Source: Escherichia coli
GTDB taxonomy: Bacteria > Pseudomonadota > Gammaproteobacteria > Enterobacterales > Enterobacteriaceae
Direction: 5' to 3' (one strand)
DNA length: 64,000 nt
Assembly (NCBI RefSeq): GCF_030013595.1
Contig: NZ_CP122768.1
Part shown: piece by piece, positions 1 through 64,000 of the stretch
Numbering within the stretch: position 1 is the first letter of the stretch
How the letters are laid out: each line of letters opens with the position of its first letter
Translations under genes and position numbers: made by a program
Notes under the pieces: generated by a model
What the model was told of the DNA's origin: nothing
What the model saw: the letters and a program-made list of their open reading frames with translations, nothing else
Databases searched by the model: none

Positions 1-390
<390 letters not shown>

Positions 391-403
391 GCCTCAAAAC
401 AGT

Positions 404-430
404 GCCGGATGGCGATGCTGTCCGGCCTGC
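404..430 (+). terminator. GC-rich hairpin after purB (gccggatggcgatgctgtccggc), candidate terminator or REP-like element
   Basis: Inverted repeat gccgga/tccggc directly after the purB stop; no strong T-run, so weak. Confidence 0.3.
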
Positions 431-480
431 TTATTAAGATTATCCACTTTTTCTTTTTTCACTTTACCTCCCCTCCCCGC

Positions 481-499
481 TGGTTTATTTAATGTTTAC
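481..499 (+). promoter_or_regulatory. PhoP box (direct repeat GGTTTA-5nt-TGTTTA) upstream of phoP
   Basis: tGGTTTAtttaaTGTTTAc about 60 bp upstream of the phoP start, matching the PhoP-box hexamer repeat consensus. Confidence 0.7.
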
Positions 500-558
500 C
501 CCCATAACCACATAATCGCGTTACACTATTTTAATAATTAAGACAGGGAGAAATAAAA

Positions 559-1230
559 ATGCGCGTACTGGTTGTTGAAGACAATGCGTTGTTACGTCAC
601 CACCTTAAAGTTCAGATTCAGGATGCTGGTCATCAGGTCGATGACGCAGAAGATGCCAAAGAAGCCGATTATTATCTCAATGAACATTTACCGGATATTG
701 CGATTGTCGATCTGGGATTGCCAGACGAGGACGGTCTGTCACTGATTCGCCGCTGGCGTAGCAATGATGTTTCACTGCCGATTCTGGTATTAACCGCCCG
801 TGAAAGCTGGCAGGACAAAGTCGAAGTATTAAGTGCTGGCGCTGATGATTACGTGACTAAACCATTTCATATTGAAGAGGTGATGGCGCGAATGCAGGCA
901 TTAATGCGGCGTAATAGCGGTCTGGCTTCACAGGTCATTTCGCTACCCCCGTTTCAGGTTGATCTCTCTCGCCGTGAATTATCTATTAATGACGAAGTGA
1001 TCAAACTGACCGCGTTCGAATACACCATTATGGAAACGTTGATACGCAATAATGGCAAAGTGGTGAGCAAAGATTCGTTAATGCTCCAACTCTATCCGGA
1101 TGCGGAGCTGCGGGAAAGCCATACCATTGATGTACTGATGGGACGTCTGCGCAAAAAAATTCAGGCACAATATCCGCAAGAAGTGATTACCACCGTTCGC
1201 GGCCAGGGCTATCTGTTCGAATTGCGCTGA
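559..1230 (+). CDS. phoP: two-component response regulator PhoP
   Basis: 223-aa ORF with receiver domain and OmpR-type winged helix; overlaps phoQ start (ATGA); synteny. Confidence 0.95.
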
Positions 1231-2690
1231 TGAAAAAATTACTGCGTCTTTTTTTCCCGCTCTCGCTGCGGGTACGTTTTCTGTTAGCAACGGCAGCAGT
1301 AGTATTGGTGCTTTCGCTTGCCTACGGAATGGTTGCGCTGATCGGTTATAGCGTCAGTTTCGATAAAACCACGTTTCGGCTGTTACGTGGCGAGAGCAAT
1401 CTGTTCTATACCCTTGCGAAGTGGGAAAACAATAAGTTGCATGTCGAGTTACCCGAAAATATCGACAAGCAAAGCCCCACTATGACGCTAATTTATGATG
1501 AGAACGGGCAGCTTTTATGGGCGCAACGTGACGTGCCCTGGCTGATGAAGATGATCCAGCCTGACTGGCTGAAATCGAATGGTTTTCATGAAATTGAAGC
1601 GGATGTTAACGATACCAGCCTCTTGCTGAGTGGAGATCATTCGATACAGCAACAGTTGCAGGAAGTGCGGGAAGATGATGACGACGCGGAGATGACCCAC
1701 TCGGTGGCGGTAAACGTCTACCCGGCAACATCGCGGATGCCAAAGTTGACCATTGTGGTGGTGGATACCATTCCGGTGGAGCTAAAAAGTTCCTATATGG
1801 TCTGGAGCTGGTTTATCTATGTGCTCTCAGCCAATCTGCTGTTAGTGATCCCGCTGCTGTGGGTCGCCGCCTGGTGGAGTTTACGCCCCATCGAAGCCCT
1901 GGCAAAAGAAGTCCGCGAACTGGAAGAACATAACCGCGAATTGCTCAATCCAGCCACAACGCGAGAACTGACCAGTCTGGTACGAAACCTGAACCGATTG
2001 TTAAAAAGTGAACGCGAACGTTACGACAAATATCGTACGACGCTCACCGACCTGACCCATAGTCTGAAAACGCCACTGGCGGTGCTGCAAAGTACGCTGC
2101 GTTCTCTGCGTAGTGAGAAGATGAGCGTCAGTGATGCTGAACCGGTAATGCTGGAGCAAATCAGCCGCATTTCACAGCAAATTGGCTACTACCTGCATCG
2201 TGCCAGTATGCGCGGCGGGACATTGCTCAGCCGCGAGCTGCATCCGGTCGCCCCACTGCTGGACAATCTCACCTCGGCGCTGAACAAAGTGTATCAACGC
2301 AAAGGGGTCAATATCTCTCTCGATATTTCGCCAGAGATCAGCTTTGTCGGTGAGCAGAACGATTTTGTCGAGGTGATAGGCAACGTGCTGGATAATGCCT
2401 GTAAATATTGCCTCGAGTTTGTCGAAATATCTGCAAGGCAAACAGACGAGCATCTCTATATTGTGGTCGAGGATGATGGCCCCGGTATTCCATTAAGCAA
2501 GCGAGAGGTCATTTTCGACCGTGGTCAACGGGTTGATACTTTACGCCCTGGGCAAGGTGTAGGGCTGGCGGTAGCCCGCGAAATCACCGAGCAATATGAG
2601 GGTAAAATCGTCGCCGGAGAGAGCATGCTGGGCGGTGCGCGGATGGAGGTGATTTTTGGTCGCCAGCATTCTGCGCCGAAAGATGAATAA
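1230..2690 (+). CDS. phoQ: sensor histidine kinase PhoQ
   Basis: 486-aa ORF with two TM segments, periplasmic acidic patch (EDDDDAE), H-box and ATPase motifs. Confidence 0.95.
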
Positions 2691-2765
2691 ATATGTCCAT
2701 ACTTCACGCATTACGTTAAGCATCCGTTATAATCGGTTGCAGATACCAGCCTGTGGATGCTTAAC

Positions 2766-3887
2766 ATGGAATACCAACTCACTCTTAACTGGCCCGATTT
2801 TCTTGAACGTCACTGGCAGAAACGCCCGGTGGTGTTAAAACGCGGCTTTAATAATTTTATTGACCCAATCTCTCCAGACGAGTTGGCGGGTCTGGCGATG
2901 GAAAGCGAAGTCGACAGTCGACTGGTCAGTCATCAGGATGACAAATGGCAGGTCAGCCACGGTCCATTCGAAAGCTACGATCATCTCGGTGAAACTAACT
3001 GGTCATTGTTAGTGCAAGCAGTGAACCACTGGCATGAGCCGACCGCCGCGCTGATGCGACCGTTCCGTGAACTACCGGACTGGCGTATTGATGATCTGAT
3101 GATCTCTTTTTCCGTACCTGGCGGCGGCGTCGGCCCGCATCTCGATCAGTACGACGTGTTTATCATTCAGGGTACCGGACGTCGTCGCTGGCGAGTGGGC
3201 GAAAAGCTGCAAATGAAACAGCACTGCCCGCACCCGGATCTGTTACAGGTTGATCCGTTCGAAGCCATCATTGATGAAGAACTGGAGCCAGGCGATATTC
3301 TTTATATTCCGCCAGGATTCCCCCATGAAGGCTACGCGCTGGAAAATGCGATGAACTATTCCGTCGGTTTTCGCGCACCAAATACGCGGGAACTGATTAG
3401 CGGATTTGCCGATTATGTGCTGCAACGTGAACTGGGCGGCAACTACTACAGCGATCCGGATGTCCCACCTCGCGCTCATCCTGCGGACGTTCTACCGCAA
3501 GAAATGGATAAACTGCGTGAGATGATGCTTGAATTGATCAACCAGCCGGAACACTTTAAACAGTGGTTTGGCGAGTTTATATCCCAGTCACGTCATGAAC
3601 TGGATATCGCGCCACCAGAGCCGCCTTATCAGCCGGATGAAATCTACGATGCGCTAAAACAAGGTGATGTGCTGGTGCGCCTGGGTGGTCTGCGCGTATT
3701 GCGCATTGGCGACGACGTGTATGCCAATGGTGAGAAGATCGATTCCCCGCACCGTCCGGCACTGGATGCGCTCGCCAGCAACATTGCGCTGACCGCGGAG
3801 AATTTTGGTGATGCATTGGAAGATCCGTCATTCCTCGCGATGCTCGCAGCGCTGGTCAATAGCGGGTATTGGTTCTTCGAAGGGTAA
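2766..3887 (+). CDS. roxA: ribosomal protein-arginine oxygenase (JmjC/cupin family, YcfD/RoxA)
   Basis: ORF 2757-3887; start placed at the internal Met of MEYQLTLNW; synteny between phoQ and pepT. Confidence 0.85.
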   Translation: MEYQLTLNWPDFLERHWQKRPVVLKRGFNNFIDPISPDELAGLAMESEVDSRLVSHQDDKWQVSHGPFESYDHLGETNWSLLVQAVNHWHEPTAALMRPFRELPDWRIDDLMISFSVPGGGVGPHLDQYDVFIIQGTGRRRWRVGEKLQMKQHCPHPDLLQVDPFEAIIDEELEPGDILYIPPGFPHEGYALENAMNYSVGFRAPNTRELISGFADYVLQRELGGNYYSDPDVPPRAHPADVLPQEMDKLREMMLELINQPEHFKQWFGEFISQSRHELDIAPPEPPYQPDEIYDALKQGDVLVRLGGLRVLRIGDDVYANGEKIDSPHRPALDALASNIALTAENFGDALEDPSFLAMLAALVNSGYWFFEG

Positions 3888-3935
3888 GTTTGGATTTAAG
3901 CCGGATGCGGCATCACATGCCGCATCCCTTTTCGC

Positions 3936-5162
3936 TTACTTCCGTTGCGCCGTCAACTCGGCAATACGGACGATCACCTGCACCGCTTTTTCCATACCTT
4001 CCAGAGTCACAAACTCATGCTTACCATGATAGTTGTAACCGCCAGTGAACAGGTTCGGGCACGGTAATCCCATAAACGACAACTGCGCGCCGTCGGTACC
4101 GCCGCGGATCGGTTTCAGTTCCGGTTCAATATCGCAGTCACGCATCGCCTGCTGGGCGATATCGAGAATATGCGGATGCTCAACCACTTTCTCGCGCATA
4201 TTGTAGTAACTGTCTTCAATCACCAGTTCAATGTAGCAATCAGGGTGTAACCCTTTGCCCACTTTTTTGGCGATCTCCATCATTTTGCGTTTACGCGCTT
4301 CAAACTGCTTACGATCAAAATCACGAATGATGTAGTGCATATCGGCCCGTTCAACGGTGCCTTTCATGCTCGCCAGGTGATAGAAACCTTCATAGCCTTC
4401 TGTCATTTCCGGGCTTTCATTTGCCGGAACTTCCGCATGAATACGTGCCGCCAGCGAAAGCGCATTTACCATCACTCCTTTCGCCGTGCCCGGGTGAACA
4501 TTGTTACCGACAATTTTGATATTGACCGACGCGGCGTTGAAGTTTTCAAACTCCAGTTCGCCTACGCCACCACCATCAACGGTGTAAGCCCAGCGGGCAT
4601 CGAAGGCGTCAACATCAAAATGTTTCGCCCCTTTGCCCACTTCTTCATCCGGGGTAAAGGCGACGCGAATATCACCATGCGGAATGTTTTTTTGTTGTAA
4701 TACCGCCAGCGCGGTCATGATTTCTGCAATACCTGCTTTGTCATCGGCACCTAACAAGGTTTTACCATCGGTGGTAATCAGCGTCTGACCCAGTAGCTGA
4801 TGCAGCACCGGGAACATAACCGGTGATAAAACTTCATCGCCGATACCCAGCGCAATATCGCCACCGCGATAGTTTTCAACAATTTGCGGATTCACATTTT
4901 TGCCGCTGCAATCCGGTGAGGTATCCACATGAGAAATAAAGCCAATCGCCGGGATATCGCCAGGGACGTTAGCCGGTAACGTCGCCATCAAAGTGCCCTT
5001 CTCACTTAAGGTCACATTGATAAGCCCCATCTCTTCGAGCTGCTCTTTCAGCAGATGCAATAACTTCCATTGGCCTTCCGTGCTGGGAACCTGTCTCACC
5101 CCTGCCTTTGATTGGGTATCCAGAGACACGTAGTTCAAAAATCGCTCAAGTAGTTTATCCAT
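3936..5162 (-). CDS. pepT: peptidase T (tripeptide aminopeptidase, M20 family)
   Basis: ORF 3936-5204; start placed at MDKLLERFL; M20 metal-binding motifs; synteny. Confidence 0.9.
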
Positions 5163-5411
5163 GTAGTCACCCTCACTTTTTGTGACAACATTATTAAGAA
5201 GCAAGAAAAGACAAACATTGCGTCAGGTCACTTTTACCCCTGCAAGCGGGAATATTTATCAGCATTACCTTAATGAATATAAAGCTAAGCCAGTAATTCA
5301 CAACAAAGATTGGCGATTCAAGCGGTTTGCCGTAGAATTACCGCCCTCATTAAGAGTCACCAAGGTGGTTAACCACAAACCCCGCATCGGTAAGCCATCC
5401 GTTGCGTTTAC

Positions 5412-6548
5412 ATGGGACAGAGTAAAAAATTGAATAAACAACCGAGTTCGCTTTCACCGCTGGTGCAATTGGCGGGAATTCGCAAATGCTTTGATGGTAA
5501 AGAGGTCATTCCCCAGCTGGATCTGACTATCAACAATGGCGAGTTCCTCACGCTGCTTGGCCCTTCTGGCTGCGGTAAAACAACCGTTCTTCGCCTGATT
5601 GCAGGTCTGGAAACTGTTGATTCCGGACGCATCATGCTGGATAACGAGGACATCACCCACGTTCCGGCGGAAAACCGCTATGTGAACACTGTTTTCCAAA
5701 GCTACGCACTTTTCCCCCACATGACCGTGTTCGAAAATGTGGCCTTTGGGTTACGCATGCAAAAAACCCCCGCTGCTGAAATTACGCCCCGCGTGATGGA
5801 AGCCCTGCGGATGGTGCAGCTGGAAACCTTCGCTCAACGCAAACCGCATCAGCTCTCTGGTGGTCAACAGCAACGCGTCGCCATTGCCCGCGCGGTGGTT
5901 AACAAGCCTCGTCTGTTGTTGCTGGATGAGTCGCTCTCAGCGCTGGATTACAAACTGCGCAAGCAAATGCAGAACGAGCTGAAAGCGTTACAGCGTAAGC
6001 TTGGCATTACATTCGTCTTCGTGACTCACGACCAGGAAGAAGCACTCACCATGTCGGACAGGATTGTGGTGATGCGCGATGGTCGCATTGAGCAAGACGG
6101 CACGCCGCGTGAAATCTATGAAGAGCCGAAAAACCTGTTTGTTGCTGGGTTTATTGGCGAAATCAATATGTTTAACGCCACTGTCATCGAACGTCTAGAC
6201 GAGCAGCGCGTACGCGCCAACGTTGAAGGCCGCGAATGTAATATCTACGTTAACTTCGCCGTTGAACCGGGGCAAAAACTGCATGTTCTGCTGCGCCCGG
6301 AAGACTTACGTGTTGAAGAGATTAACGACGACAACCACGCTGAAGGGCTGATTGGTTACGTTCGCGAGCGTAACTACAAAGGCATGACGCTGGAGTCGGT
6401 TGTTGAACTGGAAAATGGCAAGATGGTGATGGTCAGCGAATTCTTCAATGAAGACGATCCTGACTTTGACCACTCTCTCGACCAAAAAATGGCCATTAAT
6501 TGGGTAGAAAGCTGGGAGGTCGTACTGGCTGATGAAGAACACAAGTAA
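5412..6548 (+). CDS. potA: spermidine/putrescine ABC transporter ATP-binding protein
   Basis: 378-aa ORF with Walker [10 protein letters not shown] and ABC signature LSGGQQQR. Confidence 0.95.
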
Positions 6549-7395
6549 GTTCCAGAATGTAGTGATTGTCACTATTGTCGGTTGGCTTGTGTTGTTTGTC
6601 TTTCTGCCCAACCTGATGATCATTGGCACCAGCTTTTTGACCCGCGACGACGCCAGTTTCGTCAAAATGGTCTTTACGCTGGATAACTACACGCGTCTGC
6701 TCGATCCGCTCTATTTTGAAGTGCTATTGCACTCGCTGAATATGGCGCTGATCGCCACCCTCGCCTGCCTGGTGCTGGGCTATCCTTTTGCCTGCTTTCT
6801 GGCGAAGCTGCCACACAAGGTGCGTCCGCTGCTGCTGTTTCTGCTGATTGTTCCGTTCTGGACCAACTCATTGATTCGTATCTACGGGCTGAAAATTTTC
6901 CTCAGCACCAAAGGCTATCTCAACGAGTTTTTGCTCTGGCTGGGCGTTATTGATACACCAATTCGCATCATGTTCACGCCCAGTGCGGTGATTATCGGTC
7001 TGGTTTACATTCTGCTACCGTTTATGGTGATGCCGCTGTACTCCAGTATCGAAAAACTGGATAAGCCGTTGCTGGAGGCGGCGCGCGATCTCGGTGCCAG
7101 CAAGTTGCAGACCTTTATCCGCATCATTATCCCACTGACGATGCCGGGAATTATTGCCGGATGTTTGCTGGTGATGCTGCCAGCGATGGGCCTGTTCTAT
7201 GTGTCCGACCTGATGGGCGGTGCGAAAAACCTGCTGATCGGTAACGTCATCAAAGTACAGTTCCTCAATATTCGTGACTGGCCGTTTGGTGCAGCCACCA
7301 GCATTACGCTGACTATCGTAATGGGCCTGATGTTGCTGGTTTACTGGCGCGCTTCTCGTTTGCTGAATAAGAAGGTGAGCGATATAGATAATTAA
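6532..7395 (+). CDS. potB: spermidine/putrescine ABC transporter permease with a prophage-derived altered C-terminus
   Basis: Polytopic permease ORF; the last codons (…KKVSDIDN) lie inside the prophage junction, whereas the native end (…KKVELE-stop, overlapping the potC start) is found at attR near 48670-48690. Confidence 0.85.
7364..7377. repeat. attL core: 14-bp direct repeat tgaataagaaggtg
   Basis: Identical 14-mer at 48665-48678 next to the integrase; lies within potB 3' codons. Confidence 0.75.
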
Positions 7396-7622
7396 TCCTT
7401 TATATTCAATGAAATAAGTTGGTTTTTAAAGGGTTTTATTGTTGAAGGCAACCGCGTTGTGTCTTTCACCAAAATCAATCAGTTGCGTTCTGGTTTTGGA
7501 GAATGTTTTTTGAGGCTTTTTGTTAAAGCCTGTTATGCATTGCCTCAATTAATAACCGTTTCCCCAGCCCTCCCAACCTTCAAAAGTCGGGAGGGTTCTA
7601 AACACCAGTTGCGATTGATTTA

Positions 7623-8195
7623 TTAGCCAATACCAAACGCTCGGATTGAACCCAAATCCTCCAGATTGTTCAGATCCTCTTTCATTTCACGCTGACGGCG
7701 ATAAATCTCGTCATTGCGATCGACCTGAGCCTGCGCCATTGCTGCCGCCAGCTCCTGAAGCTGTGCCATTGTCAGAGTGACAAGGTTATTTGCTGCATCC
7801 CCCCATCCCAGCGTTGACCGCGTACCTGCAACCTTTGTCGCCATTGCCACGGGCGCAATACGACTTATTGAGTCTGCACCACCATTCCAGGTACGACCGT
7901 TCCATTCGAACGTGAACGGCTGCGCCTCCTGTTCTGTGCGCCATGCTTCGATTTCCTGGCGTTTGGCGGCTTTTGCTGCTTCCAGCATTTCAGGTGATAC
8001 AGTGAACGGGGCTATATCCCCCCATTTACCGCTTTGCAGCTCCTGCCAAATTTGCTGGCCTGTTGTTGCTGTGTCTTCTGGTGTAGATGTGTAGGGGATG
8101 AAATCTTTCATCCCCTCAAATAACACTTCACAGTCAATTGCGCCATTCTCCAGCCTGCGGGCGTTTTTGATTTCTTTTATTTTTATCCCATTCAT
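7623..8195 (-). CDS. tail fibre assembly protein (Tfa)
   Basis: 190-aa ORF directly downstream of a fibre gene; Tfa/gpG-like architecture. Confidence 0.7.
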   Translation of the reverse strand: MNGIKIKEIKNARRLENGAIDCEVLFEGMKDFIPYTSTPEDTATTGQQIWQELQSGKWGDIAPFTVSPEMLEAAKAAKRQEIEAWRTEQEAQPFTFEWNGRTWNGGADSISRIAPVAMATKVAGTRSTLGWGDAANNLVTLTMAQLQELAAAMAQAQVDRNDEIYRRQREMKEDLNNLEDLGSIRAFGIG

Positions 8196-9598
8196 CAGGA
8201 AACTCTCACAAACAGACCGAAAATAAAATCGCTGGTCGCCTGAGTGCTGTTGCCCAGAGAGACATAGGCTCCCGAAAAGTGGCGTCCAGTATCCAGCACA
8301 TACCGTGGTGCTCCGTCATTCGACACTATAACAGCGCAGGGAATCAGAGTGCTGCCGCTTACGCTGTCACCACGTTTTATCGTATATTCATCAGTATTTG
8401 CTGCACGGTACGCGGCCTGAGTTAAGCCGCCAACTGCCACATCTCTGAATGGTACGTCGTACCACGGGCCAGCTATGTTATACAGCCATCTCGCACCATC
8501 TATCGCGGTTAAGTTTTGACTCAGGCATGTCCAGCGTATGTTCGTACTGTCCGCCCTGACCTCACAACAATACACGTCCTGATTAACCCCGTTAAAAATG
8601 ACAAACTTATCGCGCCTGTTTTGATTTTCATGCGTTGCTGTTTCCAGCATTTTTATCTCTACCTCTCCGCTAAAAACAACCCCTTCTATAATGTCCTTGG
8701 AATATGGGCCACCATATTGAACGACAAGATAGCGCCCCGGGGGAGTGGTCTGTACCCAAGAAGCAAATGTTGCTGATGTCGCGTATTTATCAAACTCCTT
8801 ACGTTGTGTGGGATACGCGCCATAACCGAAAGCTCCCGGAAGTGCCACACAACCTTCAGTTCGGTTGTAAATGTCTGTTTGTACATCCATCGTTGCAGCA
8901 CTTTTCAACCCCAGATTGTCTCGGGATTCCTGCTGAGCATCTTCCCCCTCTGCTGCAATTTCTGACAGGTGATTCGCCGTTTTCAGCGTTGCAGATAACG
9001 CAACATCAATATCATCTCTGGCCTGCTCTGCATCGGATGCGGCCTGTTTGGCGGCTTCAGCATCCTGCCTGACTTCTTCGGCGGTATCCTCAACCTGCGA
9101 GGCCAGCTGTTCAACGCGCTGCGTGTTTTCCTCCACAGCATTTGTATTCTGCTGAACATTATCTGCCAGCGTTTCAACCTGCTCTTTTATCAGAGCTGCC
9201 GCTTCAGCATGTTGCCCTGCCTGTCGTTCGCTTTCCGCTGCCGCTTCCGCGCTCTGCTGCGCCTGCACCACCAGTTCTTCGAACCGCTTAACAACATCTG
9301 GCTTCAGGTCGCCTTCATCGAGAGCGGTCAGGAAGTCGTTCAGCGTGCCGTGCTTTGAATCGTCGTAAACCGAAATATCACCGACACAATATTCTCTTTC
9401 AATACATGACCGAAGATAAACGTCATATCTTCCGGTCTGAGCCTCAAATGCATATTCTCCTGCCGGCCCCGTCACCACTGTTGCCACCGTTCTCATGACC
9501 ACTGCGGATGTATTCTGTCGGGCTTTCAGAATAATATGGTATCCGGACATGGGGAGTCCCGCACCATCCGTCAGCACACCCGAAATTAATACAGACAT
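8195..9598 (-). CDS. side tail fibre protein, lambda Stf-like N-terminus
   Basis: N-terminus (ISGVL.DG.G.P…LKAR.N.S…VY.DS.HGTLNDFL) resembles the lambda Stf N-terminal domain; acidic coiled-coil middle; followed by Tfa. Confidence 0.75.
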   Translation of the reverse strand: MSVLISGVLTDGAGLPMSGYHIILKARQNTSAVVMRTVATVVTGPAGEYAFEAQTGRYDVYLRSCIEREYCVGDISVYDDSKHGTLNDFLTALDEGDLKPDVVKRFEELVVQAQQSAEAAAESERQAGQHAEAAALIKEQVETLADNVQQNTNAVEENTQRVEQLASQVEDTAEEVRQDAEAAKQAASDAEQARDDIDVALSATLKTANHLSEIAAEGEDAQQESRDNLGLKSAATMDVQTDIYNRTEGCVALPGAFGYGAYPTQRKEFDKYATSATFASWVQTTPPGRYLVVQYGGPYSKDIIEGVVFSGEVEIKMLETATHENQNRRDKFVIFNGVNQDVYCCEVRADSTNIRWTCLSQNLTAIDGARWLYNIAGPWYDVPFRDVAVGGLTQAAYRAANTDEYTIKRGDSVSGSTLIPCAVIVSNDGAPRYVLDTGRHFSGAYVSLGNSTQATSDFIFGLFVRVS

Positions 9599-9622
9599 GT
9601 TTATTTCCTGATTCAGAAAACA

Positions 9623-10711
9623 TTAACCAAAATAATTGACGCCTTTTTTCTTGCCACTGGCTTTCCCCTTTGCAGAAATATCCGTGGTCAGTGACAGATT
9701 CAGCGTAAATCCCTGTCCCGGTACCAGTGAAAACTCCACAGACTCAGCCTGCCAGTGATGGTCCTCACGCACACCAAATCCCTGCGTGACAAAACGCATC
9801 TCCGCCCCTGCTTTCAGCAGTTCCGGCCTGCAGGGCAACGTTATCGTCATCTGGCGTCCGACTTTCTGCACACGTTTAACCTTCGACTCTGCACAGTGTT
9901 TTGCGGTGCCCTGGTCAGGCTGGGTAAACGGATGCCGCTTATCTGTTGACTCCACGTCAACTTTAACTTCACGTGTGCGTCCGTCACGGGCATCAAAATA
10001 CCGGACCCCAACTTTCCCGCTCTTTTTATCCCCCTTCGCACCACCCGCAGCGCCCTGTCGCTCACCTTCACGATAATCCCAGTCTGATACCATACCCGGT
10101 GTAATGGTTATCTCAGGCGCATTTCTGCCCCCCGTACTCTGTGATGCCCCGTATTCCAGAAATAACCAGTAGCCATTGGTCGGTTTACTGGTGGCGCCGT
10201 ACATACCTGCAATGCGGGACAAGAGGGCAGCATCAGATTCTGATGACTGCATCACCCACGGGATATGAATATCAGCAAGCACCGATGAGACGCGCGCCAC
10301 CAGATTATTTTCAGTGGCGATGGTGTTCACCAGGTCGCCCAGTGTGATATCGCTGAAAGCCCGGGTTTTCAGTGCGGTCACGTCTGCGCCATGTTTTGAC
10401 GCATTCATGGGGGCTGCGGTGGCATAAATGGTGAGCCGGCGGGGAGGACCACCGCTTGCCACCTGACAGACGGTAAAACTGCCTTTATTGACCAGATTTC
10501 CGTTGAACCCCAGTCCCAGCGTTAGCACCGCGCCTTTCGGTGGTAACGCCAGCGTCTCGCTGAACAGCGTTATCATCAGTTCATCGGACCGCTTTGTGGC
10601 TGCACCATTATCGGTATATCGCAGTTCAGCCAGCCCCCGTTTCAGGGCCTTCGTGATATCCTGGCCTTCCGCTGTCAGGCTGAAATCCGGCTGATATTCA
10701 TTCAGTCCCAT
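9623..10711 (-). CDS. tail protein D-like (P2 gpD / late control D family)
   Basis: 362-aa ORF in the P2 gene-order position after U and X. Confidence 0.6.
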   Translation of the reverse strand: MGLNEYQPDFSLTAEGQDITKALKRGLAELRYTDNGAATKRSDELMITLFSETLALPPKGAVLTLGLGFNGNLVNKGSFTVCQVASGGPPRRLTIYATAAPMNASKHGADVTALKTRAFSDITLGDLVNTIATENNLVARVSSVLADIHIPWVMQSSESDAALLSRIAGMYGATSKPTNGYWLFLEYGASQSTGGRNAPEITITPGMVSDWDYREGERQGAAGGAKGDKKSGKVGVRYFDARDGRTREVKVDVESTDKRHPFTQPDQGTAKHCAESKVKRVQKVGRQMTITLPCRPELLKAGAEMRFVTQGFGVREDHHWQAESVEFSLVPGQGFTLNLSLTTDISAKGKASGKKKGVNYFG

Positions 10712-10920
10712 AACTGAAACGTCTCCTTCACTTCCGGTTCATATACCCAGTCCGGCAACACGATTTCCACTCCCGACGGATAGACCGGACCAAGGTCAGC
10801 CAGCCCGGGATTGGCTTCCAGTACCGCCGCCAGTGACTGGTTAAGCCCGGCACTGCCATAGTGTCTCTGACAGATGTCATCCAGCATATCGCCGTCAGTG
10901 GTCCGCCAGTTTTTCGCCAT
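10702..10920 (-). CDS. tail protein X-like (LysM-like)
   Basis: 72-aa ORF between U-like and D-like genes; size and position. Confidence 0.6.
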   Translation of the reverse strand: MAKNWRTTDGDMLDDICQRHYGSAGLNQSLAAVLEANPGLADLGPVYPSGVEIVLPDWVYEPEVKETFQLWD

Positions 10921-11389
10921 AGTATTTCAGCTCCAGTGTGAACGTTTTGTTCTTTGGCGCCCCGCCGGGAAGAAAGGACGTGGTGTTATCTGAATAGGCG
11001 GTTGCCACGAAATACCCCATCACATCGCCTGTACTTGAGACCAGTAACTGCGGGGCCGGATTGTCATCCACCATCTGAACCAGCGTATCAAGGGCATCCA
11101 TTCCCACACCGTCACGAAATCCCGCATGCACCATGCCTTCAAGGGTTATTGTTCTGGCCCCCTTACCGGTATACTGCAGCAGGTCGTTTTTTCCGATAAG
11201 CTGCTGTTCATCCCATCGCCATTCCATAGTGCGCTTCATGGCGTTATAGGCTGCCGTATCAATACTGAATTCAAACTCACCAAACGACAGCATGACGCGG
11301 GAGGCGACATCCGTTAATGAACCCACCGCATCCCATGCTTCACGTTCAAGCCGGTTTACGCCCCAGCCCAGCAAATCCACCATGTTCAC
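10895..11389 (-). CDS. tail protein U-like
   Basis: 164-aa ORF immediately downstream of the tape measure gene, as in P2. Confidence 0.6.
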   Translation of the reverse strand: MNMVDLLGWGVNRLEREAWDAVGSLTDVASRVMLSFGEFEFSIDTAAYNAMKRTMEWRWDEQQLIGKNDLLQYTGKGARTITLEGMVHAGFRDGVGMDALDTLVQMVDDNPAPQLLVSSTGDVMGYFVATAYSDNTTSFLPGGAPKNKTFTLELKYYGEKLADH

Positions 11390-13044
11390 CCCCAGAATGC
11401 ATCACCATCGGTCATGCGGGAACGCTGACCAAAATTAATATCTCCCAGATTTTTCGTTACCCTGTCTGCCAGTTGTCCGGCATCCTCGCCGGGCTTCTGG
11501 GTGATGTTAAATTCCGCCCGTATCTGATACGTGGGTTTTACTTCCACCCGGCTGATACTGCCGGGGGTATGCTGAAGCGCTGAAAGGCGGTCAGCCTCCC
11601 CCGATGCGGGTTCCTGACGAGTTTTCTGTAGTTGATCGCGGGCAGCGCGAACACGCTCCCTCGCCCCATCAAAATCAGGTTCTTCCTTCGGTCCCAGCAA
11701 AGGATCGAGAAATGCATCAAACTTTTTATCGTCATGGTTCCAGGGGAGATAACCGCGGGTGTCTTTATAAGCCTGTACAACCTGTTTCGTCAGCTCCGGA
11801 TTTTTCCTGAGCAGTTCATCAAACCATTCACCCTGACCGTTTTTCTGCGCCACCGCTCTCGCCAGCTCAGGCGAACCCATTTTTGCCAGATATTCCAGCA
11901 CCTCTCGCCGGTCCTCCCGCGAATCATCCGCCAGCCCCCACTCAATGGCTTTCTGCGTTATTCCTGCAAGAACTTTTCCGAATTTCCACATCCACTCGGA
12001 CAAATCGATCAACGCCGGCAGGGCATCATCAAGGATAAATGCCTGAATCTTCTCAAGGCCACCCTCCTTAAACCAAGCCGCAAGATCATCCGTCACCTGT
12101 TGGATACGTGGCGCAAGCTCATTACCCAGTTGTCCGCTGATTTCATCAATGGAAGAACTCAAAACATTACGGAGATTTGACAGCGCCACATGCCCCTGAA
12201 CTGCGCCATCAGCCCCTTCTTTTGTCACCAGGTTATAGCGTTTCTGCTCACTGATAAGCTCCCGGAAGGTTTTTCCTGACAGACGCATCCAGGTCAGAAT
12301 TTTATTGGCCTCCCCCCCAAACAGCGCATCTGCCATCCCCGCCGCCTGCTGCTCATTCTCCACCTGCAGTAAGCGATCAAACAAAAATTCGACCTGTTCC
12401 TGGTTGTTTTTTCCGGCCATTACGCCCGCTTTCAGCCCCAGTTTACCGAATACCTCCTGAATGGCTCCTTTGTCCGTGGCACCATTATCATCGTCAAAAA
12501 CCTTGTTCCGGTATTCCTCAAACAGATCACCAATGTTTTCGCCGTTTAACCCCATCTGACGGCCCAGTGAATCCCACGCCGCATAGGTTTCGTAATCCAC
12601 CCCATAACTCCGGGCTATCCCTGCCCGCTCTGCCGTTTCCGAATTCCGGTTCAGTACCGCGCTGGCACCTGCTGCCAGCGTCAGCCCGGAACCAACAGAG
12701 AGCCCGAGTCCGGTTTTAAGAAATGTCCCTGCCCGTCCTTTCCAGCGTTCCAGGCGCTCTGCCCGTTCAAGCTGGCGATTAAATCGCTCCTGCTCCGCTG
12801 CAGCATCATTGATTTTCCGTTTCAGCTTTTCATACTGCTTTCGCAGATCGGTAATATCCTGCCCTGCCAGTACGCCAGCCTGAATTTTTCGCTTCAGTAC
12901 ATCCTGCTGACGCGTCAGGCGTGCCACTTCCTGTGTCGCACCAGCCAGACCTCGCTTCAGCCCCTCTGTCGATTTTTTCCACGACGGGTCAATAGTGCCG
13001 CCGATCCGGATATTCGCTCTGAGGTTATCGCCCACCGTTGCCAT
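11386..13044 (-). CDS. tail tape measure protein
   Basis: 552-aa ORF, coiled-coil-rich, positioned after the E/E' chaperone. Confidence 0.8.
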   Translation of the reverse strand: MATVGDNLRANIRIGGTIDPSWKKSTEGLKRGLAGATQEVARLTRQQDVLKRKIQAGVLAGQDITDLRKQYEKLKRKINDAAAEQERFNRQLERAERLERWKGRAGTFLKTGLGLSVGSGLTLAAGASAVLNRNSETAERAGIARSYGVDYETYAAWDSLGRQMGLNGENIGDLFEEYRNKVFDDDNGATDKGAIQEVFGKLGLKAGVMAGKNNQEQVEFLFDRLLQVENEQQAAGMADALFGGEANKILTWMRLSGKTFRELISEQKRYNLVTKEGADGAVQGHVALSNLRNVLSSSIDEISGQLGNELAPRIQQVTDDLAAWFKEGGLEKIQAFILDDALPALIDLSEWMWKFGKVLAGITQKAIEWGLADDSREDRREVLEYLAKMGSPELARAVAQKNGQGEWFDELLRKNPELTKQVVQAYKDTRGYLPWNHDDKKFDAFLDPLLGPKEEPDFDGARERVRAARDQLQKTRQEPASGEADRLSALQHTPGSISRVEVKPTYQIRAEFNITQKPGEDAGQLADRVTKNLGDINFGQRSRMTDGDAFWG

Positions 13045-13470
13045 AACACTGCTTCCTCTCTTCCGCCTCTGCCAGCATTATTGCCACAAAATCCTCATAC
13101 GGCAGTGCCATCACATCTCCGGGTGACCACCCGAACCATACTCCGGCACGCCGTATCGCCATCAGGATGTTTTCTTCTTCCGCCGGACCGGCGGCAGCAA
13201 AAAAACATTAAACTGCCGCTCCAGGGCCAGGTAATCACACGCTTCCATGTTCATCATGTCTGCCGCGTCCATCCCGCACAGACCGGCAATCATATCCAGA
13301 TCAGCCTCTGCTTCCGGTTTGGTACTCCGGCGATGCAACAGACGATCGCGGACGGTGGGCGCACGCATGGTGACGTGCGTGATCGTCTGTCCTGATGCGG
13401 TGACATACGGCACGGATAACACAATTTCCACGCAGCTGGCAGGAACACTGTTTTTTTCCGACATAAGCAT
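13025..13470 (-). CDS. predicted E+E' tail chaperone fusion via programmed -1 frameshift
   Basis: Minus-strand heptamer t-ttt-ttg at about 13198-13204; the -1 frame stays open for ~57 codons to a stop at about 13025, overlapping the tape-measure start as in P2 E/E'. Confidence 0.45.
13162..13470 (-). CDS. tail assembly chaperone E-like
   Basis: 102-aa ORF between tube and tape measure genes; contains slippery T_TTT_TTG near its 3' end. Confidence 0.65.
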   Translation of the reverse strand: MLMSEKNSVPASCVEIVLSVPYVTASGQTITHVTMRAPTVRDRLLHRRSTKPEAEADLDMIAGLCGMDAADMMNMEACDYLALERQFNVFLLPPVRRKKKTS

Positions 13471-13522
13471 CTCCTAAAAAAAGAAAAGGCGGCCTGAGCC
13501 GCCTGAATGGCAGATCCCCGGA

Positions 13523-14041
13523 TTAAACCCGGATGATTTTTTTCAGATCCGACAGAACATTAACGCCGTTAATACGACGTACAAATTCCTCCGGAATAAT
13601 GCAGATGGTTTCCAGGCCATCGACAGCCTGACGGTAATAACTCAGTGACATTTCCACTGTCACCGAAGCCTCTGCCTGTGATGTTGCCGGACGTGCATCC
13701 GGCGTGATACTGGTGATCATCCCCTGCAGGGTTTCCACCTGTCCGCTGGTCGCATTTCCCACCCGATAAGCCTGGCGCACAACAATCTCCGGCGAATAAA
13801 GCCCGGCCTGCAATCCCAGCAGCGTAAGCATGGCAACATCATAACCATAAATCTTAAACGAACAGGTCAGCGCTTCCATGCCGTCATCCACTGCCACCGG
13901 TGCATCCATTGCGCCGGTTTTGATATCCACTGTCGTGATATTAATGGCAGGCGGCGTGTATTCATGCGCACCCTGAAGGCGGATCCCGCCAGGAAGAAAT
14001 AACGCCCATGCACGCAACAGTTTTTTTTCACCCGTAATCAT
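13523..14041 (-). CDS. tail tube protein (FII-like)
   Basis: 172-aa ORF directly downstream of the sheath gene. Confidence 0.75.
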   Translation of the reverse strand: MITGEKKLLRAWALFLPGGIRLQGAHEYTPPAINITTVDIKTGAMDAPVAVDDGMEALTCSFKIYGYDVAMLTLLGLQAGLYSPEIVVRQAYRVGNATSGQVETLQGMITSITPDARPATSQAEASVTVEMSLSYYRQAVDGLETICIIPEEFVRRINGVNVLSDLKKIIRV

Positions 14042-15513
14042 ACCGTCAGTTCCTCCAGCGCCAGTTTATTGTTAATCATTGCCCGCAGTGTCAGGCGCTC
14101 CAGTGGTGACTTCGGCCCAAAGTCATAATCGATATACAACTGCCCTGCCGCCAGGGTTTCTGCTGTATTCAGTTCATCATTCAGCCAGGCGCTGCCACCG
14201 TGGATCGCACCCAGATTTTTAAGCTGACGCATATAGGCATTAATGCTGCCAAGAATGTCGTCTGCCACATCCCGATCAAGCGGGCGATCGACATAAGGCA
14301 ACATGGCCTCCTGGATACTGTCCTCAATCACATCTGCAGTGCGACGTACCGGTTCAAAGCGCCACTGACTGTGGGATGTGCACAGACGGTTACCCCAGTG
14401 TTTAAAACCGTCATGGCGAATAATGGTGGAGATATTTTCCATGTTCAGCAGGTTTGCCGTGCAGTTCTGCTCCCCGAGAATAAACGTATCCACCTGCTCC
14501 AGACCGGTGATATTCATCACGTCCTGGTTTGATTTGGACCACCACCACCCTTTTTCATAATCAATACGGGCACGCAGCCCGGCAGCACGAGCCGAATATG
14601 GACGAAATACCGTTTGCCCGCTGTCATCCGTCACTGACACGCGCGGACGCAGCAGCTCCACACGTCCGCCAAATGACGCGCGCCGCTGAACCACATCCTG
14701 CGGCGTTGCCATTGAGGGCGAGTCAATATAGGCCACAGCCCGCAACTTCGCGGCATACGTTTCCAGCGCCTTTGCCACGCCATCATCCTCACTGTACCCC
14801 GTGGCAATGAGGATGCGCGGTTGATAGCCTGTCACGCCCTTACTTTCTGTCAGCGCCTCCATGGCCTGAATCACCGCCGCACGCTGTTCGGCCTCTTTCG
14901 CCTTTGCTTTACTTTCTGCGCGCACCACAATCACCAGCGCACCAGTCTGGTCAAAAATATCACGCAGGGCCGGGTATAATGTTCCGGCTGTGCCCAGTTT
15001 CCCCGCCTGAGTAATGGCCCCTGCCACCACCACCGGTGTGTTGACCGGGAACGCCTCATCTTCCCCGCCGGATAACGTCAGGCTGAACGGCGACACCACT
15101 TTATTTTCAGCGCCTCCTGCATTCAGGGTGCTGGCAGCCGCCGTCACAGGCGAATCCCCCAGCGCATTCACCACTTCAGTCACACAATCCACCGTGGCGT
15201 TAACCTGGCTGTGTTCGTCCGTCCCCAGTGTTATCGTCAGGGTCGTACCTTTCAGCGAGGCCACTGTCTGCGCGTTTTGTTCCGTGGCAGCCACGGCAAC
15301 AACCGAAATCTTATTACCGACCCGACCTTCCTGTTTCGCCGTGAAATCCAGCGCCGTTCCCAGCAGCCAGGAACCGGCTGTGCCGGAAGCGCACACACCA
15401 CCAGAGGCGTCCGGCGCTGTCCCCACCAGGCCAATCACTGCCGTGGAGATGGTTTGCACGGCAACCGTGCCTGTCGTCAGTTCAATGGTTTCAACACCAT
15501 GTAATCCGGACAT
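14038..15513 (-). CDS. contractile tail sheath protein (FI-like)
   Basis: 491-aa ORF preceding the tube gene; sheath size class. Confidence 0.8.
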   Translation of the reverse strand: MSGLHGVETIELTTGTVAVQTISTAVIGLVGTAPDASGGVCASGTAGSWLLGTALDFTAKQEGRVGNKISVVAVAATEQNAQTVASLKGTTLTITLGTDEHSQVNATVDCVTEVVNALGDSPVTAAASTLNAGGAENKVVSPFSLTLSGGEDEAFPVNTPVVVAGAITQAGKLGTAGTLYPALRDIFDQTGALVIVVRAESKAKAKEAEQRAAVIQAMEALTESKGVTGYQPRILIATGYSEDDGVAKALETYAAKLRAVAYIDSPSMATPQDVVQRRASFGGRVELLRPRVSVTDDSGQTVFRPYSARAAGLRARIDYEKGWWWSKSNQDVMNITGLEQVDTFILGEQNCTANLLNMENISTIIRHDGFKHWGNRLCTSHSQWRFEPVRRTADVIEDSIQEAMLPYVDRPLDRDVADDILGSINAYMRQLKNLGAIHGGSAWLNDELNTAETLAAGQLYIDYDFGPKSPLERLTLRAMINNKLALEELTV

Positions 15514-15567
15514 ACATTTCTCCCATAAAAAAACCGCCCTCAGGCGGTCAGATGATTAACTTCTTTT

Positions 15568-16113
15568 TCAGGTATTTTGTGGCTGCTCAGGCCAGCTAAT
15601 ATTGTTGTAAGTGGTCTTATCCGTAATAGCGCTGAAATCCATCGCCTGCAGCGATTTCGCGTAAATGCGGTACGCTTTGAGCTTTTCCCTGTCTTCGTCA
15701 CTGATTAATCCCAGCAGCAGGTCTTTTTCCCATTCGCTGGTCATGATGCTGACCTGTTTTAACAGTGCATCACGCTCATCTTCCGCTTTAAGTTTGTAGT
15801 CAAAAACAAATTCATCATTGCGGTAGAACCAGTATCCCGACGCCTCAATGCGACGATTAGCGGTAATATCCGGCAACTCAATCACACTTTTATTTTCCGG
15901 GCAGATTGAGGTGATGTCTTTTCCGACCCAGACCACTTCGCCAGTTTCAACATAAATAACTTTCAGAGTGTCTGGCTGAAATTTTTCCTGGGCTTCGTGC
16001 CATTCCTGACCATCATCGGAGAACAGCCACAATAAAAATTTATGCTGTCGTGCCAGCTGGTATTGCTCAATTGTTTTAGGGTTTTGTGCCGTAAGATTTT
16101 TTAAGTGCATCAT
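15568..16113 (-). CDS. tail fibre assembly protein (gpG-like)
   Basis: 181-aa ORF downstream of fibre gene H. Confidence 0.65.
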   Translation of the reverse strand: MMHLKNLTAQNPKTIEQYQLARQHKFLLWLFSDDGQEWHEAQEKFQPDTLKVIYVETGEVVWVGKDITSICPENKSVIELPDITANRRIEASGYWFYRNDEFVFDYKLKAEDERDALLKQVSIMTSEWEKDLLLGLISDEDREKLKAYRIYAKSLQAMDFSAITDKTTYNNISWPEQPQNT

Positions 16114-16115
16114 GA

Positions 16116-17465
16116 TTACAAACTCGCTACATTTCGCCAGACACCATTAATCAGAACCTGCACCGGGCGTGCATTGGCCCAGTCCACACTTTCACCGCCA
16201 TCAACACCACTCAGTAAATGACCTGATGGCGCATTTCCTCCGCGTCCAATACCAATGGCACCTCCCAGACGCACATCCTGCACACCACCTGTTCTGGTCT
16301 GGTAACGGGCATCAAAATTTCCGTAGTTTGATGGAACCATCTGCCCGTTTACGGCAAACGTTATGCTGTTATCCGTATTCCTCTGACTGTAAAAATGCCA
16401 GCCAGAATCATCACCAAGCTCTGCAACAACAGGCCTTGAGGAATTTCCCCATAGACTAAATCTTGCACTCTTCGTGGAAGAACTGTCACACGACAGCGTG
16501 AACTTTCTTAAATTGCCGGTCGAGAGATTTTCTAATGCCAGCACACCGTTTTTTGTAAAACGAAAGGCGTTGTGTCCCTCTGCAAACACATTAATAACAC
16601 CGCGTCCGCCCCACTTAAAACCGGTATTGCTATCACAGAGCGTGAGTGATTTTTCACCCAGATTGTTCTCATTACCGATGCCAATCCTGTCACCAATAAC
16701 CACATCGCCCTGGCGCAGGTTAATGGAAATGGGCCGCAGTGGGCCAATATCACCATTTTCTCCATGGTCTTCCTGCGTGGGAATGAAGTGCAGGTAATCT
16801 TCTGAACGACGAAAAATCAGGCCAAAAGCCTCGTTGAAAATCCTCAGCGCATTAACACCACGGATTTTCAGTTCCCCGGTCATGGTGTCACCATCACGCT
16901 GAACGGCATTTTTTGCCTTGTCCACCGTGGGTTTTAATCCGAGGTTTTCAACAGCCTCATCCTTGTCTTCCACATCCGAAAGATTCTTTTTTCGTTGCAG
17001 ATAGCGTCTGTCTCCGATTTCCTGAGTAATAATGGCCCTGTCCGGATCAACTTCCAGCACCACGTTTTGTGCGTGCGTCAACCCAAGAACCAGCGTCAGA
17101 ATAACTTCCTTGATAACGGAGTCCGTCTGGTCTGGTAAAAAGGTGTCGGGATAACGTCCGTACGCGATAAGCGTACCTCTGTCGCTGATCATCCCCAGTT
17201 CACGAAGGGTTTTACCGGGGTATGATTTACAGTCAATCACAATATCCCCGCTGATGAAGCCCTCCTCCACCGCACCGTCGGAAAAGGGTTCCTGCCCGAA
17301 TTCGCCGTACAACGATGTCATTGCTGCCATTTCATCCGGCGTGGATGGCAATGCACGCCCGCCCCCGTCACCAAGCAGAACATGCCGGACGGTCACGGTT
17401 TGCCCGTTCTGATATGCTGCTTCAATTTCTGCAGCGCCGGACGTTGTCAGAATCAGTCCATTCAT
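16116..17465 (-). CDS. tail fibre protein (gpH-like)
   Basis: 449-aa ORF after baseplate I, Gly-rich C-terminal region. Confidence 0.7.
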   Translation of the reverse strand: MNGLILTTSGAAEIEAAYQNGQTVTVRHVLLGDGGGRALPSTPDEMAAMTSLYGEFGQEPFSDGAVEEGFISGDIVIDCKSYPGKTLRELGMISDRGTLIAYGRYPDTFLPDQTDSVIKEVILTLVLGLTHAQNVVLEVDPDRAIITQEIGDRRYLQRKKNLSDVEDKDEAVENLGLKPTVDKAKNAVQRDGDTMTGELKIRGVNALRIFNEAFGLIFRRSEDYLHFIPTQEDHGENGDIGPLRPISINLRQGDVVIGDRIGIGNENNLGEKSLTLCDSNTGFKWGGRGVINVFAEGHNAFRFTKNGVLALENLSTGNLRKFTLSCDSSSTKSARFSLWGNSSRPVVAELGDDSGWHFYSQRNTDNSITFAVNGQMVPSNYGNFDARYQTRTGGVQDVRLGGAIGIGRGGNAPSGHLLSGVDGGESVDWANARPVQVLINGVWRNVASL

Positions 17466-18052
17466 ACACCTGCCTCACTCTGCCCGCCTGTGGGCACTGT
17501 CTTTGTTGTCACACCGGTACTTCTGATTTTTTCTGTCGCCATCACATAGCCGTAACCAAATCCACGCCCTGTGCTGTTCCCGTAAACGTGAATACTGAAC
17601 CAGCTGCGCAGATTTTTGGCACGGAGCACCGCATGCTTCAGATCCTGATGATCATTCATCAGCACCGGTAAATCTTTCTGCTCCACGTTCAGACGGAAGG
17701 TATACGGCTCCCCGGGTGGGGTCTGCTCATACCACTCAACAATCTGCGACCGGAAGGGACTGTCAGCCAGCGATGCCATCAGCGCCGCTTTAGTCCCTCT
17801 GTGGCGGTGGATGTATGCAGCACGTTTTATCGCAGACCGTTTTTCCGCCTCCGTCCAGTGTTCATTCCAGGTGTCCACCGCCATTTCCCAGGCCAGCCAT
17901 GGCAGCAATTCAGCAGGACATAAATCGGGATTTTTGACATAGCGGATCAGACATACTGCGATTTCCGCCAGCATATCACCGGCGGTACTGTCCACCACCC
18001 GCTCTGCCCGGCTGGCACTGACCGGCAGTATGCTCCTGATATCGTCATTCAT
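17462..18052 (-). CDS. baseplate protein I-like
   Basis: 196-aa ORF in P2 V-W-J-I order. Confidence 0.65.
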   Translation of the reverse strand: MNDDIRSILPVSASRAERVVDSTAGDMLAEIAVCLIRYVKNPDLCPAELLPWLAWEMAVDTWNEHWTEAEKRSAIKRAAYIHRHRGTKAALMASLADSPFRSQIVEWYEQTPPGEPYTFRLNVEQKDLPVLMNDHQDLKHAVLRAKNLRSWFSIHVYGNSTGRGFGYGYVMATEKIRSTGVTTKTVPTGGQSEAGV

Positions 18053-18959
18053 CAGTTGTCTCCACCTTATTCAGCGTTACCTTGCGGCACCACGGTGCCT
18101 GCCCCATCGCAGGAACGATATCACTGCCCGGAGAGGTCAGATTCACCGTAATCACCCCGGTCTGGTGAAGGGCACCATCCATGCCAGAACGGGATGCCAC
18201 CGAGCCAATCAGGTGGACGCTGTCAGTGTATGACTGCAGCGCCTTGCGGGCATTTGCCATAACCAGTTCACCATCCAGTCCGTAGGGAATATGAATATCC
18301 GCCACCACATCGTAGGGAATAATTTCTGCCGTCCGGACACTGACAAAATCCGTCAGGGGACGGGTTTCATCATCACAGACTGATGCTGCCACCTTATCCA
18401 GCAGGGGTTGTGATGCAGTGCCATTTCCGGACCGGGATAACACATAAAGAAAAACACGCCCTTCCTGTGAATGCGTTTCCGGCCCGTAAGCCTTCACATC
18501 CAGCACATCAGGATCAGCACTTTGCGCAAAATAGTGGTACGCATTTTTCGCGCCGGCGGTGCTCAGCCGTGCCCATGACAACTGGATACGTTCGCGAAAA
18601 GCGTCATCATCTTCATACACCGCAGGCGTGGGCGGAATGGTGCTGTCATCTGCCGGGGTAATCACCAGACGCTGCACCTGAAAATTCGCACCAATCTGAT
18701 CCAGGTCGTTCCTCCGGGCACTCGCAAGCAATACACCCCGGACAGCATCATTGACCTGCTGGCGCATCAGCGCCACGCGAAAAGCCAGCGCCTCTGCCCA
18801 TTTATACGCCGGATCGGATTCCACCAGGGCCGAAAACAACGTGTCCAGCTCCTGATACTTCGTCACTATCTGAGTGACCAGCACAGCAGTGTCCGGCACC
18901 TCCACCGCATCCGGTACCGGTATCGCAGACAGATCAATAATTGCCTGAGACGTTGCCAA
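18045..18959 (-). CDS. baseplate J-like protein
   Basis: 304-aa ORF, position between W and I. Confidence 0.7.
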   Translation of the reverse strand: MATSQAIIDLSAIPVPDAVEVPDTAVLVTQIVTKYQELDTLFSALVESDPAYKWAEALAFRVALMRQQVNDAVRGVLLASARRNDLDQIGANFQVQRLVITPADDSTIPPTPAVYEDDDAFRERIQLSWARLSTAGAKNAYHYFAQSADPDVLDVKAYGPETHSQEGRVFLYVLSRSGNGTASQPLLDKVAASVCDDETRPLTDFVSVRTAEIIPYDVVADIHIPYGLDGELVMANARKALQSYTDSVHLIGSVASRSGMDGALHQTGVITVNLTSPGSDIVPAMGQAPWCRKVTLNKVETTDE

Positions 18960-19290
18960 TTTTTATCTCCTCGAGTCGAATCGTATCCTGAGTTTCGTTA
19001 TTCACCCCGACAAGCGTCAGCCACGCGCTTCCTTCTCCTGTCCACGTCACTTCCACCCGCCGGAGAGTCAGGCGGGGTTCCCAGCGTTCAAGGGCGGTTA
19101 CCGTTTCGCGAACAATTCTCACCCGCGTGAAATCATCCTGTGGGTTATCAAGCAGACTGAAAAGTCTGCTGCCGTATTCCCTGAGCAGGACCCGGCTGCC
19201 GGCCGGTGTTGACAAAATATCAGTGACGGACTGGCGCAGATGTTCGTTACCGTGCAGATATCTGCCGGTGGCTGAATCAATACCAATCAT
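18934..19290 (-). CDS. baseplate wedge W-like (GPW/gp25 family)
   Basis: 118-aa ORF, position between V and J. Confidence 0.65.
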   Translation of the reverse strand: MIGIDSATGRYLHGNEHLRQSVTDILSTPAGSRVLLREYGSRLFSLLDNPQDDFTRVRIVRETVTALERWEPRLTLRRVEVTWTGEGSAWLTLVGVNNETQDTIRLEEIKIGNVSGNY

Positions 19291-19323
19291 GTTGTTTATT
19301 CCGGAAAAAGAACTGAAAGGAGA

Positions 19324-19947
19324 TTACATTTGCTGACCAGGCTGTCCGGTGCTGCCACCACTGTCGCCCCGGTGATTGTGACCGTTATAGACAATTCTGA
19401 TTTGACTCATCGTTCCGTGATAATCAGAAACCTCACCACCGACCATCAGATCCGCCTTAACCACCGCCTCAGCATTCATGGTTGCTTTACCCTGTACGGT
19501 CAGGGTATCTGTGATTTCTACCGGACCGTCCAGGGTTCCCCTGCCGGTAATTTTATAGCTGCCGCCTTCAGCCAGCGTGATGGACAGGGCATTAGCCTGA
19601 CGGTCGTAACGGATTTCCGTTCCGGTATCAAACAAAATAACATGTTCGTATTCACTGCCCTCAGGGACAGGAATGGCGTCAATATTGGCCCCCGGATACA
19701 CCCGACCGTTACGCAAATCGCCCGCCTCCGATATCACTGTAACGGCATCTCCGGGAGCCGGGTAATTACTGACCTGCATGTAGCGCCCGGACTGTACCTG
19801 AATCCAGGGCAACGGAGGCGAAAGCACATCCCCGATATCCACCCGAACCATCACCGGGCTACCCGGGATCACCTCGTCCACCACGCCGCGACGGACCATG
19901 TCCGCCACCCTGCGGCGTAACTCTGCCACTTCATCTGCCAGACTCAT
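19324..19947 (-). CDS. baseplate spike / assembly protein V-like
   Basis: Track ORF 19324-20241 trimmed to the internal Met (MSLADEV…), giving ~207 aa like P2 gpV. Confidence 0.6.
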   Translation of the reverse strand: MSLADEVAELRRRVADMVRRGVVDEVIPGSPVMVRVDIGDVLSPPLPWIQVQSGRYMQVSNYPAPGDAVTVISEAGDLRNGRVYPGANIDAIPVPEGSEYEHVILFDTGTEIRYDRQANALSITLAEGGSYKITGRGTLDGPVEITDTLTVQGKATMNAEAVVKADLMVGGEVSDYHGTMSQIRIVYNGHNHRGDSGGSTGQPGQQM

Positions 19948-20497
19948 CACCGGTGCCCTCTGTTTTCCAGATAAGACGATAATCCCGCTCATGTTTCTTG
20001 CCGGTTTCCGGAGCTTTCCCCAGCCAGACTTCCTGTAAAGGCGCACCAGCCGGAACCTCGAACGGATCTTCTCCGACAGGAATATCCTGTTCAAAAGAAA
20101 CGCGGAAAACGATGTAGTCATCCAGAAGCCGGTCGAAGGTATCCACCTCAGCATCAATAAAAACAGCCGGATCAACGTTATCCAGCCCGAACGTGGCCCC
20201 CTCAATCCAGTCAGATAAATCCATCGCCAGACAACGGGCAAAAATCTGCGGTTTTGGCACGTTTTCCGTCTTCCCGGCCCGGTCTGTCACCACAAACAGA
20301 TCACATTTCAGCGTGACCCGCGTCTGCCCGTCGGCAAACTGAGCCTTGTCCCAGCCCGGTACATCCACAAACACGGCAGGCGTCACCAGTTGCGTCACTT
20401 TTTCCGGATACTCATCGGCATCTTCCACCCAGGGAATTTGTTTCAGACTGTCAATCACCGCCTGATGCCAGGCGCCCATCATCAATGGCTCCATCAC
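19931..20497 (-). CDS. virion morphogenesis / head-tail joining protein (unassigned)
   Basis: 188-aa ORF between head and baseplate modules. Confidence 0.4.
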   Translation of the reverse strand: MMEPLMMGAWHQAVIDSLKQIPWVEDADEYPEKVTQLVTPAVFVDVPGWDKAQFADGQTRVTLKCDLFVVTDRAGKTENVPKPQIFARCLAMDLSDWIEGATFGLDNVDPAVFIDAEVDTFDRLLDDYIVFRVSFEQDIPVGEDPFEVPAGAPLQEVWLGKAPETGKKHERDYRLIWKTEGTGDESGR

Positions 20498-21216
20498 TCC
20501 AGCCCCTTAAATACCCGGAATTTCAGTTCATGCTCAAAATTTTTCAGGATCAGTGCTTCCGCATCCGGAAAAACAAAATCCTCTATACGGTTCAGCATGG
20601 CTTCATAAATATCAATTTCCGCTTCACGCACCCTCCGTCGTCCGGATGCCTGTCGGATCAGTATCGTTTTCCTTTTTGATATACGTCCGTTACGATTTTC
20701 CGCTTCGAACTGGTTGATAAAGGCATCATCCGTTGACCAGGTGGTGACAGGCAGGGATTCCCCGGCAGGTTTAAAACTGATCTCCCGAGCCTTCCTGCGG
20801 CTGGAAGCTGGTGCAAAACGCCCCCGCTCATCGCGCAACTGATGGCGTTCGCCGCGTCGTCCCCCACTGATGCGTCCGCGCAGATCGCGTACTTTGATGG
20901 CGTTCAGACCGAACCATACCTTCGCCTCATCAAACTCATCACCGTTACGACGAATGATAAAATTATGCAGAACACGCTTTTTGATCATTTTCTGACTGCG
21001 TGGCGCAACCTGTTTTTTAAACTCTGCCAGGGCCTTCATCCGCAGTGCAGACGCGGCTCTTTTCAGCGCCACGCCCCAGGCTTTACGGATCTGACTTTTT
21101 GACCCACCCAGTTTAGCGATAATTTTCAGCACCTCATCTTCATCAATATCGACAACGAGGTTTCGTGCCAGCCGTCGCTGCCGGGCACTGCTTCGTTCAT
21201 GCTCTCTGACTGCCAT
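20494..21216 (-). CDS. virion morphogenesis protein (unassigned)
   Basis: Track ORF 20494-21276; start placed at internal Met MAVREHER; basic, Arg-rich. Confidence 0.4.
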   Translation of the reverse strand: MAVREHERSSARQRRLARNLVVDIDEDEVLKIIAKLGGSKSQIRKAWGVALKRAASALRMKALAEFKKQVAPRSQKMIKKRVLHNFIIRRNGDEFDEAKVWFGLNAIKVRDLRGRISGGRRGERHQLRDERGRFAPASSRRKAREISFKPAGESLPVTTWSTDDAFINQFEAENRNGRISKRKTILIRQASGRRRVREAEIDIYEAMLNRIEDFVFPDAEALILKNFEHELKFRVFKGLE

Positions 21217-21604
21217 AACGTTTACTCGGTCGTTCCGGTGCAGCAGGTGTATTTCTCCCGGGCTCTCCACGCGCAAGGGTGATGGTAATCACCCCCTGAC
21301 CCGCAGCGCCTGACTCATCCCAGCCGGGATCGACTACCTGATAGGGTTCGCCGTGGATCATGACCCTGTCATATTTTTTCAGACCGGCGGCCCATGCGCT
21401 CCGGGTAAATAACACGGGCGCAGTATCACGAATTTCGCCGCTGCCAGTGTTCATCCCGGTGTTATCTGCCGGGGCATCAAAAACGGCACGGATTTTTCTT
21501 TCCGTGCCGCCCGGATATATGCTGATTTCCGTCCCCATCGTATCCAGGATGATGTCATCCGCATCACTCATGGCCTGATCGAACAGATTATCGAACATCA
21601 TCAC
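21197..21604 (-). CDS. head-tail adaptor / head completion protein (unassigned)
   Basis: 135-aa ORF in the head-tail joining block. Confidence 0.4.
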   Translation of the reverse strand: MMMFDNLFDQAMSDADDIILDTMGTEISIYPGGTERKIRAVFDAPADNTGMNTGSGEIRDTAPVLFTRSAWAAGLKKYDRVMIHGEPYQVVDPGWDESGAAGQGVITITLARGEPGRNTPAAPERPSKRYGSQRA

Positions 21605-21966
21605 TCCCGGATTTTTTCTGCCAGACCGTCTGCCAGCAACGCGGGAACTGTGGCTTCATTAACCAGCACAACACTGGAGGCCCGGGCAAACATCAACATT
21701 TTTCCCGTCACAGCATCACAGGCTGGCATATGCGCCGTTTTCAGCATACGCACCCGGGCGAGTCCCTGCTCAGAATGCATTCCGTCGCCGGATGCATCGT
21801 TGCCCACCTCTTCCTTCCCCGTCTCCTCCCCATCGAATCCAGCGGCCTCCTCCTCCCATTCCGCCAGACGCTGCTCAAGATCGGCTTTTGAACCTGAAAT
21901 ATCTGCTTCACGCCCCAGAATCACTGCCAGTTCCTGCAAACGTTCAGTCATCTGCTCTTTTGTCAT
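21601..21966 (-). CDS. hypothetical head-associated protein
   Basis: Track ORF 21601-22098 trimmed to internal Met MTKEQM to avoid overlap with the capsid gene; acidic. Confidence 0.35.
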   Translation of the reverse strand: MTKEQMTERLQELAVILGREADISGSKADLEQRLAEWEEEAAGFDGEETGKEEVGNDASGDGMHSEQGLARVRMLKTAHMPACDAVTGKMLMFARASSVVLVNEATVPALLADGLAEKIRE

Positions 21967-22016
21967 CACATCTCTCCCGTGCGCTAAAGAAAAAGGCGGG
22001 AATATCCCGCCCTGTC

Positions 22017-23045
22017 TTATTTCACCTGAACCACCACAAACGCATCCGGATCCGGCAGCACCATCAACGGCGCAGACTGCGTCATTGTATATTCGCAACC
22101 AGGATCCCCCACTTCCTCCCAGTGTTTCGGATAACGAATCGCAGAGGTGATCCCTTCACTCAGCGCCTGATTATCCTGGATTGCGCCATAGCAACGGACG
22201 CCCTCCGCCTGAGTGTTTCCCAGAATCAGTGTACCTTCCGGCAGATAACGCTGTTCATCCCCGTTTTCGTCAACATACGTTGTCTTCGCCACCACGACAG
22301 CCAGATCGCCGTACCAGCCCTTAAAGGAAACCACGGAACCCAGGTCTTTCAGTGCGGTTTCCAGCTCAGATTTGGAGCCACGGCGGGTATCCAGTTTTTC
22401 ACGGAACAGTTTAAAACCGTTCAGCATACGCCAGACCGTGCCGTCCATAATCGCGATATTGATGGTACCGGAAGCAAAATCGCAGTACGCATCAAGATCA
22501 TGCGTCGGATCAAAGGTGTCAGCATTCTGCTTTGACCATTCGCGTCCGCCAGCCTGCGTAATGTTATTGGCGGCAGAACGCCCAAAATCCACTTCCACCG
22601 TCTCAAACTGCTCGCCGCTCATAGTGTATTTACCCTGCAGAACAGCACTGACTGCCTGCATTTCTTCCACCTGCACAATCGCCTGCTCTTCCTGTTTCAG
22701 GTTGTCCGTCAGAATACGCAGACGGCGGTAAGCCGGGTCATTAAGGCGGGCCGGATCTTCCCCCGGAAGACGTTCTACAGCCTGCTGATAATCAAAGCGG
22801 TGTTTTGGTTTTACATAACCGGGACGTAACACGCGGGTTTCACCACCACGGCTGCGCAGCACTTTGCCTGACACCACCGGAGACACATACGCCGCAACCG
22901 GTGTTTTGCCGGTAATTTTATCCAGCATGACTTCCTGAGTATGGAAAGTGATCGTGCGACGAAAGAACAGCTCAAGAAACAGCGCACGAAATTTCACTTT
23001 CTGCTCGGTGTACCCGAGTAACTGACGCGTGGTAAATAACCCCAT
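22017..23045 (-). CDS. major capsid protein (lambda gpE family)
   Basis: 342-aa ORF following the decoration gene; size and position as lambda E. Confidence 0.8.
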   Translation of the reverse strand: MGLFTTRQLLGYTEQKVKFRALFLELFFRRTITFHTQEVMLDKITGKTPVAAYVSPVVSGKVLRSRGGETRVLRPGYVKPKHRFDYQQAVERLPGEDPARLNDPAYRRLRILTDNLKQEEQAIVQVEEMQAVSAVLQGKYTMSGEQFETVEVDFGRSAANNITQAGGREWSKQNADTFDPTHDLDAYCDFASGTINIAIMDGTVWRMLNGFKLFREKLDTRRGSKSELETALKDLGSVVSFKGWYGDLAVVVAKTTYVDENGDEQRYLPEGTLILGNTQAEGVRCYGAIQDNQALSEGITSAIRYPKHWEEVGDPGCEYTMTQSAPLMVLPDPDAFVVVQVK

Positions 23046-23114
23046 AATTTATATTCCTTCAGAAACACAAACGGGCCGCATCGCGACCCGTTTTTTCAGT
23101 TAATCACTTCACCA

Positions 23115-23450
23115 TCAGGCGTGGCTGATGGCACTTCCCACAAATGCGTTGGCTTTTTTCACCGCATCCACCGAACCAGGCCAGACCAGCGACTCAGTGG
23201 CAAACGTACCGCTTTTGTAGTACGTCAGCATGGGCTCGGTCCCGGCAAGCGCCAGAGCCAGCACACCCACAGCCGTTCCGGCTTTCTGACCATCCCAGAC
23301 AACCAGTTTTCCGGTGGCGTCATCCACCATCAGTGGCGTCAGTGCAGGTGTGGCAGCACTGATACCACTGGTGGCTGTTGCGGTATGCGCCGGATCGCTT
23401 CCGGCAAAAATGCGCGCATCTGCACGCTTTTCCGTGGTGGTTTTAATCAT
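23115..23450 (-). CDS. head decoration protein (lambda gpD-like)
   Basis: 111-aa ORF between protease/scaffold and capsid genes. Confidence 0.7.
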   Translation of the reverse strand: MIKTTTEKRADARIFAGSDPAHTATATSGISAATPALTPLMVDDATGKLVVWDGQKAGTAVGVLALALAGTEPMLTYYKSGTFATESLVWPGSVDAVKKANAFVGSAISHA

Positions 23451-23488
23451 TTTTCAGCCTCCTGATTTATCTGAATTCCGGATATCGC

Positions 23489-25105
23489 TTACGGCATACT
23501 CATCAGCAGGTCTTCCTCACCGCGCCCGGCAGTTCCGCCACCGGAAACCGCACTGGCAGCATGCTGTGCCATAAAGCGATCAAAAAGTGTTTCCTGTGAC
23601 GGTTGCGATGCCGCCGGCGCGGCTGCCAGCAGCGTTTTCGCCTGCGCCACCGTCATTCCCGGTTGTTCTGTCAGTGCCTGTGCAAGTTGCTCGCGCCCTT
23701 TTGCCTCCGGCAGCGCCATAATCTGATCGCCGACACTTGCAGAACCAGCAACCGGTGCCGCCGCCAGTAACGTTTTGGCCTGGTCAACGGTCATTCCCGG
23801 CTGTTCAGCCAGCGCCTGCGCGAGTTGTTCACGCCCTTTTGCTTCCGGTAACGCCATAATCTGATCGCCTGTGCCTGCAGCACCAGCAGCAGGGGCTGCC
23901 GCCAGAAACGCTTTCGCCTGCTCCACCGTCATCCCCGGCTGACCTGCCAGCATCTGTGCCAGTTGCTCACGCCCCTTTGCTTCCGGCAGCCCCATAATCT
24001 GATCGCCCGTGCTGTCAGTACCGGCAACCGGCGCAGCTGCAAGCAACGTTTTCGCCTGCTCAACCGTCATTCCTGGCTGACCTGCCAGCATTTGCGCCAG
24101 TTGCTCGCGCCCTTTCGCCTCCTGACAATTCAGGATCCCCATCACGCGCTGATTTTCCTGGGCCACCGCTTCAGCAACGGTGAGATTTTTAACAGTCATT
24201 GCATTCTCCTTCGTAACAGAGTCATTCAGTACAGAAACCATCACTTCAACGGCATCTGCAGCATTAATCAGTTGATCAGCCAGGCCTGCATCAATGCCTG
24301 CCTGACCGTCATAAACGGCAGCCTCGGTATTCATCACCGCCTCTGAACTCAGCCCCGTATAAAGCGCCACCTTGTCGACAAACATCCGGCGGGCCTCATC
24401 AATACGGCGCTGAAAATCTGCACGCACACCTGCCGGCAATGCCTGAATACTGTTGCCGTCAACCTTATGCTGCCCGGAGTAAATCAGCGTGATGTCCACC
24501 CCTTCCTGTGCCAGTTGTTTCTCGTAACTGGTGTGCGCCATCATCACGCCAATCGAACCAATTTTTGCCGTCTGCGTGACCAGCCGACGGGTACAGGCTG
24601 CCGCCAGCAACATGGCGGCTGAACAGGCCATGTCATTACACAGCGCCCACACGGGCTTCTGTTCCCGCAGACGGTAAATCATGTCAGCACAGTCAAACGC
24701 CCCGGCAGCCTGACCGCCCGGGCTGTCGATATCCAGCAAAATGCCGCGCACATCCGGATCATTCACCGCCATCTGAAGGCGGGCCGTCAGGCCGTCATAG
24801 CCAGTCATGCCGGAGTAAGGCCGCAGGGTACCCAGTTTATGCACCAGCGTGCCGCTCACCGGAAGAATGGCGATGCCATTCTTCACCTGGTAACTCTTTG
24901 CCGGACGCTGACCGCCCGCCATATAGTCAGTCACAGCCAGTTGCATACCATCAGCATCAAGCTGAACAGCCTGCTGAGGAACGGCAAGGCTGCCGGCACC
25001 CATCTCTTTACCCAGCGCGCAAAAGAAAACCCGCGCATAGGCGGGTTCCAGTAAAAGCGGCTCATTAAATGCCATGGCGGCAATATGCGATAAATTACGA
25101 CGCAT
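23489..25105 (-). CDS. prohead protease fused to scaffold (lambda C/Nu3-like, S49 peptidase) with C-terminal ~46-aa repeats
   Basis: N-terminus MRRNLSHIAAMAFNEPLLLEPAYARVFF resembles lambda C; C-terminal repeats PEAKGREQLAQ.LA.QPGMTV.QAK.LLAAAP occur about 3.5 times. Confidence 0.85.
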   Translation of the reverse strand: MRRNLSHIAAMAFNEPLLLEPAYARVFFCALGKEMGAGSLAVPQQAVQLDADGMQLAVTDYMAGGQRPAKSYQVKNGIAILPVSGTLVHKLGTLRPYSGMTGYDGLTARLQMAVNDPDVRGILLDIDSPGGQAAGAFDCADMIYRLREQKPVWALCNDMACSAAMLLAAACTRRLVTQTAKIGSIGVMMAHTSYEKQLAQEGVDITLIYSGQHKVDGNSIQALPAGVRADFQRRIDEARRMFVDKVALYTGLSSEAVMNTEAAVYDGQAGIDAGLADQLINAADAVEVMVSVLNDSVTKENAMTVKNLTVAEAVAQENQRVMGILNCQEAKGREQLAQMLAGQPGMTVEQAKTLLAAAPVAGTDSTGDQIMGLPEAKGREQLAQMLAGQPGMTVEQAKAFLAAAPAAGAAGTGDQIMALPEAKGREQLAQALAEQPGMTVDQAKTLLAAAPVAGSASVGDQIMALPEAKGREQLAQALTEQPGMTVAQAKTLLAAAPAASQPSQETLFDRFMAQHAASAVSGGGTAGRGEEDLLMSMP

Positions 25106-26666
25106 CGACTTTTTCTCCCGTTGTCTGTCGGATCTGCTGCTGAAACGTGTCCTTTATCCAGATGGGGCGGGGAAGACCCGCTGCCTGTCGCTCCTGGCTT
25201 TCACGCAGTTGCTGGCGGAAAATCTCCTGATAGTCATCGCCCATCAGGGCCAGCTCTTTCTCATACGTGCTTAAACCACCTTCAATACGCATCACCGCTT
25301 CCTGCACTTCCTTAAGGCCATCAATCGCCATGCGACCGGCACCAATCCACTCGGCACGACACCATCCGGAACGGGCCTCCCAGAATGAAAAACGGGATTT
25401 CGGCGGGCGGATCACACCGCGAATAAGTGCTTCCTCCAGCCAGCAGGCAAACATCTGTGATGCCAGTCGACTGGCCACAAATTTTCGTTTGCCCATAAAA
25501 TACCGCCACGACTCATTGGCGGATGCCCTGGCACTGGAATAACTGACCTGTGAATAATCACGGGAAAGCTGTTCATAGGACACCCCCAGTCCGGCAGCGA
25601 TGTAACGTAACAGCGCCTTTTCCAGTTCAGAGAAACCATTATCTGCATTCTGCGCTGTCTGCAGATTCAGTGAATCCCCCGGATAAAGATGCGGAATACG
25701 GACCCCGCCCAGCTTTACCGTATTGGTGGCGTAATAACGCGCGTAGCCTTTCATGATGGTGTTCAGGGGATTTTTACCGCCATCTCCCACCCCGGCGATA
25801 TATTCAAATGCTTTTTCCGAATCCAGCGTGGATTCAATCGTCGCGGCATACATCGCCCGCACCACCGCCGACTGCAGTTGCGTGGCCTGCAGTGTGTCGA
25901 GCATCTTGAGGCGCTCCATGACAGAATAAAACTGGTTGGCCCCGCGCGTCTGTCCGTCCTCCTGCGGCTGAAACACATGGATCATTCCCGGTCGCCCGGA
26001 GGGCAGCGTCGCCGCAATCCGCGTCCAGTTGCTGACACCGTAACCGGGCCAGTCATCTTCCTGAACATGGTAGGCCAGTGCTTTTCCGTACCGGTTGATT
26101 TCCACCCCGGCACGCATAAAACGATCGCCGGTACCATAACCGGGTGTACTGACACGTTTCGGGCTGATGGTTTTGAATTTCGTCCGGAATAATGACGTGG
26201 ATTCCGTATCCCATACGGGCTGGACAAAAATTTCACCGTTAAATGTATGAACGCCCACCCCTTCACGAATAAATTCGGTAAACGAGCGACGCCCCTCCAC
26301 ATCCATCGAACCAAACACCGGATCGCAGAATTCCATCCACGCCGCCTCCACATCTTCAATAAAGGCATGTGAATCGGCTTCCGACATCCCCAGCCAGCGC
26401 CAGTTGGGCCGGTAACTCAGACGAAACATGTGTCCGACGATATGGTCTTTATGAATTTCAACGGCGTTTGCGGCAATACCGTTATTGCGGACCAGATCAT
26501 CCGCACGGGCGTTACCCAGCTGAATGGAAGGTAAGAGCGCCACGTCGGCACTTTCCGGTGCAGGCAGCCATTCCGCAAGCTGCCCGCCAAATCCGGTACC
26601 CCCTCCGGAATACCCCATACTCTGCCGCAGTGGCTGCCCGTGAAGATCCACCAGTTCCCCGTTCAC
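25095..26666 (-). CDS. portal protein (lambda gpB-like)
   Basis: 523-aa ORF between W and C homologues. Confidence 0.85.
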   Translation of the reverse strand: MNGELVDLHGQPLRQSMGYSGGGTGFGGQLAEWLPAPESADVALLPSIQLGNARADDLVRNNGIAANAVEIHKDHIVGHMFRLSYRPNWRWLGMSEADSHAFIEDVEAAWMEFCDPVFGSMDVEGRRSFTEFIREGVGVHTFNGEIFVQPVWDTESTSLFRTKFKTISPKRVSTPGYGTGDRFMRAGVEINRYGKALAYHVQEDDWPGYGVSNWTRIAATLPSGRPGMIHVFQPQEDGQTRGANQFYSVMERLKMLDTLQATQLQSAVVRAMYAATIESTLDSEKAFEYIAGVGDGGKNPLNTIMKGYARYYATNTVKLGGVRIPHLYPGDSLNLQTAQNADNGFSELEKALLRYIAAGLGVSYEQLSRDYSQVSYSSARASANESWRYFMGKRKFVASRLASQMFACWLEEALIRGVIRPPKSRFSFWEARSGWCRAEWIGAGRMAIDGLKEVQEAVMRIEGGLSTYEKELALMGDDYQEIFRQQLRESQERQAAGLPRPIWIKDTFQQQIRQTTGEKVDAS

Positions 26667-26872
26667 AGCCCCACTCCTGCCGGGCCGCGACGCCGTCCGG
26701 ATACGCCCAGCGCACTTTCCAGCTCTTCAATATACTGACGCAGTTCACCAATCGTCGCCCGCGAATACTGAACCTGACGCCCGTCCTTGCTGACGGAAAC
26801 CACAGCACGTCCGATCATCAGTTCATGTAATGCCCGGCGGGCATCACAAAGCATTTCATGCGTATAAACCAT
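26663..26872 (-). CDS. head-tail joining protein W (lambda gpW-like)
   Basis: 69-aa ORF; …RRRGPAG C-terminus like lambda W. Confidence 0.8.
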   Translation of the reverse strand: MVYTHEMLCDARRALHELMIGRAVVSVSKDGRQVQYSRATIGELRQYIEELESALGVSGRRRGPAGVGL

Positions 26873-26875
26873 TCT

Positions 26876-28792
26876 TTATCCTCCACTCAGTGCAGCCGCG
26901 ATTTCTTCCAGACTCATCTCATCGTCGTCCTGCTCATCTCTTCTGGCACGGGCCAGTGCTTCAAGATCCAGCTGCCACCGCTGAACTGAAATACGCAGGG
27001 CAGCATAGGCATATACCAGGCAGTCGAGGGCTTCGTTGCGTCGCCCTTTTTTATCCCACAGCAGTTTCACCCTGCCATTAACCACCTTCTCCACCAGCTC
27101 TTCCGCCACGATCTGACGCGCCTCTTCTTCCGAAAAAATGTCGGGGTTATCAGGAAAACGGAAGGTGTACGGGGCGGCTTCACTGGCAGAGACCACTGGC
27201 AGGGCAAAACGGGCGTACAGCATTTCCTTGACGGTATCGGAGCCCACCTCACACAAAAACACACCACGCTGGTTGCGCTTTTTGGGCATGGTGATCACCG
27301 GCTTGCCGTACACCGATGCCCCTTTTATGGGAAGCACAAAAAAAGTGCCGTGTTTCCTTGAACGCTGATACACAATGTCCTGGTCGATACCACCGGTATC
27401 CCAGCAGACACGGGAAATGGAAATTTCAGTACCGTCAGCATGACGATATTTTTTCCGGATCACCGTATCAACACGTTTAAGGGTGTCCTCGTCTTCCGGT
27501 CGCCCCATGATAATTTGCTTATCAATCAGAAAGGCTTCTTCGCCGGGAGCCCAGCCCCAGACATAAATTTCATAGCGATCTTTCTGGGAGTCGATCCCGG
27601 CGGTCAGGTAAACCACCCGCAGGGGAACCTGCGCACCATAGTGGCAGACCTTTTCCAGTAACAACTCAAAACTCAGCTTTTCTGCCACAGCCTCTTCATA
27701 GGGCTCCCCGAGCGTGGTGTTAATAAACGTCTTGACGCCGTTCGGATCCTTCAGCGCATCCAGCCAGTCATAAACAATCTGTACCCAGGTGGTGAACGGA
27801 CTATACGCCGTCCAGATGTGGAAAGTGACGGAGCGCGGCGGTGGCATCTCCTCATCGCCGGCGCTGTAAAATGCCAGGCCGTCGCGCGTCCACATCCCGG
27901 TATTGTCACAAATCCAGCGCCCGTCGGTCTGGTCAAGTTCCGACTGCCGGATCACACAGCCATTATGTTCACACAGGTAATACACCGTTTCCGGTTTACC
28001 CTTCTCCCATTTCAGGCCAAATGGCGTCGCATCATCGCCAAACTTCAGATACTGGGCCTCCCCGCAATGAGGGCAAGGGACATAAAACCGCATGAAATGC
28101 GCTGATTCATTTGCGGCTTTCTCAATCTGGCAGGAGCCTTTAATTTTTGGCGTTGAGCCACGTATGGATTTAGGCCATACCGAGCCTTCGATACGCTTAT
28201 CGCCAAGCAGCGTCGGCGAACCTTCTTTTTCCACATCCGGTTCAAACGAGGAGAGTTCGTCATAGCAGACCACATCCACAGATTTTTCACGGTAGTTTTT
28301 AGCAGCGGCGCCGCCAAGGCACCAGAAACCCACACCGGAGGAAAAACGCTTCAGGGTGAGTGTATTATCGCGGTGCTTTCTTCCGAACCATGGAGCCAGC
28401 TCCAGCAATGCAGGAACATCCCTGATCGTTGGCTCAACATGAGATTTCATGAAATCTTCTGCAGCAGAATCTGTTGGCTGAAAAAGCAGACTGTTACGGG
28501 ATTTATGCTCAATAAAATAAGCCTCCACCCCCAACAGCATTTTGGTGTAACCAACGCGCGCCGATTTAATCAGATTAACGGTGCGGATCCGGTCATTTCC
28601 CATGCTGTTCATAATGGCAACCTGAAACGGCAGGGTTTCCCATTGTCCGGGAGTGTATGAAGATTCTTTCGGCAGATAATAATGTTGATCAGCCCACTGA
28701 ACCGTCGTCAGTGGAACCGGAATATTGAGAGATAAAAGCCCTGTAGCTATCGCACCGGCTGCATTAGCTGCCTTCTGTGCGTCTGAAATCAT
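26876..28792 (-). CDS. terminase large subunit (lambda gpA-like)
   Basis: Track ORF 26876-28834; strong resemblance to lambda A (YYLPKES, KSARVGY.KMLLGV.AYFIEHK, Walker-like motifs); start placed at MISDAQ. Confidence 0.9.
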
Positions 28793-29312
28793 CAATCCAC
28801 CTGCCCACGTTTTCACCGGCTTTAGCTGCAACATTGGAGGCTTTCGCGATTTCAGTTTTCACCACATCAAGGTGTGACGGTGAAATATCCGGATATTTAC
28901 GCTGTAATGTCAGCGGCACACGTACAAGTATCCCCGAAATCTCCTGTGCCACACGTTGCAGAATGAAGGTAAACAATTCTGTTTCCAGCACCAGCCCTTC
29001 TTCACGGGCATTTTTCAGCTCCTGTGCGTCAGCCTGTGCTTTGGTTAACCGGTAGCGTTCATAGTCAATGGTGCCGGGTTGTAAATCTGATTCTGCAGTC
29101 GCACGCAAATCTTCCAGTTCTTTGCGGAGCTTTTCGTTTTCGATATCTTTTTCCCGCTGCGCATACCACTCAATGGCTTCTGCAGTATTGAACATGGCTT
29201 CGATACCTTTGCCTCCCCCCGACAAAACTCTCAGCCCCTGACTTTGCCAGCCAGTGATTGTTCTGACATCGCACTCAAAAATTTCCGCCAGTTTCTTTTT
29301 GTTAACCTTCAC
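28764..29312 (-). CDS. terminase small subunit (lambda Nu1-like)
   Basis: 182-aa ORF; N-terminus [12 protein letters not shown]…GGGKG resembles lambda Nu1 HTH and ATP-reactive region. Confidence 0.85.
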
Positions 29313-29612
29313 GGCACATATTCCTCACAAAAAGAAGAAAGGATCTCAAAACGCTTTTTTCAGCGAAAAATCACCGCTGCCAGATCCTTTCTTTTTTTAA
29401 GAAAACTCTATTAAACAACAGGTTAGCCAGAAGAAGAACGGATCTGCTTTTTCCCTGAAAATTTTCATAAATAGCGCGTTTTTGCGCGTCCCCAGACCCT
29501 CGGTGTTTCAGGTTCCAGAAAGGACCCGTTGAAATGGGAGTAATTATCATTTACACGCTCTAACACCTGCATTATCGCAACCCCTCACACAGAAGGGCTG
29601 CTGTAATGCCTG

Positions 29613-30011
29613 TTACTCACGAATCAGGCGAGCACTCTTACCATTCATTTCAATACGCGAATACTGCGGTTTACCATCAATGATGTCTGTCATCACGAAC
29701 ATCTCACCCGGCTGCAGTTCAACTACTGCGCCTTCCGGCAATTTCATGCAGGCAAATACCGGACAACCAGGATGACGATCATCTTCTGTTGCTTCCAGCA
29801 TTGACTCACCAAACCACTCCGTCGTGGCGCGACCATCAGCTGCTTTGTAGTGGATCAAGTACTGGTTTTCGCCATCCGCATACTGCGCGCGGGCTTTAAC
29901 CTCACCCCATTCATCACTGATGCGCATCTCCACCAGTTGAGACAACTCAAACTTAAACGGAGCAGCATCAGCACCAATTACAATCGGTTTGCTTTCTGTT
30001 TTTTCCATCAT
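29613..30011 (-). CDS. hypothetical protein (moron between cos region and lysis genes)
   Basis: 132-aa ORF with no family assignable by eye. Confidence 0.4.
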   Translation of the reverse strand: MMEKTESKPIVIGADAAPFKFELSQLVEMRISDEWGEVKARAQYADGENQYLIHYKAADGRATTEWFGESMLEATEDDRHPGCPVFACMKLPEGAVVELQPGEMFVMTDIIDGKPQYSRIEMNGKSARLIRE

Positions 30012-30180
30012 CGTCTCCTGATATCAAAGCCCGTCGCCGCACCGGGCACTGATCAACATTTGAGTATTCGCGGCGACAGAAAGAATTTATTTTATTGAGT
30101 AGCCACAAACACAGAATTTCATGCTTTCCGGACGCTGGCGCACTCTTCATTTTTCAGCAAAATATTCTGCTCTTACAGGC

Positions 30181-30360
30181 GATCAGTTCTGCAGACACTG
30201 CCGAACACCGTCGACAATTTCACAGACCAGAGAAGCGGTATCGAAAAGCTGGCGCGCTTTATCCAGGCTGACGCATCCCACCAATAAAAAAGGCACCAGT
30301 ATCGCTACCCATTTCGCCGCCGTTCGCGGCATTCTGTGTGTCCAGTGTTTTCGCGTCATA
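30181..30360 (-). CDS. putative small lipoprotein (59 aa; lipobox LVGC), not on the ORF track
   Basis: Hand translation of the minus strand: MTRKHWTHRMPRTAAKWVAILVPFLLVGCVSLDK…; ATG overlaps the stop of an upstream 37-codon ORF. Confidence 0.3.
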
Positions 30361-30605
30361 TCACCACCAACGCACAGCCCAAATCAGAACAGCGACCGCC
30401 ACAAGGCGAATTGCAAAGGCCGCAGCCCTTGTCAAATCAAGGCTCGCGGGAGTTTCCACTTCAATACCTTTCATAATGGACAACCTCAAAAAGAATCTTT
30501 TATACTTTCCCACGAGGATTTTCTCCGTACTCACTACTCACAATTTCCTCTCTGACGTGAAAACTCAAAACCCCGGACTGTTCCAGCAGCCGGGGTTTTG
30601 TTTTT

Positions 30606-30956
30606 TTATTTACTGCCCTGGGTGCGGCATCTGGCTATTTCACCCCTGGCTTTACTGTCACCGCGACAGATACAACGCACCGTGTCTCCGGTCAACGTGG
30701 TAATGTAAGCCTCATCCTCTTTTTCTACCGGAATACATGGAATATCCCCGCCCCGGCAATACTCAATTTTTGCTGCAAGATGAGTGTCACGCGGATAGAA
30801 CTCCAGACGATACATATCTCCCAGGACATGCACTTCCTCAACCTGGCGACCATCCTCAGTTACGGTAATTTTTTTCAGTGCGTACATACGTACCTCCGTT
30901 CTTTCGTTTTTTGAGCAATAAAAAAGCCGCTCATGGCGGCCCTGTATGTTTTGCAA
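30606..30956 (-). CDS. hypothetical Cys-rich protein downstream of the endolysin
   Basis: Track ORF 116 aa (true start may be the internal MYALKK); no TM segment, so not a canonical spanin. Confidence 0.4.
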   Translation of the reverse strand: MQNIQGRHERLFYCSKNERTEVRMYALKKITVTEDGRQVEEVHVLGDMYRLEFYPRDTHLAAKIEYCRGGDIPCIPVEKEDEAYITTLTGDTVRCICRGDSKARGEIARCRTQGSK

Positions 30957-30957
30957 G

Positions 30958-31341
30958 CTATCGCTTCAATTGAAAATGAGGCCCGTCTTTCAGTGTTTTC
31001 CAGTCCCCGCCCCATTCGATGGCAGTTCCCAGCTCTGCGGCAGCCTGCTTAAATGCCTGCGCGATTTTCTCGTACAGAGGCCAGTCCCATGACACCTGGC
31101 TGCCAACCCAGGCCACAACATCCACCGCATCACCGGTCAGGTGGCGGCTGTTCATGGTCTGGCTCTTACCTTCTGCAACCAGCTGTTTCTGGCGTTCTTT
31201 CGTGCGCAGGCCCTCCGTAATACCGAAATCAACCTCCGACAGTTCAAGGGCGCGGCGAACTACAGCAACCAGCTGTGGTTTGACGCCTTCCAGATTTTTC
31301 TCGCTCCGGCGGCTGAATCTGAATTTACCCGACATATTCAC
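30958..31341 (-). CDS. endolysin, peptidase M15 family (L-alanyl-D-glutamate peptidase type)
   Basis: 127-aa ORF with H…D…H zinc-peptidase-like spacing (SRHLTGDAVDV…) as in T5-type endolysins. Confidence 0.7.
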   Translation of the reverse strand: MNMSGKFRFSRRSEKNLEGVKPQLVAVVRRALELSEVDFGITEGLRTKERQKQLVAEGKSQTMNSRHLTGDAVDVVAWVGSQVSWDWPLYEKIAQAFKQAAAELGTAIEWGGDWKTLKDGPHFQLKR

Positions 31342-31574
31342 CTCAACAATGGAAAGATTCTTGTGACGTTCCCGCGTGCGCGTATCACCAGCACGCAGAA
31401 CAGCAGATTAAAAAACACATCCAGCCAGCCCGTTGCTAACGGGCGACCACACAGATAGCTGAGAGGCGAAAAGGCATACAGCAGCGTCAGCAGCCAGGCC
31501 AGCCATGACATCAGCGGTTTATGCCTGGAATCGCGACGACGATAAAAAAGAGCGTCAGCACGATAACCGTGCAT
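31338..31574 (-). CDS. small membrane protein in the lysis cassette (holin/antiholin-like)
   Basis: 78-aa hydrophobic ORF overlapping the endolysin start. Confidence 0.45.
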   Translation of the reverse strand: MHGYRADALFYRRRDSRHKPLMSWLAWLLTLLYAFSPLSYLCGRPLATGWLDVFFNLLFCVLVIRARGNVTRIFPLLR

Positions 31575-31601
31575 AACGCCACATTCAGTAATCCGGGAAG
31601 G

Positions 31602-31994
31602 TTACTTAACATTACCGCCTCCTCCGCCTCGCAGGCGGGAGAACCGTCCTGACACCAGCGATGCGATATCCTGCTGGTGGATGAACGACAGAATCTTCAC
31701 CGACACCACAGACACCAGCACTGCACACAGCGCGTCGACAGATTTACTGTGAAGCCCCAGTTTTTCGACCAGATAAGACGCCATCACATCCGCCCCCAGT
31801 ACGCCGATAATAAACGACACCAGAAAATGCGCCGCCACCCGCCAGACAGAAAGCGCCTGCGGCATCGTTGCCACAAACAACGCCCCCGCGAACGCACCAA
31901 ACACAATCCCGAAATCCGTTCCGGTGAACAGCCCGAATACCGTCGCCCCTCCGAGCGCAGCCGCCGTGCCGGAACCGGATAAGGGTTCAGACAT
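31602..31994 (-). CDS. putative holin
   Basis: Track ORF 31602-32027 trimmed to MSEPLSG; multiple Gly/Ala-rich TM segments, first gene of the late lysis block. Confidence 0.55.
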   Translation of the reverse strand: MSEPLSGSGTAAALGGATVFGLFTGTDFGIVFGAFAGALFVATMPQALSVWRVAAHFLVSFIIGVLGADVMASYLVEKLGLHSKSVDALCAVLVSVVSVKILSFIHQQDIASLVSGRFSRLRGGGGGNVK

Positions 31995-32015
31995 ACTTTT
32001 TTTCTCCTGTAAATA

Positions 32016-32045
32016 AAAAAGGGCCACCAGCGGCCCGTAAAAAAC
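32016..32045 (-). terminator. intrinsic terminator-like hairpin (gggccgctggtggccc + T-run on the minus strand)
   Basis: Perfect GC stem followed by ttttttattt on the minus strand just upstream of the holin; candidate tR'-like site. Confidence 0.5.
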
Positions 32046-32159
32046 AACACCCCGTCAAAGGCACCCGCAGATACCTTTTGTGTGGTGTATTCAGATTTGA
32101 CATACGCTGAGCAGGGCGAAGAAATGAAAAAGGCCCGCAGTAGCGAGCCATGAAGAAAC

Positions 32160-32195
32160 TGAATAAAAAAAAACCGCCTGGTACGGCGGTTAAGA
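32160..32195 (-). terminator. intrinsic terminator-like hairpin (ccgccgtaccaggcgg + T9 on the minus strand)
   Basis: Stem-loop followed by nine T residues on the minus strand, downstream of the tRNA cluster. Confidence 0.55.
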
Positions 32196-32453
32196 TGAAT
32201 TTCCAGGTTTTGCTTAATACGTGATTAATCTCAACGTTTTTTATAGATGTTAACAACATCGGAATGATGCATCACCGGCCCTGTCAGGAAATACAACATC
32301 TCCACCGATAATGCACCATTACGCTGTTGTAAAAAGACAGCACTGGGCTGTAACCGATATCACGTATTACAGAACAGGATGTGGATAAAGATTCAGGAAA
32401 ACATCCCACATATAATATGTCAGTGCCCAAAACAACCTGGTATCGTCTACTGC

Positions 32454-32528
<75 letters not shown>

Positions 32529-32531
32529 ATA

Positions 32532-32607
<76 letters not shown>

Positions 32608-32609
32608 AC

Positions 32610-32686
32610 TGGACCGCCACCGGGGACTCGAACCTCGCACACTCAACTTAAAGGGTTGACGCTCTTTCCCGATGAGCTAGTGGCGG
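32610..32686 (-). tRNA. tRNA with nominal anticodon UUU (Lys) but atypical anticodon loop (C at position 33)
   Basis: Acceptor ccgccac/gtggcgg, GGTTCGAGTCC T-loop, anticodon arm tcaac-CCTTTAA-gttga; one mismatch in the T-stem. Confidence 0.45.
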
Positions 32687-32687
32687 T

Positions 32688-32763
32688 TGGTGGCCCTTGC
32701 TGGATTTGAACCAGCGACCTGGCGATTATGAGTCGCTCGCTCTCACCACTGAGCTAAAGGGCC
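32688..32763 (-). tRNA. tRNA-Ile2 (anticodon CAU, ileX/ileZ-like)
   Basis: Sequence closely resembles E. coli minor tRNA-Ile (GGCCC.TTAGCTCAGTGGT.AGAGC…GACTCATAATCGC…GGTTCAA.TCC…GGGCCACCA). Confidence 0.7.
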
Positions 32764-32973
32764 GGGCGCAGGATAATAACGTTACAAAATCAATGTTGCA
32801 AGCATTCAAAAATCACCTGGTTAAAAATCACCCTTACTTCCTCCACCAGCGCATTCACCATGTCTATCCGAGATAAGTGGCACAAAAAAAACCACATTTG
32901 GGCGGGTTTTGTTTGCTTTTGCCATCACGTACAAAATCGGCAAAATATCAGATTTGCATAAAATATATGCCTT

Positions 32974-33669
32974 TCAATCTACTTTTGCAACACTTTGCTT
33001 TGAAAATGCCGCCTTTTGTTTTGAACGCGTTCTCATTACAAACAATAAAGCCCCACTATCCAGTCGGTAAAAAATGTGTTTCATTGCAACCCAGTGACGA
33101 GTAAATGTTTTGGACCAGTTTTTAGTTGTCACTCCCGCCAGTAATGCCAGCTCCTGGTATTCATAACCTTCCCCACCAAAAAGTTCTGCTTTTACTGCCT
33201 GCGCCGCCAGCCAGATTAATTTTTTCAGGCGTTCCTGCGTTTTCCCTGCAATTTTTCTGGTACCGGATTGAGTATTAAATTCGTTCCACGCCCACTGTGT
33301 TATCGCGATCTGATGCTCCCAGCAAATGTTTCCGCCGTAACACCACAACAACCAGGCTTTATGATGCTCTTCAAGAGACAGCACAGCCCGCCGCCATGAT
33401 GATGTCGAAAACTCAACCGGGCTGACCAGGGCAATTGATGAGCCTTTCGCCAGTGATTGTTTTCCCGGGATTGGTGGATTATCCCGCGTTATCATTTTTC
33501 CAGTCACTTCATCGCGGTACCGGATTTTTTTACGCCTGTAACGCCCTGTATCAAACATGGCATTCTCCTGCCAGGCTTCAAGCTGACCTTTTGTTGCCCC
33601 ACTCAAATCAGCGGTGGCGATAATGAGCTGCTCGCGCACAAACTGTAAATACTGGTTATTCATGCGCAC
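32974..33669 (-). CDS. putative late-gene antiterminator (Q-like)
   Basis: 231-aa ORF immediately upstream of the tRNA/lysis block and downstream of rusA. Confidence 0.5.
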   Translation of the reverse strand: MRMNNQYLQFVREQLIIATADLSGATKGQLEAWQENAMFDTGRYRRKKIRYRDEVTGKMITRDNPPIPGKQSLAKGSSIALVSPVEFSTSSWRRAVLSLEEHHKAWLLWCYGGNICWEHQIAITQWAWNEFNTQSGTRKIAGKTQERLKKLIWLAAQAVKAELFGGEGYEYQELALLAGVTTKNWSKTFTRHWVAMKHIFYRLDSGALLFVMRTRSKQKAAFSKQSVAKVD

Positions 33670-34025
33670 TCCAATTCTGTGATTTTTATCCCCAGCCGCC
33701 CACCAGGAACGAGCTGACCGCGCACAATATTGATTTCATCAAGCTGCTCGTCGTCTATGAGTAGTCCGGCATGCGTCAGCGCATCCAGTGGTGCTTTCAG
33801 GATATTGTCCAGGTCACGACGACGTTTATCCGGTGGCTCTGCAATCACCTTTATCGCCAGCCTTCCGGACAGGTTTAATTTCAGTCGCTGCTGGCGAACA
33901 ATTAGCGCCACATCCCGGCGATAACGCTCGCCGGCTTTTGATACAAAATATGTGCTGCCACGACGTCGCCAGTAGGTGTTCACCGTCGGCGGGTAAGGCA
34001 AAACAAATTCTATGCGTTCAGTCAT
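33660..34025 (-). CDS. rusA: Holliday junction resolvase RusA
   Basis: 121-aa ORF with RusA motifs (PPTVNTYW…, DLDNILKAPLDALT, GRL.I.I.E). Confidence 0.85.
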   Translation of the reverse strand: MTERIEFVLPYPPTVNTYWRRRGSTYFVSKAGERYRRDVALIVRQQRLKLNLSGRLAIKVIAEPPDKRRRDLDNILKAPLDALTHAGLLIDDEQLDEINIVRGQLVPGGRLGIKITELECA

Positions 34026-34026
34026 T

Positions 34027-35085
34027 TCATGCTTTCCACTTCAGGACACCCGAATTTTTCGCGTGCATTAAAAAACGAATCAGCAACAACAGCTGGCTGC
34101 CGTGTTTTTCTTCAAAATCTTTTACCCCAGCATGCAGTTCGTTATGGCATTTGCGGCACAGCGGAATAACAAACAAATCGTCAGCCTTTGTTCCCATCCC
34201 TCCCAGCCCATGACCAATGATGTGGTGCGGATCATCTGCCTGATTGCCACACGTCACGCATTTCTGCGTTTTTACCCAGCGCGTGTATACGGGCATCTCT
34301 TCCCGTTGTGGTTTCTGGCGCTGGAGATACTGAGCCGGAGACTCCGGATCAACGGCAATGCTGACCACCGTCTTTTCCTGTGGCAGGCTCTGTTGCTGGT
34401 GGACGTGAGGCGGTAGCACAATATTTTTTGTGCGCTGCTTCAGTATGCTGGTGGCTGTCTGCTCTCCAGGTACGATGTCGCTGTCGCGGTACACTGAGAG
34501 GATTTTTTCCGTACGTAATCCCAACGAACGACGTAATACTGCCTCCGGTAGCGCGTCCGCCACCTGATTGCAGACCGCCCACCAGGATAACTCAGCCAGC
34601 GATAATTCCCGCTCCTGCGCACCGCTTATTGCGTGACGGATGACGTCAATCATCCATGCTGTCAGGTTTTGTTGAGCAAGTTGCTCAAGTGATTCTGAGG
34701 TCTGGTCACGCAGCTGGTTGTCGCAGTGCCAGCACAACACCATCGCGCCGGTGCCGTAACGATGTATGACGGTTTCGCTGTGGTGATAGTCACCATGAGG
34801 CCACTGGCAGGATTTAACATGACGCAGGAGCCAGTCAGACAGTGCACCAGCGCCGCCGGCAGCACGAATCACCCGTTCGTCGCTGAAAAATGGCAGTAAT
34901 GATTTATCTTCCGCCAGCGGCTGGCGAACGGCAGGAACAACTCCGGACGGCAGACCACGCATGCTTTTCGGTTCCGGCTCCACCAGCACTCGAGGGTTAT
35001 GAAATACCTGCATGGATTCACGGCCCGGCTTTAGCACCACCAGCCCAAGTTCCGGTACCGGAACAGGTCGAAGCAATACCCGCAC
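34027..35085 (-). CDS. DUF968-family phage protein (YdfU-like) with C-terminal HNH-like Cys/His cluster
   Basis: 352-aa ORF (start may be the internal MQVFHN); C-terminus CVTCGN…HHIIGHG…CRKCHNELH. Confidence 0.6.
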   Translation of the reverse strand: MRVLLRPVPVPELGLVVLKPGRESMQVFHNPRVLVEPEPKSMRGLPSGVVPAVRQPLAEDKSLLPFFSDERVIRAAGGAGALSDWLLRHVKSCQWPHGDYHHSETVIHRYGTGAMVLCWHCDNQLRDQTSESLEQLAQQNLTAWMIDVIRHAISGAQERELSLAELSWWAVCNQVADALPEAVLRRSLGLRTEKILSVYRDSDIVPGEQTATSILKQRTKNIVLPPHVHQQQSLPQEKTVVSIAVDPESPAQYLQRQKPQREEMPVYTRWVKTQKCVTCGNQADDPHHIIGHGLGGMGTKADDLFVIPLCRKCHNELHAGVKDFEEKHGSQLLLLIRFLMHAKNSGVLKWKA

Positions 35086-35086
35086 G

Positions 35087-35365
35087 TTACCTCCAGATGC
35101 GTTGCTGGAATGTGCGGGACGGACGCGGTGGGCGTTCGGAATAAGGGAGTCTGACGTAGATTATCCAGTGACGATAATCGAGGCTGAGGGCTTTCCTAAA
35201 CTCATACCCACGTCTGCGGTAGTTCTGAATCAGCCATTCGGCCTGTTCTTCAGTGCAGGGGTCATGCTGATGCCAGTCATATTTGAATGTGTGAGAACAC
35301 CGCCCGTGCCTGCTGGCAAGGTCGGTTGAATCATCAGAATTGTGATGTTGGGTATAGCGTGCCAT
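35087..35365 (-). CDS. hypothetical protein
   Basis: 92-aa ORF in the nin-like region. Confidence 0.4.
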   Translation of the reverse strand: MARYTQHHNSDDSTDLASRHGRCSHTFKYDWHQHDPCTEEQAEWLIQNYRRRGYEFRKALSLDYRHWIIYVRLPYSERPPRPSRTFQQRIWR

Positions 35366-35431
35366 CGGTTTTCTCCGGTGGCACGGTGTTACTCAGCAGG
35401 AGTTCAATCCTGTTCTGGATTGTAGATGAGT

Positions 35432-35692
35432 TTATTCTTCTGCAAAAGCAGAAAATCCAGCCTTAAGACCAATCTCTTTCAGAACCTGTAATGATGTTAC
35501 AAATTCATCTTCACGCAAAATAAAACCGTCCGTCATAAGCTCATCAACAAAATAAATTAACACAGCTCCGCTCTTCCTTTGTTGAGATTGCAAACATTTA
35601 ATTCGGCAGTGACTGGCTATAACTCCATTCTCAACGCGTACAGCATAGAGGCCATTTTCACTAAAAATTTCACAAAATTCTTCGATTTTCAT
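35432..35692 (-). CDS. hypothetical protein
   Basis: 86-aa ORF; no recognisable motif. Confidence 0.35.
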   Translation of the reverse strand: MKIEEFCEIFSENGLYAVRVENGVIASHCRIKCLQSQQRKSGAVLIYFVDELMTDGFILREDEFVTSLQVLKEIGLKAGFSAFAEE

Positions 35693-35834
35693 CTTCAGAA
35701 TCCTTCCAGATAAATAGCTCTCCCCTTCTCAGGGTCCATCCCTCTTGTCCCTGCGCGCTACTCAAAACAGGAGGATTCTAATTAATCTTTATTTCTAAGC
35801 AACGCAAAAAACAAACCAAAAAAAAGACAAAACC

Positions 35835-35933
35835 ACAAACAATACAAACAATACAAACAATACAAACAATACAAACAATACAAACAATACAAACAATACA
35901 AACAATACAAACAATACAAACAATACAAACAAT
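35835..35933. repeat. tandem repeat, 11 perfect copies of the 9-mer acaaacaat
   Basis: Read directly from the sequence; intergenic, about 170 bp from the hok 3' end. Confidence 0.95.
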
Positions 35934-36015
35934 ACAGGCGCATCGATAATTAATTAACTTATCGGGTTACAAGGTAATATAACTTCAGTTAAAATTATTA
36001 ATCTCTTATTCGTGA

Positions 36016-36044
36016 AAAACAAAACCCGCCGAAGCGGGTTAAGT
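36016..36044 (-). terminator. intrinsic terminator of the hok transcript (aacccgcttcggcgggtttt on the minus strand)
   Basis: GC hairpin with tetraloop and T-run downstream of the hok stop. Confidence 0.6.
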
Positions 36045-36108
36045 GCGGGTGCTTTGAGGATGCCTGACACATCAGAGGTGGCGAGGGATTTCTCCCTCGC
36101 CTGGTCTC

Positions 36109-36264
36109 TTACTCCTCAGGTTCGTAAGCTGTGAAGACAGCGACCTCCGTCTGGCCGGTTCGGATTCGTACCTCGCAGAGGTCTTTCCTCGTTACCAGTG
36201 CCGTCACTATGACGGTTAAACAGATGACGATCAGGGCGATTAACATCGCCTTTTGCTGCTTCAT
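36109..36264 (-). CDS. hok: Hok/Gef-family type I toxin (51 aa), absent from the ORF track
   Basis: Hand translation: MKQQKAMLIALIVICLTVIVTALVTRKDLCEVRIRTGQTEVAVFTAYEPEE; SD aggag upstream; overlapping short mok-like frame; hallmark Hok TM domain and conserved Cys. Confidence 0.85.
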   Translation of the reverse strand: MKQQKAMLIALIVICLTVIVTALVTRKDLCEVRIRTGQTEVAVFTAYEPEE

Positions 36265-36554
36265 AGCCTGCTTCTCCTTGACCTTTCGGTCCGTAAGAGG
36301 CTAATCTCTATGTGTCGCATAGATATGGCCTCAGATTAATGTTAAGCGTCTTGCAGGACGCGTAATGTTAACTGGGGCTTTTCTCTATCTGCCTTTTGGT
36401 GTTCATGCCTGAGGCAGATAGCCTCAAGCACCCGCAGCAATTCTACTTAACTCTCCTTTTCCCGCAAACCGTTTTTATCCCCATCGGCAAATCGAATACA
36501 CCACCAACGCCACCGCCATCGCAATTCCTACTGTAGTGAATGCCTCAGGCCAGG

Positions 36555-36950
36555 TCATCGATTCACCTCCTGCTCAATATTTTTAAGGTCATTTTCCGCA
36601 TACAGTATTGCTGTCCTGGCTGCTCGTAACCGGGCTTTGGCGTTTTTCTCTTCACGTTCAAGTTTTGCCACAGCTTCACGAAGAGCATCCCGCTTTGCAT
36701 AGAGTGATTTTATCTCAGACACTATGTTTTCACCGTTTCTCGCACGCTCGAGAACAAGCTCGAACGGATCTAAAGCCAATCCGCATCGGTTACAGGTAAT
36801 CGTACGATTCACTTCTGAAATTGTTGTACGGATATGCTGACAGCATTTTTGCTCGCCGCTTTTTCTGTCGGTTATCACAACGTTGAGGAGTCCTTCCTCC
36901 TCTGATTTTGGCTGTACCAGGGTGATAACATTGTCGACTTCATTTTTCAT
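36555..36950 (-). CDS. hypothetical protein with Cys cluster and C-terminal coiled coil
   Basis: 131-aa ORF; CCQH…CNRCG motif. Confidence 0.4.
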   Translation of the reverse strand: MKNEVDNVITLVQPKSEEEGLLNVVITDRKSGEQKCCQHIRTTISEVNRTITCNRCGLALDPFELVLERARNGENIVSEIKSLYAKRDALREAVAKLEREEKNAKARLRAARTAILYAENDLKNIEQEVNR

Positions 36951-37483
36951 CAGTTCACCTCCTGCGGTGGTTCTGGTAGCGGCATCCAGTGAGTTGCCTG
37001 CTCAATATCATTACCCGGCTTAATCGTTGCATCCCCTCTCCGGAATGTACTTCCGGTATAGCGTGCGGAGCATATTAGCGGTTCAACCAGAGAGCTATCG
37101 AAATTCACCGAAATGATCACGTTCTGATTCTTCTCAGGCATTCGCTCACTACAGCTTATCCAGTCATTTTTAATGCCACTATCCTGACTCTGAAGCATAG
37201 TGGCGCGGTGACACCAGATAATCCAGCCAAGCGCCATATCCCATGCCATGTATTCGCTATCGCCATTTTTTGCCCTGCGACGATCTACAGATTCCCCGAA
37301 ACGCTTCTCCATAAATAATTCATAGGCTGCCCGTTCATCCGATACTGCTTCCAGCGATGCCAGTGCGATACGAAACACATCAGCAAGTAGGCTGTTTGAA
37401 GATTGGTTATCGTGCGCCGGATCGCTCAGGAAACCAGTGATGAATGATTTAATCTCCGCGTTTTCTCTGGTAATAGTGGTCAT
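36950..37483 (-). CDS. DUF551-domain phage protein
   Basis: Track ORF trimmed to MTTITREN; C-terminal HWMPLPEPP typical of DUF551. Confidence 0.55.
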   Translation of the reverse strand: MTTITRENAEIKSFITGFLSDPAHDNQSSNSLLADVFRIALASLEAVSDERAAYELFMEKRFGESVDRRRAKNGDSEYMAWDMALGWIIWCHRATMLQSQDSGIKNDWISCSERMPEKNQNVIISVNFDSSLVEPLICSARYTGSTFRRGDATIKPGNDIEQATHWMPLPEPPQEVN

Positions 37484-37484
37484 A

Positions 37485-37703
37485 TCAGTTCTCCTTATAC
37501 GGATTAATTTTATTGTGCAGTGTGTTGAACGACGCCCATACCACGTCGTTATACAATTCAATAACGGGCTCAATTACTTTTCCGATTATCCAGGCCAGTA
37601 ATAGCGGGAATATCGGTATCATCAATACGATAAACAGAATGAGAAACAGAAATTCTGTCGCTCTACTTTTTCGCGGATATTCTTTTCTGAATAATGTAGT
37701 CAT
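37485..37703 (-). CDS. small membrane protein
   Basis: 72-aa ORF with one hydrophobic helix. Confidence 0.35.
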   Translation of the reverse strand: MTTLFRKEYPRKSRATEFLFLILFIVLMIPIFPLLLAWIIGKVIEPVIELYNDVVWASFNTLHNKINPYKEN

Positions 37704-37830
37704 TTCTTACCGCCCTTTCGGGCGGCCTCCGGATGATTTGAGGGTGCAGGAATCCCTCCGGTTAAGGATTTAATAAAAACCACTTCTGATTTAAATTTTC
37801 AGTGTTTTGTTGTCAGGTGGTTTATCGCCT

Positions 37831-38412
37831 TTATGCTTCAGCCTTATTTCTCAGCCATACACAAACAGGGCCGTCTTCGGTGTCATGTATTGAACCAATA
37901 AACCAACCATCGCCCTCTGGTCGTTCCGGTTCCCATGCAGAAATATCAGCATCACACGCATCAAGGTCAGCACATCCTTCGTCTCTGAAGCAGAGGACGT
38001 ATTGAAGATTATTTTCCTCCATCCAGGCGTTAAACTCTTCCGTTGAAATATACTCCCGACCACCACAGAATTTTTCATATTCAGGATGCGTCCAGCAGCC
38101 ATATTCATCACGCATTACTGGTATTTCTTTAATTACGTTCATCAGTATCACTCCTAATGCTTTGTTAATTGCAGAATGGGCCATTTCGAATTCATCAGTT
38201 TTTCTGTCAGCAACACGAACCACCGCTTGCAGGGCTTCAAGTAATTCTGGTGCTGCCGCTAAAAGCTGAAAATTAGCTTTCTGCATCTGCCAGTCATTGT
38301 TGTATTTTGTCACCTTAGCAATTGCCTTATCGCGTTCACTATCCACTACCCAGCAATTAGCTGAACCGTGGAAACTTACATGCCATGGACCTGGTGTTCC
38401 TTTAAATTTCAT
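37831..38412 (-). CDS. Ead/Ea22-like early-region protein
   Basis: Track ORF trimmed to MKFKGTPGPW; GTPGPW motif common in lambdoid ead-region proteins. Confidence 0.45.
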   Translation of the reverse strand: MKFKGTPGPWHVSFHGSANCWVVDSERDKAIAKVTKYNNDWQMQKANFQLLAAAPELLEALQAVVRVADRKTDEFEMAHSAINKALGVILMNVIKEIPVMRDEYGCWTHPEYEKFCGGREYISTEEFNAWMEENNLQYVLCFRDEGCADLDACDADISAWEPERPEGDGWFIGSIHDTEDGPVCVWLRNKAEA

Positions 38413-38683
38413 GCCATGATTTTTTGTATTGCTCACTCGCTTCCTCCCACGTTTTAATGCTTTCACCACAGAACGGGCAAAATGAAACCCGAACTGGTAA
38501 TTTAGAAAATTCACCGGATCGCAACATCACCAAATCAGGGCCGCGAGTTAAACTCTCATTCCAGATTTTGTATATCAGCAGGCCTTTTCGCGTCGTGTAT
38601 TCAGCATCATGCTCAAGGGATTTTGTCAGTGCCGTACACGGTTCTATCTGATTGCCCTTAACCTGGCATTTTGATTCACTCAC
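38402..38683 (-). CDS. hypothetical protein
   Basis: 93-aa ORF with C-terminal CPFCG motif. Confidence 0.35.
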   Translation of the reverse strand: MSESKCQVKGNQIEPCTALTKSLEHDAEYTTRKGLLIYKIWNESLTRGPDLVMLRSGEFSKLPVRVSFCPFCGESIKTWEEASEQYKKSWHEI

Positions 38684-38957
38684 TGGTTGCTGTCTCCTGT
38701 CGGAACATCACGATCATCAGGCCATCTTTTGTTGCTACCCTGGCTGTTGTACCAGGCTCTATGCTGCTAAGGTCAAATGCATCACAGAACTCCTCTAACA
38801 CTTTCTGGCGTCTCTCCTGTTTGCGGCGCTTTTCCCACTGCTTCAGAAAAACAGAGGTCACCCACTTCCCCGCGCTGAACATGATGTAAAACCAACCAAG
38901 CAGAGCCAACCCCGTGTTGAGGGCTGTATCAATCGTTATTGTTGTGTCGATATTCAC
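38676..38957 (-). CDS. hypothetical membrane protein
   Basis: 93-aa ORF with N-terminal TM helix. Confidence 0.35.
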   Translation of the reverse strand: MNIDTTITIDTALNTGLALLGWFYIMFSAGKWVTSVFLKQWEKRRKQERRQKVLEEFCDAFDLSSIEPGTTARVATKDGLMIVMFRQETATSE

Positions 38958-39250
38958 TGTGTCTTCTCCTGGAAAATAACCGCATGCCCCAGTTTCTCCG
39001 CCAGTGCCAATTCTGCCTTAGCACCTGCTGACCGCTGCCAGCCTTTCAGCATGTAAATCGCATCCACACAACGAATCATTGCCATGCAAATATCCATGTA
39101 GTGTGGCTGTGTCAGCCCGTCTGGAAGTACTGCCGGGTTTAAGACTGTATGCCCTTCCCGTTTCAGTTCCTCTTCCGCCTTGTGGAACGCCTCACGGTTG
39201 AAATTTTTATACCCGGTCATCGGACCAGCGATATAAACCCTCACCCTCAC
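38954..39250 (-). CDS. DUF4406-like protein (nucleoside deoxyribosyltransferase-like fold)
   Basis: 98-aa ORF; VYIAGPM…G N-terminal motif. Confidence 0.45.
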   Translation of the reverse strand: MRVRVYIAGPMTGYKNFNREAFHKAEEELKREGHTVLNPAVLPDGLTQPHYMDICMAMIRCVDAIYMLKGWQRSAGAKAELALAEKLGHAVIFQEKTQ

Positions 39251-39642
39251 GCCATCACCTCCTGAAAATTACCCTGATAAAACGCCAGCACTCGCTGCAT
39301 AACCTCACTCTTCCGGCACTCGCGGCAGATTATGTTCTGGCTCCTGTCGTAGCGGCGTATCTCTCCGTCTGGTAACTTTCGAATCAGCGTCTGGTCAGTT
39401 GTTTTCTCCGGCGTCTTACGCCATTCGCGATACGTCTGCTCTGACGTAAAAACACCGTATTTACCGGACATGTATAAATCGCCACAAGCCAGTACATCCA
39501 CAAGGCAGCGTCGGACCGAATGCCAGCCTGCTCCCGTCGCTCTCTCCAGTTGCGACATCGTCATGCGTCCATTTTTGCGTACCAATCCGATAATTCGTGC
39601 CTTCAGCTCTTCCCGCTGTTCGGGTGTAAAAGGTTTCGCCAT
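39247..39642 (-). CDS. hypothetical protein
   Basis: 131-aa ORF upstream of the replication genes. Confidence 0.35.
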   Translation of the reverse strand: MAKPFTPEQREELKARIIGLVRKNGRMTMSQLERATGAGWHSVRRCLVDVLACGDLYMSGKYGVFTSEQTYREWRKTPEKTTDQTLIRKLPDGEIRRYDRSQNIICRECRKSEVMQRVLAFYQGNFQEVMA

Positions 39643-39671
39643 AAACCCTCCCGGTAAAATTACTTATCAAC

Positions 39672-40337
39672 TCAAACAAAACCTGCCGCTTTCCTGCGTT
39701 CATATTCCTGTTTCAGCAACTCAATTGGAGTTGGCCCCGACGGGCGTTCTGGTGCTGCCAGTTGCCTACGGACGGGTGGAACACTCAGTCCGTTACCAAC
39801 ATGCTTTGCCCATTTCGCTAGTTGCCGTTCTGCAAGCCGTTTTAACTCCCCTTCGGTCATCTGGCGCTCAATCCCCTTTGAACGCAGCTCGAGACAAATG
39901 TGATACAGCACAGGCTGAGACCACGGGTATTTATCGCTTCCGTCGTATCGCCAGGACTCGTTGCGCCAGCGTCGGTACTCCTCCATCACGTTATCCACCG
40001 TCAGACCAAATGGATTTGCCCCGCTCTCCGAAATCAGCGCCACAAACTCAGCCAGGTCCGGAGGCCATGTTTCACCCGCCCGGCAGCGGTCCATGCACTG
40101 GCGGCAGACCTGCCGGATTTGCTGCTCAGTCATCGCGCCAATCTGTGCAATCCAGAGCTTCGAAGGTGCGGCCCCGTTCTTCTGGGTCCAGCGGTTCGAA
40201 TAAACCTCCCCCATGAGTTCCCACAGCTTCCAGGCCGTTTCCGTCGCTGATAAATCCGTTTTCACGTTCCCACTGCTCACGTGCTGCCCGAATTTCCTGA
40301 ACTGCCCGTGATGCGGTGCCACCTGGTGCTGCTGCAT
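39672..40337 (-). CDS. replication protein P-like (helicase loader)
   Basis: Central and C-terminal region resembles lambda P (FVA…, YPWS…, RINRGE-like region); start uncertain because of overlap with the O ORF. Confidence 0.65.
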   Translation of the reverse strand: MQQHQVAPHHGQFRKFGQHVSSGNVKTDLSATETAWKLWELMGEVYSNRWTQKNGAAPSKLWIAQIGAMTEQQIRQVCRQCMDRCRAGETWPPDLAEFVALISESGANPFGLTVDNVMEEYRRWRNESWRYDGSDKYPWSQPVLYHICLELRSKGIERQMTEGELKRLAERQLAKWAKHVGNGLSVPPVRRQLAAPERPSGPTPIELLKQEYERRKAAGFV

Positions 40338-41166
40338 GGTTTACCCCCTTGCTGACTGGTTTAACCTGTGCCCTGACGTGATTTACGTGACGGGCGAATT
40401 TCTGCTCCCACTGAACCTGCGTGAACACTTTGCCCTCATCGCTCCAGTAATCCCGGAATGCGGCAAGTTCAGCAGGTGTAAATTCCGGCTCCGGCAAAGC
40501 CATCCCCCACAACGCAGCCCGTCGTCGAAAATCCCGTGACGGATGCCAGCTATCGGTCATCGGAAATTTTCCGATGGGTTCGCTCAGGCCATCCAGGAAT
40601 ACGGGTGGCACTGCCTGTAACGACAAAACTTCCTGCTCACTGGTCGGAGCACTCTCGCGTGCGTTATGTGTGGGGTTTAGATCTTTGGGTTCCTTTGGGT
40701 TCCGTGATCCGTTTTTGGGTGTCTTTGATGGAAAATTTGGGTGTCTTTGGTTATTTTCCATGCAGCTAAGAGTTCCGTTTTTGGGTCTGTTTTGTGCTGA
40801 AACATAACCATTTTCGGTACTGTTTTTATTAACAGTACCAATTTTACCCACCTTTAAAGACTCCCGTTTTTGGGTGTATTCAGGCTCGGCAACACTTTCT
40901 TCTACACCGATAAGTCGGTACACCACAATTTGCTTTGTTCTGCCTTTTCTCTCACCGGTATCAACAATTAACCCAATCTCCATCAGGTGTCGTAAGCTGT
41001 CCTGCACAGTCTTTTTGTTCAGTTCCGTTACTTCTGCCAGTGCAGATACAGACGGGTATGCACACAAATCGGCACCGCACATATCAGCAAGCCAGGTCAA
41101 TACTGACTTACTGGATGAACTGCCGGTTTTCACCTTTTTAGCCCATCGTAGTGCATCGATACTCAT
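40126..41166 (-). CDS. replication initiator O-like (N-terminal HTH origin-binding domain)
   Basis: Track ORF 40126-41241; start placed at MSIDALRWAKK; iteron array lies inside the gene. Confidence 0.65.
   Translation of the reverse strand: MSIDALRWAKKVKTGSSSSKSVLTWLADMCGADLCAYPSVSALAEVTELNKKTVQDSLRHLMEIGLIVDTGERKGRTKQIVVYRLIGVEESVAEPEYTQKRESLKVGKIGTVNKNSTENGYVSAQNRPKNGTLSCMENNQRHPNFPSKTPKNGSRNPKEPKDLNPTHNARESAPTSEQEVLSLQAVPPVFLDGLSEPIGKFPMTDSWHPSRDFRRRAALWGMALPEPEFTPAELAAFRDYWSDEGKVFTQVQWEQKFARHVNHVRAQVKPVSKGVNHAAAPGGTASRAVQEIRAAREQWERENGFISDGNGLEAVGTHGGGLFEPLDPEERGRTFEALDCTDWRDD
40670..40880. repeat. candidate replication origin: iterons (tttgggt-type repeats) plus AT-rich inverted repeat inside the O-like gene
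   Basis: Repeated …ctttgggttcc/gtttttgggtgtc… motifs and palindrome ggtactgtttttattaacagtacc; lambda ori lies inside O in the same manner. Confidence 0.55.
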
Positions 41167-41689
41167 ACGAACCCCTGGCAGACATTTGTTTATCTGCAAA
41201 GTAATATTGGTATTGCTGACGATACGCGTGCTTGAAAGCAATAGCTTTTTCTATAAGCTCGTCAGTCTCACGTTCCACAACAGCTGGATCCGCAAAAAGC
41301 AGCCCGGACTCCACCACATCGCCATATTCTTTGTTTAACCCGGCGATCATGTACGTAATGCTTTTTCCGTCAGTAATTTCACAATACAACCTGAAATCGC
41401 TGATCCGGATAGCCTCCATAATTGCCGGAATCAGCGCCGTGAATTTTTCCCGCTTATCCCTGGTGTCGATAGCTTTCCAGCGTTCGAATATCTTCACCCG
41501 GTTAACGCCCAGCGCCCGTTGATCAACCGCGCCATCATCAAACGTGACGCGTTGAACATCGATGTTCGGGCGTTCTTTCAGAGCCCAGAAGGCTTCCGTG
41601 ATTAATATCGTCGCCTGCTCCTGTGTCATTCCTGGTCGGCACACCCAGGCATCCAGAGCCTCACAAACCTGTTCAGGGGTGATTTTCAT
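41138..41689 (-). CDS. hypothetical early protein (YdaT/cII-position)
   Basis: 183-aa ORF between the cro-like and O-like genes. Confidence 0.4.
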   Translation of the reverse strand: MKITPEQVCEALDAWVCRPGMTQEQATILITEAFWALKERPNIDVQRVTFDDGAVDQRALGVNRVKIFERWKAIDTRDKREKFTALIPAIMEAIRISDFRLYCEITDGKSITYMIAGLNKEYGDVVESGLLFADPAVVERETDELIEKAIAFKHAYRQQYQYYFADKQMSARGSYEYRCTTMG

Positions 41690-41900
41690 TGTTCAACCGC
41701 CCCGCCCGCTTTGCCTTACGATATTCGTCATAAACTTTGGGGTCGTACTGAAGTTCCCCGCCGGATGCCTCTTGCAGGCGCATCGCGCGACCTTCAGGAA
41801 CCAGTTCCCCCCATGCAGCAATGCTTGCCAGCCTAACTCCTGCGGCATTGGCAAGCTTTGTTTTGCTGCCAAAAAACGCTATAGCATCAATTTTCAACAT
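41673..41900 (-). CDS. Cro/YdaS-like HTH regulator
   Basis: 75-aa ORF divergent from the repressor gene. Confidence 0.6.
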   Translation of the reverse strand: MLKIDAIAFFGSKTKLANAAGVRLASIAAWGELVPEGRAMRLQEASGGELQYDPKVYDEYRKAKRAGRLNNENHP

Positions 41901-41976
41901 ATCGAGCTCCTTAGATTTTCCTAAGGAAACTAGATCGTAGAGAAACCTAAGTCAAGAAAAATTAGAATTCCCTAAT
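41901..41976. promoter_or_regulatory. divergent promoter/operator region with cttagg/cctaag palindromes
   Basis: ccttagATTTTCctaagg palindrome and a further aacctaag half-site between the divergent repressor and cro-like genes. Confidence 0.55.
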
Positions 41977-42384
41977 ATGAAAAACGAAACCTTCGGTGCT
42001 CGCCTCTTACATAGGCGTAAAAAATTAAAACTGTCTCAGGCCGCATTAGGTAAGCTGGTCAAAGTGGCTCACGTAACAATTTCTCAATGGGAAAGAGATG
42101 AAACACAGCCGGCGGGGAAAAGATTATTCGCACTGAGCCAAGCGCTTCAGTGCTCACCGACTTGGCTTCTTTTTGGGGATGAAGATAAACAACCAGGCGA
42201 ACCGATCCCGGATAATCAGCCAGCCATTCTGACAGAAGATCAAAAAGAGTTACTTCAACTGTTCGACGCACTGCCTGAGTCAGAGCAAAAGGCCCTGTTG
42301 TCAGAGATGCGTGCTCGAGTTGAAAATTTCAACAAACTTTTTGAAGAACTACTCAAAGCTCGCAAAAGAAGCGCAAACAAATAA
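41977..42384 (+). CDS. prophage repressor (XRE-family HTH, cI/DicA-like)
   Basis: 135-aa ORF with N-terminal HTH (LSQAALGKLVKVAHVTISQWER); flanked by related operator motifs. Confidence 0.75.
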   Translation: MKNETFGARLLHRRKKLKLSQAALGKLVKVAHVTISQWERDETQPAGKRLFALSQALQCSPTWLLFGDEDKQPGEPIPDNQPAILTEDQKELLQLFDALPESEQKALLSEMRARVENFNKLFEELLKARKRSANK

Positions 42385-42429
42385 TCCCCTTTTTTCTCCA
42401 CACCCTGTAATAAAAAGCACAAACTTTCA

Positions 42430-42520
42430 AACACTTGTGTTTTTTACATCAAAAAACTTAGGTTTTTCTACATAAAAATCTTGACCACCAGCCTTAGGTT
42501 ATTCTAAATTTCATTCATCA
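42430..42520 (+). promoter_or_regulatory. candidate repressor-controlled early-left promoter (TTGACC -35) with two cttaggtt operator half-sites
   Basis: aacttaggttttt and gccttaggttatt flank ttgacc; same half-site as in 41901-41976. Confidence 0.5.
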
Positions 42521-42586
42521 AGACACCGCACGGTGTTCTCAGCAAACAGTTCCGCCACCCCGGCGTTAAGGGGAAATGAGGTCAAC

Positions 42587-42739
42587 ATGGATACTATCGA
42601 TCTTGGCAACAACGAATCTCTGGTATACGGCGTGTTTCCCAACCAGGACGGCACATTCACCGCGATGACGTATACCAAAAGCAAAACGTTTAAAACCGAA
42701 ACTGGCGCTCGTCGCTGGTTAGCCAGAAACACTGACTGA
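42587..42739 (+). CDS. YdfA-like small protein (DUF1391-like)
   Basis: Internal Met of track ORF 42533-42739 gives MDTIDLGNNESLVYGVFPNQDGTF… (~50 aa), first gene of the early-left operon. Confidence 0.5.
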   Translation: MDTIDLGNNESLVYGVFPNQDGTFTAMTYTKSKTFKTETGARRWLARNTD

Positions 42740-43389
42740 TGAGGCTGACGATGGAATTTAAAGATTTACCAATATCAATACAGGAAATGGCCGCTGATGT
42801 GATTCGCTCGCAACTGGCGCGGAACCCAATGATATTAGTAGATAAAGTGTTCATCAGAAATTTATCAAATCATGTCCGCAATTCTTTTACCGGACTGTAT
42901 TCATATTCGTTCACAAACAATCATTGTGTAGAAAATAAAGCAAAGCCCATTGCAGAAACGATAACGCAAAACATCAATACGAAACAAACCGAAGAAGAAA
43001 TTGACCAGTTTACCCGTGATGCTGGCTTAAAATGCAGGAAAGAAAAATCGCCATATGCGGGAAATATGTTTGTTTATGACAACCTTATCCGAATTCGTGG
43101 CGAAATTCCGACTGAATACCTGGCAAGAATTCACCAGGCATTACTTAAAAATCTGGAAACGGAAGTATTTGATGGCAATACCAACGGCTCCTTCGTGGTG
43201 TCAACTCTCGCAAAAGAGTGGGATACAGATAATCGCTGGAATGTTGCTACATGGTTATTCAGCAACAAAGCTGCTGCCCTGGAAGCTGCGGCCTGTATTT
43301 GCGACCTGCTAAGGACAGACCGCAAATACAACCTGGATGTGTATAGCTATATTTATGCTGAACACTATCCGCTATGGATTAACTGGTAA
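42739..43389 (+). CDS. hypothetical protein (moron, no recognisable family)
   Basis: 216-aa ORF; start may be 42751 (MEFKDL). Confidence 0.45.
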   Translation: MRLTMEFKDLPISIQEMAADVIRSQLARNPMILVDKVFIRNLSNHVRNSFTGLYSYSFTNNHCVENKAKPIAETITQNINTKQTEEEIDQFTRDAGLKCRKEKSPYAGNMFVYDNLIRIRGEIPTEYLARIHQALLKNLETEVFDGNTNGSFVVSTLAKEWDTDNRWNVATWLFSNKAAALEAAACICDLLRTDRKYNLDVYSYIYAEHYPLWINW

Positions 43390-43671
43390 TTACAAAGCTG
43401 TACCAGCAGGGCCACGGCGACCAGCGCCACGATTGTAATCAATGATGCCATTATAAAGCGCATTATTTAATTTATCGTCGAATGCCGATTCTGTGAGCCC
43501 TAGATCTGAATGAGTTTTTAATAACCCTGATTGCCTGAGTTGATTAACCAGGCATTCAATCTGTTTTTCAATAAGCGGATGTATTGGCTTGTTTGGCATT
43601 TTATCCTCCATTGAAGTTACTGGTTGAGAATGGAGACCACACGTGACAGCGTGTTGTCGTGCACCGGACAC
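43390..43671 (-). CDS. hypothetical small protein, convergent with the upstream gene
   Basis: Track ORF 93 aa; probable start at internal MEDKMPNK (~73 aa). Confidence 0.4.
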   Translation of the reverse strand: MSGARQHAVTCGLHSQPVTSMEDKMPNKPIHPLIEKQIECLVNQLRQSGLLKTHSDLGLTESAFDDKLNNALYNGIIDYNRGAGRRGPAGTAL

Positions 43672-43929
43672 GGATAAGAATCCGGCACTGACAGTTTACT
43701 GAAAGGATATATCCCTGAAAAGTCAGGGCATAACGCGAAAGCGCACGGCGGAGGTGTCTTTTCCTTAGAAGGCTTGTCGTTAGATTTCTTCGATTGTGCG
43801 CTTCCGGTTGTAGCACTCCGCGAAATGGCGCGGCGGTAAGTATGGCGGGGTTATTCCTTCCCCGTTGAGGACACCGGGTTGTCAGGTTGACCATACGCTT
43901 AAGTGACAACCCCGCTGCAACAACCCATG

Positions 43930-43988
43930 TTGATTACCTTTTGGTGGGTATCCGTTTTTTGTTTTCCCTTGTGATACCCGCCCTTTTT
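43930..43988 (+). ncRNA. DicF-like small RNA (terminator-ended)
   Basis: Hairpin ggtgggtatc…gatacccgcc plus T5 at 43943-43988, about 185 bp upstream of the DicB homologue; Qin-like gene order. Confidence 0.45.
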
Positions 43989-44173
43989 AAAGTGAATTTT
44001 GTGATGCGGTGAATGCGGCTCAGCGCACGCGGAACAGTTAAAAAAGTGATCGGTACTCTGTATTTGTTTTATGGAGTTGGTTTCCCTGTATTCCGGCGTT
44101 AATTGTTAACTGGTTAACGTCACCTGGAGGCACCAGGCACCGCATCACAAAATTCATTGTTGAGGACGCGATA

Positions 44174-44362
44174 ATGGAAACGTTATTACCAAACGTCAAT
44201 ACGTCTGAAGGTTGTTTTGAAATTGGTGTCAGAATCAGTAACCCTGTATTTACTGAAGATGCCATTAATAAGAGAAAACACGAACGGGAGCTATTAAATC
44301 AAATATGCATTGTTTCAATGCTGGCCCGTTTACGCCTGATGCAAAAAGGACGCTGCCAATGA
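44174..44362 (+). CDS. dicB: cell division inhibitor DicB homologue
   Basis: 62-aa ORF METLLPNVNTSEGCFEIGV.ISNPVFTEDAINKRK…ICIVSMLARLRLM, matching my recollection of Qin DicB. Confidence 0.75.
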   Translation: METLLPNVNTSEGCFEIGVRISNPVFTEDAINKRKHERELLNQICIVSMLARLRLMQKGRCQ

Positions 44363-44562
44363 ATACAGCATTTGCACTCGTTCTGACAGTTTTTCTTAAT
44401 ACAGGCGAACCAGTCGATCTTGTTATTGGTATACATGACTCAATGAAAGAATGCATGGCTGCCGCAGCGGAACAGAAAATTCCCGGCAACTGTTATCCGG
44501 TTGATAAAGTTATTCGCATGGACAATAACGAAATCCCGGCAGGACTTAAAACAGCACCGTAA
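44359..44562 (+). CDS. YdfD-like small protein
   Basis: Internal Met of track ORF 44305-44562 (MNTAFALVLTVFLNTGEPVD…), ~67 aa, immediately after dicB as in Qin. Confidence 0.5.
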   Translation: MNTAFALVLTVFLNTGEPVDLVIGIHDSMKECMAAAAEQKIPGNCYPVDKVIRMDNNEIPAGLKTAP

Positions 44563-44639
44563 TTAATATCCGGTTTCATTTTTATATGCCAGCAATGGCA
44601 GGGATTTGTTCACCCTAAAAATAGTTACGAGGTTTATCA

Positions 44640-47102
44640 ATGAGCGCTGATAAAGAAGAAATTGCACTATATTACGAAGCCAAAAATGACAAAGTCAGAA
44701 AACGCCTTGGGATTAAAGGCGGTTTTTACTGGCGCACAGCAAAAAAATTATCGATTGCAATATCACGCGGTGTTGTCGCAATGGACGATGCCGGATTTGA
44801 CGAAGAGGATTTTAAAAAACCTGTTCGCGTCCATTTACCCGTTGTGAATGACCTTCCTCCGGAAGGCGTGTTTGATACCGAATTCTGCAACCGATACGAA
44901 AAAGGCGGGGAAGATGGTATCACAATGGTACTTATCGCGCCCTCTGTTCAGGACAAACCAGCCAGCACTGACAATACCAACGTCAACGGTGAAGACATGA
45001 CTGAGATTGAGGAGAATATGCTCCTGCCAGTTTCAGGTCAGATTCTGCCTGTTCGATGGCTGGCGCAACACAACAGCGAAAAACCGATCACGCACGTTTC
45101 GCGGGACGAACTGCGCGCATTACATAACGCACAGGATGAAAAACTTCCCGCCGTTACCGCGCTGGCCATCTCAAATAAAGCAGCGCAACTCGAACCACTG
45201 GAAATTCGCGATCTCCACAAACTGGTACGCGACACTGACAAAGTTTTCCCTAATCCTGGTAATTCAGACCTGGGACTGATGACCGCTTTTTTCGAAGCAT
45301 ACCTGGGCGCTAACTACACCGATCGCGGTCTGCTTACAAAAGAGTGGATGAAGGGAAATCGTGTTTCACGTATCACCCGCACGGCTTCCGGCGCTAATGC
45401 TGGCGGCGGGAACAAAACCGATCGCAATCCGAATTTAGTACACACCTTCGATACGCTGGATGTGGAGATTGCAGCAGCCACACTTCCGATGGATTTTAAT
45501 ATTTATGAAATTCCGGGCAGCGTTTATCGTCGCGCAAAAGAAGTCGTCCGGAAGAAAGAAAGTCCGTTCAAAGAATGGTCCGCAGCACTTCGCGCAATCC
45601 CGGGTATCCTGGATTATTCCCGTGCCGCTATTTTTGCACTTATCCGGAGCGCCCACCCTGAACTTTACCTCTACAGGGTACGCCTTCAGGTGTATATCAA
45701 CGCCCACTTAACGGAGACTGATCACGAGAATCCTACCGAGGAAACTCTCGCTGCTGCACGACATACACCGGAAAAAGATATCCTGGAAGAAGTTAACCGC
45801 GAACTGGCTGCTGCTAAACACGAAACAGAAGAAGAAAAAAATAATGAGGAAAAATCACAACCGTCTGACGCAATGGCAGATGAACAGGCAACGACTGAAA
45901 CAATGGAGCCGGATACAACTGAACATCGCCAGGACACGCAATCGCTGGATACTCAGGCGCAGATAGATCCGGTTAATCAGGTAAAAGTTACCGCTGACGA
46001 AGTAAACAAAATTATGCAGGCAGCCAATATCAACCAGCCTGACGCCAATCAGTTGCTTGCTGTATCACGTGGTGAATTTGTTGCAGGGATTAGCGACCCG
46101 AATGATCCGAAATGGGTGAAGGGGATTGAAACCCGCGATTCAGTGAATCAGAACCAGCAAGAAATGGAACAGAACGACCAGAAAGCGGAAAAAAACAGCC
46201 CAAATGCGTTACAAAACGAGCCAGAAACGAAACAACCTGAGCCAGTAGCGCAACAGGAATCGGAAAAAGTCTGCACCGCCTGCGGTCAGAGCGGTGGCGG
46301 CAGCTGCCCTGATTGTGGCGCGGTGATGGGCGACGCAACATACCAGGAAACATTCGATGAAGAGAATCAGGTTGAAGTTCAGGAAAATGATCCGGAGGAA
46401 ATGGAAGGCGCTGAACATCCACACAAGGAGAATGCTGGCAGCGCTCAGGACCACGCCAGCGATAATGAAACTGGCGAGACGGCAGATCCCTTAATTGCGG
46501 TGAACGGTCATCACGTTATCACATCCACCAGCAGAGTGTGGTACCACCTGATGATCGACCTTGAAACAATGGGAACCAACACCAATGCGCCCATCGTGGT
46601 TATTGGTGCGGTTTTCTTCGACCCACAAACAGGGGAAATCGGGCCAGTATTTTATATCGTTATCAGTCTGACTGACGCAATGAATACAGGGGCTGTTCCT
46701 GACGGTGGAACCATCGAATGGTGGCTGAAGCAGTCCAGTGAAGCCAGAGCTGCCATTTTAACAGACCAGGTAAAACTGAAGGATGCCCTTTCGCGGTTTC
46801 GGGAGTTCATCAACGAATACTCAGATGAAAAATTCGTTCAGGTATGGGGTAATGGTGCAACTTTCGATAACGCAATTTTGCGCACCTCATACGAACGTCT
46901 GGACATCCCCTGCCCGTGGCGCTACTACAACGATCGCGATGTACGCACAATCGTTGAGCTGGGAAAAACCATCGGTTTTGATGCCAGAACAGCTATCCCG
47001 TTCGAAGGTGTACCCCACAATGCACTGGATGATGCCCGTCACCAGGCGAAATACGTTTCAGTAATCTGGCAAAAACTGATCCCGAGTCAGGCTGATTTTT
47101 AA
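44640..47102 (+). CDS. large multidomain protein: N-terminal domain of unknown function, acidic linker, CxxC-x-CxxC zinc ribbon, C-terminal DnaQ-like (DEDDh) 3'-5' exonuclease domain
   Basis: 820-aa ORF; C-terminus has DLET…, FDNAIL and HNALDDA motifs in exonuclease order; zinc ribbon CTACGQSGGGSCPDCG; long E/Q/D-rich linker. Confidence 0.6.
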   Translation: MSADKEEIALYYEAKNDKVRKRLGIKGGFYWRTAKKLSIAISRGVVAMDDAGFDEEDFKKPVRVHLPVVNDLPPEGVFDTEFCNRYEKGGEDGITMVLIAPSVQDKPASTDNTNVNGEDMTEIEENMLLPVSGQILPVRWLAQHNSEKPITHVSRDELRALHNAQDEKLPAVTALAISNKAAQLEPLEIRDLHKLVRDTDKVFPNPGNSDLGLMTAFFEAYLGANYTDRGLLTKEWMKGNRVSRITRTASGANAGGGNKTDRNPNLVHTFDTLDVEIAAATLPMDFNIYEIPGSVYRRAKEVVRKKESPFKEWSAALRAIPGILDYSRAAIFALIRSAHPELYLYRVRLQVYINAHLTETDHENPTEETLAAARHTPEKDILEEVNRELAAAKHETEEEKNNEEKSQPSDAMADEQATTETMEPDTTEHRQDTQSLDTQAQIDPVNQVKVTADEVNKIMQAANINQPDANQLLAVSRGEFVAGISDPNDPKWVKGIETRDSVNQNQQEMEQNDQKAEKNSPNALQNEPETKQPEPVAQQESEKVCTACGQSGGGSCPDCGAVMGDATYQETFDEENQVEVQENDPEEMEGAEHPHKENAGSAQDHASDNETGETADPLIAVNGHHVITSTSRVWYHLMIDLETMGTNTNAPIVVIGAVFFDPQTGEIGPVFYIVISLTDAMNTGAVPDGGTIEWWLKQSSEARAAILTDQVKLKDALSRFREFINEYSDEKFVQVWGNGATFDNAILRTSYERLDIPCPWRYYNDRDVRTIVELGKTIGFDARTAIPFEGVPHNALDDARHQAKYVSVIWQKLIPSQADF

Positions 47103-47163
47103 TGTTCAACCGTCGCCAGTTGTCGTTGGTATTCTGCAACTGGCGCGTTCCGGAGTGATAACC

Positions 47164-47433
47164 ATGAGCGAACAGTACCTGATAACGCTCGACGAGTGGA
47201 AACCAAAACGGTTCAGTCTCCCAATAACAAACACCACCCTGGTGAAATACGGAAAACTAGGATACATCGTTCCAAGACCACAAAAAATTCGTGGGCGTTG
47301 GCTGATAGATCGCCGGGCAGTATTTGTTGGACCTGGTGAAACAGGAATTGCGCCGGAAATTCATACTGGCGATGATGATGCACTGAAGGAGATTTTAACT
47401 CATGTCACCGAGGCCACGAAAAAACAGCACTGA
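47164..47433 (+). CDS. xis: excisionase (Xis-like)
   Basis: Small ORF just upstream of int, overlapping its start; winged-helix-like segment resembling lambda Xis. Confidence 0.6.
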   Translation: MSEQYLITLDEWKPKRFSLPITNTTLVKYGKLGYIVPRPQKIRGRWLIDRRAVFVGPGETGIAPEIHTGDDDALKEILTHVTEATKKQH

Positions 47434-48520
47434 CGTAGCCGGTCTTTACGAAAAGTTTGATCGCAGAACTGGCAGGGTTTACTACCAGTATAAAAACCCT
47501 GTGACTGGAAAATTTCACGGACTCGGAACAGACAAAGGTAAGGCAGAAAAAATCGCTTCCACAGCCAATCAGCGAATAGCTGCAGCAGAGGCTGAATATT
47601 TCATGCGCAAAATTGATGAAAGTCCGTCAGCAACAAAACGTCGGGGTATCAGATTAAAGGCATGGGTTGATCGATATCTGAAAATACAGGACGCGCGACT
47701 GAAAAATGGAGATATTGCAGCTACAACTCACAAAGAAAAAGCCCGAATGGCTGCATACCTGGTTTCCCGTCTGGGAAACCACCCATTGAAAGAACTGGAA
47801 GTAAGAGACTTTGCATTAATACTGGATGAGTGGCTGGATAAAGACATGGTCAGCACAGCGAGAGTAAATCGCGGATTATGGGTTGATATTTATAAAGAAG
47901 CACAGCATGCAGGGGAAGTTCCTCCTGGATGGAATCCTCCGGAGGCTACCCGTAAACCGATCCCTAAAGTAACCAGAGCCAGGCTCACCATGGAAGACTG
48001 GCAAAAAATTTACAATGCAACGCCTGAAAAACACTTTATCCGTAACGCAATGCTTCTTGCGATTGTTACTGGTCAGCGCCGTGATGACATTTGCCACATG
48101 CGTTTTTCAGATGTGTGGAACGAACACTTGCATATCACCCAGGGAAAAACCGGAATGCGTCTGGCGTTACCGCTTACACTACGCTGTGATGCCATTGGGA
48201 TAACGTTAAAAGAAGTTATTGATGGGTGCCGAGACAGAATATTAAGTCCATATCTAATCCATAGTCGGCACCAGAAACAACCGAAGCCGATGAGTAAAGA
48301 CAACCTGAGCGACTACTTTGCCAAAGCACGGGATCTGGCTGGGATAATTCCACCAGCAGGAAAAACTCCGCCAACATTTCATGAACAACGCTCTCTATCA
48401 GAACGGCTGTACCGTGCACAGGGTATCGATACAAAAACATTACTAGGACATAAAGTCCAGGCAACCACCGATCGCTATAACGATACTCGAGGTCAGGAAT
48501 GGGTTAAGTTGGTTATTTGA
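47402..48520 (+). CDS. int: tyrosine integrase (lambda Int family)
   Basis: 372-aa ORF with catalytic-domain motifs (R…, HxxR-like LLGH, C-terminal Y in TDRYND) next to attR. Confidence 0.9.
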   Translation: MSPRPRKNSTDVAGLYEKFDRRTGRVYYQYKNPVTGKFHGLGTDKGKAEKIASTANQRIAAAEAEYFMRKIDESPSATKRRGIRLKAWVDRYLKIQDARLKNGDIAATTHKEKARMAAYLVSRLGNHPLKELEVRDFALILDEWLDKDMVSTARVNRGLWVDIYKEAQHAGEVPPGWNPPEATRKPIPKVTRARLTMEDWQKIYNATPEKHFIRNAMLLAIVTGQRRDDICHMRFSDVWNEHLHITQGKTGMRLALPLTLRCDAIGITLKEVIDGCRDRILSPYLIHSRHQKQPKPMSKDNLSDYFAKARDLAGIIPPAGKTPPTFHEQRSLSERLYRAQGIDTKTLLGHKVQATTDRYNDTRGQEWVKLVI

Positions 48521-48559
48521 CAAACACCATATGGAATATCCGTCACCATCTCAGGAAAA

Positions 48560-48620
48560 AAGTGTTGTAAAATGCGTGGCCTAGTTTTGGGGAAACGTTT
48601 TGGAGAGATTTTGGAGAAAG
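48560..48620. promoter_or_regulatory. candidate integrase arm-type binding repeats (ttttggRga x3)
   Basis: gttttggggaaac gttttggagagat tttggagaaagg between int and attR; similar ggttttggagaat on the attL arm near 7470-7500. Confidence 0.4.
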
Positions 48621-48664
48621 GAAAAAATTGAATAAATTCAAAATCCTGAAAGTGTCCCGCCTTA

Positions 48665-48678
48665 TGAATAAGAAGGTG
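48665..48678. repeat. attR core: 14-bp direct repeat tgaataagaaggtg
   Basis: Identical to 7364-7377; followed by the native potB 3' end (gtggaactcgaatga). Confidence 0.75.
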
Positions 48679-48686
48679 GAACTCGA

Positions 48687-49481
48687 ATGATCGGTCGACT
48701 GCTTCGCGGCGGTTTTATGACCGCTATCTACGCGTACCTGTATATTCCAATCATTATTTTGATTGTGAACTCTTTCAACAGCTCGCGCTTTGGCATCAAC
48801 TGGCAGGGTTTTACCACTAAATGGTATAGCCTGCTGATGAACAACGACAGTCTGTTGCAGGCAGCTCAGCATTCATTGACGATGGCGGTGTTTTCAGCGA
48901 CGTTTGCTACGCTTATCGGTTCACTGACGGCAGTTGCGCTGTACCGTTATCGCTTTCGCGGTAAACCGTTCGTTAGCGGAATGCTGTTCGTGGTGATGAT
49001 GTCGCCAGATATTGTGATGGCGATTTCTCTGCTGGTGCTGTTTATGCTGCTGGGTATTCAGCTTGGCTTCTGGTCGCTGCTGTTCTCGCATATCACCTTC
49101 TGCCTGCCGTTTGTGGTGGTGACGGTGTATTCGCGCCTGAAAGGTTTTGACGTGCGAATGCTGGAAGCGGCGAAAGATCTCGGTGCCAGCGAATTTACCA
49201 TTCTGCGAAAAATCATTCTGCCACTGGCAATGCCAGCGGTAGCGGCGGGCTGGGTGTTAAGCTTTACCCTGTCGATGGACGATGTAGTAGTTTCTTCGTT
49301 CGTCACCGGACCAAGCTATGAAATTCTGCCGTTAAAAATTTATTCGATGGTCAAAGTCGGCGTATCGCCGGAAGTTAACGCGCTGGCAACCATATTACTG
49401 GTGCTGTCGCTGGTGATGGTAATTGCCAGCCAGCTTATTGCTCGTGATAAAACGAAAGGTAACACAGGGGACGTTAAATGA
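48687..49481 (+). CDS. potC: spermidine/putrescine ABC transporter permease
   Basis: 264-aa polytopic permease ORF; start overlaps the native potB stop. Confidence 0.95.
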   Translation: MIGRLLRGGFMTAIYAYLYIPIIILIVNSFNSSRFGINWQGFTTKWYSLLMNNDSLLQAAQHSLTMAVFSATFATLIGSLTAVALYRYRFRGKPFVSGMLFVVMMSPDIVMAISLLVLFMLLGIQLGFWSLLFSHITFCLPFVVVTVYSRLKGFDVRMLEAAKDLGASEFTILRKIILPLAMPAVAAGWVLSFTLSMDDVVVSSFVTGPSYEILPLKIYSMVKVGVSPEVNALATILLVLSLVMVIASQLIARDKTKGNTGDVK

Positions 49482-50524
49482 AAAAATGGTCACGCCACCT
49501 GCTCGCGGCGGGTGCTCTGGCACTGGGCATGAGCGCCGCTCACGCCGATGACAACAACACGCTGTATTTCTACAACTGGACCGAGTACGTGCCGCCAGGA
49601 CTGCTTGAACAGTTCACCAAAGAAACCGGTATTAAGGTTATCTATTCGACTTACGAGTCGAACGAAACCATGTACGCGAAGCTGAAAACGTACAAAGACG
49701 GTGCCTATGACCTGGTGGTTCCTTCAACCTATTACGTCGATAAAATGCGTAAAGAAGGGATGATCCAGAAGATCGACAAGTCGAAGTTAAGCAATTTCAG
49801 CAACCTCGATCCAGACATGCTCAACAAGCCGTTTGACCCGAATAACGACTATTCCATTCCGTATATCTGGGGTGCGACGGCGATTGGCGTTAACGGTGAT
49901 GCGGTAGATCCGAAATCCGTTACCAGCTGGGCCGATCTGTGGAAGCCTGAGTACAAAGGCAGCCTGCTGCTGACCGACGATGCCCGTGAAGTGTTCCAGA
50001 TGGCGCTGCGCAAACTGGGCTACTCCGGTAACACTACCGATCCGAAAGAGATTGAAGCTGCATATAACGAGCTAAAAAAACTGATGCCAAACGTAGCAGC
50101 GTTTAACTCCGATAACCCGGCTAACCCGTACATGGAAGGCGAAGTTAACCTCGGCATGATCTGGAACGGTTCTGCTTTCGTTGCACGCCAGGCGGGTACG
50201 CCTATTGACGTGGTGTGGCCGAAAGAAGGCGGTATTTTCTGGATGGACAGCCTGGCGATCCCAGCAAATGCCAAAAACAAAGAAGGCGCGCTGAAATTGA
50301 TCAACTTCCTGCTGCGCCCAGATGTGGCAAAACAGGTTGCAGAAACTATCGGTTATCCAACGCCAAACCTTGCGGCGCGTAAGCTGTTAAGTCCGGAAGT
50401 GGCGAACGATAAAACGCTCTACCCGGATGCTGAAACCATTAAAAATGGTGAATGGCAGAATGACGTTGGCGCAGCCAGCAGCATTTATGAAGAGTATTAT
50501 CAGAAGCTGAAAGCAGGACGTTAA
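49478..50524 (+). CDS. potD: spermidine/putrescine periplasmic binding protein
   Basis: 348-aa ORF with signal peptide, solute-binding fold. Confidence 0.95.
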   Translation: MKKWSRHLLAAGALALGMSAAHADDNNTLYFYNWTEYVPPGLLEQFTKETGIKVIYSTYESNETMYAKLKTYKDGAYDLVVPSTYYVDKMRKEGMIQKIDKSKLSNFSNLDPDMLNKPFDPNNDYSIPYIWGATAIGVNGDAVDPKSVTSWADLWKPEYKGSLLLTDDAREVFQMALRKLGYSGNTTDPKEIEAAYNELKKLMPNVAAFNSDNPANPYMEGEVNLGMIWNGSAFVARQAGTPIDVVWPKEGGIFWMDSLAIPANAKNKEGALKLINFLLRPDVAKQVAETIGYPTPNLAARKLLSPEVANDKTLYPDAETIKNGEWQNDVGAASSIYEEYYQKLKAGR

Positions 50525-50530
50525 TTCAGC

Positions 50531-50560
50531 AAGCGGGCGGTGGTATTACCGCCCGTTTTT
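50531..50560 (+). terminator. intrinsic terminator after potD (gcgggcggtggtattaccgcccg + T-run)
   Basis: GC stem-loop followed by tttttt. Confidence 0.75.
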
Positions 50561-50581
50561 TATTTAGCAAGGATGTGGCTA

Positions 50582-51043
50582 ATGAGTCAGGACAGTAGAG
50601 TTTTCTTTCATATATTCCTCGGTATCGGTCTGGTACTGATCCTCATTTCTGTTGTTGTCTTTTATAACCAGTTCACCTATAGCAAAGATGCGATTCATAC
50701 TGAAGGCGTCATTGTTGATACCGTCTGGCACTCCAGTCATTCTCATCGCACGGGTAAAAATGGTTCGTGGTATCCCGTCGTTGCCTTTCGACCGACGCCT
50801 GATTACACGCTAATTTTCAATTCGAGTATTGGCAGCGATTTTTATGAAGACAGCGAAGGCGATAAAGTTAATGTTTATTATTCTCCAGGACATCCTGAAA
50901 AGGCTGAGATAAATAACCCGTGGGTTAATTTTTTTAAATGGGGGTTTATCGGCATTATGGGCGTTATTTTTATCTCCGTCGGTTTATTAATCAGTATGCC
51001 CTCCTCTAAAAAGACACGCAGGAAACGGAAGTCCCGCCCATGA
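50582..51043 (+). CDS. ymfA: inner membrane protein YmfA
   Basis: Track ORF 50540-51043 trimmed to MSQDSRVFF (~153 aa); two TM helices; synteny. Confidence 0.8.
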
Positions 51044-51825
51044 AAAAAATCATAATATTGCTCAGTTTACTGATACTCCTGCCTCTGACGGCAACCAGTA
51101 ATCCATTGATTCCAATAATGAAGACTCTTTTTACAGATGTTACAGGTACTGTACCGGATGCTGAAGAGATCGCGCATAAAGCCGAGCTTTTTCGCCAACA
51201 AACCGGGATTGCGCCGTTTATCGTGGTTGTACCTGGCGTTAATGAAGCAAGCTTCAGGCAAAATGGCAAAGCGATGCTGGCGCATGCGTCATCTTCATTG
51301 AGTGATGTAAAAGGCAGCGTCCTGTTACTTTTTACCACCCGCGAGCCACGGTTAATTATGATAACCAACGGCCAGGTTGAAAGCGGTCTGGACGATAAAC
51401 ATCTCGGCCTTCTGGTAGAAAATCACACTCAGGCTTATTTACATGCGGACCTCTGGTATCAGGGAATCAATAATGCATTGGCTGTTTTACAAGCACAGAT
51501 ATTAAAACAACCGACGCCGCCACTGACATATTATCCGCATCCCGGACAACAGCAGGAGAATGATCCTCCCGGCAGTACCACGATATTAGGTCTTTTTGCC
51601 TGGGCAGTTGCATTCATCGTCTTTACTGCATTTTTTTACTACACGACGCGCCTTAATTATGCATTAAAGTTTGCAGTGGCGATGACTATTGCCAATATGG
51701 GTTATCAGGCTTTATGTTTGTACATCGATAATAGCTTGGCGATTACCAGAATATCGCCGCTCTGGGCAGGGCTGATTGGTGTCTGTACGTTTATTGCCGC
51801 GTTGTTATTGACGAGTAAACGGTAA
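51040..51825 (+). CDS. ycfZ: inner membrane protein YcfZ
   Basis: 261-aa ORF with signal/TM segments; synteny. Confidence 0.8.
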
Positions 51826-51849
51826 AAGAGGCAGTAAAGTGTGCGTTTA

Positions 51850-51950
51850 TTATGCCGGATGCGGCGCGAACGCCTTATCTGGCCCACAAAACCCGCAAAT
51901 TCAATTAATTGCGTCCCCTTGTAGGCCTGATAAGCGTAGCACATCAGGCA
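51850..51950. repeat. REP-type extragenic palindromes
   Basis: gccggatgcggcgcgaacgccttatc and taggcctgataagcgtagc motifs between ycfZ and cobB. Confidence 0.6.
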
Positions 51951-51962
51951 ATGCTTCCTGCT

Positions 51963-52784
51963 TTATAAGCCCTTCAGCAACTTTTCAACAAACTCTGGCA
52001 CCACCTGGCTTGCCGGGCCGTAATATTTCTCGGCAAATTCATTACCGACCTGGCTTGGTTCAAGATTCAGTTCCACGGTGTGTGCGCCATGCAGTTTCGC
52101 TTCGTGAACAAACCCAGCCGCCGGATAAACATGCCCTGATGTACCAATGGCAATGAAAATATCGGCCATTGACAACGCCATATAAATTTCATCCATGCCG
52201 AGTGGCATTTCGCCAAACCAAACGACGTGCGGGCGCAAGGGTGCCGGGAACTGGCAACAATGGCATTTATCTTCTGGCGTAACGTCTTCGGTCCAGTCGA
52301 GAACCTGACCACTTTGCGAACAACGAACTTTTAGCAGTTCCCCATGCATATGAATGACATTGGTATTACCTGCGCGTTCATGCAGGTTGTCTATATTCTG
52401 CGTTACCAGCAAAAAGCGATCGCCGAGGGCGTCTTGCAGTTTAGCCAGCGCAAGATGCGCGGCGTTAGGCTGAATTTCTGGCTGCTGCAGCTGTCGGCGA
52501 CGGGCGTTATAAAACGCTTGCACCAGTTCAGGATCGCGATCGAAACCTTCCGGCGTTGCCACATCTTCAACCCGATGTTCTTCCCACAGGCCATCTGCGG
52601 CGCGAAAGGTACGAATACCTGATTCCGCAGAAATACCTGCCCCTGTCAGTACGAGTACTCTTGGTTTTTCCATTGCTTCCGGCACCACTTTATCTCTGAA
52701 AAAAATACGCTGACGCAAACGCTCGCGCAGACGGCGTTTATTTTTACGAAAACGACTTAACCGATGACCCCGACGCGACAGCAT
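51963..52784 (-). CDS. cobB: NAD-dependent protein deacylase (sirtuin), long isoform
   Basis: 273-aa ORF with Rossmann GAGISAESG motif and Zn-binding Cys pairs. Confidence 0.9.
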
Positions 52785-52799
52785 AGCAACCTCTGTTGT

Positions 52800-53711
52800 T
52801 TAATCGGTTAGATGTAGGAAGGCCGCACCACGCATTCCTCCCGCATCACCGTGGCGCGCGCGTTCAATGCGCGGAACACGAGCTACAGGTAAGAGATGAC
52901 GAGGCAGCCTGTCCGCCAGTTGCGTTGTGATTGCCGGGAAATTCGATAAGCCACCACCAATGACGACCAGGTCAGGGTCAACAATGGTCAGGATATTTCC
53001 CAGACAAACCGCTAATAAATCCAGATAACGCTCAACGTGCGCCCTTGCCTGCTCATCACCTTGATCATAAAGCGCAATAATTTCGGGAGCCTGCAACGGT
53101 TGATGATAATAGTGTTGATACAGCCACGCAAAACCGCGACCAGACAGATAATTTTCAATGCAGCCATGCTGACCACAGCCGCAGCGGCGTAACGGGAAAT
53201 CCAGCCCCATCATGGTTAACGCATCAACCGGCAGACGCATATGGCCAAACTCGCCGGTAATATAGCTTTTACCGGTAATTGGTTTACCGTTGAAAATCAG
53301 CCCGCCGCCAACGCCGGTGCCGAGAATCAACCCCATCACCAGTGGATATTGAGTAAATTCATCATCCCAGGCTTCTGAAAGGGCAAAACAGTTGGCATCG
53401 TTATCAAGGCGGACATCGCGATCAAGACGTGCGCTCAGGTCGGCACGCAGCGGTTTACCGCTGGCAGCGGGGACATTGGCGGCATACAGCGTACCATCTT
53501 CTGTTTCCGGCATTCCCGGAATACCGATGCCGACAGAGCCTTTACAGCCAAAACGTTGGTCAGCTTCAGCTACCAGCTCACACACTGCATCTAAAAATGC
53601 GTCATAGCTGTCACGCGGTGTCGGCACCCGCTTTTCCCACTGCAACTGCCGACCGCTATCAAACACGCCAAGCGCAATTTTTGTTCCACCAATATCAAAC
53701 CCGTAATACAT
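52800..53711 (-). CDS. nagK: N-acetyl-D-glucosamine kinase
   Basis: Track ORF trimmed to [11 protein letters not shown] (ROK-family ATP-binding start). Confidence 0.9.
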
Positions 53712-53739
53712 TGCCGCTCCTTGTTTTAATGTACTGCCT

Positions 53740-56988
<3,249 letters not shown>

Positions 56989-57137
56989 TCAATCGGCTAA
57001 AGGGCCTCATTTTCTCATCGGCCTTGTAGCCTGATCTTTATCTGAAAAATAACCAAATACAGACAGATACGCATTACACCACGCGACTGGCCCCTCAGGA
57101 TCAACAGCATGTTAAATAAAAAGAGCGTGTTGTCCTG

Positions 57138-58211
57138 ATGAAACAAAAAGAGCTATGGATTAACCAGATCAAAGGGTTATGTATTTGTCTGGTGGTGATT
57201 TATCACTCGGTTATTACCTTTTATCCGCATCTGACCACTTTCCAGCATCAGTTATCGGAAGTCCTGAGCAAATGCTGGATCTATTTCAATCTTTACCTTG
57301 CACCCTTTCGTATGCCGGTTTTTTTCTTTATATCCGGCTATTTGATTCGCCGCTATATCGACAGCGTACCGTGGGGAAATTGTCTCGATAAACGGATCTG
57401 GAACATCTTCTGGGTGCTGGCGCTTTGGGGCGTGGTGCAGTGGCTGGCGTTAAGTGCGCTGAACCAGTGGCTGGCACCTGAGCGCGATTTAAGCAATGCC
57501 TCCAATGCCGCTTATGCCGATTCCACCGGTGAGTTCCTGCACGGGATGATCACCGCCAGCACCAGCTTGTGGTATCTGTATGCGTTAATTGTCTATTTCG
57601 TGGTATGTAAAATTTTTAGCCGTCTGGCGCTGCCACTATTCGCCTTGTTTGTACTGCTGAGTGTGGCGGTTAATTTCGTTCCCACGCCGTGGTGGGGATT
57701 GAACAGTGTGATCCGCAATTTGCCTTATTACAGCCTTGGCGCATGGTTTGGCGCAACATTAATGACCTGTGTTAAAGAGGTGCCGTTGCGCCGCCATCTG
57801 CTGATGGCTTCTTTGCTGGCTGTTCTGGCGGTCGGTGCCTGGTTGTTTACTATCTCGCTGCTGTTGTCGCTGGTATCGATTGTGGTGATCATGAAACTGT
57901 TTTATCAGTACGAGCAACGTTTCGGTATGCGCTCCACCAGCCTGCTGAATGTGATTGGCTCCAACACCATTGCTATCTACACCACCCATCGCATTCTGGT
58001 AGAAATATTCAGCTTAACTCTGCTTGCGCAAATGAACGCGGCACACTGGTCGCCGCAAGTCGAACTGACACTCCTGCTGGTTTATCCCTTTGTCAGTTTG
58101 TTCATCTGTACTGTTGCGGGCTTGCTGGTAAGAAAACTTTCACAGCGTGCATTCAGCGATCTGTTGTTCTCCCCGCCTTCACTGCCCGCTGCCGTCAGTT
58201 ACTCCCGCTAA
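57138..58211 (+). CDS. ycfT: inner membrane acyltransferase-family protein YcfT
   Basis: 357-aa polytopic ORF; synteny between lolC and mfd. Confidence 0.8.
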   Translation: MKQKELWINQIKGLCICLVVIYHSVITFYPHLTTFQHQLSEVLSKCWIYFNLYLAPFRMPVFFFISGYLIRRYIDSVPWGNCLDKRIWNIFWVLALWGVVQWLALSALNQWLAPERDLSNASNAAYADSTGEFLHGMITASTSLWYLYALIVYFVVCKIFSRLALPLFALFVLLSVAVNFVPTPWWGLNSVIRNLPYYSLGAWFGATLMTCVKEVPLRRHLLMASLLAVLAVGAWLFTISLLLSLVSIVVIMKLFYQYEQRFGMRSTSLLNVIGSNTIAIYTTHRILVEIFSLTLLAQMNAAHWSPQVELTLLLVYPFVSLFICTVAGLLVRKLSQRAFSDLLFSPPSLPAAVSYSR

Positions 58212-58338
58212 GCCATCGCCCCAGCCGGGGCGATTCAATTTGCTAAACCATGTCGATTACGGATAATGAACAGCATTGCTTATCAGAGATATGCCCCCAT
58301 ATGTTGAGGCATATCCTAACGAGAATCTGACAACCGTT

Positions 58339-61300
58339 ATGCCTGAACAATATCGTTATACGCTGCCCGTCAAAGCGGGTGAGCAGCGTCTGCTGGGCGA
58401 GTTAACCGGCGCTGCCTGCGCGACGCTGGTAGCGGAAATTGCCGAACGTCACGCCGGTCCGGTGGTACTCATTGCACCAGATATGCAAAATGCTCTGCGT
58501 TTGCATGATGAAATCAGCCAGTTTACCGATCAAATGGTGATGAATCTGGCGGACTGGGAAACTCTTCCCTACGACAGTTTTTCGCCTCATCAGGACATTA
58601 TCTCCTCGCGCCTTTCCACCCTTTACCAGCTACCGACGATGCAGCGTGGCGTACTGATTGTTCCGGTGAATACGCTTATGCAGCGCGTTTGCCCGCACAG
58701 TTTTCTCCACGGTCATGCGCTGGTGATGAAAAAAGGTCAGCGCCTGTCACGAGATGCATTACGAACCCAACTGGACAGCGCCGGTTATCGCCATGTTGAC
58801 CAGGTGATGGAGCACGGCGAATACGCCACGCGCGGCGCGTTGCTGGATCTCTTCCCGATGGGGAGTGAGCTGCCTTATCGTCTTGATTTCTTTGATGATG
58901 AAATCGACAGCCTGCGGGTGTTTGACGTCGATAGCCAGCGCACGCTGGAGGAAGTAGAAGAGATCAATCTGCTGCCCGCGCACGAATTTCCGACCGATAA
59001 AGCGGCAATTGAACTGTTCCGCAGCCAGTGGCGTGATACCTTCGAAGTGAAGCGCGATCCAGAACATATTTATCAGCAAGTGAGTAAAGGCACATTACCT
59101 GCCGGGATCGAGTACTGGCAGCCATTGTTCTTCAGCGAACCACTGCCGCCGCTGTTCAGTTATTTCCCTGCCAATACCTTGCTGGTGAATACTGGCGATC
59201 TGGAAAACAGTGCCGAACGTTTCCAGGCTGACACGCTGGCGCGTTTTGAGAATCGCGGCGTCGATCCGATGCGTCCACTGTTGCCACCACAATCGCTCTG
59301 GCTGCGGGTAGACGAGCTCTTTTCAGAGCTGAAAAACTGGCCGCGTGTGCAGCTAAAAACTGAACATTTACCGACAAAAGCCGCGAATGCCAATTTAGGT
59401 TTCCAGAAACTGCCAGACCTGGCCGTTCAGGCACAACAAAAAGCGCCGCTGGATGCGCTACGTAAGTTCCTCGAGACTTTCGACGGTCCGGTGGTGTTCT
59501 CGGTAGAAAGTGAAGGTCGCCGTGAAGCGCTGGGTGAACTGCTCGCACGAATTAAAATTGCTCCGCAACGCATTATGCGTCTTGATGAAGCCAGCGACCG
59601 TGGGCGTTATCTGATGATTGGCGCTGCCGAACATGGTTTTGTCGATAAGGTGCGTAACCTGGCGCTGATTTGCGAAAGCGATCTGCTCGGTGAACGTGTT
59701 GCCCGCCGTCGTCAGGATTCTCGCCGCACCATCAACCCCGATACACTGATCCGCAACCTCGCGGAGCTGCATATTGGCCAGCCGGTGGTCCATCTGGAGC
59801 ACGGCGTCGGTCGCTATGCCGGAATGACCACGCTGGAAGCGGGCGGCATTACTGGCGAGTATTTGATGCTCACCTATGCCAACGACGCCAAACTGTATGT
59901 TCCGGTGTCGTCACTGCATCTGATTAGCCGTTACGCCGGTGGCGCGGAAGAAAACGCCCCGCTGCATAAACTTGGCGGCGATGCGTGGTCACGCGCGCGG
60001 CAGAAAGCGGCGGAAAAAGTGCGTGATGTGGCGGCAGAATTGCTGGATATCTACGCGCAACGCGCCGCCAAAGAGGGCTACGCGTTTAAACACGATCGTG
60101 AGCAGTATCAGTTGTTCTGCGACAGCTTCCCGTTTGAAACCACGCCGGATCAGGCGCAGGCCATTAATGCGGTGCTTAGCGACATGTGTCAGCCGCTGGC
60201 AATGGATCGTCTGGTGTGTGGCGATGTTGGCTTTGGGAAAACTGAAGTCGCGATGCGCGCCGCTTTCCTGGCAGTAGATAACCACAAGCAGGTGGCGGTG
60301 CTGGTGCCTACCACCCTTCTCGCGCAGCAGCATTACGACAACTTCCGCGACCGTTTCGCCAACTGGCCAGTACGCATCGAAATGATCTCCCGTTTCCGCA
60401 GTGCCAAAGAACAGACGCAAATCCTTGCGGAAGTGGCGGAAGGGAAAATCGATATTCTGATCGGTACGCACAAACTGCTGCAAAATGACGTCAAGTTTAA
60501 AGATTTAGGCCTGCTGATTGTCGATGAAGAACACCGCTTCGGGGTACGTCATAAAGAGCGCATTAAAGCGATGCGTGCGAACGTGGATATTCTGACGCTT
60601 ACCGCTACGCCGATCCCACGTACGCTGAATATGGCGATGAGCGGAATGCGCGATCTGTCGATTATTGCCACGCCGCCCGCCCGTCGTCTGGCGGTCAAAA
60701 CGTTTGTCCGCGAGTATGACAGTCTGGTGGTCCGGGAGGCGATCCTGCGTGAAATTTTGCGCGGAGGACAGGTTTATTATCTCTACAATGATGTGGAAAA
60801 CATTCAGAAAGCCGCCGAACGGCTGGCAGAACTGGTGCCAGAAGCGCGGATCGCCATCGGTCACGGGCAGATGCGCGAGCGCGAACTGGAGCGGGTGATG
60901 AATGATTTCCATCATCAACGTTTCAACGTGCTGGTTTGTACAACCATTATCGAAACCGGGATCGACATCCCGACAGCCAACACCATTATTATTGAACGCG
61001 CGGATCACTTCGGTCTGGCGCAGCTGCACCAGTTGCGCGGTCGCGTCGGGCGTTCGCATCATCAGGCATATGCATGGTTGCTGACACCGCATCCAAAAGC
61101 GATGACTACCGATGCACAAAAACGTCTTGAAGCGATTGCCTCGCTGGAAGATCTCGGGGCAGGTTTTGCGCTGGCAACGCACGATCTGGAGATTCGCGGC
61201 GCGGGTGAATTGCTTGGCGAAGAACAAAGCGGCTCAATGGAAACTATCGGTTTCTCGCTGTATATGGAGTTGCTGGAAAACGCCGTCGATGCGCTGAAAG

Positions 61301-61785
61301 CCGGACGCGAGCCGTCGCTGGAAGATCTCACCAGTCAACAAACAGAAGTCGAGCTGCGGATGCCGTCGCTGTTGCCGGATGATTTCATTCCTGACGTGAA
61401 TACGCGTTTGTCGTTCTATAAACGTATTGCCAGCGCCAAAACGGAAAACGAACTGGAAGAGATCAAAGTTGAGCTTATCGATCGCTTCGGCCTGCTGCCG
61501 GATCCGGCGCGTACCCTGCTGGATATTGCCCGTCTGCGCCAGCAAGCGCAGAAACTGGGGATCAGGAAGCTGGAAGGTAATGAGAAAGGCGGCGTGATCG
61601 AATTTGCCGAGAAGAATCACGTTAATCCGGCATGGCTGATTGGTTTGCTGCAAAAACAGCCGCAGCATTACCGCCTTGATGGTCCGACGCGCCTGAAGTT
61701 TATTCAGGATTTGAGTGAGCGGAAAACGCGTATCGAATGGGTACGCCAGTTTATGCGTGAACTGGAAGAGAACGCCATCGCTTGA
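58339..61785 (+). CDS. mfd: transcription-repair coupling factor Mfd
   Basis: Track ORF 58276-61785 trimmed to MPEQYRYTLP; helicase motifs (GDVGFGKTE, DEEHRFG), UvrB-homology N-terminus. Confidence 0.95.
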   Translation: MPEQYRYTLPVKAGEQRLLGELTGAACATLVAEIAERHAGPVVLIAPDMQNALRLHDEISQFTDQMVMNLADWETLPYDSFSPHQDIISSRLSTLYQLPTMQRGVLIVPVNTLMQRVCPHSFLHGHALVMKKGQRLSRDALRTQLDSAGYRHVDQVMEHGEYATRGALLDLFPMGSELPYRLDFFDDEIDSLRVFDVDSQRTLEEVEEINLLPAHEFPTDKAAIELFRSQWRDTFEVKRDPEHIYQQVSKGTLPAGIEYWQPLFFSEPLPPLFSYFPANTLLVNTGDLENSAERFQADTLARFENRGVDPMRPLLPPQSLWLRVDELFSELKNWPRVQLKTEHLPTKAANANLGFQKLPDLAVQAQQKAPLDALRKFLETFDGPVVFSVESEGRREALGELLARIKIAPQRIMRLDEASDRGRYLMIGAAEHGFVDKVRNLALICESDLLGERVARRRQDSRRTINPDTLIRNLAELHIGQPVVHLEHGVGRYAGMTTLEAGGITGEYLMLTYANDAKLYVPVSSLHLISRYAGGAEENAPLHKLGGDAWSRARQKAAEKVRDVAAELLDIYAQRAAKEGYAFKHDREQYQLFCDSFPFETTPDQAQAINAVLSDMCQPLAMDRLVCGDVGFGKTEVAMRAAFLAVDNHKQVAVLVPTTLLAQQHYDNFRDRFANWPVRIEMISRFRSAKEQTQILAEVAEGKIDILIGTHKLLQNDVKFKDLGLLIVDEEHRFGVRHKERIKAMRANVDILTLTATPIPRTLNMAMSGMRDLSIIATPPARRLAVKTFVREYDSLVVREAILREILRGGQVYYLYNDVENIQKAAERLAELVPEARIAIGHGQMRERELERVMNDFHHQRFNVLVCTTIIETGIDIPTANTIIIERADHFGLAQLHQLRGRVGRSHHQAYAWLLTPHPKAMTTDAQKRLEAIASLEDLGAGFALATHDLEIRGAGELLGEEQSGSMETIGFSLYMELLENAVDALKAGREPSLEDLTSQQTEVELRMPSLLPDDFIPDVNTRLSFYKRIASAKTENELEEIKVELIDRFGLLPDPARTLLDIARLRQQAQKLGIRKLEGNEKGGVIEFAEKNHVNPAWLIGLLQKQPQHYRLDGPTRLKFIQDLSERKTRIEWVRQFMRELEENAIA

Positions 61786-61932
61786 TGGTTAGATTGGGGG
61801 CGTTTCTGCGCCCCCATCTGCAACATTTACAAATTCTTTGCACTTCCCTGCACTATCCGACACTGTCACCATCCATAATTCAGGCTTATCTGTTTATTAC
61901 AATAACCTTATATTTATTATGGATTTTTGGTG

Positions 61933-62892
61933 ATGATCAAAACGCGTTTTTCTCGCTGGCTAACGTTTTTTACGTTCGCCGCTGCCGTGGCGCTGGCGCT
62001 ACCGGCAAAAGCCAACACCTGGCCGCTGCCGCCAGCGGGCAGTCGTCTGGTTGGCGAAAACAAATTTCATGTGGTGGAAAATGACGGTGGTTCTCTGGAA
62101 GCCATCGCCAAAAAATATAATGTCGGCTTTCTCGCTCTGTTACAGGCTAACCCCGGCGTTGATCCTTACGTGCCGCGCGCGGGTAGCGTGTTAACGATCC
62201 CGTTGCAAACCCTACTTCCAGATGCGCCGCGCGAAGGCATTGTGATCAATATTGCGGAACTGCGTCTCTATTACTACCCGCCGGGTAAAAATTCGGTAAC
62301 CGTGTATCCCATCGGCATTGGTCAGTTGGGTGGTGACACGCTGACGCCAACGATGGTGACTACCGTTTCGGACAAGCGTGCAAACCCAACCTGGACGCCA
62401 ACAGCGAATATTCGCGCCCGTTATAAAGCTCAGGGGATTGAGCTACCTGCAGTGGTTCCGGCAGGACCGGATAACCCAATGGGGCATCATGCGATTCGTC
62501 TGGCGGCCTATGGTGGCGTTTATTTGCTTCACGGTACGAACGCCGATTTCGGCATCGGCATGCGGGTAAGTTCTGGCTGTATTCGTCTGCGTGATGACGA
62601 TATCAAAACACTCTTTAGCCAGGTCACCCCAGGCACCAAAGTGAATATCATCAACACTCCGATAAAAGTCTCTGCCGAACCAAACGGTGCGCGTCTGGTT
62701 GAAGTACATCAGCCGCTGTCAGAGAAGATTGATGACGATCCGCAGCTGCTGCCAATTACGCTGAATAGCGCAATGCAATCATTTAAAGATGCAGCACAAA
62801 CTGACGCTGAAGTGATGCAACATGTGATGGATGTCCGTTCCGGGATGCCGGTGGATGTCCGCCGTCATCAAGTGAGCCCACAAACTCTGTAA
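61933..62892 (+). CDS. ldtC: L,D-transpeptidase (YcfS/LdtC)
   Basis: ~320-aa ORF with signal peptide, LysM-like segment and YkuD catalytic motif (HGT…SSGCIRL). Confidence 0.85.
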   Translation: MIKTRFSRWLTFFTFAAAVALALPAKANTWPLPPAGSRLVGENKFHVVENDGGSLEAIAKKYNVGFLALLQANPGVDPYVPRAGSVLTIPLQTLLPDAPREGIVINIAELRLYYYPPGKNSVTVYPIGIGQLGGDTLTPTMVTTVSDKRANPTWTPTANIRARYKAQGIELPAVVPAGPDNPMGHHAIRLAAYGGVYLLHGTNADFGIGMRVSSGCIRLRDDDIKTLFSQVTPGTKVNIINTPIKVSAEPNGARLVEVHQPLSEKIDDDPQLLPITLNSAMQSFKDAAQTDAEVMQHVMDVRSGMPVDVRRHQVSPQTL

Positions 62893-62973
62893 ATCCTGGA
62901 TAAAAAAATCCCCGCGACACGGCATGTCGCGGGGAAAAAATCAGCAGTAGCAGGCATTAATGAGGGTTAATGC

Positions 62974-63231
62974 TTATTTATAAATTACTGCTGTTCCATG
63001 GAGGGTATTTGGACCGGTTACAGAAGTAATACGGAATGATTTTGCGCCCATCTCATCCGCTTTTTGCGCCAGCTGCTCTTCCAGCGATCCCAGATTTGTC
63101 CCCGCGTTAGCACTGATAGTACCGACTTTTTGTTGGCCTTCTGGCGTTGACTGAACTTCGACAGCCGCAAAGCTGGCAAATGACATGGAGCTTAAAATCG
63201 CCGCAGCGATGAGGGTTTTTACGTTTTTCAT
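62974..63231 (-). CDS. bhsA: multiple stress resistance protein BhsA (YcfR)
   Basis: 85-aa ORF with signal peptide, YdgH/BhsA/McbA family. Confidence 0.85.
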   Translation of the reverse strand: MKNVKTLIAAAILSSMSFASFAAVEVQSTPEGQQKVGTISANAGTNLGSLEEQLAQKADEMGAKSFRITSVTGPNTLHGTAVIYK

Positions 63232-63471
63232 AATAGTGGCCTTATGCAGATGAATGACGTCGCAAGCAATTACTTAACGATCGATAACTAAATGATAGAT
63301 GTGATCTGGATCACATACAAGATATTTTTTATAACAATCATTAATTAATTTAAAAATCTTTAAATTTCAGTTAAATAGAAAGCAATTATTTTTATGGTTT
63401 GTGGACTGGTGAACGGAGGTGATTATTTTTATAATAACCTTTCAATCACAGTCACCAGGTACAACGGCATC

Positions 63472-64000
63472 ATGGCAACTGACTCAACACAATGTGTAAA
63501 AAAAAGCCGTGGCCGCCCAAAAGTGTTCGACAGGGATGCCGCGCTTGATAAGGCCATGAAATTGTTCTGGCAGCACGGTTATGAAGCGACTTCTCTTGCG
63601 GACCTCGTCGAAGCGACCGGAGCCAAAGCGCCCACGCTATACGCGGAATTTACCAACAAAGAGGGGTTATTTCGCGCCGTACTCGACCGCTATATCGATC
63701 GTTTTGCCGCTAAGCATGAAGCACAGCTGTTTTGTGAAGAGAAAAGCGTGGAGACTGCGCTGGCTGACTATTTTGCTGCCGTCGCCAACTGCTTTACCAG
63801 CAAAGACACCCCGGCTGGCTGCTTTATGATCAACAACTGCACCACCCTCTCCCCGGATTCCGGAGATATCGGCAATACGCTGAAATCACGCCATGCGATG
63901 CAAGAGCGCACTTTGCAGCAGTTTTTATGTCAACGACAAGCGCGCGGGGAAATCCCGACCCACTGTGACGTGACGCATCTGGCAGAATTCCTTAATTGTA
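63472..64000 (+). CDS. comR: TetR-family repressor ComR (YcfQ), 5' portion (runs off the window end)
   Basis: ATG at about 63472; N-terminal TetR HTH (RGRPKVFDRDAALDKAMKLFWQHGYEATSLADL); no stop before the window end. Confidence 0.75.
   Translation, partial: MATDSTQCVKKSRGRPKVFDRDAALDKAMKLFWQHGYEATSLADLVEATGAKAPTLYAEFTNKEGLFRAVLDRYIDRFAAKHEAQLFCEEKSVETALADYFAAVANCFTSKDTPAGCFMINNCTTLSPDSGDIGNTLKSRHAMQERTLQQFLCQRQARGEIPTHCDVTHLAEFLNC

Follow-up and report, generated by a model that had tools for sequence, protein, structure and literature searches.

The stretch of DNA analysed here (the window) comprises 64,000 nucleotides of an Escherichia coli genome and contains a lambdoid prophage of the phiP27 lysis type, whose lysis genes all lie on the minus strand. 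The order on this strand is two holins, an M15 endolysin, a 93-aa open reading frame (ORF), a small membrane peptide, a 58-aa prolipoprotein, a 132-aa ORF, the cos region and a Nu1/gpA terminase. The first holin (31602..31994, 130 aa from the ATG of MSEPLSG) is of the Phage_holin_8 type and matches phrog_198 (holin, E = 2e-41), with PF16931 found on its homologues; deletion of a homologous 130-aa holin abolished antibiotic-induced release of Stx2e (PMC12571312). The second, of the Phage_holin_3_7 type (31338..31612; phrog_217, holin; PF05449 on homologues), is frameshifted as read here, its T-run at 31544-31549 counting six T in the window and seven in UMNF18, ETEC1732 and phiP27, so that the ORF is split. 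The endolysin (30958..31341; phrog_465, endolysin, E = 1e-75; PF13539 on homologues) is of the L-alanyl-D-glutamate peptidase type and has no signal-anchor. Its stop codon is abutted by a terminator-like minus-strand hairpin (30923..30943), identified by a consensus scan as an 8-bp stem with a T-run, and a further one (30560..30595, CCCCGG...CCGGGG plus TTTTGAGTTTT; read by eye and partly present in the scan) lies on the same strand 3' of the 93-aa ORF. An Rfam search of 28500-33500 returned nothing beyond four tRNAs and a sub-threshold GcvB-like match. The cassette is carried by 309 of 5,426 complete E. coli genomes and is also present in Stx2e and Stx2k phages.

Four conserved small ORFs lie between the endolysin and the cos region

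Every small ORF proposed in the initial annotation could be located on the minus strand, and each matches a PHROG family without assigned function: the 93-aa ORF (30606..30887) phrog_33497 (E = 2e-55), the small membrane peptide (30361..30513) phrog_4493/phrog_1115, the prolipoprotein (30183..30359) phrog_7528 (E = 1e-34) and the 132-aa ORF (29613..30011) phrog_1935 (E = 1.5e-70). All four are listed as hypothetical proteins in the RefSeq (PGAP) annotation of near-identical E. coli prophages and have zero matches in Pfam, NCBIfam and PADLOC, the empty PADLOC result speaking against membership in a defence or toxin system. They are conserved among related loci, with dN/dS values of 0.15-0.23 in the annotated frame as compared to 0.12 for the endolysin, and are thus under purifying selection and more than chance ORFs. 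Other reading frames mostly yield values of about 1-2.5 and contain stop codons, the exception being the antisense frame with common third codon positions (0.24-0.30).

The 93-aa ORF encodes a soluble protein, which reaches 116 aa only with an upstream TTG start. Its dN/dS is 0.15 and five cysteines are invariant across 8 unique sequences; it is confined to about 13 of the roughly 100 related loci and has no significant match in Pfam or the PDB. The 132-aa ORF (dN/dS 0.16) has homologues across Enterobacterales with a conserved N-terminal core of ~95 aa, and belongs to no Pfam family. An AF2 model of moderate confidence (pLDDT 74-81 at residues 20-75) shows a small beta-barrel, for which only weak SH3/Tudor/HspQ-like fold matches were obtained (best 5ycq, E = 2.8e-3), so that we draw no function from it. 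Both ORFs are best explained as accessory genes in a lysis-packaging recombination hot spot, in keeping with the cargo option that the initial annotation had offered for the small ORFs.

The non-coding spacer between lipoprotein and 132-aa ORF (30012..30182, minus strand) is conserved, with a mean pairwise difference of 0.049 across 34 loci versus ~0.18 at synonymous positions of the flanking genes. Beyond the 132-aa ORF, the gap at 29313..29612 adjoins the Nu1-like terminase small subunit. The suggestion that these ~300 non-coding base pairs represent a cos region is borne out when their minus strand is aligned to the joined ends of circularised lambda: cosQ, cosN and cosB all align, a cosN-like 12-mer lies at 29488-29499, and the block CGCTATTTATGAAAATTTTC is common to the window and lambda.

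The cassette lacks an Rz/Rz1 spanin pair

We searched the window by tblastn with lambda-type (lambda Rz), 933W-type and DUF2570-type (phage P88) i-spanins and found no significant Rz-like ORF; the sole match, which pairs the Rz transmembrane domain (TMD) with the hydrophobic C-terminal end of the small peptide (E = 0.36), is attributable to chance. A scan of 29300-32300 for ORFs with a single N-terminal TMD detected none within or 3' of the cassette, which agrees with the initial observation that no Rz-like protein follows the endolysin. Neither the cassette nor the rest of the window nor any of nine representative loci encodes a conserved partner that sits in the inner membrane and extends a domain into the periplasm, and no gene adjacent to, overlapping or enclosing that of the lipoprotein specifies a single N-in/C-out TMD together with the substantial periplasmic (coiled-coil) domain of an i-spanin. 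Likewise, the complete phiP27 genome contains no Rz-like match, and close to its lysis genes the lipoprotein is the only small lipobox ORF. The tblastn searches together with the lipobox and N-terminal TMD scans thus uncovered no canonical spanin pair within the cassette, elsewhere in the window, in the nine loci or in the phiP27 genome.

Among Stx phages, Rz is present in 277 of 279, and the stx2e (phiP27-type) group forms a separate cluster C of two members (PMC8136144); we infer that the two phages lacking Rz are these two. The absence of Rz on its own is no proof of a substitute, since lysis under laboratory conditions can suffice without spanins.

The prolipoprotein shares features with o-spanins

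The initial annotation had described a lipoprotein of 59 codons at ~30181-30360; its strand and LVGC lipobox stand, while the ORF spans 58 codons at 30183-30359. The real start appears to be Met1 rather than the internal Met10 chosen by PGAP. A long basic n-region leads to the lipobox with Cys29, followed by a mature part of 30 residues with a net charge of -1 that ends in ...GVRQCLQN. Two further cysteines, C46 and C55, are invariant together with C29 and are retained in distant members of the family; as in two-component spanins, they would be available in the periplasm for disulfide linkage. Residue +2 is Val in the window and Val, Ala, Thr, Gly, Glu or Ser across the family; since it is never Asp, sorting to the outer membrane is predicted. 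Selection acts on both parts of the protein (dN/dS 0.19 overall, 0.22 for the signal peptide and 0.17 for the mature part). Across all 64 kb there is just one more lipobox ORF, which looks spurious.

A remote-homologue search of 1.84 billion proteins yielded only 22 cluster representatives, all of them small lipoproteins with the same pattern. Apart from phrog_7528 the lipoprotein has no relatives in Pfam, NCBIfam or the PDB, and its AF2 model, a single helix of low confidence (pLDDT 65), is uninformative. It shows no sequence homology to spanin families, and no hydrophobic segment is present at its C-terminus, so the combination of lipobox and C-terminal TMD that defines unimolecular spanins is not found. 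Literature searches turned up no paper that cites the accessions of this protein and nothing relevant on o-spanins lacking an i-spanin.

The label 'unassigned' is not fully accurate, as a homologue from phiP27 has been catalogued as an o-spanin, in the singleton entry 'PhiP27' (Kongari et al. 2018, PMC6139136). This protein (20706-20861, 51 aa, 30 periplasmic residues) is a direct homologue, 90% identical to the window lipoprotein, which has in common with o-spanins the lipobox, the lack of Asp at +2 and invariant periplasmic cysteines. The i-spanin of the same entry is TTG-initiated, 64 aa long and located at 20348-20542 (PMC6139136). The segment encoding it is missing from the window and confined to loci of the phiP27 type; the i-spanin itself belongs to no PHROG family, and its ORF runs antisense to a 90-aa ORF of phrog_36812. 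We therefore reject it as a conserved partner and consider it probably a spurious call, in which case one entry of a reference spanin catalogue needs correction.

The lipoprotein gene is a constant member of variable lysis cassettes

To place the lipoprotein in its genomic context, we compared 102 lipoprotein-bearing sequences, comprising the window and partly redundant related loci from E. coli, Salmonella, Citrobacter, Cronobacter and metagenomes, a phylogenetically narrow sample of Enterobacteriaceae. Within this set the gene is the last member of the holin-endolysin cassette in 102 of 102 sequences, the position in or beside the lysis cassette that spanins occupy. The distance from the M15 endolysin stop to the lipoprotein start is 14 nt in about 30 loci, distant members (35-50% identity) start 0-3 nt past the endolysin stop, and in Citrobacter the start overlaps the stop of a GH108 endolysin (ATGA). 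The lipoprotein remains constant while the holins vary (Phage_holin_8 plus 3_7, or 3_1) and is found beside endolysins of at least two unrelated families, M15_4 and GH108/PG_binding_3; a further 131-aa endolysin has no Pfam record, yet matched the M15 query by tblastn. Minimal cassettes from Citrobacter and metagenomes consist of holin, endolysin and lipoprotein, that is, of one gene per envelope layer. An intact Rz was never found beside an intact lipoprotein in these loci. Phage GER2, the exception in carrying both, has intact Rz/Rz1 and a frameshifted lipoprotein copy, and in phage P88 a homologous M15 endolysin is followed by the DUF2570 i-spanin.

The lambda bor gene does lie between the lysis genes and cos, as had been noted initially, and the lipoprotein might accordingly serve lysogenic conversion or superinfection exclusion in the manner of Bor, Cor and Llp, its gene merely lying at the mosaic junction of lysis and packaging genes. 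Small outer-membrane lipoproteins are frequent cargo of temperate phages, relatives carry obvious cargo at neighbouring positions (an ais-like phosphatase, Ivy, KilA-N), and in the window the 93-aa insert and the two terminator-like hairpins separate the lipoprotein from the endolysin, a layout expected of cargo genes. Bor itself differs, however, in its size of about 97 aa, its opposite strand and its description as serum-resistance cargo, and no homology of the lipoprotein to Bor/Cor or any other named family was found in PHROGs, NCBIfam or the Pfam record. Moreover, the lipoprotein gene is always co-oriented with the endolysin gene and translationally coupled to it in most relatives, wherever nothing is inserted; it tracks the lysis cassettes across different packaging modules (Nu1/gpA, HNH + Terminase_4, Terminase_6) and decays where Rz/Rz1 is present. 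A crude consensus scan of the coding strand from 29200 to 32400 revealed no sigma-70-like promoter, which fits late-only expression. Taken together, these observations make a cargo or surface-exclusion role of the lipoprotein unlikely.

It is also conceivable that the lipoprotein is a lysis accessory that does not breach the outer membrane itself, for instance a regulator in the periplasm that times or counteracts lysis, and that these phages manage without an outer-membrane disruptor. Small accessory lysis proteins are known, for example Lcc6 of LambdaSo, and in about 13-15% of phages infecting Gram-negative bacteria no spanin has been identified. The combination with several unrelated holins and endolysins, however, speaks against regulation through specific contact with one particular holin or endolysin, and we regard such a role as very unlikely.

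The upstream membrane peptide does not pair specifically with the lipoprotein

The small peptide has a basic N-terminus and a C-terminal hydrophobic helix. As initially proposed, a 37-codon ORF with these hydrophobic C-terminal residues exists at 30361-30474, but translation probably starts at GTG 30513 instead of ATG 30474, giving 50 aa: the upstream extension KYKxxxLRL is conserved, and a Cronobacter homologue has ATG at that codon. Its dN/dS is 0.23; as the antisense frame is also stop-free, this value alone leaves the strand unsettled.

Together, peptide and lipoprotein could form a miniature two-component system with the peptide as the inner half. In about half of the loci the gene of a single-TMD peptide, either the 37/50-aa peptide or, in other loci, an unrelated 44-aa peptide of phrog_4906, precedes the lipoprotein by 1-4 nt, and the order of peptide and lipoprotein is that of 'separated' spanins. 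Non-canonical topologies, moreover, were left out of the spanin search of Kongari et al. 2018 (PMC6139136). In contrast, about 45% of loci, including phiP27 and the minimal Citrobacter and metagenomic cassettes, have no such peptide, and the predicted periplasmic parts of the peptides (~3-11 residues) are far too short to span the periplasm in combination with the 30 residues of the mature lipoprotein. Furthermore, the 37/50-aa peptide is followed by either the lipoprotein or Rz/Rz1 across the same 1-nt junction (TGAtATG), and stands 5' of complete Rz/Rz1 in thousands of contigs as part of one very common cassette. It is therefore not a specific partner of the lipoprotein, and the two-component arrangement appears quite unlikely. 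The earlier proposal of an unusual spanin equivalent is supported for the lipoprotein by position and co-occurrence; a membrane-spanning two-component system does not fit, since a conserved protein of the inner membrane with a domain in the periplasm is lacking.

Discussion

On balance, the sequence data favour the reading that in phiP27-type cassettes the outer-membrane step of lysis is carried out by the lone 58-aa lipoprotein in the role of Rz/Rz1. Late transcription, antiterminated by Q, would proceed through both hairpins flanking the 93-aa insert. The holins would open the inner membrane, and the endolysin, whose family assignment to M15 is clear, would cut the murein. The prolipoprotein would be exported, lipidated at Cys29 and, following the sequence rules for sorting, delivered to the inner leaflet of the outer membrane. 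There its 29-residue tail, a helix-prone segment and a loop bounded by the two invariant cysteines, would accumulate and, once the murein is gone, compromise the outer membrane, with the small hydrophobic peptide as an optional accessory of this step.

Lambda Rz/Rz1 occupy the same place in the cassette, 3' of the endolysin and 5' of the packaging genes, and Rz1, too, is a small lipoprotein of the outer membrane; its mature part has 40 residues and includes a periplasmic cysteine that matters for function. The lipoprotein described here differs in lacking an Rz-like inner-membrane subunit, sequence similarity, a proline-rich tract and an embedded or overlapping gene architecture, and its mature part is predicted to be helical. 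The unimolecular spanin T1 gp11 is also encoded by one gene that closes the lysis cassette, and it carries a lipoprotein signal at its N-terminus; in comparison, our candidate is less than half the size and lacks the defining C-terminal TMD.

The lysis or release lipoproteins of colicins and other bacteriocins are very small, with a mature part of about 28-33 residues. Their lipopeptide pattern matches the candidate in size and lipobox, and they are produced in an SOS-induced terminal event, in which they make the outer membrane permeable with no partner in the inner membrane. There is, however, no sequence similarity, no Pfam domain such as Lysis_col was found on any member of the lipoprotein family, and the two extra cysteines are absent from the colicin proteins. 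The disruptin gp28 of phiKT, so far the single alternative described for phages without spanins, is similarly one small protein replacing spanins, but it is a cationic, amphipathic peptide without lipid anchor, whereas the window lipoprotein is predicted to be lipid-anchored. With its short mature part and net negative charge, the latter thus resembles neither spanins nor disruptin. By analogy with the colicin lysis lipoproteins and the phiKT disruptin, local destabilisation of the outer membrane would be the more likely mode of action than membrane fusion of the Rz/Rz1 type, given that the tail falls far short of the inner membrane and that a conserved partner there is lacking.

More tentatively, with the phiP27 i-spanin taken as spurious, a lone cysteine-stapled lipopeptide of 30 residues might constitute a third kind of outer-membrane disruptor besides spanins and disruptins, replacing Rz/Rz1 in a widespread group of enterobacterial lambdoid prophages including Stx2e-converting phages. 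The family would offer a genetically tractable E. coli case for breaching the outer membrane without spanins, and how efficiently lysis proceeds in Stx2e and Stx2k phages has a bearing on the release of both toxin and virions. Should the lipoprotein act on its own, biotechnology would gain a potentially interesting outer-membrane-active module of very small size. In thousands of E. coli prophages, the outer-membrane step appears to be accompanied by a second conserved small membrane peptide.

Organization of the lysis-to-packaging junction

The window contains, at 28.7-32.1 kb, the late junction between the lysis and packaging genes of a lambdoid E. coli prophage, which is transcribed from the minus strand. 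Among public sequences, prophages of porcine and human E. coli come closest (UMNF18, 99.4%; ETEC1732, 96%); the nearest named phages are the Stx2e phage phiP27 and phiSTEC1575-Stx2k. Just upstream of the lysis cassette, at 32454-32763, four tRNA genes (Gly-tcc, Thr-tgt, Lys-ttt, Met-cat) stand in tandem, the position at which Stx phages carry tRNAs and toxin genes. They are followed on the minus strand by holin 1 (31602-31994), holin 2 (31338-31612), an M15 endolysin (30958-31341), a terminator-like hairpin, a 93-aa ORF (30606-30887), a second such hairpin, a small hydrophobic peptide (30361-30474, or to 30513), a 58-aa lipoprotein (30183-30359), a non-coding spacer of 174 nt (30012-30182) and a 132-aa ORF (29613-30011). 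The subsequent 300-bp gap (29313-29612), beyond which lie Nu1-like and gpA-like terminase genes, aligns with lambda cosQ-cosN-cosB. The block CGCTATTTATGAAAATTTTC is identical in both, positions 29488-29499 carry a cosN-like GGGTCTGGGGAC, and the alignment supports the putative cos region proposed in the initial annotation. Terminator-like hairpins are over-represented in 29200-32400 (13 versus 3.7 expected from shuffles), with several between the tRNAs and holin 1 (32021-32191), an excess compatible with a Q-antiterminated late leader. Holin 2 is frameshifted in the window, with six T at 31544-31549 where UMNF18, ETEC1732 and phiP27 have seven, so that a 33-aa fragment and a 78-aa ORF stand in place of the 91-aa protein. 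The missing T is either an error in sequencing the homopolymer or a lesion that could impair lysis by the prophage.

The small ORFs are conserved as genes

All four small ORFs are annotated in RefSeq as hypothetical proteins. In PHROGs, each has one matching family, of unknown function (E 1e-16 to 1e-70), and none has a match in NCBIfam, Pfam or PADLOC. Using homologues extracted from about 90 loci, we calculated Nei-Gojobori dN/dS values of 0.15 for the 93-aa ORF, 0.23 for the peptide, 0.19 for the lipoprotein and 0.16 for the 132-aa ORF, compared with 0.12 for the endolysin. The other five frames give values of about 1-2.5 and contain stop codons, save the antisense frame sharing third codon positions, where low dN/dS is a known artefact. 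Judged by this difference between frames, the small ORFs noted initially encode proteins and evolve under purifying selection. The lipoprotein family has three invariant cysteines, that of the lipobox and two others. Two ORFs pass a lipobox filter in the whole 64 kb, one being the lipoprotein; the other, GTG-initiated and serine-rich, is implausible.

A lipoprotein in the position of Rz/Rz1

The initial annotation had found no recognisable Rz/Rz1 pair, correctly so: tblastn with lambda-type, 933W-type and DUF2570-type i-spanins gave no significant match in the window, nor in about 100 related loci or the complete phiP27 genome, phage GER2 excepted. A generic scan of the window and nine representative loci for ORFs with a single N-terminal TMD and at least 20-25 further residues returned only the lipoprotein precursor itself within the cassette and downstream of it.

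We sampled the best 80 of 272 IMG/VR relatives together with diverged homologues (Cronobacter, Citrobacter, E. coli, metagenomes). Among these about 100 loci, the order holin8-holin3_7-M15 endolysin leads to the lipoprotein directly in 35 (gap mostly 14 nt), via the small peptide in 10, and via the 93-aa ORF and the small peptide in 12, the window's type. With a GH108 endolysin after the same holins, either a 44-aa membrane peptide or the small peptide precedes the lipoprotein in about 26 loci. Coupling can be tighter still, with an ATGA stop/start overlap between GH108 and lipoprotein genes in three loci, a 3-nt gap in the holin3_1-M15-lipoprotein arrangement and no gap in one holin3_1-endolysin-lipoprotein cassette. 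Across the sampled loci the lipoprotein is the constant last gene of the cassette, while holins, endolysins and downstream packaging modules change, and the smallest form consists of holin, endolysin and lipoprotein. A reading of it as cargo or an exclusion lipoprotein is less well supported than one as an outer-membrane disruptor.

Rz is missing from every sampled lipoprotein locus save GER2, which has an intact Rz/Rz1 and, further downstream, a frameshifted lipoprotein copy that carries no annotation. Phage P88 has a homologous M15 endolysin followed by a DUF2570 i-spanin. In a published survey, Rz occurs in 277 of 279 Stx phages, and the two stx2e phages cluster apart, with a canonical endolysin and a classical holin (PMC8136144). 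Because of its cassette-terminal position and mutual exclusion with Rz, we place the lipoprotein in the Rz/Rz1 slot; the loci compared show where the gene lies, that it is coupled, exclusive of Rz and conserved, and that its product has the sequence features of an outer-membrane lipoprotein. Of the initial spanin-equivalent or Bor-type reading, the spanin position stands, but the protein is neither Bor-like nor a canonical two-component spanin. In GER2, the 933W/GER2-type N-terminal TMD of Rz (3092-3160 of the GER2 locus) has a stretch, LLLGC, that can itself be read as a lipobox.

The phiP27 spanin entry

Kongari et al. 2018 (PMC6139136) list phiP27 with a 'separated' two-component spanin whose combined periplasmic length of 62 residues is the shortest in their data set. 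According to their supplementary coordinates, the o-spanin is the homologue of the window's lipoprotein and the i-spanin a TTG-initiated 64-aa ORF. The segment carrying the latter is missing from the window and confined to phiP27-type loci. This ORF is narrowly distributed and has no PHROG family, whereas phrog_36812 is matched by a 90-aa ORF antisense to it, which also has a full-length homologue elsewhere at 46% identity. From this we conclude that the assignment as i-spanin is probably spurious and that the lipoprotein lacks a conserved spanning partner. A computational catalogue already contained the lipoprotein, then, but probably with the wrong partner. In the RefSeq phiP27 record an overlapping ORF in another frame (L32) is annotated in place of the lipoprotein gene (4570-4801 of our phiP27 locus, record 20630-20861); in several complete E. 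coli genomes the gene is unannotated, and PGAP elsewhere sets its start at the internal Met10.

The small peptide and the proposed mode of action

The small peptide belongs to an abundant family (phrog_4493/phrog_1115). One variant precedes the lipoprotein, another lies between lysozyme and canonical Rz/Rz1 (related loci L091-L095, 3501-3614); the latter occurs in more than 2,500 collection blocks, lysozyme-peptide-Rz being very common as a cassette in E. coli prophages. In either case the gene that follows begins 1 nt past the peptide's stop (TGGTGGTGAtATG). Because this junction is also found upstream of Rz/Rz1, the peptide is not a partner specific to the lipoprotein but an accessory travelling with the outer-membrane step. 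A mini two-component system of lipoprotein and peptide is less well supported than action of the lipoprotein alone. A basic segment KYKxxxLRL upstream of its ATG is kept in a diverged Cronobacter homologue, where the corresponding start is ATG, so that the window's peptide probably starts at GTG 30513 and comprises 50 rather than 37 aa. An unrelated 44-aa single-TMD peptide (phrog_4906, unknown function) takes the slot directly upstream of the lipoprotein in about 18 loci, most of which have GH108 endolysins (e.g. related loci L087 and L088, both 4862-4996).

The lipoprotein would be expressed late, lipidated, sorted by the Lol system and active at the outer membrane. An AF2 model was uninformative. 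A fusion machine spanning the periplasm is unlikely, given the 30-residue length of the mature peptide and the lack of a partner with a periplasmic domain. The most economical reading is that accumulated lipopeptide would locally destabilise the outer membrane, comparable in principle to colicin lysis lipoproteins and to disruptin, although the mature peptide, with a net charge of -1, is not cationic; a non-disruptive accessory is less well supported.

Variable genes and the conserved spacer

The Cys-rich 93-aa ORF, flanked by the two hairpins, occurs in about 13 of about 100 loci; five cysteines of its product are invariant, and no relative of known function was detected. A ~95-aa core of the 132-aa ORF is conserved across Enterobacterales, and the ORF product is predicted to form a small beta-barrel, with only weak matches to SH3/Tudor/HspQ-like folds. 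In relatives, the region of these two ORFs also holds ais-like phosphatase, KilA-N, Ivy or HNH genes, and the junction between endolysin and packaging genes is a recombination hot spot. UMNF18, at 99.4% identity, carries an extra insert between endolysin and 93-aa ORF (4216-5980 of its locus) that comprises a DUF1441 gene, an incomplete second copy of the M15 endolysin and, on the opposite strand, an ais-like LPS core heptose(II)-phosphate phosphatase; its copy of the 93-aa ORF is frameshifted. The spacer at 30012-30182, which has no Rfam match, may be a conserved regulatory element or RNA; it shows 4.9% divergence over 34 loci, versus about 18% at synonymous sites of the flanking genes, and contains an 8-bp inverted repeat (GTCGCCGC...GCGGCGAC).

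Follow-up and report, generated by a model that had tools for sequence, protein, structure and literature searches.

Genomic context of the tRNA cluster

The window (the whole stretch of 64,000 nucleotides from Escherichia coli contig NZ_CP122768.1 that was analysed) carries four tightly spaced minus-strand tRNA genes called by ARAGORN, located downstream of the gene for the late antiterminator Q (Table 1). In transcription order these are a tRNA with anticodon CAU (called Met/Ile2 by ARAGORN, hereafter Ile2), a tRNA-like gene with C at position 33 (the C33 gene, its product the C33 RNA), tRNA-Thr(UGU) and tRNA-Gly(UCC). The C33 gene, counted as the third tRNA in an earlier note on this DNA, is thus the second. 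It is closely packed between its neighbours, with the CCA end of Ile2 lying 1 nt away and the Thr gene beginning 2 nt past it. Given their match to K-12 thrU and glyT, the Thr and Gly genes are host-derived copies; they occur in the prophage without tyrU, which separates thrU and glyT in the host operon.

Table 1. Features of the tRNA cluster and its surroundings, in window positions
Feature	Position	Strand	Details
dicB	43340-43528		early region; RefSeq annotation of identical prophage
Serine/threonine kinase and PP2C phosphatase genes	~36093-37586		early region; RefSeq annotation of identical prophage
hokD toxin gene	35528-35683		early region; RefSeq annotation of identical prophage
Late antiterminator Q gene	32974..33669	(-)	directly upstream of tRNA cluster; ORF list and RefSeq annotation of the 100% identical ETEC1730 prophage
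Second promoter-like site	32962-32990	(-)	at end of Q; consensus match only
Promoter-like site TTGCAA-17-TATTAT	32773..32801	(-)	ends ~10 nt upstream of first tRNA; consensus match only
First tRNA, anticodon CAU	32688..32763	(-)	72.5 bits; PGAP: tRNA-Ile; ileZ-type, lysidine tRNA-Ile2
C33 tRNA-like gene	32610..32686	(-)	argN-family body, loop CCUUUAA, anticodon UUU, U73, encoded CCA; ARAGORN, Rfam, homology
Anticodon loop C32 C33 U34 U35 U36 A37 A38	32648..32654	(-)	C33 = 32653; UUU = 32652-32650; direct reading
tRNA-Thr(UGU)	32532..32607	(-)	73.8 bits; 100% identical to E. coli K-12 thrU
tRNA-Gly(UCC)	32454..32528	(-)	65.6 bits; K-12 glyT save compensated acceptor pair C6-G67 to U6-A67
Three intrinsic-terminator-like hairpins	32021..32191	(-)	32191-32172, 32149-32132, 32036-32021; between tRNA cluster and holin gene

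The 401-nt cluster recurs with 100% identity in four further porcine ETEC chromosomes and its clade is found in 797 E. coli genomes, which rejects an assembly artefact. In ETEC1730 the cluster belongs to a lambdoid prophage integrated beside potC, where it lies between Q and the holin/endolysin genes, and the same Q-to-lysis slot holds ileZ-argN-argO and stx in Shiga-toxin phages. The early region of the prophage contains kinase/phosphatase genes, hokD and dicB. Promoter-like sites numbered 6 in the region vs 2.0 expected, and terminator-like sites 9 vs 1.9 expected. If the promoter upstream of the first tRNA is pR'-like, the tRNAs would occupy the Q-independent late leader and would be made even without Q. 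Rfam matches to the plastid-ycf2 5'UTR on the plus strand (32456-32763; 26-36 bits against a gathering score of 65.7) coincide precisely with the antisense strand of the Ile2, Thr and Gly genes and look like model artefacts caused by the resemblance of antisense tRNAs, while a weak GcvB match overlapping the terminator region (32163-32351; 22.5 bits vs 42) is probably due to chance.

Sequence and fold of the C33 gene

ARAGORN calls the C33 gene tRNA-Lys(ttt), with a length of 77 nt. Arm by arm, the RNA reads CCGCCAC UA GCUC AUCGGGAAA GAGC G UCAAC CCUUUAA GUUGA GUGUG CGAGG UUCGAGU CCCCG GUGGCGG U CCA. Direct reading bears out the structural description in the earlier note: a 7-nt anticodon loop CCUUUAA that lacks the near-invariant U33 of elongator tRNAs, an acceptor stem of seven Watson-Crick pairs, a canonical T-loop (UUCGAGU) and one mismatch in the T-stem, A51.C63, which is the sole mismatch across the acceptor, D, anticodon and T stems. 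The window copy further has the core features U8, A14, G18G19, T-loop UUCRA and a purine at position 37; its first pair is C1-G72, its discriminator U73, and CCA is encoded.

The check by covariance model proposed in the earlier note returned a tRNA match (RF00005, 44.6 bits, E=1.1e-07; gathering score 29), with the three neighbouring tRNAs scoring 65.6-73.8 bits. C33 was rejected as the cause of this low score: argN, which has a canonical U33 loop, reaches just 43.0 bits, so that the score of the C33 gene stems from its unusual body. Nor can the T-stem A.C mismatch be taken as a sign of decay, as the T-stem of host thrU has an A.C mismatch too; Ile2 (A27.C43) and glyT (U13.U22) carry stem mismatches elsewhere. 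A51.C63 is common to argN and the C33 gene and is repaired by C63U in three alleles. Thermodynamic folding was uninformative, with the cloverleaf not being the minimum-energy structure for the C33 RNA, nor for Ile2, Thr, Gly and lysT.

Descent from phage tRNA-Arg

In alignments, the C33 gene groups with argN and prophage tRNA-Arg(UCU) alleles and not with K-12 lysT, with which it has little in common outside universal positions. From the Arg-UCU allele having the same variable loop it differs at 8 positions. Both argN (tRNA-Arg UCG of Stx-converting lambdoid phages) and the Arg(UCU) alleles occupy the same slot 2 downstream of Q, directly after a CAU tRNA, and they share with the C33 gene the CCGCCAY acceptor with C1-G72, the D-arm with A20, the T-arm CGAGG-UUCGAGU-CCCCG including A51.C63, U73, the encoded CCA and a similar Rfam score. 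Differences lie in the anticodon arm: the loop is CCUUUAA in the C33 gene, CUUCGAA in argN and CUUCUAA in Arg(UCU), i.e. C33 replaces U33 and U35 replaces the arginine determinant C35 (compared with argN, also U36 replaces G36), and a pair A30-U40 is present where the argN family has G30-C40. Judged by sequence and position, the C33 gene is a homologue of argN, the second gene of an ileZ-argN-argO-type cluster. Its "tRNA-Lys" label reflects anticodon, not descent, and the premise of a tRNA-Lys in the earlier note was wrong in this respect.

IMG/VR was scanned with the 3' half of the C33 gene or, alternatively, anchored on the Ile2 and Thr genes at either side. Slot 2 was filled in >120 contigs and holds mainly two alleles, Arg-UCU with loop CUUCUAA (48 loci, 11 sequences) and C33 with loop CCUUUAA (66 loci, 15 sequences). 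In the anchor-based sample, the central position X of the Ile2-[X]-Thr-Gly architecture was taken by the C33 allele in 47 loci and by Arg-UCU in 20. Neither single-step intermediate, CUUUUAA or CCUCUAA, was seen on this anticodon arm in 2.9 million IMG/VR viral contigs, where two scans gave three unrelated sequences only; U33C and C35U are thus coupled, unlike the prediction of a purely neutral path. In four viral contigs (L220:2843-2876, L221:848-881, L222, L223) Ile2 is joined to Thr by 2 nt and slot 2 is absent. A literature search on ileZ/argN/argO gave unrelated papers only.

Prevalence and fixation of C33

Of 5,426 complete E. coli genomes, 797 (~15%) carry a match to the C33 clade, at 852 places in all, and the mosaic prophages around it are of many kinds. 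Each of the 78 clade loci from viral contigs (IMG/VR, ~22 alleles) has C33, as does each of the nine E. coli copies that were fetched and aligned. The earlier note had asked whether homologues vary at this position or are degenerate: position 33 is invariably C in these copies, while the gene is degenerate in many of them (see below). Across the 78 loci, positions 33, 34 and 36-38 are constant, and 32 (C, U or A) and 35 vary. There is no support for the loop being specially conserved in the clade, since two of its seven positions vary vs 27/77 overall, and constant C33, U34, U36, A37 and A38 are expected by chance at a divergence of only ~3%. A copy in E. coli CE0026a (L211:251-327) has the loop CCUGUAA with anticodon UGU and is annotated in RefSeq as tRNA-Thr, beside a real thrU-like tRNA-Thr. 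Our literature search found no mention of C33 in any phage tRNA.

Substitution rates and lesions

Divergence was calculated for 248 prophage pairs with homologous flanks (<15% different), 147 of which form the U8-intact group. Positions fixed by the search patterns were excluded, leaving 52 unconstrained nt of the C33 gene (Table 2).

Table 2. Divergence per site in the tRNA cluster and its flanks
Region	All pairs	U8-intact group
Upstream 100 nt	0.038	0.033
Ile2	0	0
C33 gene, unconstrained 52 nt	0.031	0.014
Thr	0.008	0.005
Gly	0.012	0.006
Downstream region	0.019	0.022

The C33 gene accumulates changes at 2-4 times the rate of the adjacent Thr and Gly genes and at about that of the flanking non-coding DNA (0.4-0.8 of the upstream and 0.65-1.6 of the downstream rate), a contrast that is an indication and no formal test, as prophage pairs are not phylogenetically independent. 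In the U8-intact group its rate is 0.4-0.65 of the flank rate, so some residual constraint may exist there. Variable positions number 27/77 in the C33 gene vs 7/76 in Ile2. Using the Arg-UCU clade as a positive control for the same test left one usable pair, as its flanks are too mosaic. Stem changes in the C33 clade are mostly C-to-U transitions retaining G.U pairs, and they weigh little because most possible transitions in the C-rich 5' strand preserve pairing; a test of stem-preserving vs stem-breaking changes was dropped for the same reason (6/7 possible 5' acceptor-strand transitions preserve pairing).

Many copies carry lesions. Among 40 evenly sampled E. coli copies, 23 (~57%) were without tRNA annotation, and each of the seven unannotated copies that were fetched had U8C, variously accompanied by C4U, C11U, G18A, U12A, a deletion of U12 in the D-stem, or G52A. 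The Rfam tRNA model gave no match at E<=0.01 to any of these seven. One C33-clade allele has a 7-nt deletion, and the share of C33 copies without U8 ranges from a quarter to more than half. All 11 listed Arg-UCU alleles retain U8 and G18G19, and Arg-UCU alleles display full compensatory pairs (A3-U70, U4-A69, G30-C40). In PPompW-type EHEC prophages (L004, L214; O157, O55, O145, O111-type genomes), the copy has a 1-nt D-stem deletion and G3.U70; ARAGORN still calls it Lys, RefSeq gives no annotation, and an Arg-UCU tRNA stands in for Thr and Gly downstream.

A wider family of tRNA bodies with variable loops

The same body, with its hallmark acceptor CCGCCAC/GUGGCGG, T-loop UUCGAG and encoded CCA, was found in prophages of Salmonella, Citrobacter, Enterobacter, Lelliottia, Pluralibacter, Cedecea, Buttiauxella, Hafnia and Edwardsiella as well as in Yersinia phage YeP1 (L006), i.e. 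in at least 10 Enterobacterales genera in all and always in the Q-to-lysis region, with parts of the body being fixed by the search patterns used to collect the family. Its anticodon loops are extremely diverse: 201 loci contain 44 different loops of 5-9 nt, many of them 6 nt long or with A33, and copies of the family occur in genome contigs L177-L205, in L006 and in many of L007-L176. Outside E. coli, a canonical loop (CUCCUAA) was seen in the two Salmonella copies only, and four copies from another subfamily combine U33 and UUU with A32 and U38 (AUUUUAU). Other examples are loops with A33 (CAUUUAA, CAUAUAA, CAUUGCC), 6-nt loops (CAGGAU, CACGGU, CUUGGU) and the 5-nt loop UAAAU. Divergence per site was 0.088 in the body vs 0.375 in the loop for subfamily 2 (A33), and 0.068 vs 0.455 for subfamily 3 (6-nt loops). 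The 3' acceptor strand GGUGGCGG was present in 29/29 enterobacterial genome-scan matches, though it lies outside the search pattern, and the acceptor and T stems covary.

Random decay should not hit the loop alone, and the body in other genera therefore seems to be kept for an anticodon-independent purpose. For several copies the surrounding 400 nt contain no further tRNA call, so a role in processing neighbours can be at most a part of the explanation. An Rfam scan of two copies with 6-nt loops and the YeP1 copy gave no match at E<=0.01. A PHROG search for a conserved gene near stand-alone copies was uninformative (Bor-like, unknown, helicase), and clustering of neighbours around family copies yielded the usual Q, RusA, DUF968 and lysis genes only.

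Charging and decoding capacity

Lysine identity is determined by the anticodon and A73, with any other base at position 73 lowering charging (PMC9976931). The C33 RNA has the UUU anticodon, yet U73 instead of A73. Arginine identity in E. coli depends on A20, the main ArgRS determinant, and on C35, and the identity set also counts U/G36 (PMC9976931); here A20 and U36 are present and C35 is replaced by U. Both lysylation and decoding of the lysine codons AAA/AAG depend on t6A37 and mnm5s2U34. Without its modifications, tRNA-Lys is charged 140-fold less efficiently (PMC9976931). The t6A enzymes of E. coli (TsaBCDE) do not modify a U33C tRNA (PMC8887486), and U33 is held to enforce the U-turn required for ribosome binding (PMC13276492).

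Possible roles of the C33 RNA

The explanation that we favour, giving it about an even chance of being correct, sees the C33 RNA as a passenger that decodes nothing and slowly decays within a tRNA cluster under selection. The loop CUUCUAA of a slot-2 phage tRNA-Arg would have become CCUUUAA through the transitions U33C and C35U. C35U would have taken away the main arginine identity element and created the UUU anticodon, which is why gene finders call the gene Lys. The resulting RNA keeps A20, has U73 and not A73, and lacks the U33 required for the U-turn and, in E. coli, for t6A37 addition. It would be transcribed together with its three neighbours from the promoter region that follows Q and, given its intact acceptor arm, T arm and CCA, probably be excised by RNase P and 3' trimming. 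With poor charging and decoding expected, it probably contributes little or nothing to the reading of lysine codons. The gene may owe its persistence to its position 1-2 nt from two selected tRNAs, with which it would be carried along while slowly decaying.

The homology to argN, the fixed C33, the elevated substitution rate and the frequent loss of U8 are observed, and the clusters in which Ile2 is joined directly to Thr point to slot 2 as dispensable. Two marks of a pseudogene are present, namely faster substitution than in working neighbours and disabling lesions in many copies. Of the two options raised in the earlier note, a nuclease-resistant tRNA-Lys substitute or a decaying pseudogene, the latter is thus favoured by the fast substitution and the unannotated U8C copies, although some constraint may remain in the U8-intact group. 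On the other hand, the clade is common, the two mutations are coupled, and the strong conservation of the body elsewhere hints at a use of its own. A partial parallel is the pseudo-tRNA tRNA-Other of Bacillus cereus, which, like the C33 RNA, scores as tRNA-like, is associated with mobile DNA and is presumed to take no part in translation, but which is unrelated in sequence and has a demonstrated phenotype (PMC3399842). If the passenger explanation holds, hundreds of E. coli "tRNA-Lys" annotations would be mutated phage tRNA-Arg genes of doubtful function, and the C33 gene should be taken neither for lysine-decoding capacity nor for anti-PrrC/anti-PARIS armament. It would also illustrate the re-labelling of a phage tRNA by a change of anticodon and the carriage of a dead gene between selected neighbours.

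The conservation of the body outside E. coli is the basis for a different explanation. It is possible, though on the unlikely side, that the C33 RNA belongs to an undescribed family of non-decoding, body-acting tRNA mimics held by lambdoid Enterobacterales prophages between Q and the lysis genes; in E. coli, UUU together with C33 could then mimic tRNA-Lys without being cut or used. That the C33 RNA itself uses its body in this way, as a decoy or competitive inhibitor of tRNA-targeting nucleases or as a module for RNase P-dependent processing of the late-promoter transcript, is rather doubtful. The same body and location in at least 10 genera, the 44 loops among 201 loci that diverge far more than the bodies in subfamilies 2 and 3, the invariant 3' acceptor strand in 29 matches, the covarying stems and the stand-alone copies all speak for such a mimic. 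Moreover, competition by over-expressed viral tRNAs was raised as a possibility by the PARIS authors (PMC12409363), and a non-translating pseudo-tRNA with a cellular effect has been described in B. cereus (PMC3399842). However, the body is poorly conserved in the E. coli C33 clade, the opposite of the situation in other genera, parts of it were fixed by our search patterns, clusters lacking slot 2 exist, and no partner or target was found for the proposed mimic. If true, the C33 RNA could provide an entry to a conserved tRNA-mimic family with hypervariable loops undetected by Rfam. The specific finding of C33 is of modest interest compared with this family-wide loop variability, which is the more intriguing lead.

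Protection from defence nucleases, as proposed in the earlier note, is unlikely. In this scenario the C33 RNA is a working lysine tRNA on an arginine-type body, whose C33 and non-host anticodon stem make it a poor substrate for tRNA-Lys-specific nucleases, and the prophage could go on translating lysine codons once the host tRNA-Lys is cut. It is indeed a phage-encoded UUU tRNA changed near the cleavage sites, with C33 just 5' of the PrrC cut, and C33 occurs in every copy examined of a common clade. UUU arose repeatedly in these clusters (CCUUUAA, CAUUUAA, AUUUUAU and a thrU-derived CUUUUAA). E. coli is not known to be short of tRNA-Lys for the common AAA codon, and codon supply thus fails to explain the UUU anticodon. 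PrrC cleaves tRNA-Lys 3' of U33; RloC excises U34 by cutting on either side of it (PMC2610378). Anti-nuclease phage tRNAs are a published concept for virulent phages (PMC10264068, PMC11464382, PMC11555353), whose tRNA-Lys genes rescue infection from PrrC170 and PARIS (PMC11555353, PMC11464382). AriB of PARIS cuts C40|A41 in the sequence U36-A-A-U-C-A41 of tRNA-Lys and tRNA-Thr(UGU), and U39A abolishes cleavage (PMC12409363). The C33 RNA reads U36-A-A-G-U-U41, with U-C-A at 39-41 replaced by G-U-U, and therefore lacks the AriB site.

Several observations argue against such a role. The C33 gene evolves at nearly the rate of its flanks and has lost U8 in many copies (see above), its U73 should lower lysylation (PMC9976931), and the t6A enzymes of E. 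coli reject U33C tRNAs (PMC8887486). The K. lactis gamma-toxin, the sole anticodon nuclease tested on U33C substrates, cuts these like the wild type (PMC2275089), so that by analogy U33C may give no protection. Furthermore, the neighbouring Thr(UGU) equals host thrU and keeps its AriB site, i.e. the cluster is not generally hardened against PARIS. The tRNA-Lys genes of T5 and SP15 resemble the C33 gene in being phage-encoded, in having UUU and in an AriB-site sequence (39-41) unlike that of the host (PMC11464382, PMC12409363, PMC11555353), but their rescue was demonstrated by complementation, and the changes that protect the T5 tRNA map to positions 39 and 41 and not to 33 (PMC12409363). Unlike these genes, the C33 gene sits in a temperate phage, is of tRNA-Arg origin, has C33 and U73 and displays relaxed constraint. 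Finally, some clusters have a UUU tRNA with a canonical loop and A73 in slot 3. This is a thrU-like minus-strand gene with G35U and A26G in three viral contigs (L016:3481-3556, L094:5305-5380, L165:5502-5577), with loop CUUUUAA and the AriB site U-A-A-U-C-A retained, and on paper it would be the better lysine tRNA. Should nuclease evasion nonetheless prove true, it would be the first temperate-phage case of tRNA-based evasion of tRNA-Lys nucleases.

Very improbable is a second-site knock-out, in which C35U created a potential Lys-to-Arg missense tRNA that U33C was then selected to disable: the retained A20, the main E. coli ArgRS determinant (PMC9976931), and the lack of either single-mutant intermediate in IMG/VR would fit, but the argument is wholly inferential, loss of C35 alone should already cut arginylation greatly (PMC9976931), and a Lys-to-Arg replacement is conservative.

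A natural C33 in the same U36-A37-A38 context as in the C33 RNA exists in the initiator tRNA-Met of multicellular eukaryotes; the KEOPS of these organisms tolerates C33, while the C33 RNA would be an elongator in E. coli (PMC8887486).

Follow-up and report, generated by a model that had tools for sequence, protein, structure and literature searches.

What does an array of eleven identical 9-bp units do in the spacer between a prophage antirepressor gene and a hok/sok locus of Escherichia coli, and how did it arise there? The array lies in the window, by which is meant the whole 64,000-nt stretch of DNA that was analysed, and comprises eleven perfect head-to-tail ACAAACAAT units (35835-35933) followed by a partial twelfth (ACA). 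Tandem Repeats Finder gave a period of 9, 11.3 copies, 100 % matches, 0 indels and a score of 204, by far the strongest short-period repeat of the window. Across the 64-kb window the 9-mer is present 13 times, whereas dinucleotide-preserving shuffles contain it 0.81 +/- 0.92 times, and 13 copies were reached in 0 of 100 such shuffles. An earlier note, made from the letters of the DNA, had described a perfect 11-copy array between an 86-aa ORF and the hok terminator. Direct reading and Tandem Repeats Finder confirmed the array, and its position is as described there. The same note had allowed for a sequencing artefact, which is contradicted by the presence of the array, in whole perfect units, in 14 independent assemblies of isolate genomes and of viral and metagenome contigs. 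The features around the array are:

35432-35692, minus strand: rem homologue of 86 aa (tblastn; phrog_340 match)
35693-35768, minus strand: conserved rem leader (alignment of at least 139 loci)
35802-35797 and 35780-35775, minus strand: -35 hexamer TTGCTT and -10 hexamer TAGAAT, with a 16-nt spacer, of the putative rem promoter, P_rem (comparative)
35803-35834, no strand assigned: A-rich proximal flank of the array, T-rich on the minus strand (flank sequences of the alleles)
35835-35936, no strand assigned: tandem array of ACAAACAAT, 11.3 copies (direct reading and Tandem Repeats Finder)
35937-36016, no strand assigned: distal AT-rich part of the spacer module, 26 % GC
35944-35964: near-palindrome CGATAATTAATTAACTTATCG, immediately distal to the array, in array-type modules only
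36013-36040, minus strand: hokD intrinsic terminator (7-bp stem at 36040-36023 with 5 G-C pairs, T-rich tail)
36109-36264, minus strand: hokD coding sequence (ORF, annotated as hokD in RefSeq)
36262-36433, minus strand: hok leader/sok region (Rfam RF01794, 108 bits)

The spacer that holds the array is about 250 bp long, has a GC content of 26 % and forms a sharp AT-rich trough at 35800-36000; its segment 35937-36016 is present only in array-type loci. The genes around the array are all on the minus strand, as are the prophage early genes, and a minus-strand (early-rightward) transcript would read the array as (AUUGUUUGU)n. The array itself lies outside the conserved ORFs, the hok mRNA and the promoter core. 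On the plus strand of the same spacer, a promoter-like site (GTTACA-18-TAAAAT, 35966-35995) that is found only in array-type modules is aimed at the hok 3' end, in antisense.

The origin of the array can be read from its alleles. Units were counted in complete-genome loci, two homologous viral contigs and three metagenome contigs, whereby the metagenome contigs and a repeat of the viral scan were searched with flank-only patterns that did not require the array; the repeat viral scan with these patterns yielded no further class-I allele. Perfect units at the 15 homologous loci, window included, numbered 4, 4, 5, 5, 6, 7, 7, 7, 8, 10, 10, 10, 11, 13 and 13, distributed as follows:

4 copies: L184, L185
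5 copies: L001, L007
6 copies: L005
7 copies: L004, L022, L183
8 copies: L009
10 copies: L002, L003, L006
11 copies: the window
13 copies: L008, L031

A further metagenome contig (L186) terminates within the array, as expected for a repeat. Pairs of close relatives locate the change precisely. L005 and L006 (6 and 10 copies) are separated by 1 substitution in 5,476 aligned bases and a 36-bp gap, L001 and L003 (5 and 10 copies) by 6 substitutions in 5,467 aligned bases and a 45-bp gap, and L010 and L011, which carry variant-unit arrays, by 4 substitutions in 5,468 aligned bases and a 19-bp gap, the gap being the only internal one in each pair. A matrix of 2.2-kb flanks likewise gave 0-2 substitutions among loci with 5, 10, 13 and 13 copies. 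Given that loci 4-5 units apart differ by 1-6 substitutions, with the array as the sole indel, the array is a slippage-driven variable-number tandem repeat (VNTR), and it is hypermutable relative to point substitution. The case is a clean one, in that the array is the sole length difference in 5.5 kb of near-identical DNA. The identical head-to-tail units and the whole-unit polymorphism on near-identical haplotypes are those of a VNTR, and the comparison of copy number across isolates, which ranges from 4 to 13 in near-identical haplotypes, upholds the suggestion of the earlier note that the repeat is slipped-strand and copy-variable. Beside the array, a homopolymer A tract (35820-35827) is A7, A8 or A9 in otherwise identical alleles, which could reflect a real second slippage site or long-read homopolymer error.

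Diverged relatives (L010, L011, L012-L014, L148 and L187) carry degenerate or variant-unit arrays whose number also varies. They hold either (CACAAACAA) x2 versus x4 within degenerate units, or 7-9 imperfect units in which the internal ACAAACAAT run is variable as well. Because the variant-unit arrays differ in number too, slippage has acted independently in several lineages, and the degenerate and variant arrays together appear to trace a pattern of minisatellite birth and decay. Under the proposed mechanism, whole 9-bp units would be gained and lost by replication slippage on an old, decaying minisatellite, of which one unit would have been homogenised and expanded in the window's lineage. 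Alleles with fewer than four units were absent from the approximately 23 module-bearing loci, flank-only searches included, which is a weak hint of a minimum-length constraint from a small and phylogenetically non-independent sample.

The module that bears the array, marked at its loci by the flank sequence ATTCTAATTAATCTTTATTTCTAAGCAACGC, is carried by about 19 of the 5,426 complete genomes of E. coli searched. When 521 bp spanning the array served as the query, the whole stretch was found in 11 of the 5,426, a diverged version, about 75 % covered, in 8 more records, and some part of it in 4,454 genomes. A query spanning rem, the spacer and hok/sok matched 4,732 genomes, most of its length being matched in only 11, and the spacer occurred in no deposited phage genome searched. 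Since the module is missing from more than 99 % of hokD/rem loci, it is dispensable for both genes. A 27-mer of three units, searched elsewhere, was found at 27 viral and 18 genome loci, of which only L022 and L031 are homologous. The other loci (L019-L063 minus these two) belong to AT-rich giant-virus contigs, Bacillota and cyanobacteria, and in these unrelated genomes the 27-mer sits alongside other repeat units (AATACAAAG or AATCCAAAC, for example); they look like convergent low-complexity repeats that are often apparently coding. A literature search on the ACAAACAAT unit, E. coli prophage VNTRs and repeat-controlled antirepressors returned nothing relevant.

To judge from gene content, the window contains a lambdoid prophage that looks intact and belongs to the DicA type, with a non-cleavable repressor. 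Its principal genes are:

Upstream of the array: O-like replication gene, CII-like gene, Cro/DicC-like gene, divergent repressor, exonuclease and integrase
41977-42384, plus strand: DicA-type repressor of 135 aa, 97.8 % identical to annotated dicA
41673-41900, divergent from the DicA-type repressor: Cro/DicC-like ORF
36555-36950, minus strand: phage ORF of unknown function, first in transcription order and followed by the hok leader/sok
After rem in transcription order: 92-aa ORF, then DUF968, RusA and Q genes (RefSeq annotation of homologous loci)
32454-32763, minus strand: tRNA cluster (Met-CAT, Lys-TTT, Thr-TGT, Gly-TCC), after Q and before the lysis genes
Downstream of the tRNA genes: holin, endolysin, terminase, portal, protease/scaffold and major head genes

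The Q gene also matches phrog_304, no stx gene was present among the ORFs checked, and NCBIfam gave no matches to the ORFs neighbouring the array. A second tandem repeat, with a period of 138 bp (23614-24122; 3.7 copies, 80 % identity), lies within the head maturation protease/scaffold gene (23489-25105, minus strand) and is an in-frame 46-aa protein repeat.

The 86-aa ORF next to the array is 59-78 % identical, across 97-100 % of its length, to genes that carry the annotation rem, Rem or 'prophage antirepressor' (tblastn). RefSeq calls the rem-like ORF of the close relatives L001-L011 a 'frameshifted' pseudogene of 289 nt (locus coordinates 2305-2593; window 35404-35692). The rem ORF of the window is intact at 86 aa and aligns end to end with annotated Rem proteins, and the label of pseudogene may be an error of annotation. 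In K-12, Rem of the Qin prophage relieves DicA repression, with dicBp induced 165-fold (bioRxiv 10.1101/2023.04.14.536235). Two papers, this preprint included, describe the signal or regulator that controls rem as unknown. The DicA-type repressor of the window is the presumed target of Rem.

The Gifsy antirepressors, which are analogous to Rem, are LexA-controlled. Near P_rem the 20-mer LexA consensus had no match at up to 3 mismatches, and the core CTGT-N8-ACAG had no site with at most 1 mismatch in 35700-36100; control of rem by LexA on the Gifsy paradigm was rejected, there being no box at P_rem. Elsewhere, a perfect LexA-box-like CTGT-N8-ACAG core (CTGTTTTTATTAACAG) lies at 40820-40835, inside the O-like replication gene, and sites with at most 1 mismatch number 34 in the whole window, against 19.8 expected.

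The promoter of rem was located by comparison. Different sequences separate the hok terminator from the ORF that follows it, and the motif GATTCTA (TAGAATC on the transcribed strand) was first spotted when these were compared. It is invariant in at least 140 matches and stands 11-12 nt from AGTAGCGCGCAGGGAnAAGAGGGATGG, the sequence on both sides being mosaic. These matches came from a conserved-block scan of viral contigs and from loci already collected, and 139 had enough flank for alignment. Among the matches listed, 31 of 31 distinct upstream sequences, grouped by eye into approximately eight unrelated types, have TTGnnn (in one case TTAACT) 16 or 18 bp before TAGAAT. From this conservation we infer that TTGnnn-16/18-TAGAAT is the sigma-70 promoter of rem, with transcription probably starting near 35768. 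The promoter-like element and the leader block were traced in the window and at loci L001-L018, L022 and L064-L182. A simple consensus scan did not list P_rem, as its 8/12 matches (3/6 in the -35 hexamer) are under the scan threshold.

Within the leader, AGTAGCGCGCAGGGAnAAGAGGGATGG forms an invariant 27-nt block (35762-35736, minus strand) that is kept even where a 55-aa ORF replaces rem (L012-L014, L104 and L157), and the promoter and leader block could together be the control region of the Rem antirepressor. A small G+C hairpin, CCCUGAGAAGGGG, lies at 35734-35722 of the rem leader. Its stem is invariant, compensatory changes were not seen in it, and the rem leader folds no better than shuffles (z = 0.42); a boxB/nut-like element or structured RNA in the leader was dropped as a candidate, the stem being merely invariant and free of covariation.

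Relative to the inferred start of P_rem, the array spans about -67 to -168. The T-rich stretch at 35803-35834 corresponds to about -36 to -66, where an UP element would sit. In the commonest loci, which have no module, the promoter follows directly after the hok terminator, and the T tail of the terminator occupies the UP-element position. The functionally relevant neighbour of the array would, on this arrangement, be the rem promoter/leader side rather than hok.

Taken together, the array is probably a slippage VNTR (minisatellite) in a non-coding spacer of a DicA/Rem-type lambdoid prophage, and its copy-number changes are probably near-neutral. Such an array would have arisen incidentally, from slippage in a dispensable spacer that is AT-rich and T/G-skewed. 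Gain or loss of units would cause no ON/OFF switching and at most a modest tuning of rem transcription, by altering how long the AT-rich DNA upstream is and how it is phased on the helix. Every allele has four units or more and presents the same DNA to RNA polymerase out to about -100, so that a change in copy number should be selectively near-neutral. The earlier note had linked slippage to a phase-variable switch; the slippage-prone repeat was borne out and the switch was not. As the unit is 9 bp long, reading frames are kept whatever the number of copies, no conserved ORF runs across the array, and the array lies upstream of the inferred -35 rather than between promoter hexamers, an architecture that differs from that of classical phase variation. 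Nor does the array hold a promoter of its own: the consensus scan found no promoter-like hexamer pair inside it, and the hexamer spacings allowed by a 9-bp period do not fit 16-18 bp.

Among the alternatives to a near-neutral VNTR, the one that survives best, though unlikely, is that the array acts as a rheostat. Copy number would set the distance and helical phase (9 bp is approximately 0.86 turn) of P_rem relative to elements farther upstream (the near-palindrome at 35944-35964, for example, or the region of the hok terminator), or would instead set the amount of T-rich DNA available to the alpha subunits of RNA polymerase, so that rem expression and the frequency of spontaneous prophage induction vary heritably and reversibly. 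The position of the array upstream of P_rem is consistent with this, as are the derepression of DicA-type repressors by Rem homologues, whose inducer the literature states to be unknown, the presence of DicA in a prophage that looks intact, and the minimum of four units in every allele. However, the near-palindrome is not strictly conserved, class III having TGATAA for CGATAA, rem works at most of its loci in the absence of the module, the observed copy numbers favour no helical phase, and the DNA is identical among alleles out to about -100. In its full form, in which the array tunes the Rem antirepressor promoter heritably and reversibly and sub-lineages of a lysogen differ in their rate of spontaneous induction, the proposal is doubtful indeed. 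If true, it would be a case of tandem-repeat-driven bet-hedging at a lysis-lysogeny switch, which is undescribed for lambdoid phages; if copy number did tune rem, simple-sequence hypermutation would be linked to the frequency of prophage induction. As the array appears to adjoin the promoter of a gene that triggers prophage derepression, even a quantitative effect would be biologically meaningful.

It is quite improbable that the AT-rich module serves as a platform for an H-NS-type protein. On this view, a repressive filament would form on, or spread along, the 26 % GC module, array included, holding rem silent in the lysogen or shielding it from hok read-through, and a longer array would give tighter silencing. 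The AT-rich trough described above would suit such a platform, the flank TCGATAATTA resembles TCGATAAATT, which we take to be the published high-affinity H-NS motif, and the weak -35 hexamer (3/6) suggests an easily silenced promoter. However, the argument is one of base composition, the commonest rem loci do without the AT-rich module, and TpA steps are few in the array.

Modulation of hok/sok, which the earlier note had suggested on the strength of position, is very unlikely. The array would have to alter transcription into or out of the locus, through terminator efficiency or the fate of the hok mRNA, and its proximity to the terminator is what speaks for this. However, it begins 77 bp downstream of the last T of the terminator tail and is therefore outside the hok mRNA, and it is missing from the hok/sok loci of more than 99 % of genomes and from phages, so that a tie to hok is not supported. 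The array RNA is also unstructured, with no fold on either strand (MFE 0 and -4.9 kcal/mol), and the transcribed strand is rich in G and U and has no C, the reverse of what a Rho-loading site looks like. An Rfam search over the array gave nothing at the gathering score and, at E <= 1, only CrcZ (14.9 bits versus 95), which is at chance level. Over the hok 3' end and terminator (36019-36100, minus strand), Rfam gave a sub-threshold match to isrK, an Hfq-binding sRNA, at 28 bits (gathering score 50; E = 8e-4).

Least credible is a coding role, in which the array would specify the repeated core of a short hydrophobic minus-strand peptide (MRLYCLYCLY..., 35943-35782, or the MFVLFVL... frame), for although the array is open in all three minus-strand frames and most alleles have the ATG at 35943, neither ORF has a ribosome-binding site, that ATG has no upstream Shine-Dalgarno sequence, the C-terminus falls in three different frames as the homopolymer beside the array varies in length between loci that are otherwise identical, L012 has a stop after 3 codons, and RefSeq places a gene over the array in 0 of the 14 array-module E. 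coli loci.

Specific binding sites were considered as well. A DnaA box (TTATNCACA) has, by eye, at least 3 mismatches in any register of the unit, and as an operator for DicA or DicC the unit is unlike the CTTAG...CTAAG palindromes of the prophage dicA-dicC region.

A near-neutral VNTR also has the closest counterparts among known systems. E. coli VNTR loci used in multilocus VNTR analysis (MLVA), both the generic CVN loci and the O157 TR/Vhec loci, are often intergenic and are attributed to replication slippage. The array resembles them in its short perfect head-to-tail units and in whole-unit copy differences between close strains. Unlike them, it sits on a rare prophage module (about 19 of 5,426 genomes) rather than being a species-wide marker, and neither its unit nor its locus was found in the searched literature. 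In Haemophilus influenzae, the 7-bp repeats of hmw1A/hmw2A, and in Neisseria meningitidis, the nadA TAAA tract, tune transcription by copy number and not by frame. There too a hypervariable tandem tract lies upstream of a gene, and the resemblance is positional only. For hmw and nadA, expression has been shown to change with the tract, which is flanked by defined promoter or regulator sites, whereas the array is upstream of an inferred -35 and UP-like region.

Iterons and centromere-like arrays, such as the 11-bp repeats of R1 parC and the iterons of plasmid or lambda origins, likewise place several direct repeats in non-coding DNA. The units of the array, in contrast, are abutting 9-mers off the helical repeat, with neither spacers nor dyads, their number is unconstrained (4-13), and no partition or initiator gene adjoins them, the O-like gene being 4 kb away. 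The same spacing, dyad and copy-number features speak against the array of binding sites that had also been proposed. With respect to hok/sok (RF01794), a type I toxin-antitoxin locus, the array is a physical neighbour, with the terminator 77-100 bp away, and is not conserved with the locus. The setting is shared with Gifsy GfoA/GfhA and Qin Rem/DicA, in that a Rem homologue lies downstream, DicA is encoded and the antirepressor has its own (inferred) promoter; unlike LexA-controlled GfoA/GfhA, no LexA box was found near P_rem. No description of a tandem repeat upstream of an antirepressor promoter was found in the searched literature. In structure, the array thus fits the known VNTR class and departs from phase-variation repeats, hok/sok elements, iteron or operator arrays and LexA-controlled antirepressor loci.

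As a VNTR, the array would serve chiefly to type, at fine scale, the few E. coli lineages in which the module is present. The more solid by-product is the comparatively defined rem promoter and leader (at least 139 loci), which offers a concrete experimental target.

Follow-up and report, generated by a model that had tools for sequence, protein, structure and literature searches.

A probable hokD/hokW-type hok/sok cassette with a short leader reading frame in a lambdoid prophage of Escherichia coli

For the hok/sok (parB) locus of plasmid R1, the RNA elements and the two-state logic that control toxin synthesis have been described (PMC9841398). Transcription and instability of the Sok RNA, 3' processing of the hok mRNA, and cutting of the duplex by RNase III have been shown for R1 and, in part, for hokW-sokW (PMC9841398, PMC8621323). 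The latter system, from the Sakai prophage Sp5, was found by Takada et al. to be a functional type I toxin-antitoxin (TA) that is partly dependent on RNase III and Hfq (PMC8621323); its toxin, HokW, is 44% identical to the Hok protein of R1 (PMC8621323). The related Stx2 phage 933W carries the same hokW-sokW locus, and a further relative is hokD in the cryptic prophage Qin of E. coli K-12.

Here we analyze a 64,000-nucleotide stretch of E. coli DNA (contig NZ_CP122768.1; hereinafter, the window), for which a first-pass annotation had proposed a Hok/Sok-type type I locus. The claim holds up: a peptide of the appropriate family, a leader RNA, pairing between the 5' and 3' ends of the mRNA, a leader open reading frame (ORF), and an antisense gene are all present. 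The region most probably is a complete hokD/hokW-type hok/sok type I TA cassette that works as a homolog of the R1 system (probability of about 0.88, as judged from sequence). The sequence elements, the predicted pairings, and their conservation are observed directly. The family, the peptide, and even the exact allele are already known, being present and annotated (as hokD or hokW/sokW) in thousands of genomes. For the window itself, the annotation gains a gene pair, a small toxin and a predicted antisense RNA, that was missed by the 60-aa ORF track, and a hok/sok cassette of this kind can influence whether the prophage is retained, how lysis proceeds after induction, and whether the cell survives. 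The points of interest are modest: the leader ORF is short and non-canonical, and the Sok recognition tail is allelically diverse.

Among the described systems, the 933W locus is alike in having 91% DNA identity to the window over ~520 bp, with the same leader, Sok hairpin, and fold-back inhibition element (fbi). The Hok peptides of the two loci differ at 4 of the 51 residues, all near the C-terminus. Unlike the window, the 933W copy lacks the UUCG terminator sequence and carries another allele of the Sok 5' tail and of the hairpin at the mok start; furthermore, it is found close to the right end of its phage genome, whereas the copy in the window is located in the nin region.

The toxin gene

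The toxin gene is defined by two features.

36109-36264, minus strand: hok (hokD-type) coding sequence, 51 aa plus stop; assigned from the ORF list, PF01848, PHROG 251, and identity to K-12 hokD.
36279-36274, minus strand: hok Shine-Dalgarno (SD) sequence AAGGAG, 9 nt before the AUG; read from the sequence.

A 51-codon minus-strand toxin of the Hok family preceded by an SD had been reported by the first-pass annotation, and we found the exact quoted peptide, together with the AAGGAG motif, at these positions. It had also been noted that the gene falls below the 60-aa cutoff of the ORF track; indeed, at 51 aa, it is shorter than the 60-aa default of the ORF lister and would not be expected on the track. 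The peptide matches the full length of the Pfam model PF01848 (HOK_GEF; positions 1-42 of 42, E=1.3e-23) and PHROG 251, 'MokW-like host killing' (E=2.8e-33), whereas the matches to two NCBIfam Hok models are below the curated cut-offs (48.5 vs 73 and 40.2 vs 89). The Pfam and Rfam E-values rule out a chance ORF.

Alignment with the hokD family, which had been suggested as a check, provided a more specific assignment. The hok coding sequence shows 100% nucleotide identity to E. coli K-12 hokD (relF, b1562), and hence the 51-aa peptide is identical to K-12 HokD. Thus, by sequence comparison, the peptide is not just a member of the Hok family but K-12 HokD itself. The HokD subtype follows NCBI naming, with RefSeq calling near-identical loci (95-97%) hokD. 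Toxicity of the encoded peptide is probable by analogy, given its identity to HokD and the data published on close homologs: the HokD peptide is toxic upon expression (bioRxiv 10.1101/2025.08.07.668861), and HokW, 92% identical to the Hok of the window, has been reported to be toxic as well (PMC8621323).

The similarity between the window and K-12 extends beyond the coding sequence, encompassing the hok SD, the 3' UTR hairpin, fbi, and the terminator, with a nearly identical 3' UTR, as well as a rem-like gene that lies downstream in related prophages. However, the homology ends at the hok SD, and in K-12, the promoter, the upstream RNA elements tac and ucb, the Sok gene, and the leader ORF are all replaced by relBE. 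Because the K-12 homology starts only at the hok SD, the window contains the complete form of the locus, and K-12 hokD is a truncated remnant.

The codon for Tyr47 within hok (UAC, in the context UACG at 36123-36126, minus strand, as read from the sequence) presents a separate observation. UACG is the motif for A-to-I editing by TadA, and Tyr to Cys recoding has been reported in K-12 hokC, hokD, and hokE (PMC5630033). In the window, the motif is located in the loop of a weak local fold that is no better than the folds of shuffled sequence (z=0.23).

The hok mRNA and its predicted folding

The elements of the hok transcript, all on the minus strand, are as follows.

36440-36468, minus strand: putative hok promoter, with a -35 box TTTGCG (36468-36463), a 17-nt spacer, and a -10 box TAGAAT (36445-36440).
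36016-36433, minus strand: predicted full-length hok mRNA (~418 nt), from the fold and the conservation of structure.
36262-36433, minus strand: hok leader, matching Rfam RF01794 ('sok') over the full model (1-157) with 108.3 bits and E=1.1e-23.
36422-36433, minus strand: tac (GGGUGCUUGAGG), the 5' end of the mRNA; pairs with fbi in the full-length MFE structure and with ucb in the Rfam consensus and leader-only folds.
36374-36380, minus strand: ucb (anti-SD box), AAGCCCC; pairs with the leader-ORF SD region (full-length RNA) or with tac (Rfam consensus, forced truncated fold).
36329-36332, minus strand: SD of the leader ORF, GAGG, 8 nt upstream of the ATG at 36320; paired in the full-length fold.
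36297-36301, minus strand: dcb (downstream complementary box), GCCUC; pairs with the leader SD (GAGGC) once tac/ucb forms in the 3'-truncated RNA.
36047-36059, minus strand: fbi, CCUCAAAGCACCC; pairs with the 5' tac in the MFE structure and is conserved across loci (helix 1).
36016-36040, minus strand: intrinsic terminator AACCCGC-UUCG-GCGGGUU followed by a U-run, from the terminator scan.

The putative hok promoter is invariant in 933W and E. coli STEC005, and the 5' end of the mRNA is placed near G36433, the position at which the Rfam model begins as well. A consensus promoter scan called neither this promoter nor that of Sok (described below), and both are accordingly placed by position and homology only; the hok -35 box (TTTGCG) and the Sok -10 box (TAATCT) each match the consensus at 3 of 6 positions. 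The match to RF01794, well above the gathering score of 59, is to the hok-sense strand and reaches as far as the hok AUG, so the model describes the hok leader, with Sok being its complement. The name of the family, 'sok antitoxin', is therefore at odds with what the match marks, given that the Sok gene is on the opposite strand. At the other end, the tetraloop terminator that had been placed at 36016-36044 was recovered as a 7-bp stem with a UUCG tetraloop (36040-36023) and a T-run extending to ~36016, the sole terminator-like site detected in the region by the scan.

The predicted full-length mRNA folds with an MFE of -176.4 kcal/mol (z=-9.98), and the MFE structure includes the long-range pairing of tac with fbi that joins the 5' and 3' ends. 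In the same structure, the ucb segment GCCCCAG pairs with CUGAGGC, which holds the GAGG SD of the leader ORF. Shorter RNAs fold differently. For leader-only RNAs of 62-135 nt, the MFE structure is the tac/ucb stem of the Rfam consensus, and in a 45-nt nascent RNA, tac forms a 5' hairpin with the adjacent segment, the counterpart of the metastable structure of R1. When tac/ucb is forced in the 3'-truncated RNA, the energy is only 2 kcal/mol above the MFE and the leader SD is found in the SD/dcb stem; the hok SD is unpaired in this tac/ucb conformer but partly paired in the full-length fold. In the unconstrained ensemble of the 3'-truncated RNA, the leader SD stays paired and the MFE structure uses the metastable 5' hairpin, so that the switch is not reproduced by thermodynamics alone. 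Altogether, the closed form, with ucb paired to the leader SD, is the MFE structure of the full-length RNA, and the complementary boxes for both forms are all present.

Conservation of this structure was assessed by projecting the fold of the window onto an alignment of 19 allele representatives. Across the 19 alleles, 93.2% of the cells are paired compared to 37-42% with slid partners, a percentage that is inflated by taking the reference fold from one of the aligned sequences, unlike the counts of compensatory changes. The latter amount to 20 pairs vs 4.9 +/- 1.7 in shuffles; among them are six pairs of the 3' UTR hairpin and a change from A-U to G-C within the 5' hairpin. Most pairs of the tac helix are conserved in 18 of 18 sequences, and the helix between ucb and the leader SD (helix 4) is invariant in all 19; because the tac:fbi helix is mostly invariant, it provides little evidence from covariation.

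These features closely parallel those of R1 hok/sok, which likewise is closed by tac/fbi pairing and has the GAGG SD of the leader masked by ucb; the active form of R1, with tac/ucb and SD/dcb, corresponds to the open form predicted here. The GAGG motif is also that of the R1 mok SD (PMC9841398). The metastable 5' hairpin, the Sok RNA with a single-stranded 5' tail and a hairpin, and a leader ORF whose translation would be coupled to hok are shared as well. The differences are that the peptides are distant, that R1 is a plasmid replicon whereas the locus analyzed here belongs to a prophage, and that mok of R1 overlaps the whole of hok whereas the leader ORF in the window stops at the hok start.

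By homology, we take the mechanism of the cassette from plasmid R1, and this applies to the transcription of both RNAs, their processing, the translational coupling, and the toxicity. Under this scheme, the weak promoter would yield a stable hok mRNA of ~418 nt that is translationally silent at birth, with tac paired to fbi and ucb masking the SD of the leader ORF. Slow trimming from the 3' end would take away fbi, after which tac would pair with ucb and the leader SD would enter the SD/dcb hairpin. The open mRNA would then have one of two fates: binding by the short-lived Sok followed by destruction or, once Sok has decayed, translation. On the 19-codon leader, ribosomes would cross the hok SD and stop at the AUGA overlap, both opening and feeding the hok start, and the 51-aa Hok would insert into the inner membrane and kill or lyse the cell.

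The leader reading frame and the Sok antisense RNA

The leader ORF and the predicted antisense gene overlap on opposite strands.

36261-36320, minus strand: leader ORF (the mok counterpart), with the ATG at 36320, 19 codons (MRHIEISLLRTERSRRSRL), and UGA at 36263-36261.
36278-36307, plus strand: putative Sok promoter, with a -35 box TTGACC (36278-36283), an 18-nt spacer, and a -10 box TAATCT (36302-36307).
36314-36382, plus strand: predicted Sok RNA (~69 nt), with ends transferred by alignment from the sokW annotation of 933W.

The UGA of the leader ORF overlaps the hok AUG as AUGA, and the leader is out of frame with hok. The first-pass annotation had described a short, overlapping mok-like frame. 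This description fits insofar as there is a 19-codon leader ORF that overlaps the hok AUG, but this ORF is not the canonical mok of ~70 codons that is in frame with hok and overlaps all of it; translation shows that such a frame is absent from the window, where a TAG closes the in-frame extension of hok. The mokW of 933W, by contrast, extends hokW in frame and has 70 codons; compared to it, both the window and STEC005 are 2 nt shorter just after the ATG and 1 nt longer further on. Together, these differences produce the 19-codon out-of-frame ORF that ends in AUGA.

To describe this variation, we compared 112 loci, that is, the window and 111 of the 120 IMG/VR loci retrieved that share an exact 24-mer in the leader; ~103 of these are classifiable. 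The 19-codon leader is present in 17 of the ~103 (16 viral loci and the window), in each case next to an intact 51-aa hok, and nearly all the remaining classifiable loci have a 70-codon in-frame mok. Over 101 nt, the exact allele of the window is the best match (at least 99%) in 826 E. coli records. Several linked differences set the 19-codon allele apart from the in-frame alleles, among them a compensated stem with a GAAA tetraloop immediately upstream of the hok SD. By these sequence criteria, the 19-codon allele is a lineage rather than a recent lesion.

These observations bear on the possibility that the locus is a quiescent or decaying copy, in which the loss of 2 nt after the leader ATG destroyed mok, so that Hok is not translated and the cassette is a relic similar to K-12 hokD. 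The TAG in the in-frame extension of hok and the truncated, leaderless K-12 copy fit such decay, as does the finding that, in R1, premature mok stops upstream of the hok start abolish toxicity (PMC9841398). However, the new frame is open for exactly 19 codons and has its stop on the hok AUG, so that ribosomes would still cross the hok SD. This is the sole requirement that was found in R1, where, in saturation mutagenesis, mok translation was needed up to the hok SD and start and dispensable beyond (PMC9841398), and thus, the 19-codon leader meets the known requirement. The linked differences from the in-frame alleles, the recurrence of the allele in E. coli and in viral loci with hok always intact, and the conservation of all other elements of the cassette also argue against decay, and we consider a relic to be quite improbable.

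For the cassette read as functional, the AUGA stop-start overlap suggests termination-reinitiation at hok. If so, a common allele (~15% of the copies) would make Hok via termination-reinitiation rather than via an overlapping frame. In the loop that follows the leader ATG, inspection by eye for the YUNR U-turn motif identified CUGA in 933W and a 5-nt loop (CGACA) without a U in the window.

A Sok-like RNA on the plus strand had been expected at ~36290-36420; on sequence-level evidence, the predicted gene lies inside this range and is narrower (~36314-36382). Its putative promoter occupies the position at which the 933W annotation has the promoter and the 5' end of sokW. In the predicted RNA, a single-stranded 5' tail of 13 nt is followed by a long hairpin and a U-run (-29.8 kcal/mol, z=-4.4); the RNA is complementary to the SD and the start codon of the leader ORF.

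The sequence around the 5' end of this gene is hypervariable. The variable segment (36297-36332 in the window and the homologous segment of loci L003-L122) encompasses the leader start hairpin, the Sok 5' tail, and the Sok -10 box. The 26-28 nt between AATCTGAGG and AGCCTCTTA fall into approximately nine discrete alleles, around which the flanks, the Sok hairpin, and hok are nearly invariant. Such alleles could define groups of specificity, or cross-immunity, among the hok/sok copies of co-resident prophages. Taken jointly, the synthesis of Hok by termination-reinitiation in the 19-codon allele and Sok-tail alleles acting as specificity groups might be undescribed, although we regard this as doubtful.

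We also considered, and rejected, avoidance of the same Sok-tail allele by co-resident copies. In a permutation test on 16 IMG/VR genome IDs with at least 2 loci, a small sample that may include redundant contigs, 7 of the 22 within-genome pairs share an allele vs 2.3 expected (P for 'as few or fewer' = 0.999).

Prophage setting and possible roles

The cassette is part of a conserved unit that is widespread in E. coli and its phages.

36015-36560, minus strand: conserved block of ~0.55 kb that travels with hok, from a small hydrophobic ORF through the hok terminator.

Using a 611-bp query (window:35950-36560:-), we found matching DNA, annotated hokD, in 4727 of the 5426 complete E. coli genomes; the median number of matching places per genome is 2, and the maximum is 10. 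At 95-97% identity, the best matches in E. coli span positions 1-546 of the query. Among phages, 102 records match, mostly, Stx-converting and other lambdoid phages; 933W matches positions 3-524 of the query, and its homologous region contains annotated mokW, hokW, and sokW. The best match in the phage database (96.5% identity) is PP818812.1, Actinobacillus phage vB_Apl-pPE4, an unexpected host for a hokD cassette of the E. coli type.

In the window, the gene order is a DUF551-like gene, PHROG 1621, a 27-codon ORF, hok, PHROG 340 (rem-like), PHROG 1212, HNH/DUF968, RusA, Q, and four tRNA genes. In STEC005, the cassette likewise separates a DUF551 gene and a hypothetical gene from rem, DUF968, RusA, and Q. 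The cassette in the window is located in the nin region of a lambdoid prophage, between replication-side genes and Q. This prophage is a mosaic: of the 12 kb around the locus, the best E. coli match covers 73%, with an identity of 92%. The four tRNA genes, Met(CAT), Lys(TTT), Thr(TGT), and Gly(TCC) (32454-32763, minus strand), directly follow the Q antiterminator gene, at a position where Stx phages have tRNA genes ahead of the toxin and lysis genes.

With respect to the role of the cassette, the only direct data on a close prophage homolog come from hokW-sokW of Sp5. Upon mitomycin C treatment, sokW RNA goes down and HokW goes up in a RecA-dependent manner (PMC8621323), and deletion of hokW-sokW halves the release of Sp5 (PMC8621323). 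By analogy, we tentatively favor, at somewhat less than even odds, a role in which Hok is freed on prophage induction and helps lysis and phage release, with the cassette also being a selfish, addictive moron. A role as lysis helper may, however, not hold for the window, given that Sp5 and 933W carry the cassette elsewhere in the phage genome. We rank this combination of induction-coupled lysis or killing and selfish persistence first, followed by pure addiction, then abortive infection, and finally an inactive relic.

Addiction alone, through post-segregational killing, would imply that, once the prophage is lost or excised, the unstable Sok disappears and the stable hok mRNA is translated, killing the cell. 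R1 hok/sok canonically functions in this way, the RNA elements for a long-lived, delayed-action mRNA reservoir are present in the window, and hok genes are ~four-fold enriched in prophages (bioRxiv 10.1101/2025.08.07.668861). However, in earlier work, as quoted in bioRxiv 10.1101/2025.08.07.668861, the intact chromosomal hokA, hokB, and hokC gave no post-segregational killing, and the one prophage homolog studied showed a lysis and release phenotype instead (PMC8621323). Moreover, many genomes contain several copies, some of which share a Sok-tail allele and hence could cross-protect. Pure addiction is therefore possible but, in our assessment, rather unlikely.

An alternative, abortive infection or phage exclusion, posits that lytic superinfection stops host transcription, so that Sok decays and Hok kills the cell before progeny are produced. 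R1 hok/sok has been implicated in phage defence according to work cited in PMC8621323, and defence genes are frequent in prophages (bioRxiv 10.1101/2025.08.07.668861). However, PADLOC detects 0 families for Hok and for four neighboring proteins, a 2026 survey saw hok not enriched near defence systems, and nothing in the window bears on such a role, which makes defence an improbable function here. Induction-coupled lysis together with selfish persistence thus remains the reading that we tentatively prefer.

Several minor features accompany the cassette. Inside the conserved block, upstream of the hok promoter, lies the 27-codon hydrophobic ORF (MTWPEAFTTVGIAMAVALVVYSICRWG; 36475-36558, minus strand), which has a strong AGGAGG SD and an ATG that overlaps the stop of an upstream 131-aa ORF (ATGA). 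Searches of this ORF against PHROG and NCBIfam produced zero matches. Across 101 viral loci, at least three unrelated types of small hydrophobic ORFs (27, 32, and 34 aa) occupy the position just upstream of the hok promoter.

Two mosaic relatives retain parts of the cassette around replaced segments: L027:2649-3062 has the same leader, fbi, and terminator with a different hok-like coding segment in the middle, and L005:8074-8487 keeps the leader, with the sequence after the hok ATG replaced. Finally, a perfect 9-bp tandem repeat (ATTGTTTGT in the minus-strand reading; 35835-35936, 11.3 copies, 100% matches) is located directly downstream of the hok terminator and is followed by a T-rich tract. 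The listed ORFs of 45-53 aa across this repeat look like repeat artefacts. The repeat is present in only one of ~100 related loci, with 7 copies, indicating that its copy number varies.

Follow-up and report, generated by a model that had tools for sequence, protein, structure and literature searches.

The O-like and P-like replication genes of this Escherichia coli DNA raise the question whether some 70 codons are genuinely read in two frames, or whether one of the two reading frames appears longer than it is. In the analysed stretch of 64,000 nucleotides (hereafter the window), both genes are encoded on the minus strand. The O-like replication initiator gene occupies 41166..40126 and encodes 346 aa, with a likely ATG start at 41166 and a TGA stop at 40128-40126. 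The P-like helicase-loader ORF occupies 40337..39672 and encodes 221 aa between its first ATG (40337-40335) and the stop at 39674-39672. Throughout 40337..40126, the P frame is the +1 frame of O, and these 212 nt contain the last 70 codons and the stop of O as well as the first 70 codons of P, i.e. 70 codons that are open twice. The O stop consists of the third base of the Thr70 codon of P and the GA of Glu71. The preliminary description had located a same-strand overlap of about 210 bp or 70 codons at 40126-40337, which turned out to be exact, and had attributed it to an internal P start near 40214 or 40133, to genuine dual coding, or to a frameshift mutation or sequencing error. Both internal Met codons are present, as Met42 (40212..40214) and Met69 (40131..40133). 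From the comparison of homologues outlined below, we consider it likely that in this lambdoid (Rac / PPompW-type) prophage, the O-like and P-like genes truly share 212 nt, as a case of conserved dual coding in which P is initiated at 40337.

The upstream gene encodes a protein with an HTH-like N-terminal region, a linker with candidate iterons, a DnaT-like ssDNA-binding domain and a 70-aa C-terminal tail. In Pfam, residues 201-267 matched DnaT (PF17948) with 64 bits at a cut-off of 25, and HTH_36 at the N-terminus reached 20.8 bits, which is under its cut-off of 25. The family phrog_1032 ('replication initiation protein') matched residues 1-298 (E=1.9e-89), and the NCBIfam DnaT model gave E=2e-26, yet remained under the equivalog cut-off. 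Candidate origin repeats are located within the gene: a 24-nt repeat with the core ACCCAAAAACGG is present three times in 40702-40880, with spacings of 66 and 89 nt, and a 14-nt repeat family is likewise a candidate for iterons. The limits of the gene are identical in the PGAP annotation of a 99.9%-identical genome. The gene pairs O/P of lambda and 15/14 of phi80 have the same order, initiator followed by loader, and carry origin repeats inside the initiator gene, as the candidate iterons would be here, but the window O has a DnaT-like domain where lambda O has its own C-terminal domain.

By its sequence, the downstream ORF encodes a member of the lambda P-type helicase loader family, for which binding to DnaB and to the initiator is predicted. 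PF06992 ('Replication protein P') matched residues 56-188 (63 bits, cut-off 26) and phrog_109 ('P-like helicase loader') matched residues 19-220 (E=1.1e-62); no NCBIfam model matched P. When a profile of the P family (A1) was compared with the PDB, the entries 8v9t ('Helicase loader', E=3.8e-6) and 8v9s ('Replication protein P', E=6.1e-6) were retrieved. The C-terminal two-thirds of the profile align to residues 84-202 of lambda P (hhalign probability 91.7%), the part resolved in the lambda P structures, whereas the N-terminal third could not be aligned. Here as in its relatives, the P gene directly follows a phage initiator gene. AlphaFold2, supplied with a 20-sequence alignment, predicted helices at residues 25-46, 48-54 and 60-67 with pLDDT values of ~84-87 and disorder for residues 1-27 (pLDDT <50).

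In one sequence, the overlap is not beyond chance. Stop-free runs of at least 70 codons in the +1 frame were found in 43% of the 74 long ORFs of the window, and when the partner protein is kept constant, the P frame of the window would be open with a probability of 0.90 and the O frame with one of 0.26. Significance comes only from the comparison of homologues. We aligned 70 unique homologous DNA sequences with 85-99.8% identity and, to greater depth, collected 331 loci of the P family anchored on the invariant motif W..KNG, which were reduced to 210 unique loci and 29 clusters at 85% nucleotide identity. The 28 enterobacterial clusters with an upstream initiator gene, referred to as lineages, were used in the tests of start and openness. 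The upstream gene is in the same relative frame in 209 of the 210 unique loci, and in every locus stops are absent from the P frame for 44 codons or more ahead of the anchor Trp. The O stop is found at +62 nt from the anchor Trp in 192/210 loci, despite different residues (E, D, S or N) at position 71 of P.

To assess whether O is kept open beyond chance, the P protein of each lineage was fixed and its codons were randomised with the genes' own usage. The probability that O stays open to the observed stop was 0.03-0.35 per lineage, giving an expectation of 6.6 open frames, compared to 28 of 28 observed. The corresponding significance is 10^-19.7 for independent lineages and 10^-5.8 for 7 deep clusters (<65% identity); the lineages are only partly independent, so that the extreme p-values set an upper limit to the significance. 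Because the codons at P-synonymous sites are well mixed across lineages (e.g. CGC10 / CGG10 / CGA5 / CGT2), the lineages can be regarded as reasonably independent at these sites. The openness of the P frame given the O protein is weak evidence by the same measure (20.8 of 28 expected, 28 of 28 observed; 10^-0.8 to 10^-3.9). The complete lack of T at stop-capable P-synonymous sites was replaced as an argument by the randomisation test: it is circular, as the first stop defines the region.

The two frames are not constrained equally along the shared segment, as is evident from the observed substitutions per mutational opportunity, counted by effect class in each frame. In the 5' part (40337-40257, P codons 1-27), O is constrained and P is nearly neutral: substitutions that are synonymous in O and nonsynonymous in P amounted to 18/63, those nonsynonymous in O and synonymous in P to 4/39, and those nonsynonymous in both to 10/123. 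Here, the O tail motif ..SRAVQEIRAAREQWERE.. dictates the bases. In the 3' part (40256-40129, P codons 28-70), the helical N-terminal block of P dictates the bases and O is nearly neutral, with 5/83 (rate 0.06), 19/74 (rate 0.26) and 8/186 (rate 0.04) in the same three classes. Consistent with this, the last ~40 residues of O evolve almost neutrally at the amino-acid level, Arg/Trp flips included. All O tails in the 70 unique homologous sequences end with ...DW(R/C)DD. In the E. coli lineage, variable sites fall mostly on position 3 of O codons down to ~40251 and on position 3 of P codons from 40250, so that constraint switches from the O to the P frame at ~40250-40256, upstream of both internal Met codons. 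Conserved motifs in both frames coincide in about 10 codons around LEAVGTHGGG / AWKLWELMGE, and judged by motif conservation, selection acts on both frames at the same codons only in this stretch. We did not use two further patterns as evidence. Low diversity as a signature of double constraint was rejected, since diversity is already low over the 90 nt upstream of the overlap and becomes high only farther up, where O types are mosaic; the covariation of the last residues of O (DW-x vs DR-F) was put down to shared ancestry.

Several lines of evidence place the P start upstream of the codons chosen in most database records. Between genera, at 44-79% identity, the block AW.LWE.MGEIYSNRW..KNG..PS.LWIAQIG (residues 36-68) is among the best-conserved parts of P, and W39 is invariant in alignment A2 including the Vibrio sequences. 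This block lies inside O, upstream of Met69 and in part also upstream of Met42. Position 1 of PF06992 corresponds to about residue 29 of the 221-aa ORF, and lambda P has 37 residues ahead of its Pfam domain, a length similar to what a start at 40337 would give here. Because the conserved block, the predicted helices and the Pfam alignment all reach into O, P by its sequence begins upstream of residue 36 (40232), which puts the stretch used in both frames at 107 nt or more. Upstream of 40214, the P frame includes MQQHQVAPHHGQFR...ATETAWK. ATG 40337 is preceded by an in-frame TAA (40343-40341), and the Shine-Dalgarno sequence AAGGGGGT (40343..40350) is located 5 nt upstream; the same bases encode Lys-Gly-Val of O. 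The predicted duplex with the anti-Shine-Dalgarno sequence has -11.9 kcal/mol for ATG 40337, the strongest of all candidates in the window, compared to -4.2 for Met42 and -3.1 kcal/mol for Met69; the ribosome-binding motifs that the preliminary description had suggested looking for are strong at 40337, weak at 40214 and missing at 40133.

These start signals recur across the family. An ATG is present 40-50 codons ahead of the anchor Trp in each of the 28 enterobacterial lineages, and in almost every one GGAGGT, GAGGT or GGGGGT precedes it by ~5-7 nt. The duplex energies at this ATG are mostly -7 to -14 kcal/mol and usually the strongest of the lineage. No other start candidate is common to all lineages, and lineage L160 has none between the upstream ATG and Met42. 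The O codon that supplies the 'AT' of the P ATG always ends with T (CAT, AAT or GAT) in the 28 lineages, for which randomisation gave probabilities of 0.34-0.58 per lineage (10^-10.6 if the lineages are independent, 10^-2.3 for 7 deep clusters). In principle, conserved Gly-Gly(-Asn) and Asn/His-Ala residues of O could have produced the Shine-Dalgarno sequence and the ATG as a side effect. We infer that 40337 is the most probable AUG used for P, alongside which a second internal start at Met42 or a minor short isoform from Met69 may exist. GTG 40265 (Val25), which is situated at the frame switch, was dismissed as a start: one close relative has GCG instead, most lineages lack this GTG, and the Shine-Dalgarno sequence before it is weak.

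If P instead started at Met42, the overlap would be 89 nt, and the composition of O would account for the 41 open codons upstream. This codon is nearly invariant (at least 90% conserved), RefSeq proteins of 177-181 aa begin there, some lineages have a strong Shine-Dalgarno sequence before it (-13.4 kcal/mol in L089, -11.4 in L181), and the P frame upstream of it is nearly neutral, with an openness that is not significant alone. However, A-W-x-L-W-E is conserved immediately upstream in all genera, such a start would split the predicted helix 25-46 in the middle, the P-type substitution bias is already visible in 40250-40221, and Leu takes the place of Met42 in Vibrio phage D62, in addition to the weak Shine-Dalgarno sequence in the window. 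We regard a start at Met42 as unlikely; it would still mean real dual coding. A start at Met69 by termination-reinitiation at ATGACTGA, which spans the O stop, would reduce the overlap to 8 nt and leave 68 upstream codons to chance. Such a coupled start/stop layout is classic, it is what PGAP and GenBank annotate, and single sequences often contain +1 open runs as long as this one. Against it, codon 69 encodes Met in 17 but Leu in 13 of 30 lineages (CTA in D62), residues 36-68 are strongly conserved across genera, and purifying selection in the P frame is apparent from ~40256. The 153-aa product would lose the three confident helices and enter the Pfam profile only at position 50, i.e. without ~49 of its 162 positions, and by analogy the deletion of lambda P residues 9-86, which abolishes activity (PMC3640518), argues against its function. 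By these sequence comparisons, Met69 as the sole start of P is contradicted, and we consider this reading very improbable. The internal starts put forward in the preliminary description correspond to database choices that leave conserved P sequence upstream.

The remaining explanations invoke a change of frame. An error or mutation, e.g. in the G5 run at 40344-40348, might have lengthened an O gene that ancestrally ended just before the P ATG, and indeed the loss of one G would create AAG GGG TAA and end O 3 nt ahead of ATG 40337. However, length and register of the G-run AAGGGGGT are unchanged in 70/70 unique sequences, and other lineages carry GGAGGTAAC at this position, without a homopolymer. 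No frame-breaking indel was found among the 70 unique homologues, in which the single indel near the P start is one of 3 nt. The O tails are kept as protein motifs across three O types and Vibrio phages, and the segment was recovered over its whole length from 1,253 of the 5,426 complete E. coli genomes. With an invariant register in 70 sequences and both frames open in 210 loci, the error proposed in the preliminary description is refuted, and we assign it a negligible probability. An arrangement in which O ends and P starts without overlap at a corrected indel was sought in the homologues and not found; the single apparent case, P0107, stems from an indel-ridden assembly (see below). A programmed +1 frameshift within the overlap, producing an O-P fusion instead of or beside a separate P, would be in line with the position of P in the +1 frame of O and with PHROG family 15931 (482 positions), which matches O at 163-347 and P at 281-482 as if its members were fused. 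Yet no slippery motif is conserved across the lineages, and the conserved Shine-Dalgarno sequence and ATG favour independent initiation. Of the fused database proteins examined, P0084 is an in-frame deletion derivative and no natural O-P fusion, and P0107 cannot be taken as a natural in-frame arrangement, as its contig is a long-read Canu 'tig' in which the O gene is shattered by indels. We judge a programmed frameshift to be highly unlikely. Among the alternatives of the preliminary description, the open frames, the conserved signals and the frame-specific constraint support genuine dual coding.

Databases are not consistent in where they let P begin. In E. coli, PGAP and the phage/GenBank records begin P at Met69 (153 aa, 8-nt overlap ATGACTGA), and DDBJ records of Stx phages choose Met83 (140 aa), so that such E. 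coli and prophage records show either 8 nt of overlap or no overlap. In relatives from Salmonella, Citrobacter and Klebsiella, PGAP uses the equivalent of Met42 (177-181 aa). Lengths of 212-223 aa are given by other gene callers and in older GenBank entries, which include a 221-aa 'replication protein'.

The module is frequent in E. coli. The region is shared, at 85-99.9% identity, by 1,322 of 5,426 complete E. coli genomes, by Rac-SA53 and by the STEC prophages PPompW and Stx2a. 'ydaU/ydaV' of Rac-SA53 and the PPompW and Stx2a STEC prophages represent the same module at 90-99.9% DNA identity, with no biological difference, and the same applies to the pairs 'DnaT-like ssDNA-binding domain protein / replication protein P' in approximately a quarter of the complete E. 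coli genomes. In lambda and phi80, in contrast, O and P overlap by 4 nt (ATGA), likewise in EC.W1-9, and lambda-type P genes overlap O by only 4-29 nt, compared to 212 nt here. phi80 gp14 and its relatives share only the C-terminal half of P (residues 93-221, ~50% identity). An E. coli prophage that combines the same DnaT domain with a lambda-type P has a different tail and a 29-nt overlap, and its DNA homology to the window ends at ~40371, shortly ahead of the P start. Conversely, the same O tail is attached to at least three unrelated O types (HTH+DnaT, DUF1376 and a 390-414-aa type) wherever this type of P follows. Because the tail is shared by unrelated O types and differs in the relative with a lambda-type P, 'O tail + P' appears from these sequences to behave as one exchange unit.

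Outside the Enterobacteriaceae sequences, tblastn searches against phage genomes retrieved 124 Vibrio phage records that match P residues 1-132 or 38-132 with ~30% identity. These loaders lie next to lambda-O-like genes, have N-terminal halves ~30% identical to residues 1-132 and show the same long overlap. In the Vibrio phages D62, pA2SJ1, 199E37-1, D173 and 1.214.O, the P-frame ORF starts at an ATG 188-230 nt before the O stop; in D62 the distance is exactly 212 nt, with the stop at the same position as in the window. All five lineages keep both frames open, and annotators place the P start downstream. Their O tails have the same motifs as the enterobacterial ones (..AAAR....G..MG.DGG....D..(E/Q).W). 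The Shine-Dalgarno sequences are weaker in Vibrio phages, and the first ATG of D62 is without a clear one (-3.5 kcal/mol). The Vibrio phage loaders differ in having other C-terminal halves, and the two that were scanned, from D62 and pA2SJ1, had no PF06992 match. Judging from a published description (PMC11087808), they probably represent the phage relatives of VdhL1/2.

In the mechanism that we envisage, an early rightward transcript would be translated through O to the stop at 40126, and P would be initiated independently inside O from its own Shine-Dalgarno sequence AAGGGGGU and AUG 40337 in the +1 frame. The first ~27 codons of P would form a variable, probably disordered leader, the bases of which are fixed by the O tail motif SRAVQEIRAAREQWERE...LEAVG.HGG, and the last ~43 codons of O would in turn be fixed by the helical N-terminal block of P, AWKLWELMGEVYSNRWTQKNG..PSKLWIAQIG. 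Lambda O is reported to interact with the loader P (PMC11087808), and lambda P is inactive when residues 9-86 are deleted (PMC3640518); by analogy, the O tail and the P N-terminus may be in mutual contact. The overlap would then hold O tail and P N-terminus together as one recombination module, and it would explain the junction of replication-module recombination just upstream of the P ATG. Going further, the overlap itself could be functional by co-encoding the recognition surfaces of initiator and loader, so that mosaic recombination could not part a tail from its cognate loader and 'O tail + P' would be grafted as a unit onto unrelated origin-binding domains, across E. coli prophages, Vibrio phages and perhaps also the domesticated VdhL loaders; this extension is tentative, and we hold it to be rather doubtful as a whole.

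Both proteins are ordinary members of the DnaT-domain initiator and lambda-P loader families, and long same-strand overlaps are already known. The established overlaps A/B/K and D/E of phiX174 and Rz/Rz1 of lambda (reviewed in PMC8227390) likewise use two frames of one DNA under asymmetric constraint. Unlike in those cases, no gene is nested or has arisen de novo here; instead, an ancient gene is interleaved at its 3' end with the 5' end of its functional partner, and the two halves of the shared stretch are dominated by different frames. Literature searches for an O/P overlap of this type retrieved no description, and Brezellec 2017 and the VdhL 2024 paper treat these families with the overlap unmentioned. 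The locus represents a clean, deeply conserved case from dsDNA phages, in which two old, functionally coupled genes are interleaved over ~200 nt and the constraint is split between the frames, and methods for finding overlapping genes can be tested on it.

In the RefSeq/GenBank records examined, apart from the older entries, P is annotated 41-81 residues short (153, 140 or ~180 instead of 221 aa). The short versions drop the conserved three-helix N-terminal block, which would consequently be lacking in structure predictions, family models and constructs derived from them. The start sites of P therefore call for correction in a module that is carried by about a quarter of the complete E. coli genomes, including the Stx2a/PPompW phages of STEC. 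By analogy with lambda, our findings point to the O tail and the P N-terminus as the probable specificity contact of the initiator-loader pair, and they bear on how phage helicase loaders move between hosts and become domesticated.

The single helicase-loader gene P, which extends from 39672 to 40337 on the minus strand, is found in database records (loci L001, L002, L003 and L084-L086; family members P0001-P0040) with four different annotated starts. The predicted protein comprises 140 amino acids in the DDBJ entries of Stx phages, 153 in PGAP annotations of E. coli, 177-181 in PGAP annotations of other genera and 212-223 in older GenBank records and in the output of other gene callers.

Some database entries contain, or seem to contain, sequence of both the initiator O and P. 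When phrog_15931 (482 positions) was compared with the overlap region of the window (40129-40340), its positions 163-347 matched O and positions 281-482 matched P, and positions 1-28 of phrog_33198 matched residues 42-69 of P as well as residues 43-70 of the O tail. Both PHROG families appear to include ORFs that cross the O/P overlap through a fusion or a frameshift. A natural O-P fusion might be read from P0107, a 385-aa "P" protein on contig L336 (ENA ERZ1331313 tig00000001) that spans from the end of the DnaT domain of O through P into the following gene. This reading is rejected: L336 comes from a long-read assembly and its O gene is split up into numerous short ORFs, so P0107 is an indel artefact. 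In P0084 (333 aa, from a Logan assembly), an in-frame deletion fuses a DUF1376-DnaT initiator, retained through ...RRRAALWGAALPE, to P at residue ~104, from where the sequence continues with SGANPFGL...; this protein probably represents a decayed prophage replication module.

A different initiator-loader combination was found in E. coli KOr019 (L087, 1001-2579), where a gene with the same DnaT domain as in the window but with a different tail (...DELDWNNTDWIEGVWDEINSRTSQ) is joined to a lambda-type P of 258 aa, with an overlap of 29 nt. DNA homology between this locus and the window stops at ~40371, 34 nt before the ATG of P, and this end marks a recombination junction. Members of the P family also occur outside the usual gene pair: two metagenome contigs (L090 and L091) carry a solitary 189-aa P-like gene that lacks an upstream initiator and adjoins PTS or LysR genes; this gene has either been left behind as a remnant or been domesticated. 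In the Vibrio phages L332, L333, L337, L338 and L340, ORFs homologous to residues 1-132 of P adjoin lambda-O-like genes. A Pfam scan of these ORFs from D62 and pA2SJ1 did not detect PF06992. The Vibrio ORFs may be the phage relatives of the helicase loaders VdhL1/2 that PMC11087808 describes.

In lambda itself (L335, 984-1092), no further stop interrupts the O frame over the 35 codons that follow its UGA, which carries it into P; PMC3640518 refers to an early account of a read-through product, O'. The C-terminus of lambda O (...LDLTNTDWIYGVDL) faintly resembles the end of the window-type O tail (...LDCTDWRDD). Within the O gene of the window, between the HTH and DnaT domains, lies a repeat region (40684-40880, minus strand) in which a 24-nt direct repeat (core ACCCAAAAACGG) occurs three times, at 40702, 40768 and 40857, spaced by 66 and then 89 nt, alongside a second, 14-nt repeat family (CAAAGACACCCAAA). 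Both repeats look like candidate origin iterons within the initiator gene, a location that iterons likewise occupy in lambda and phi80.
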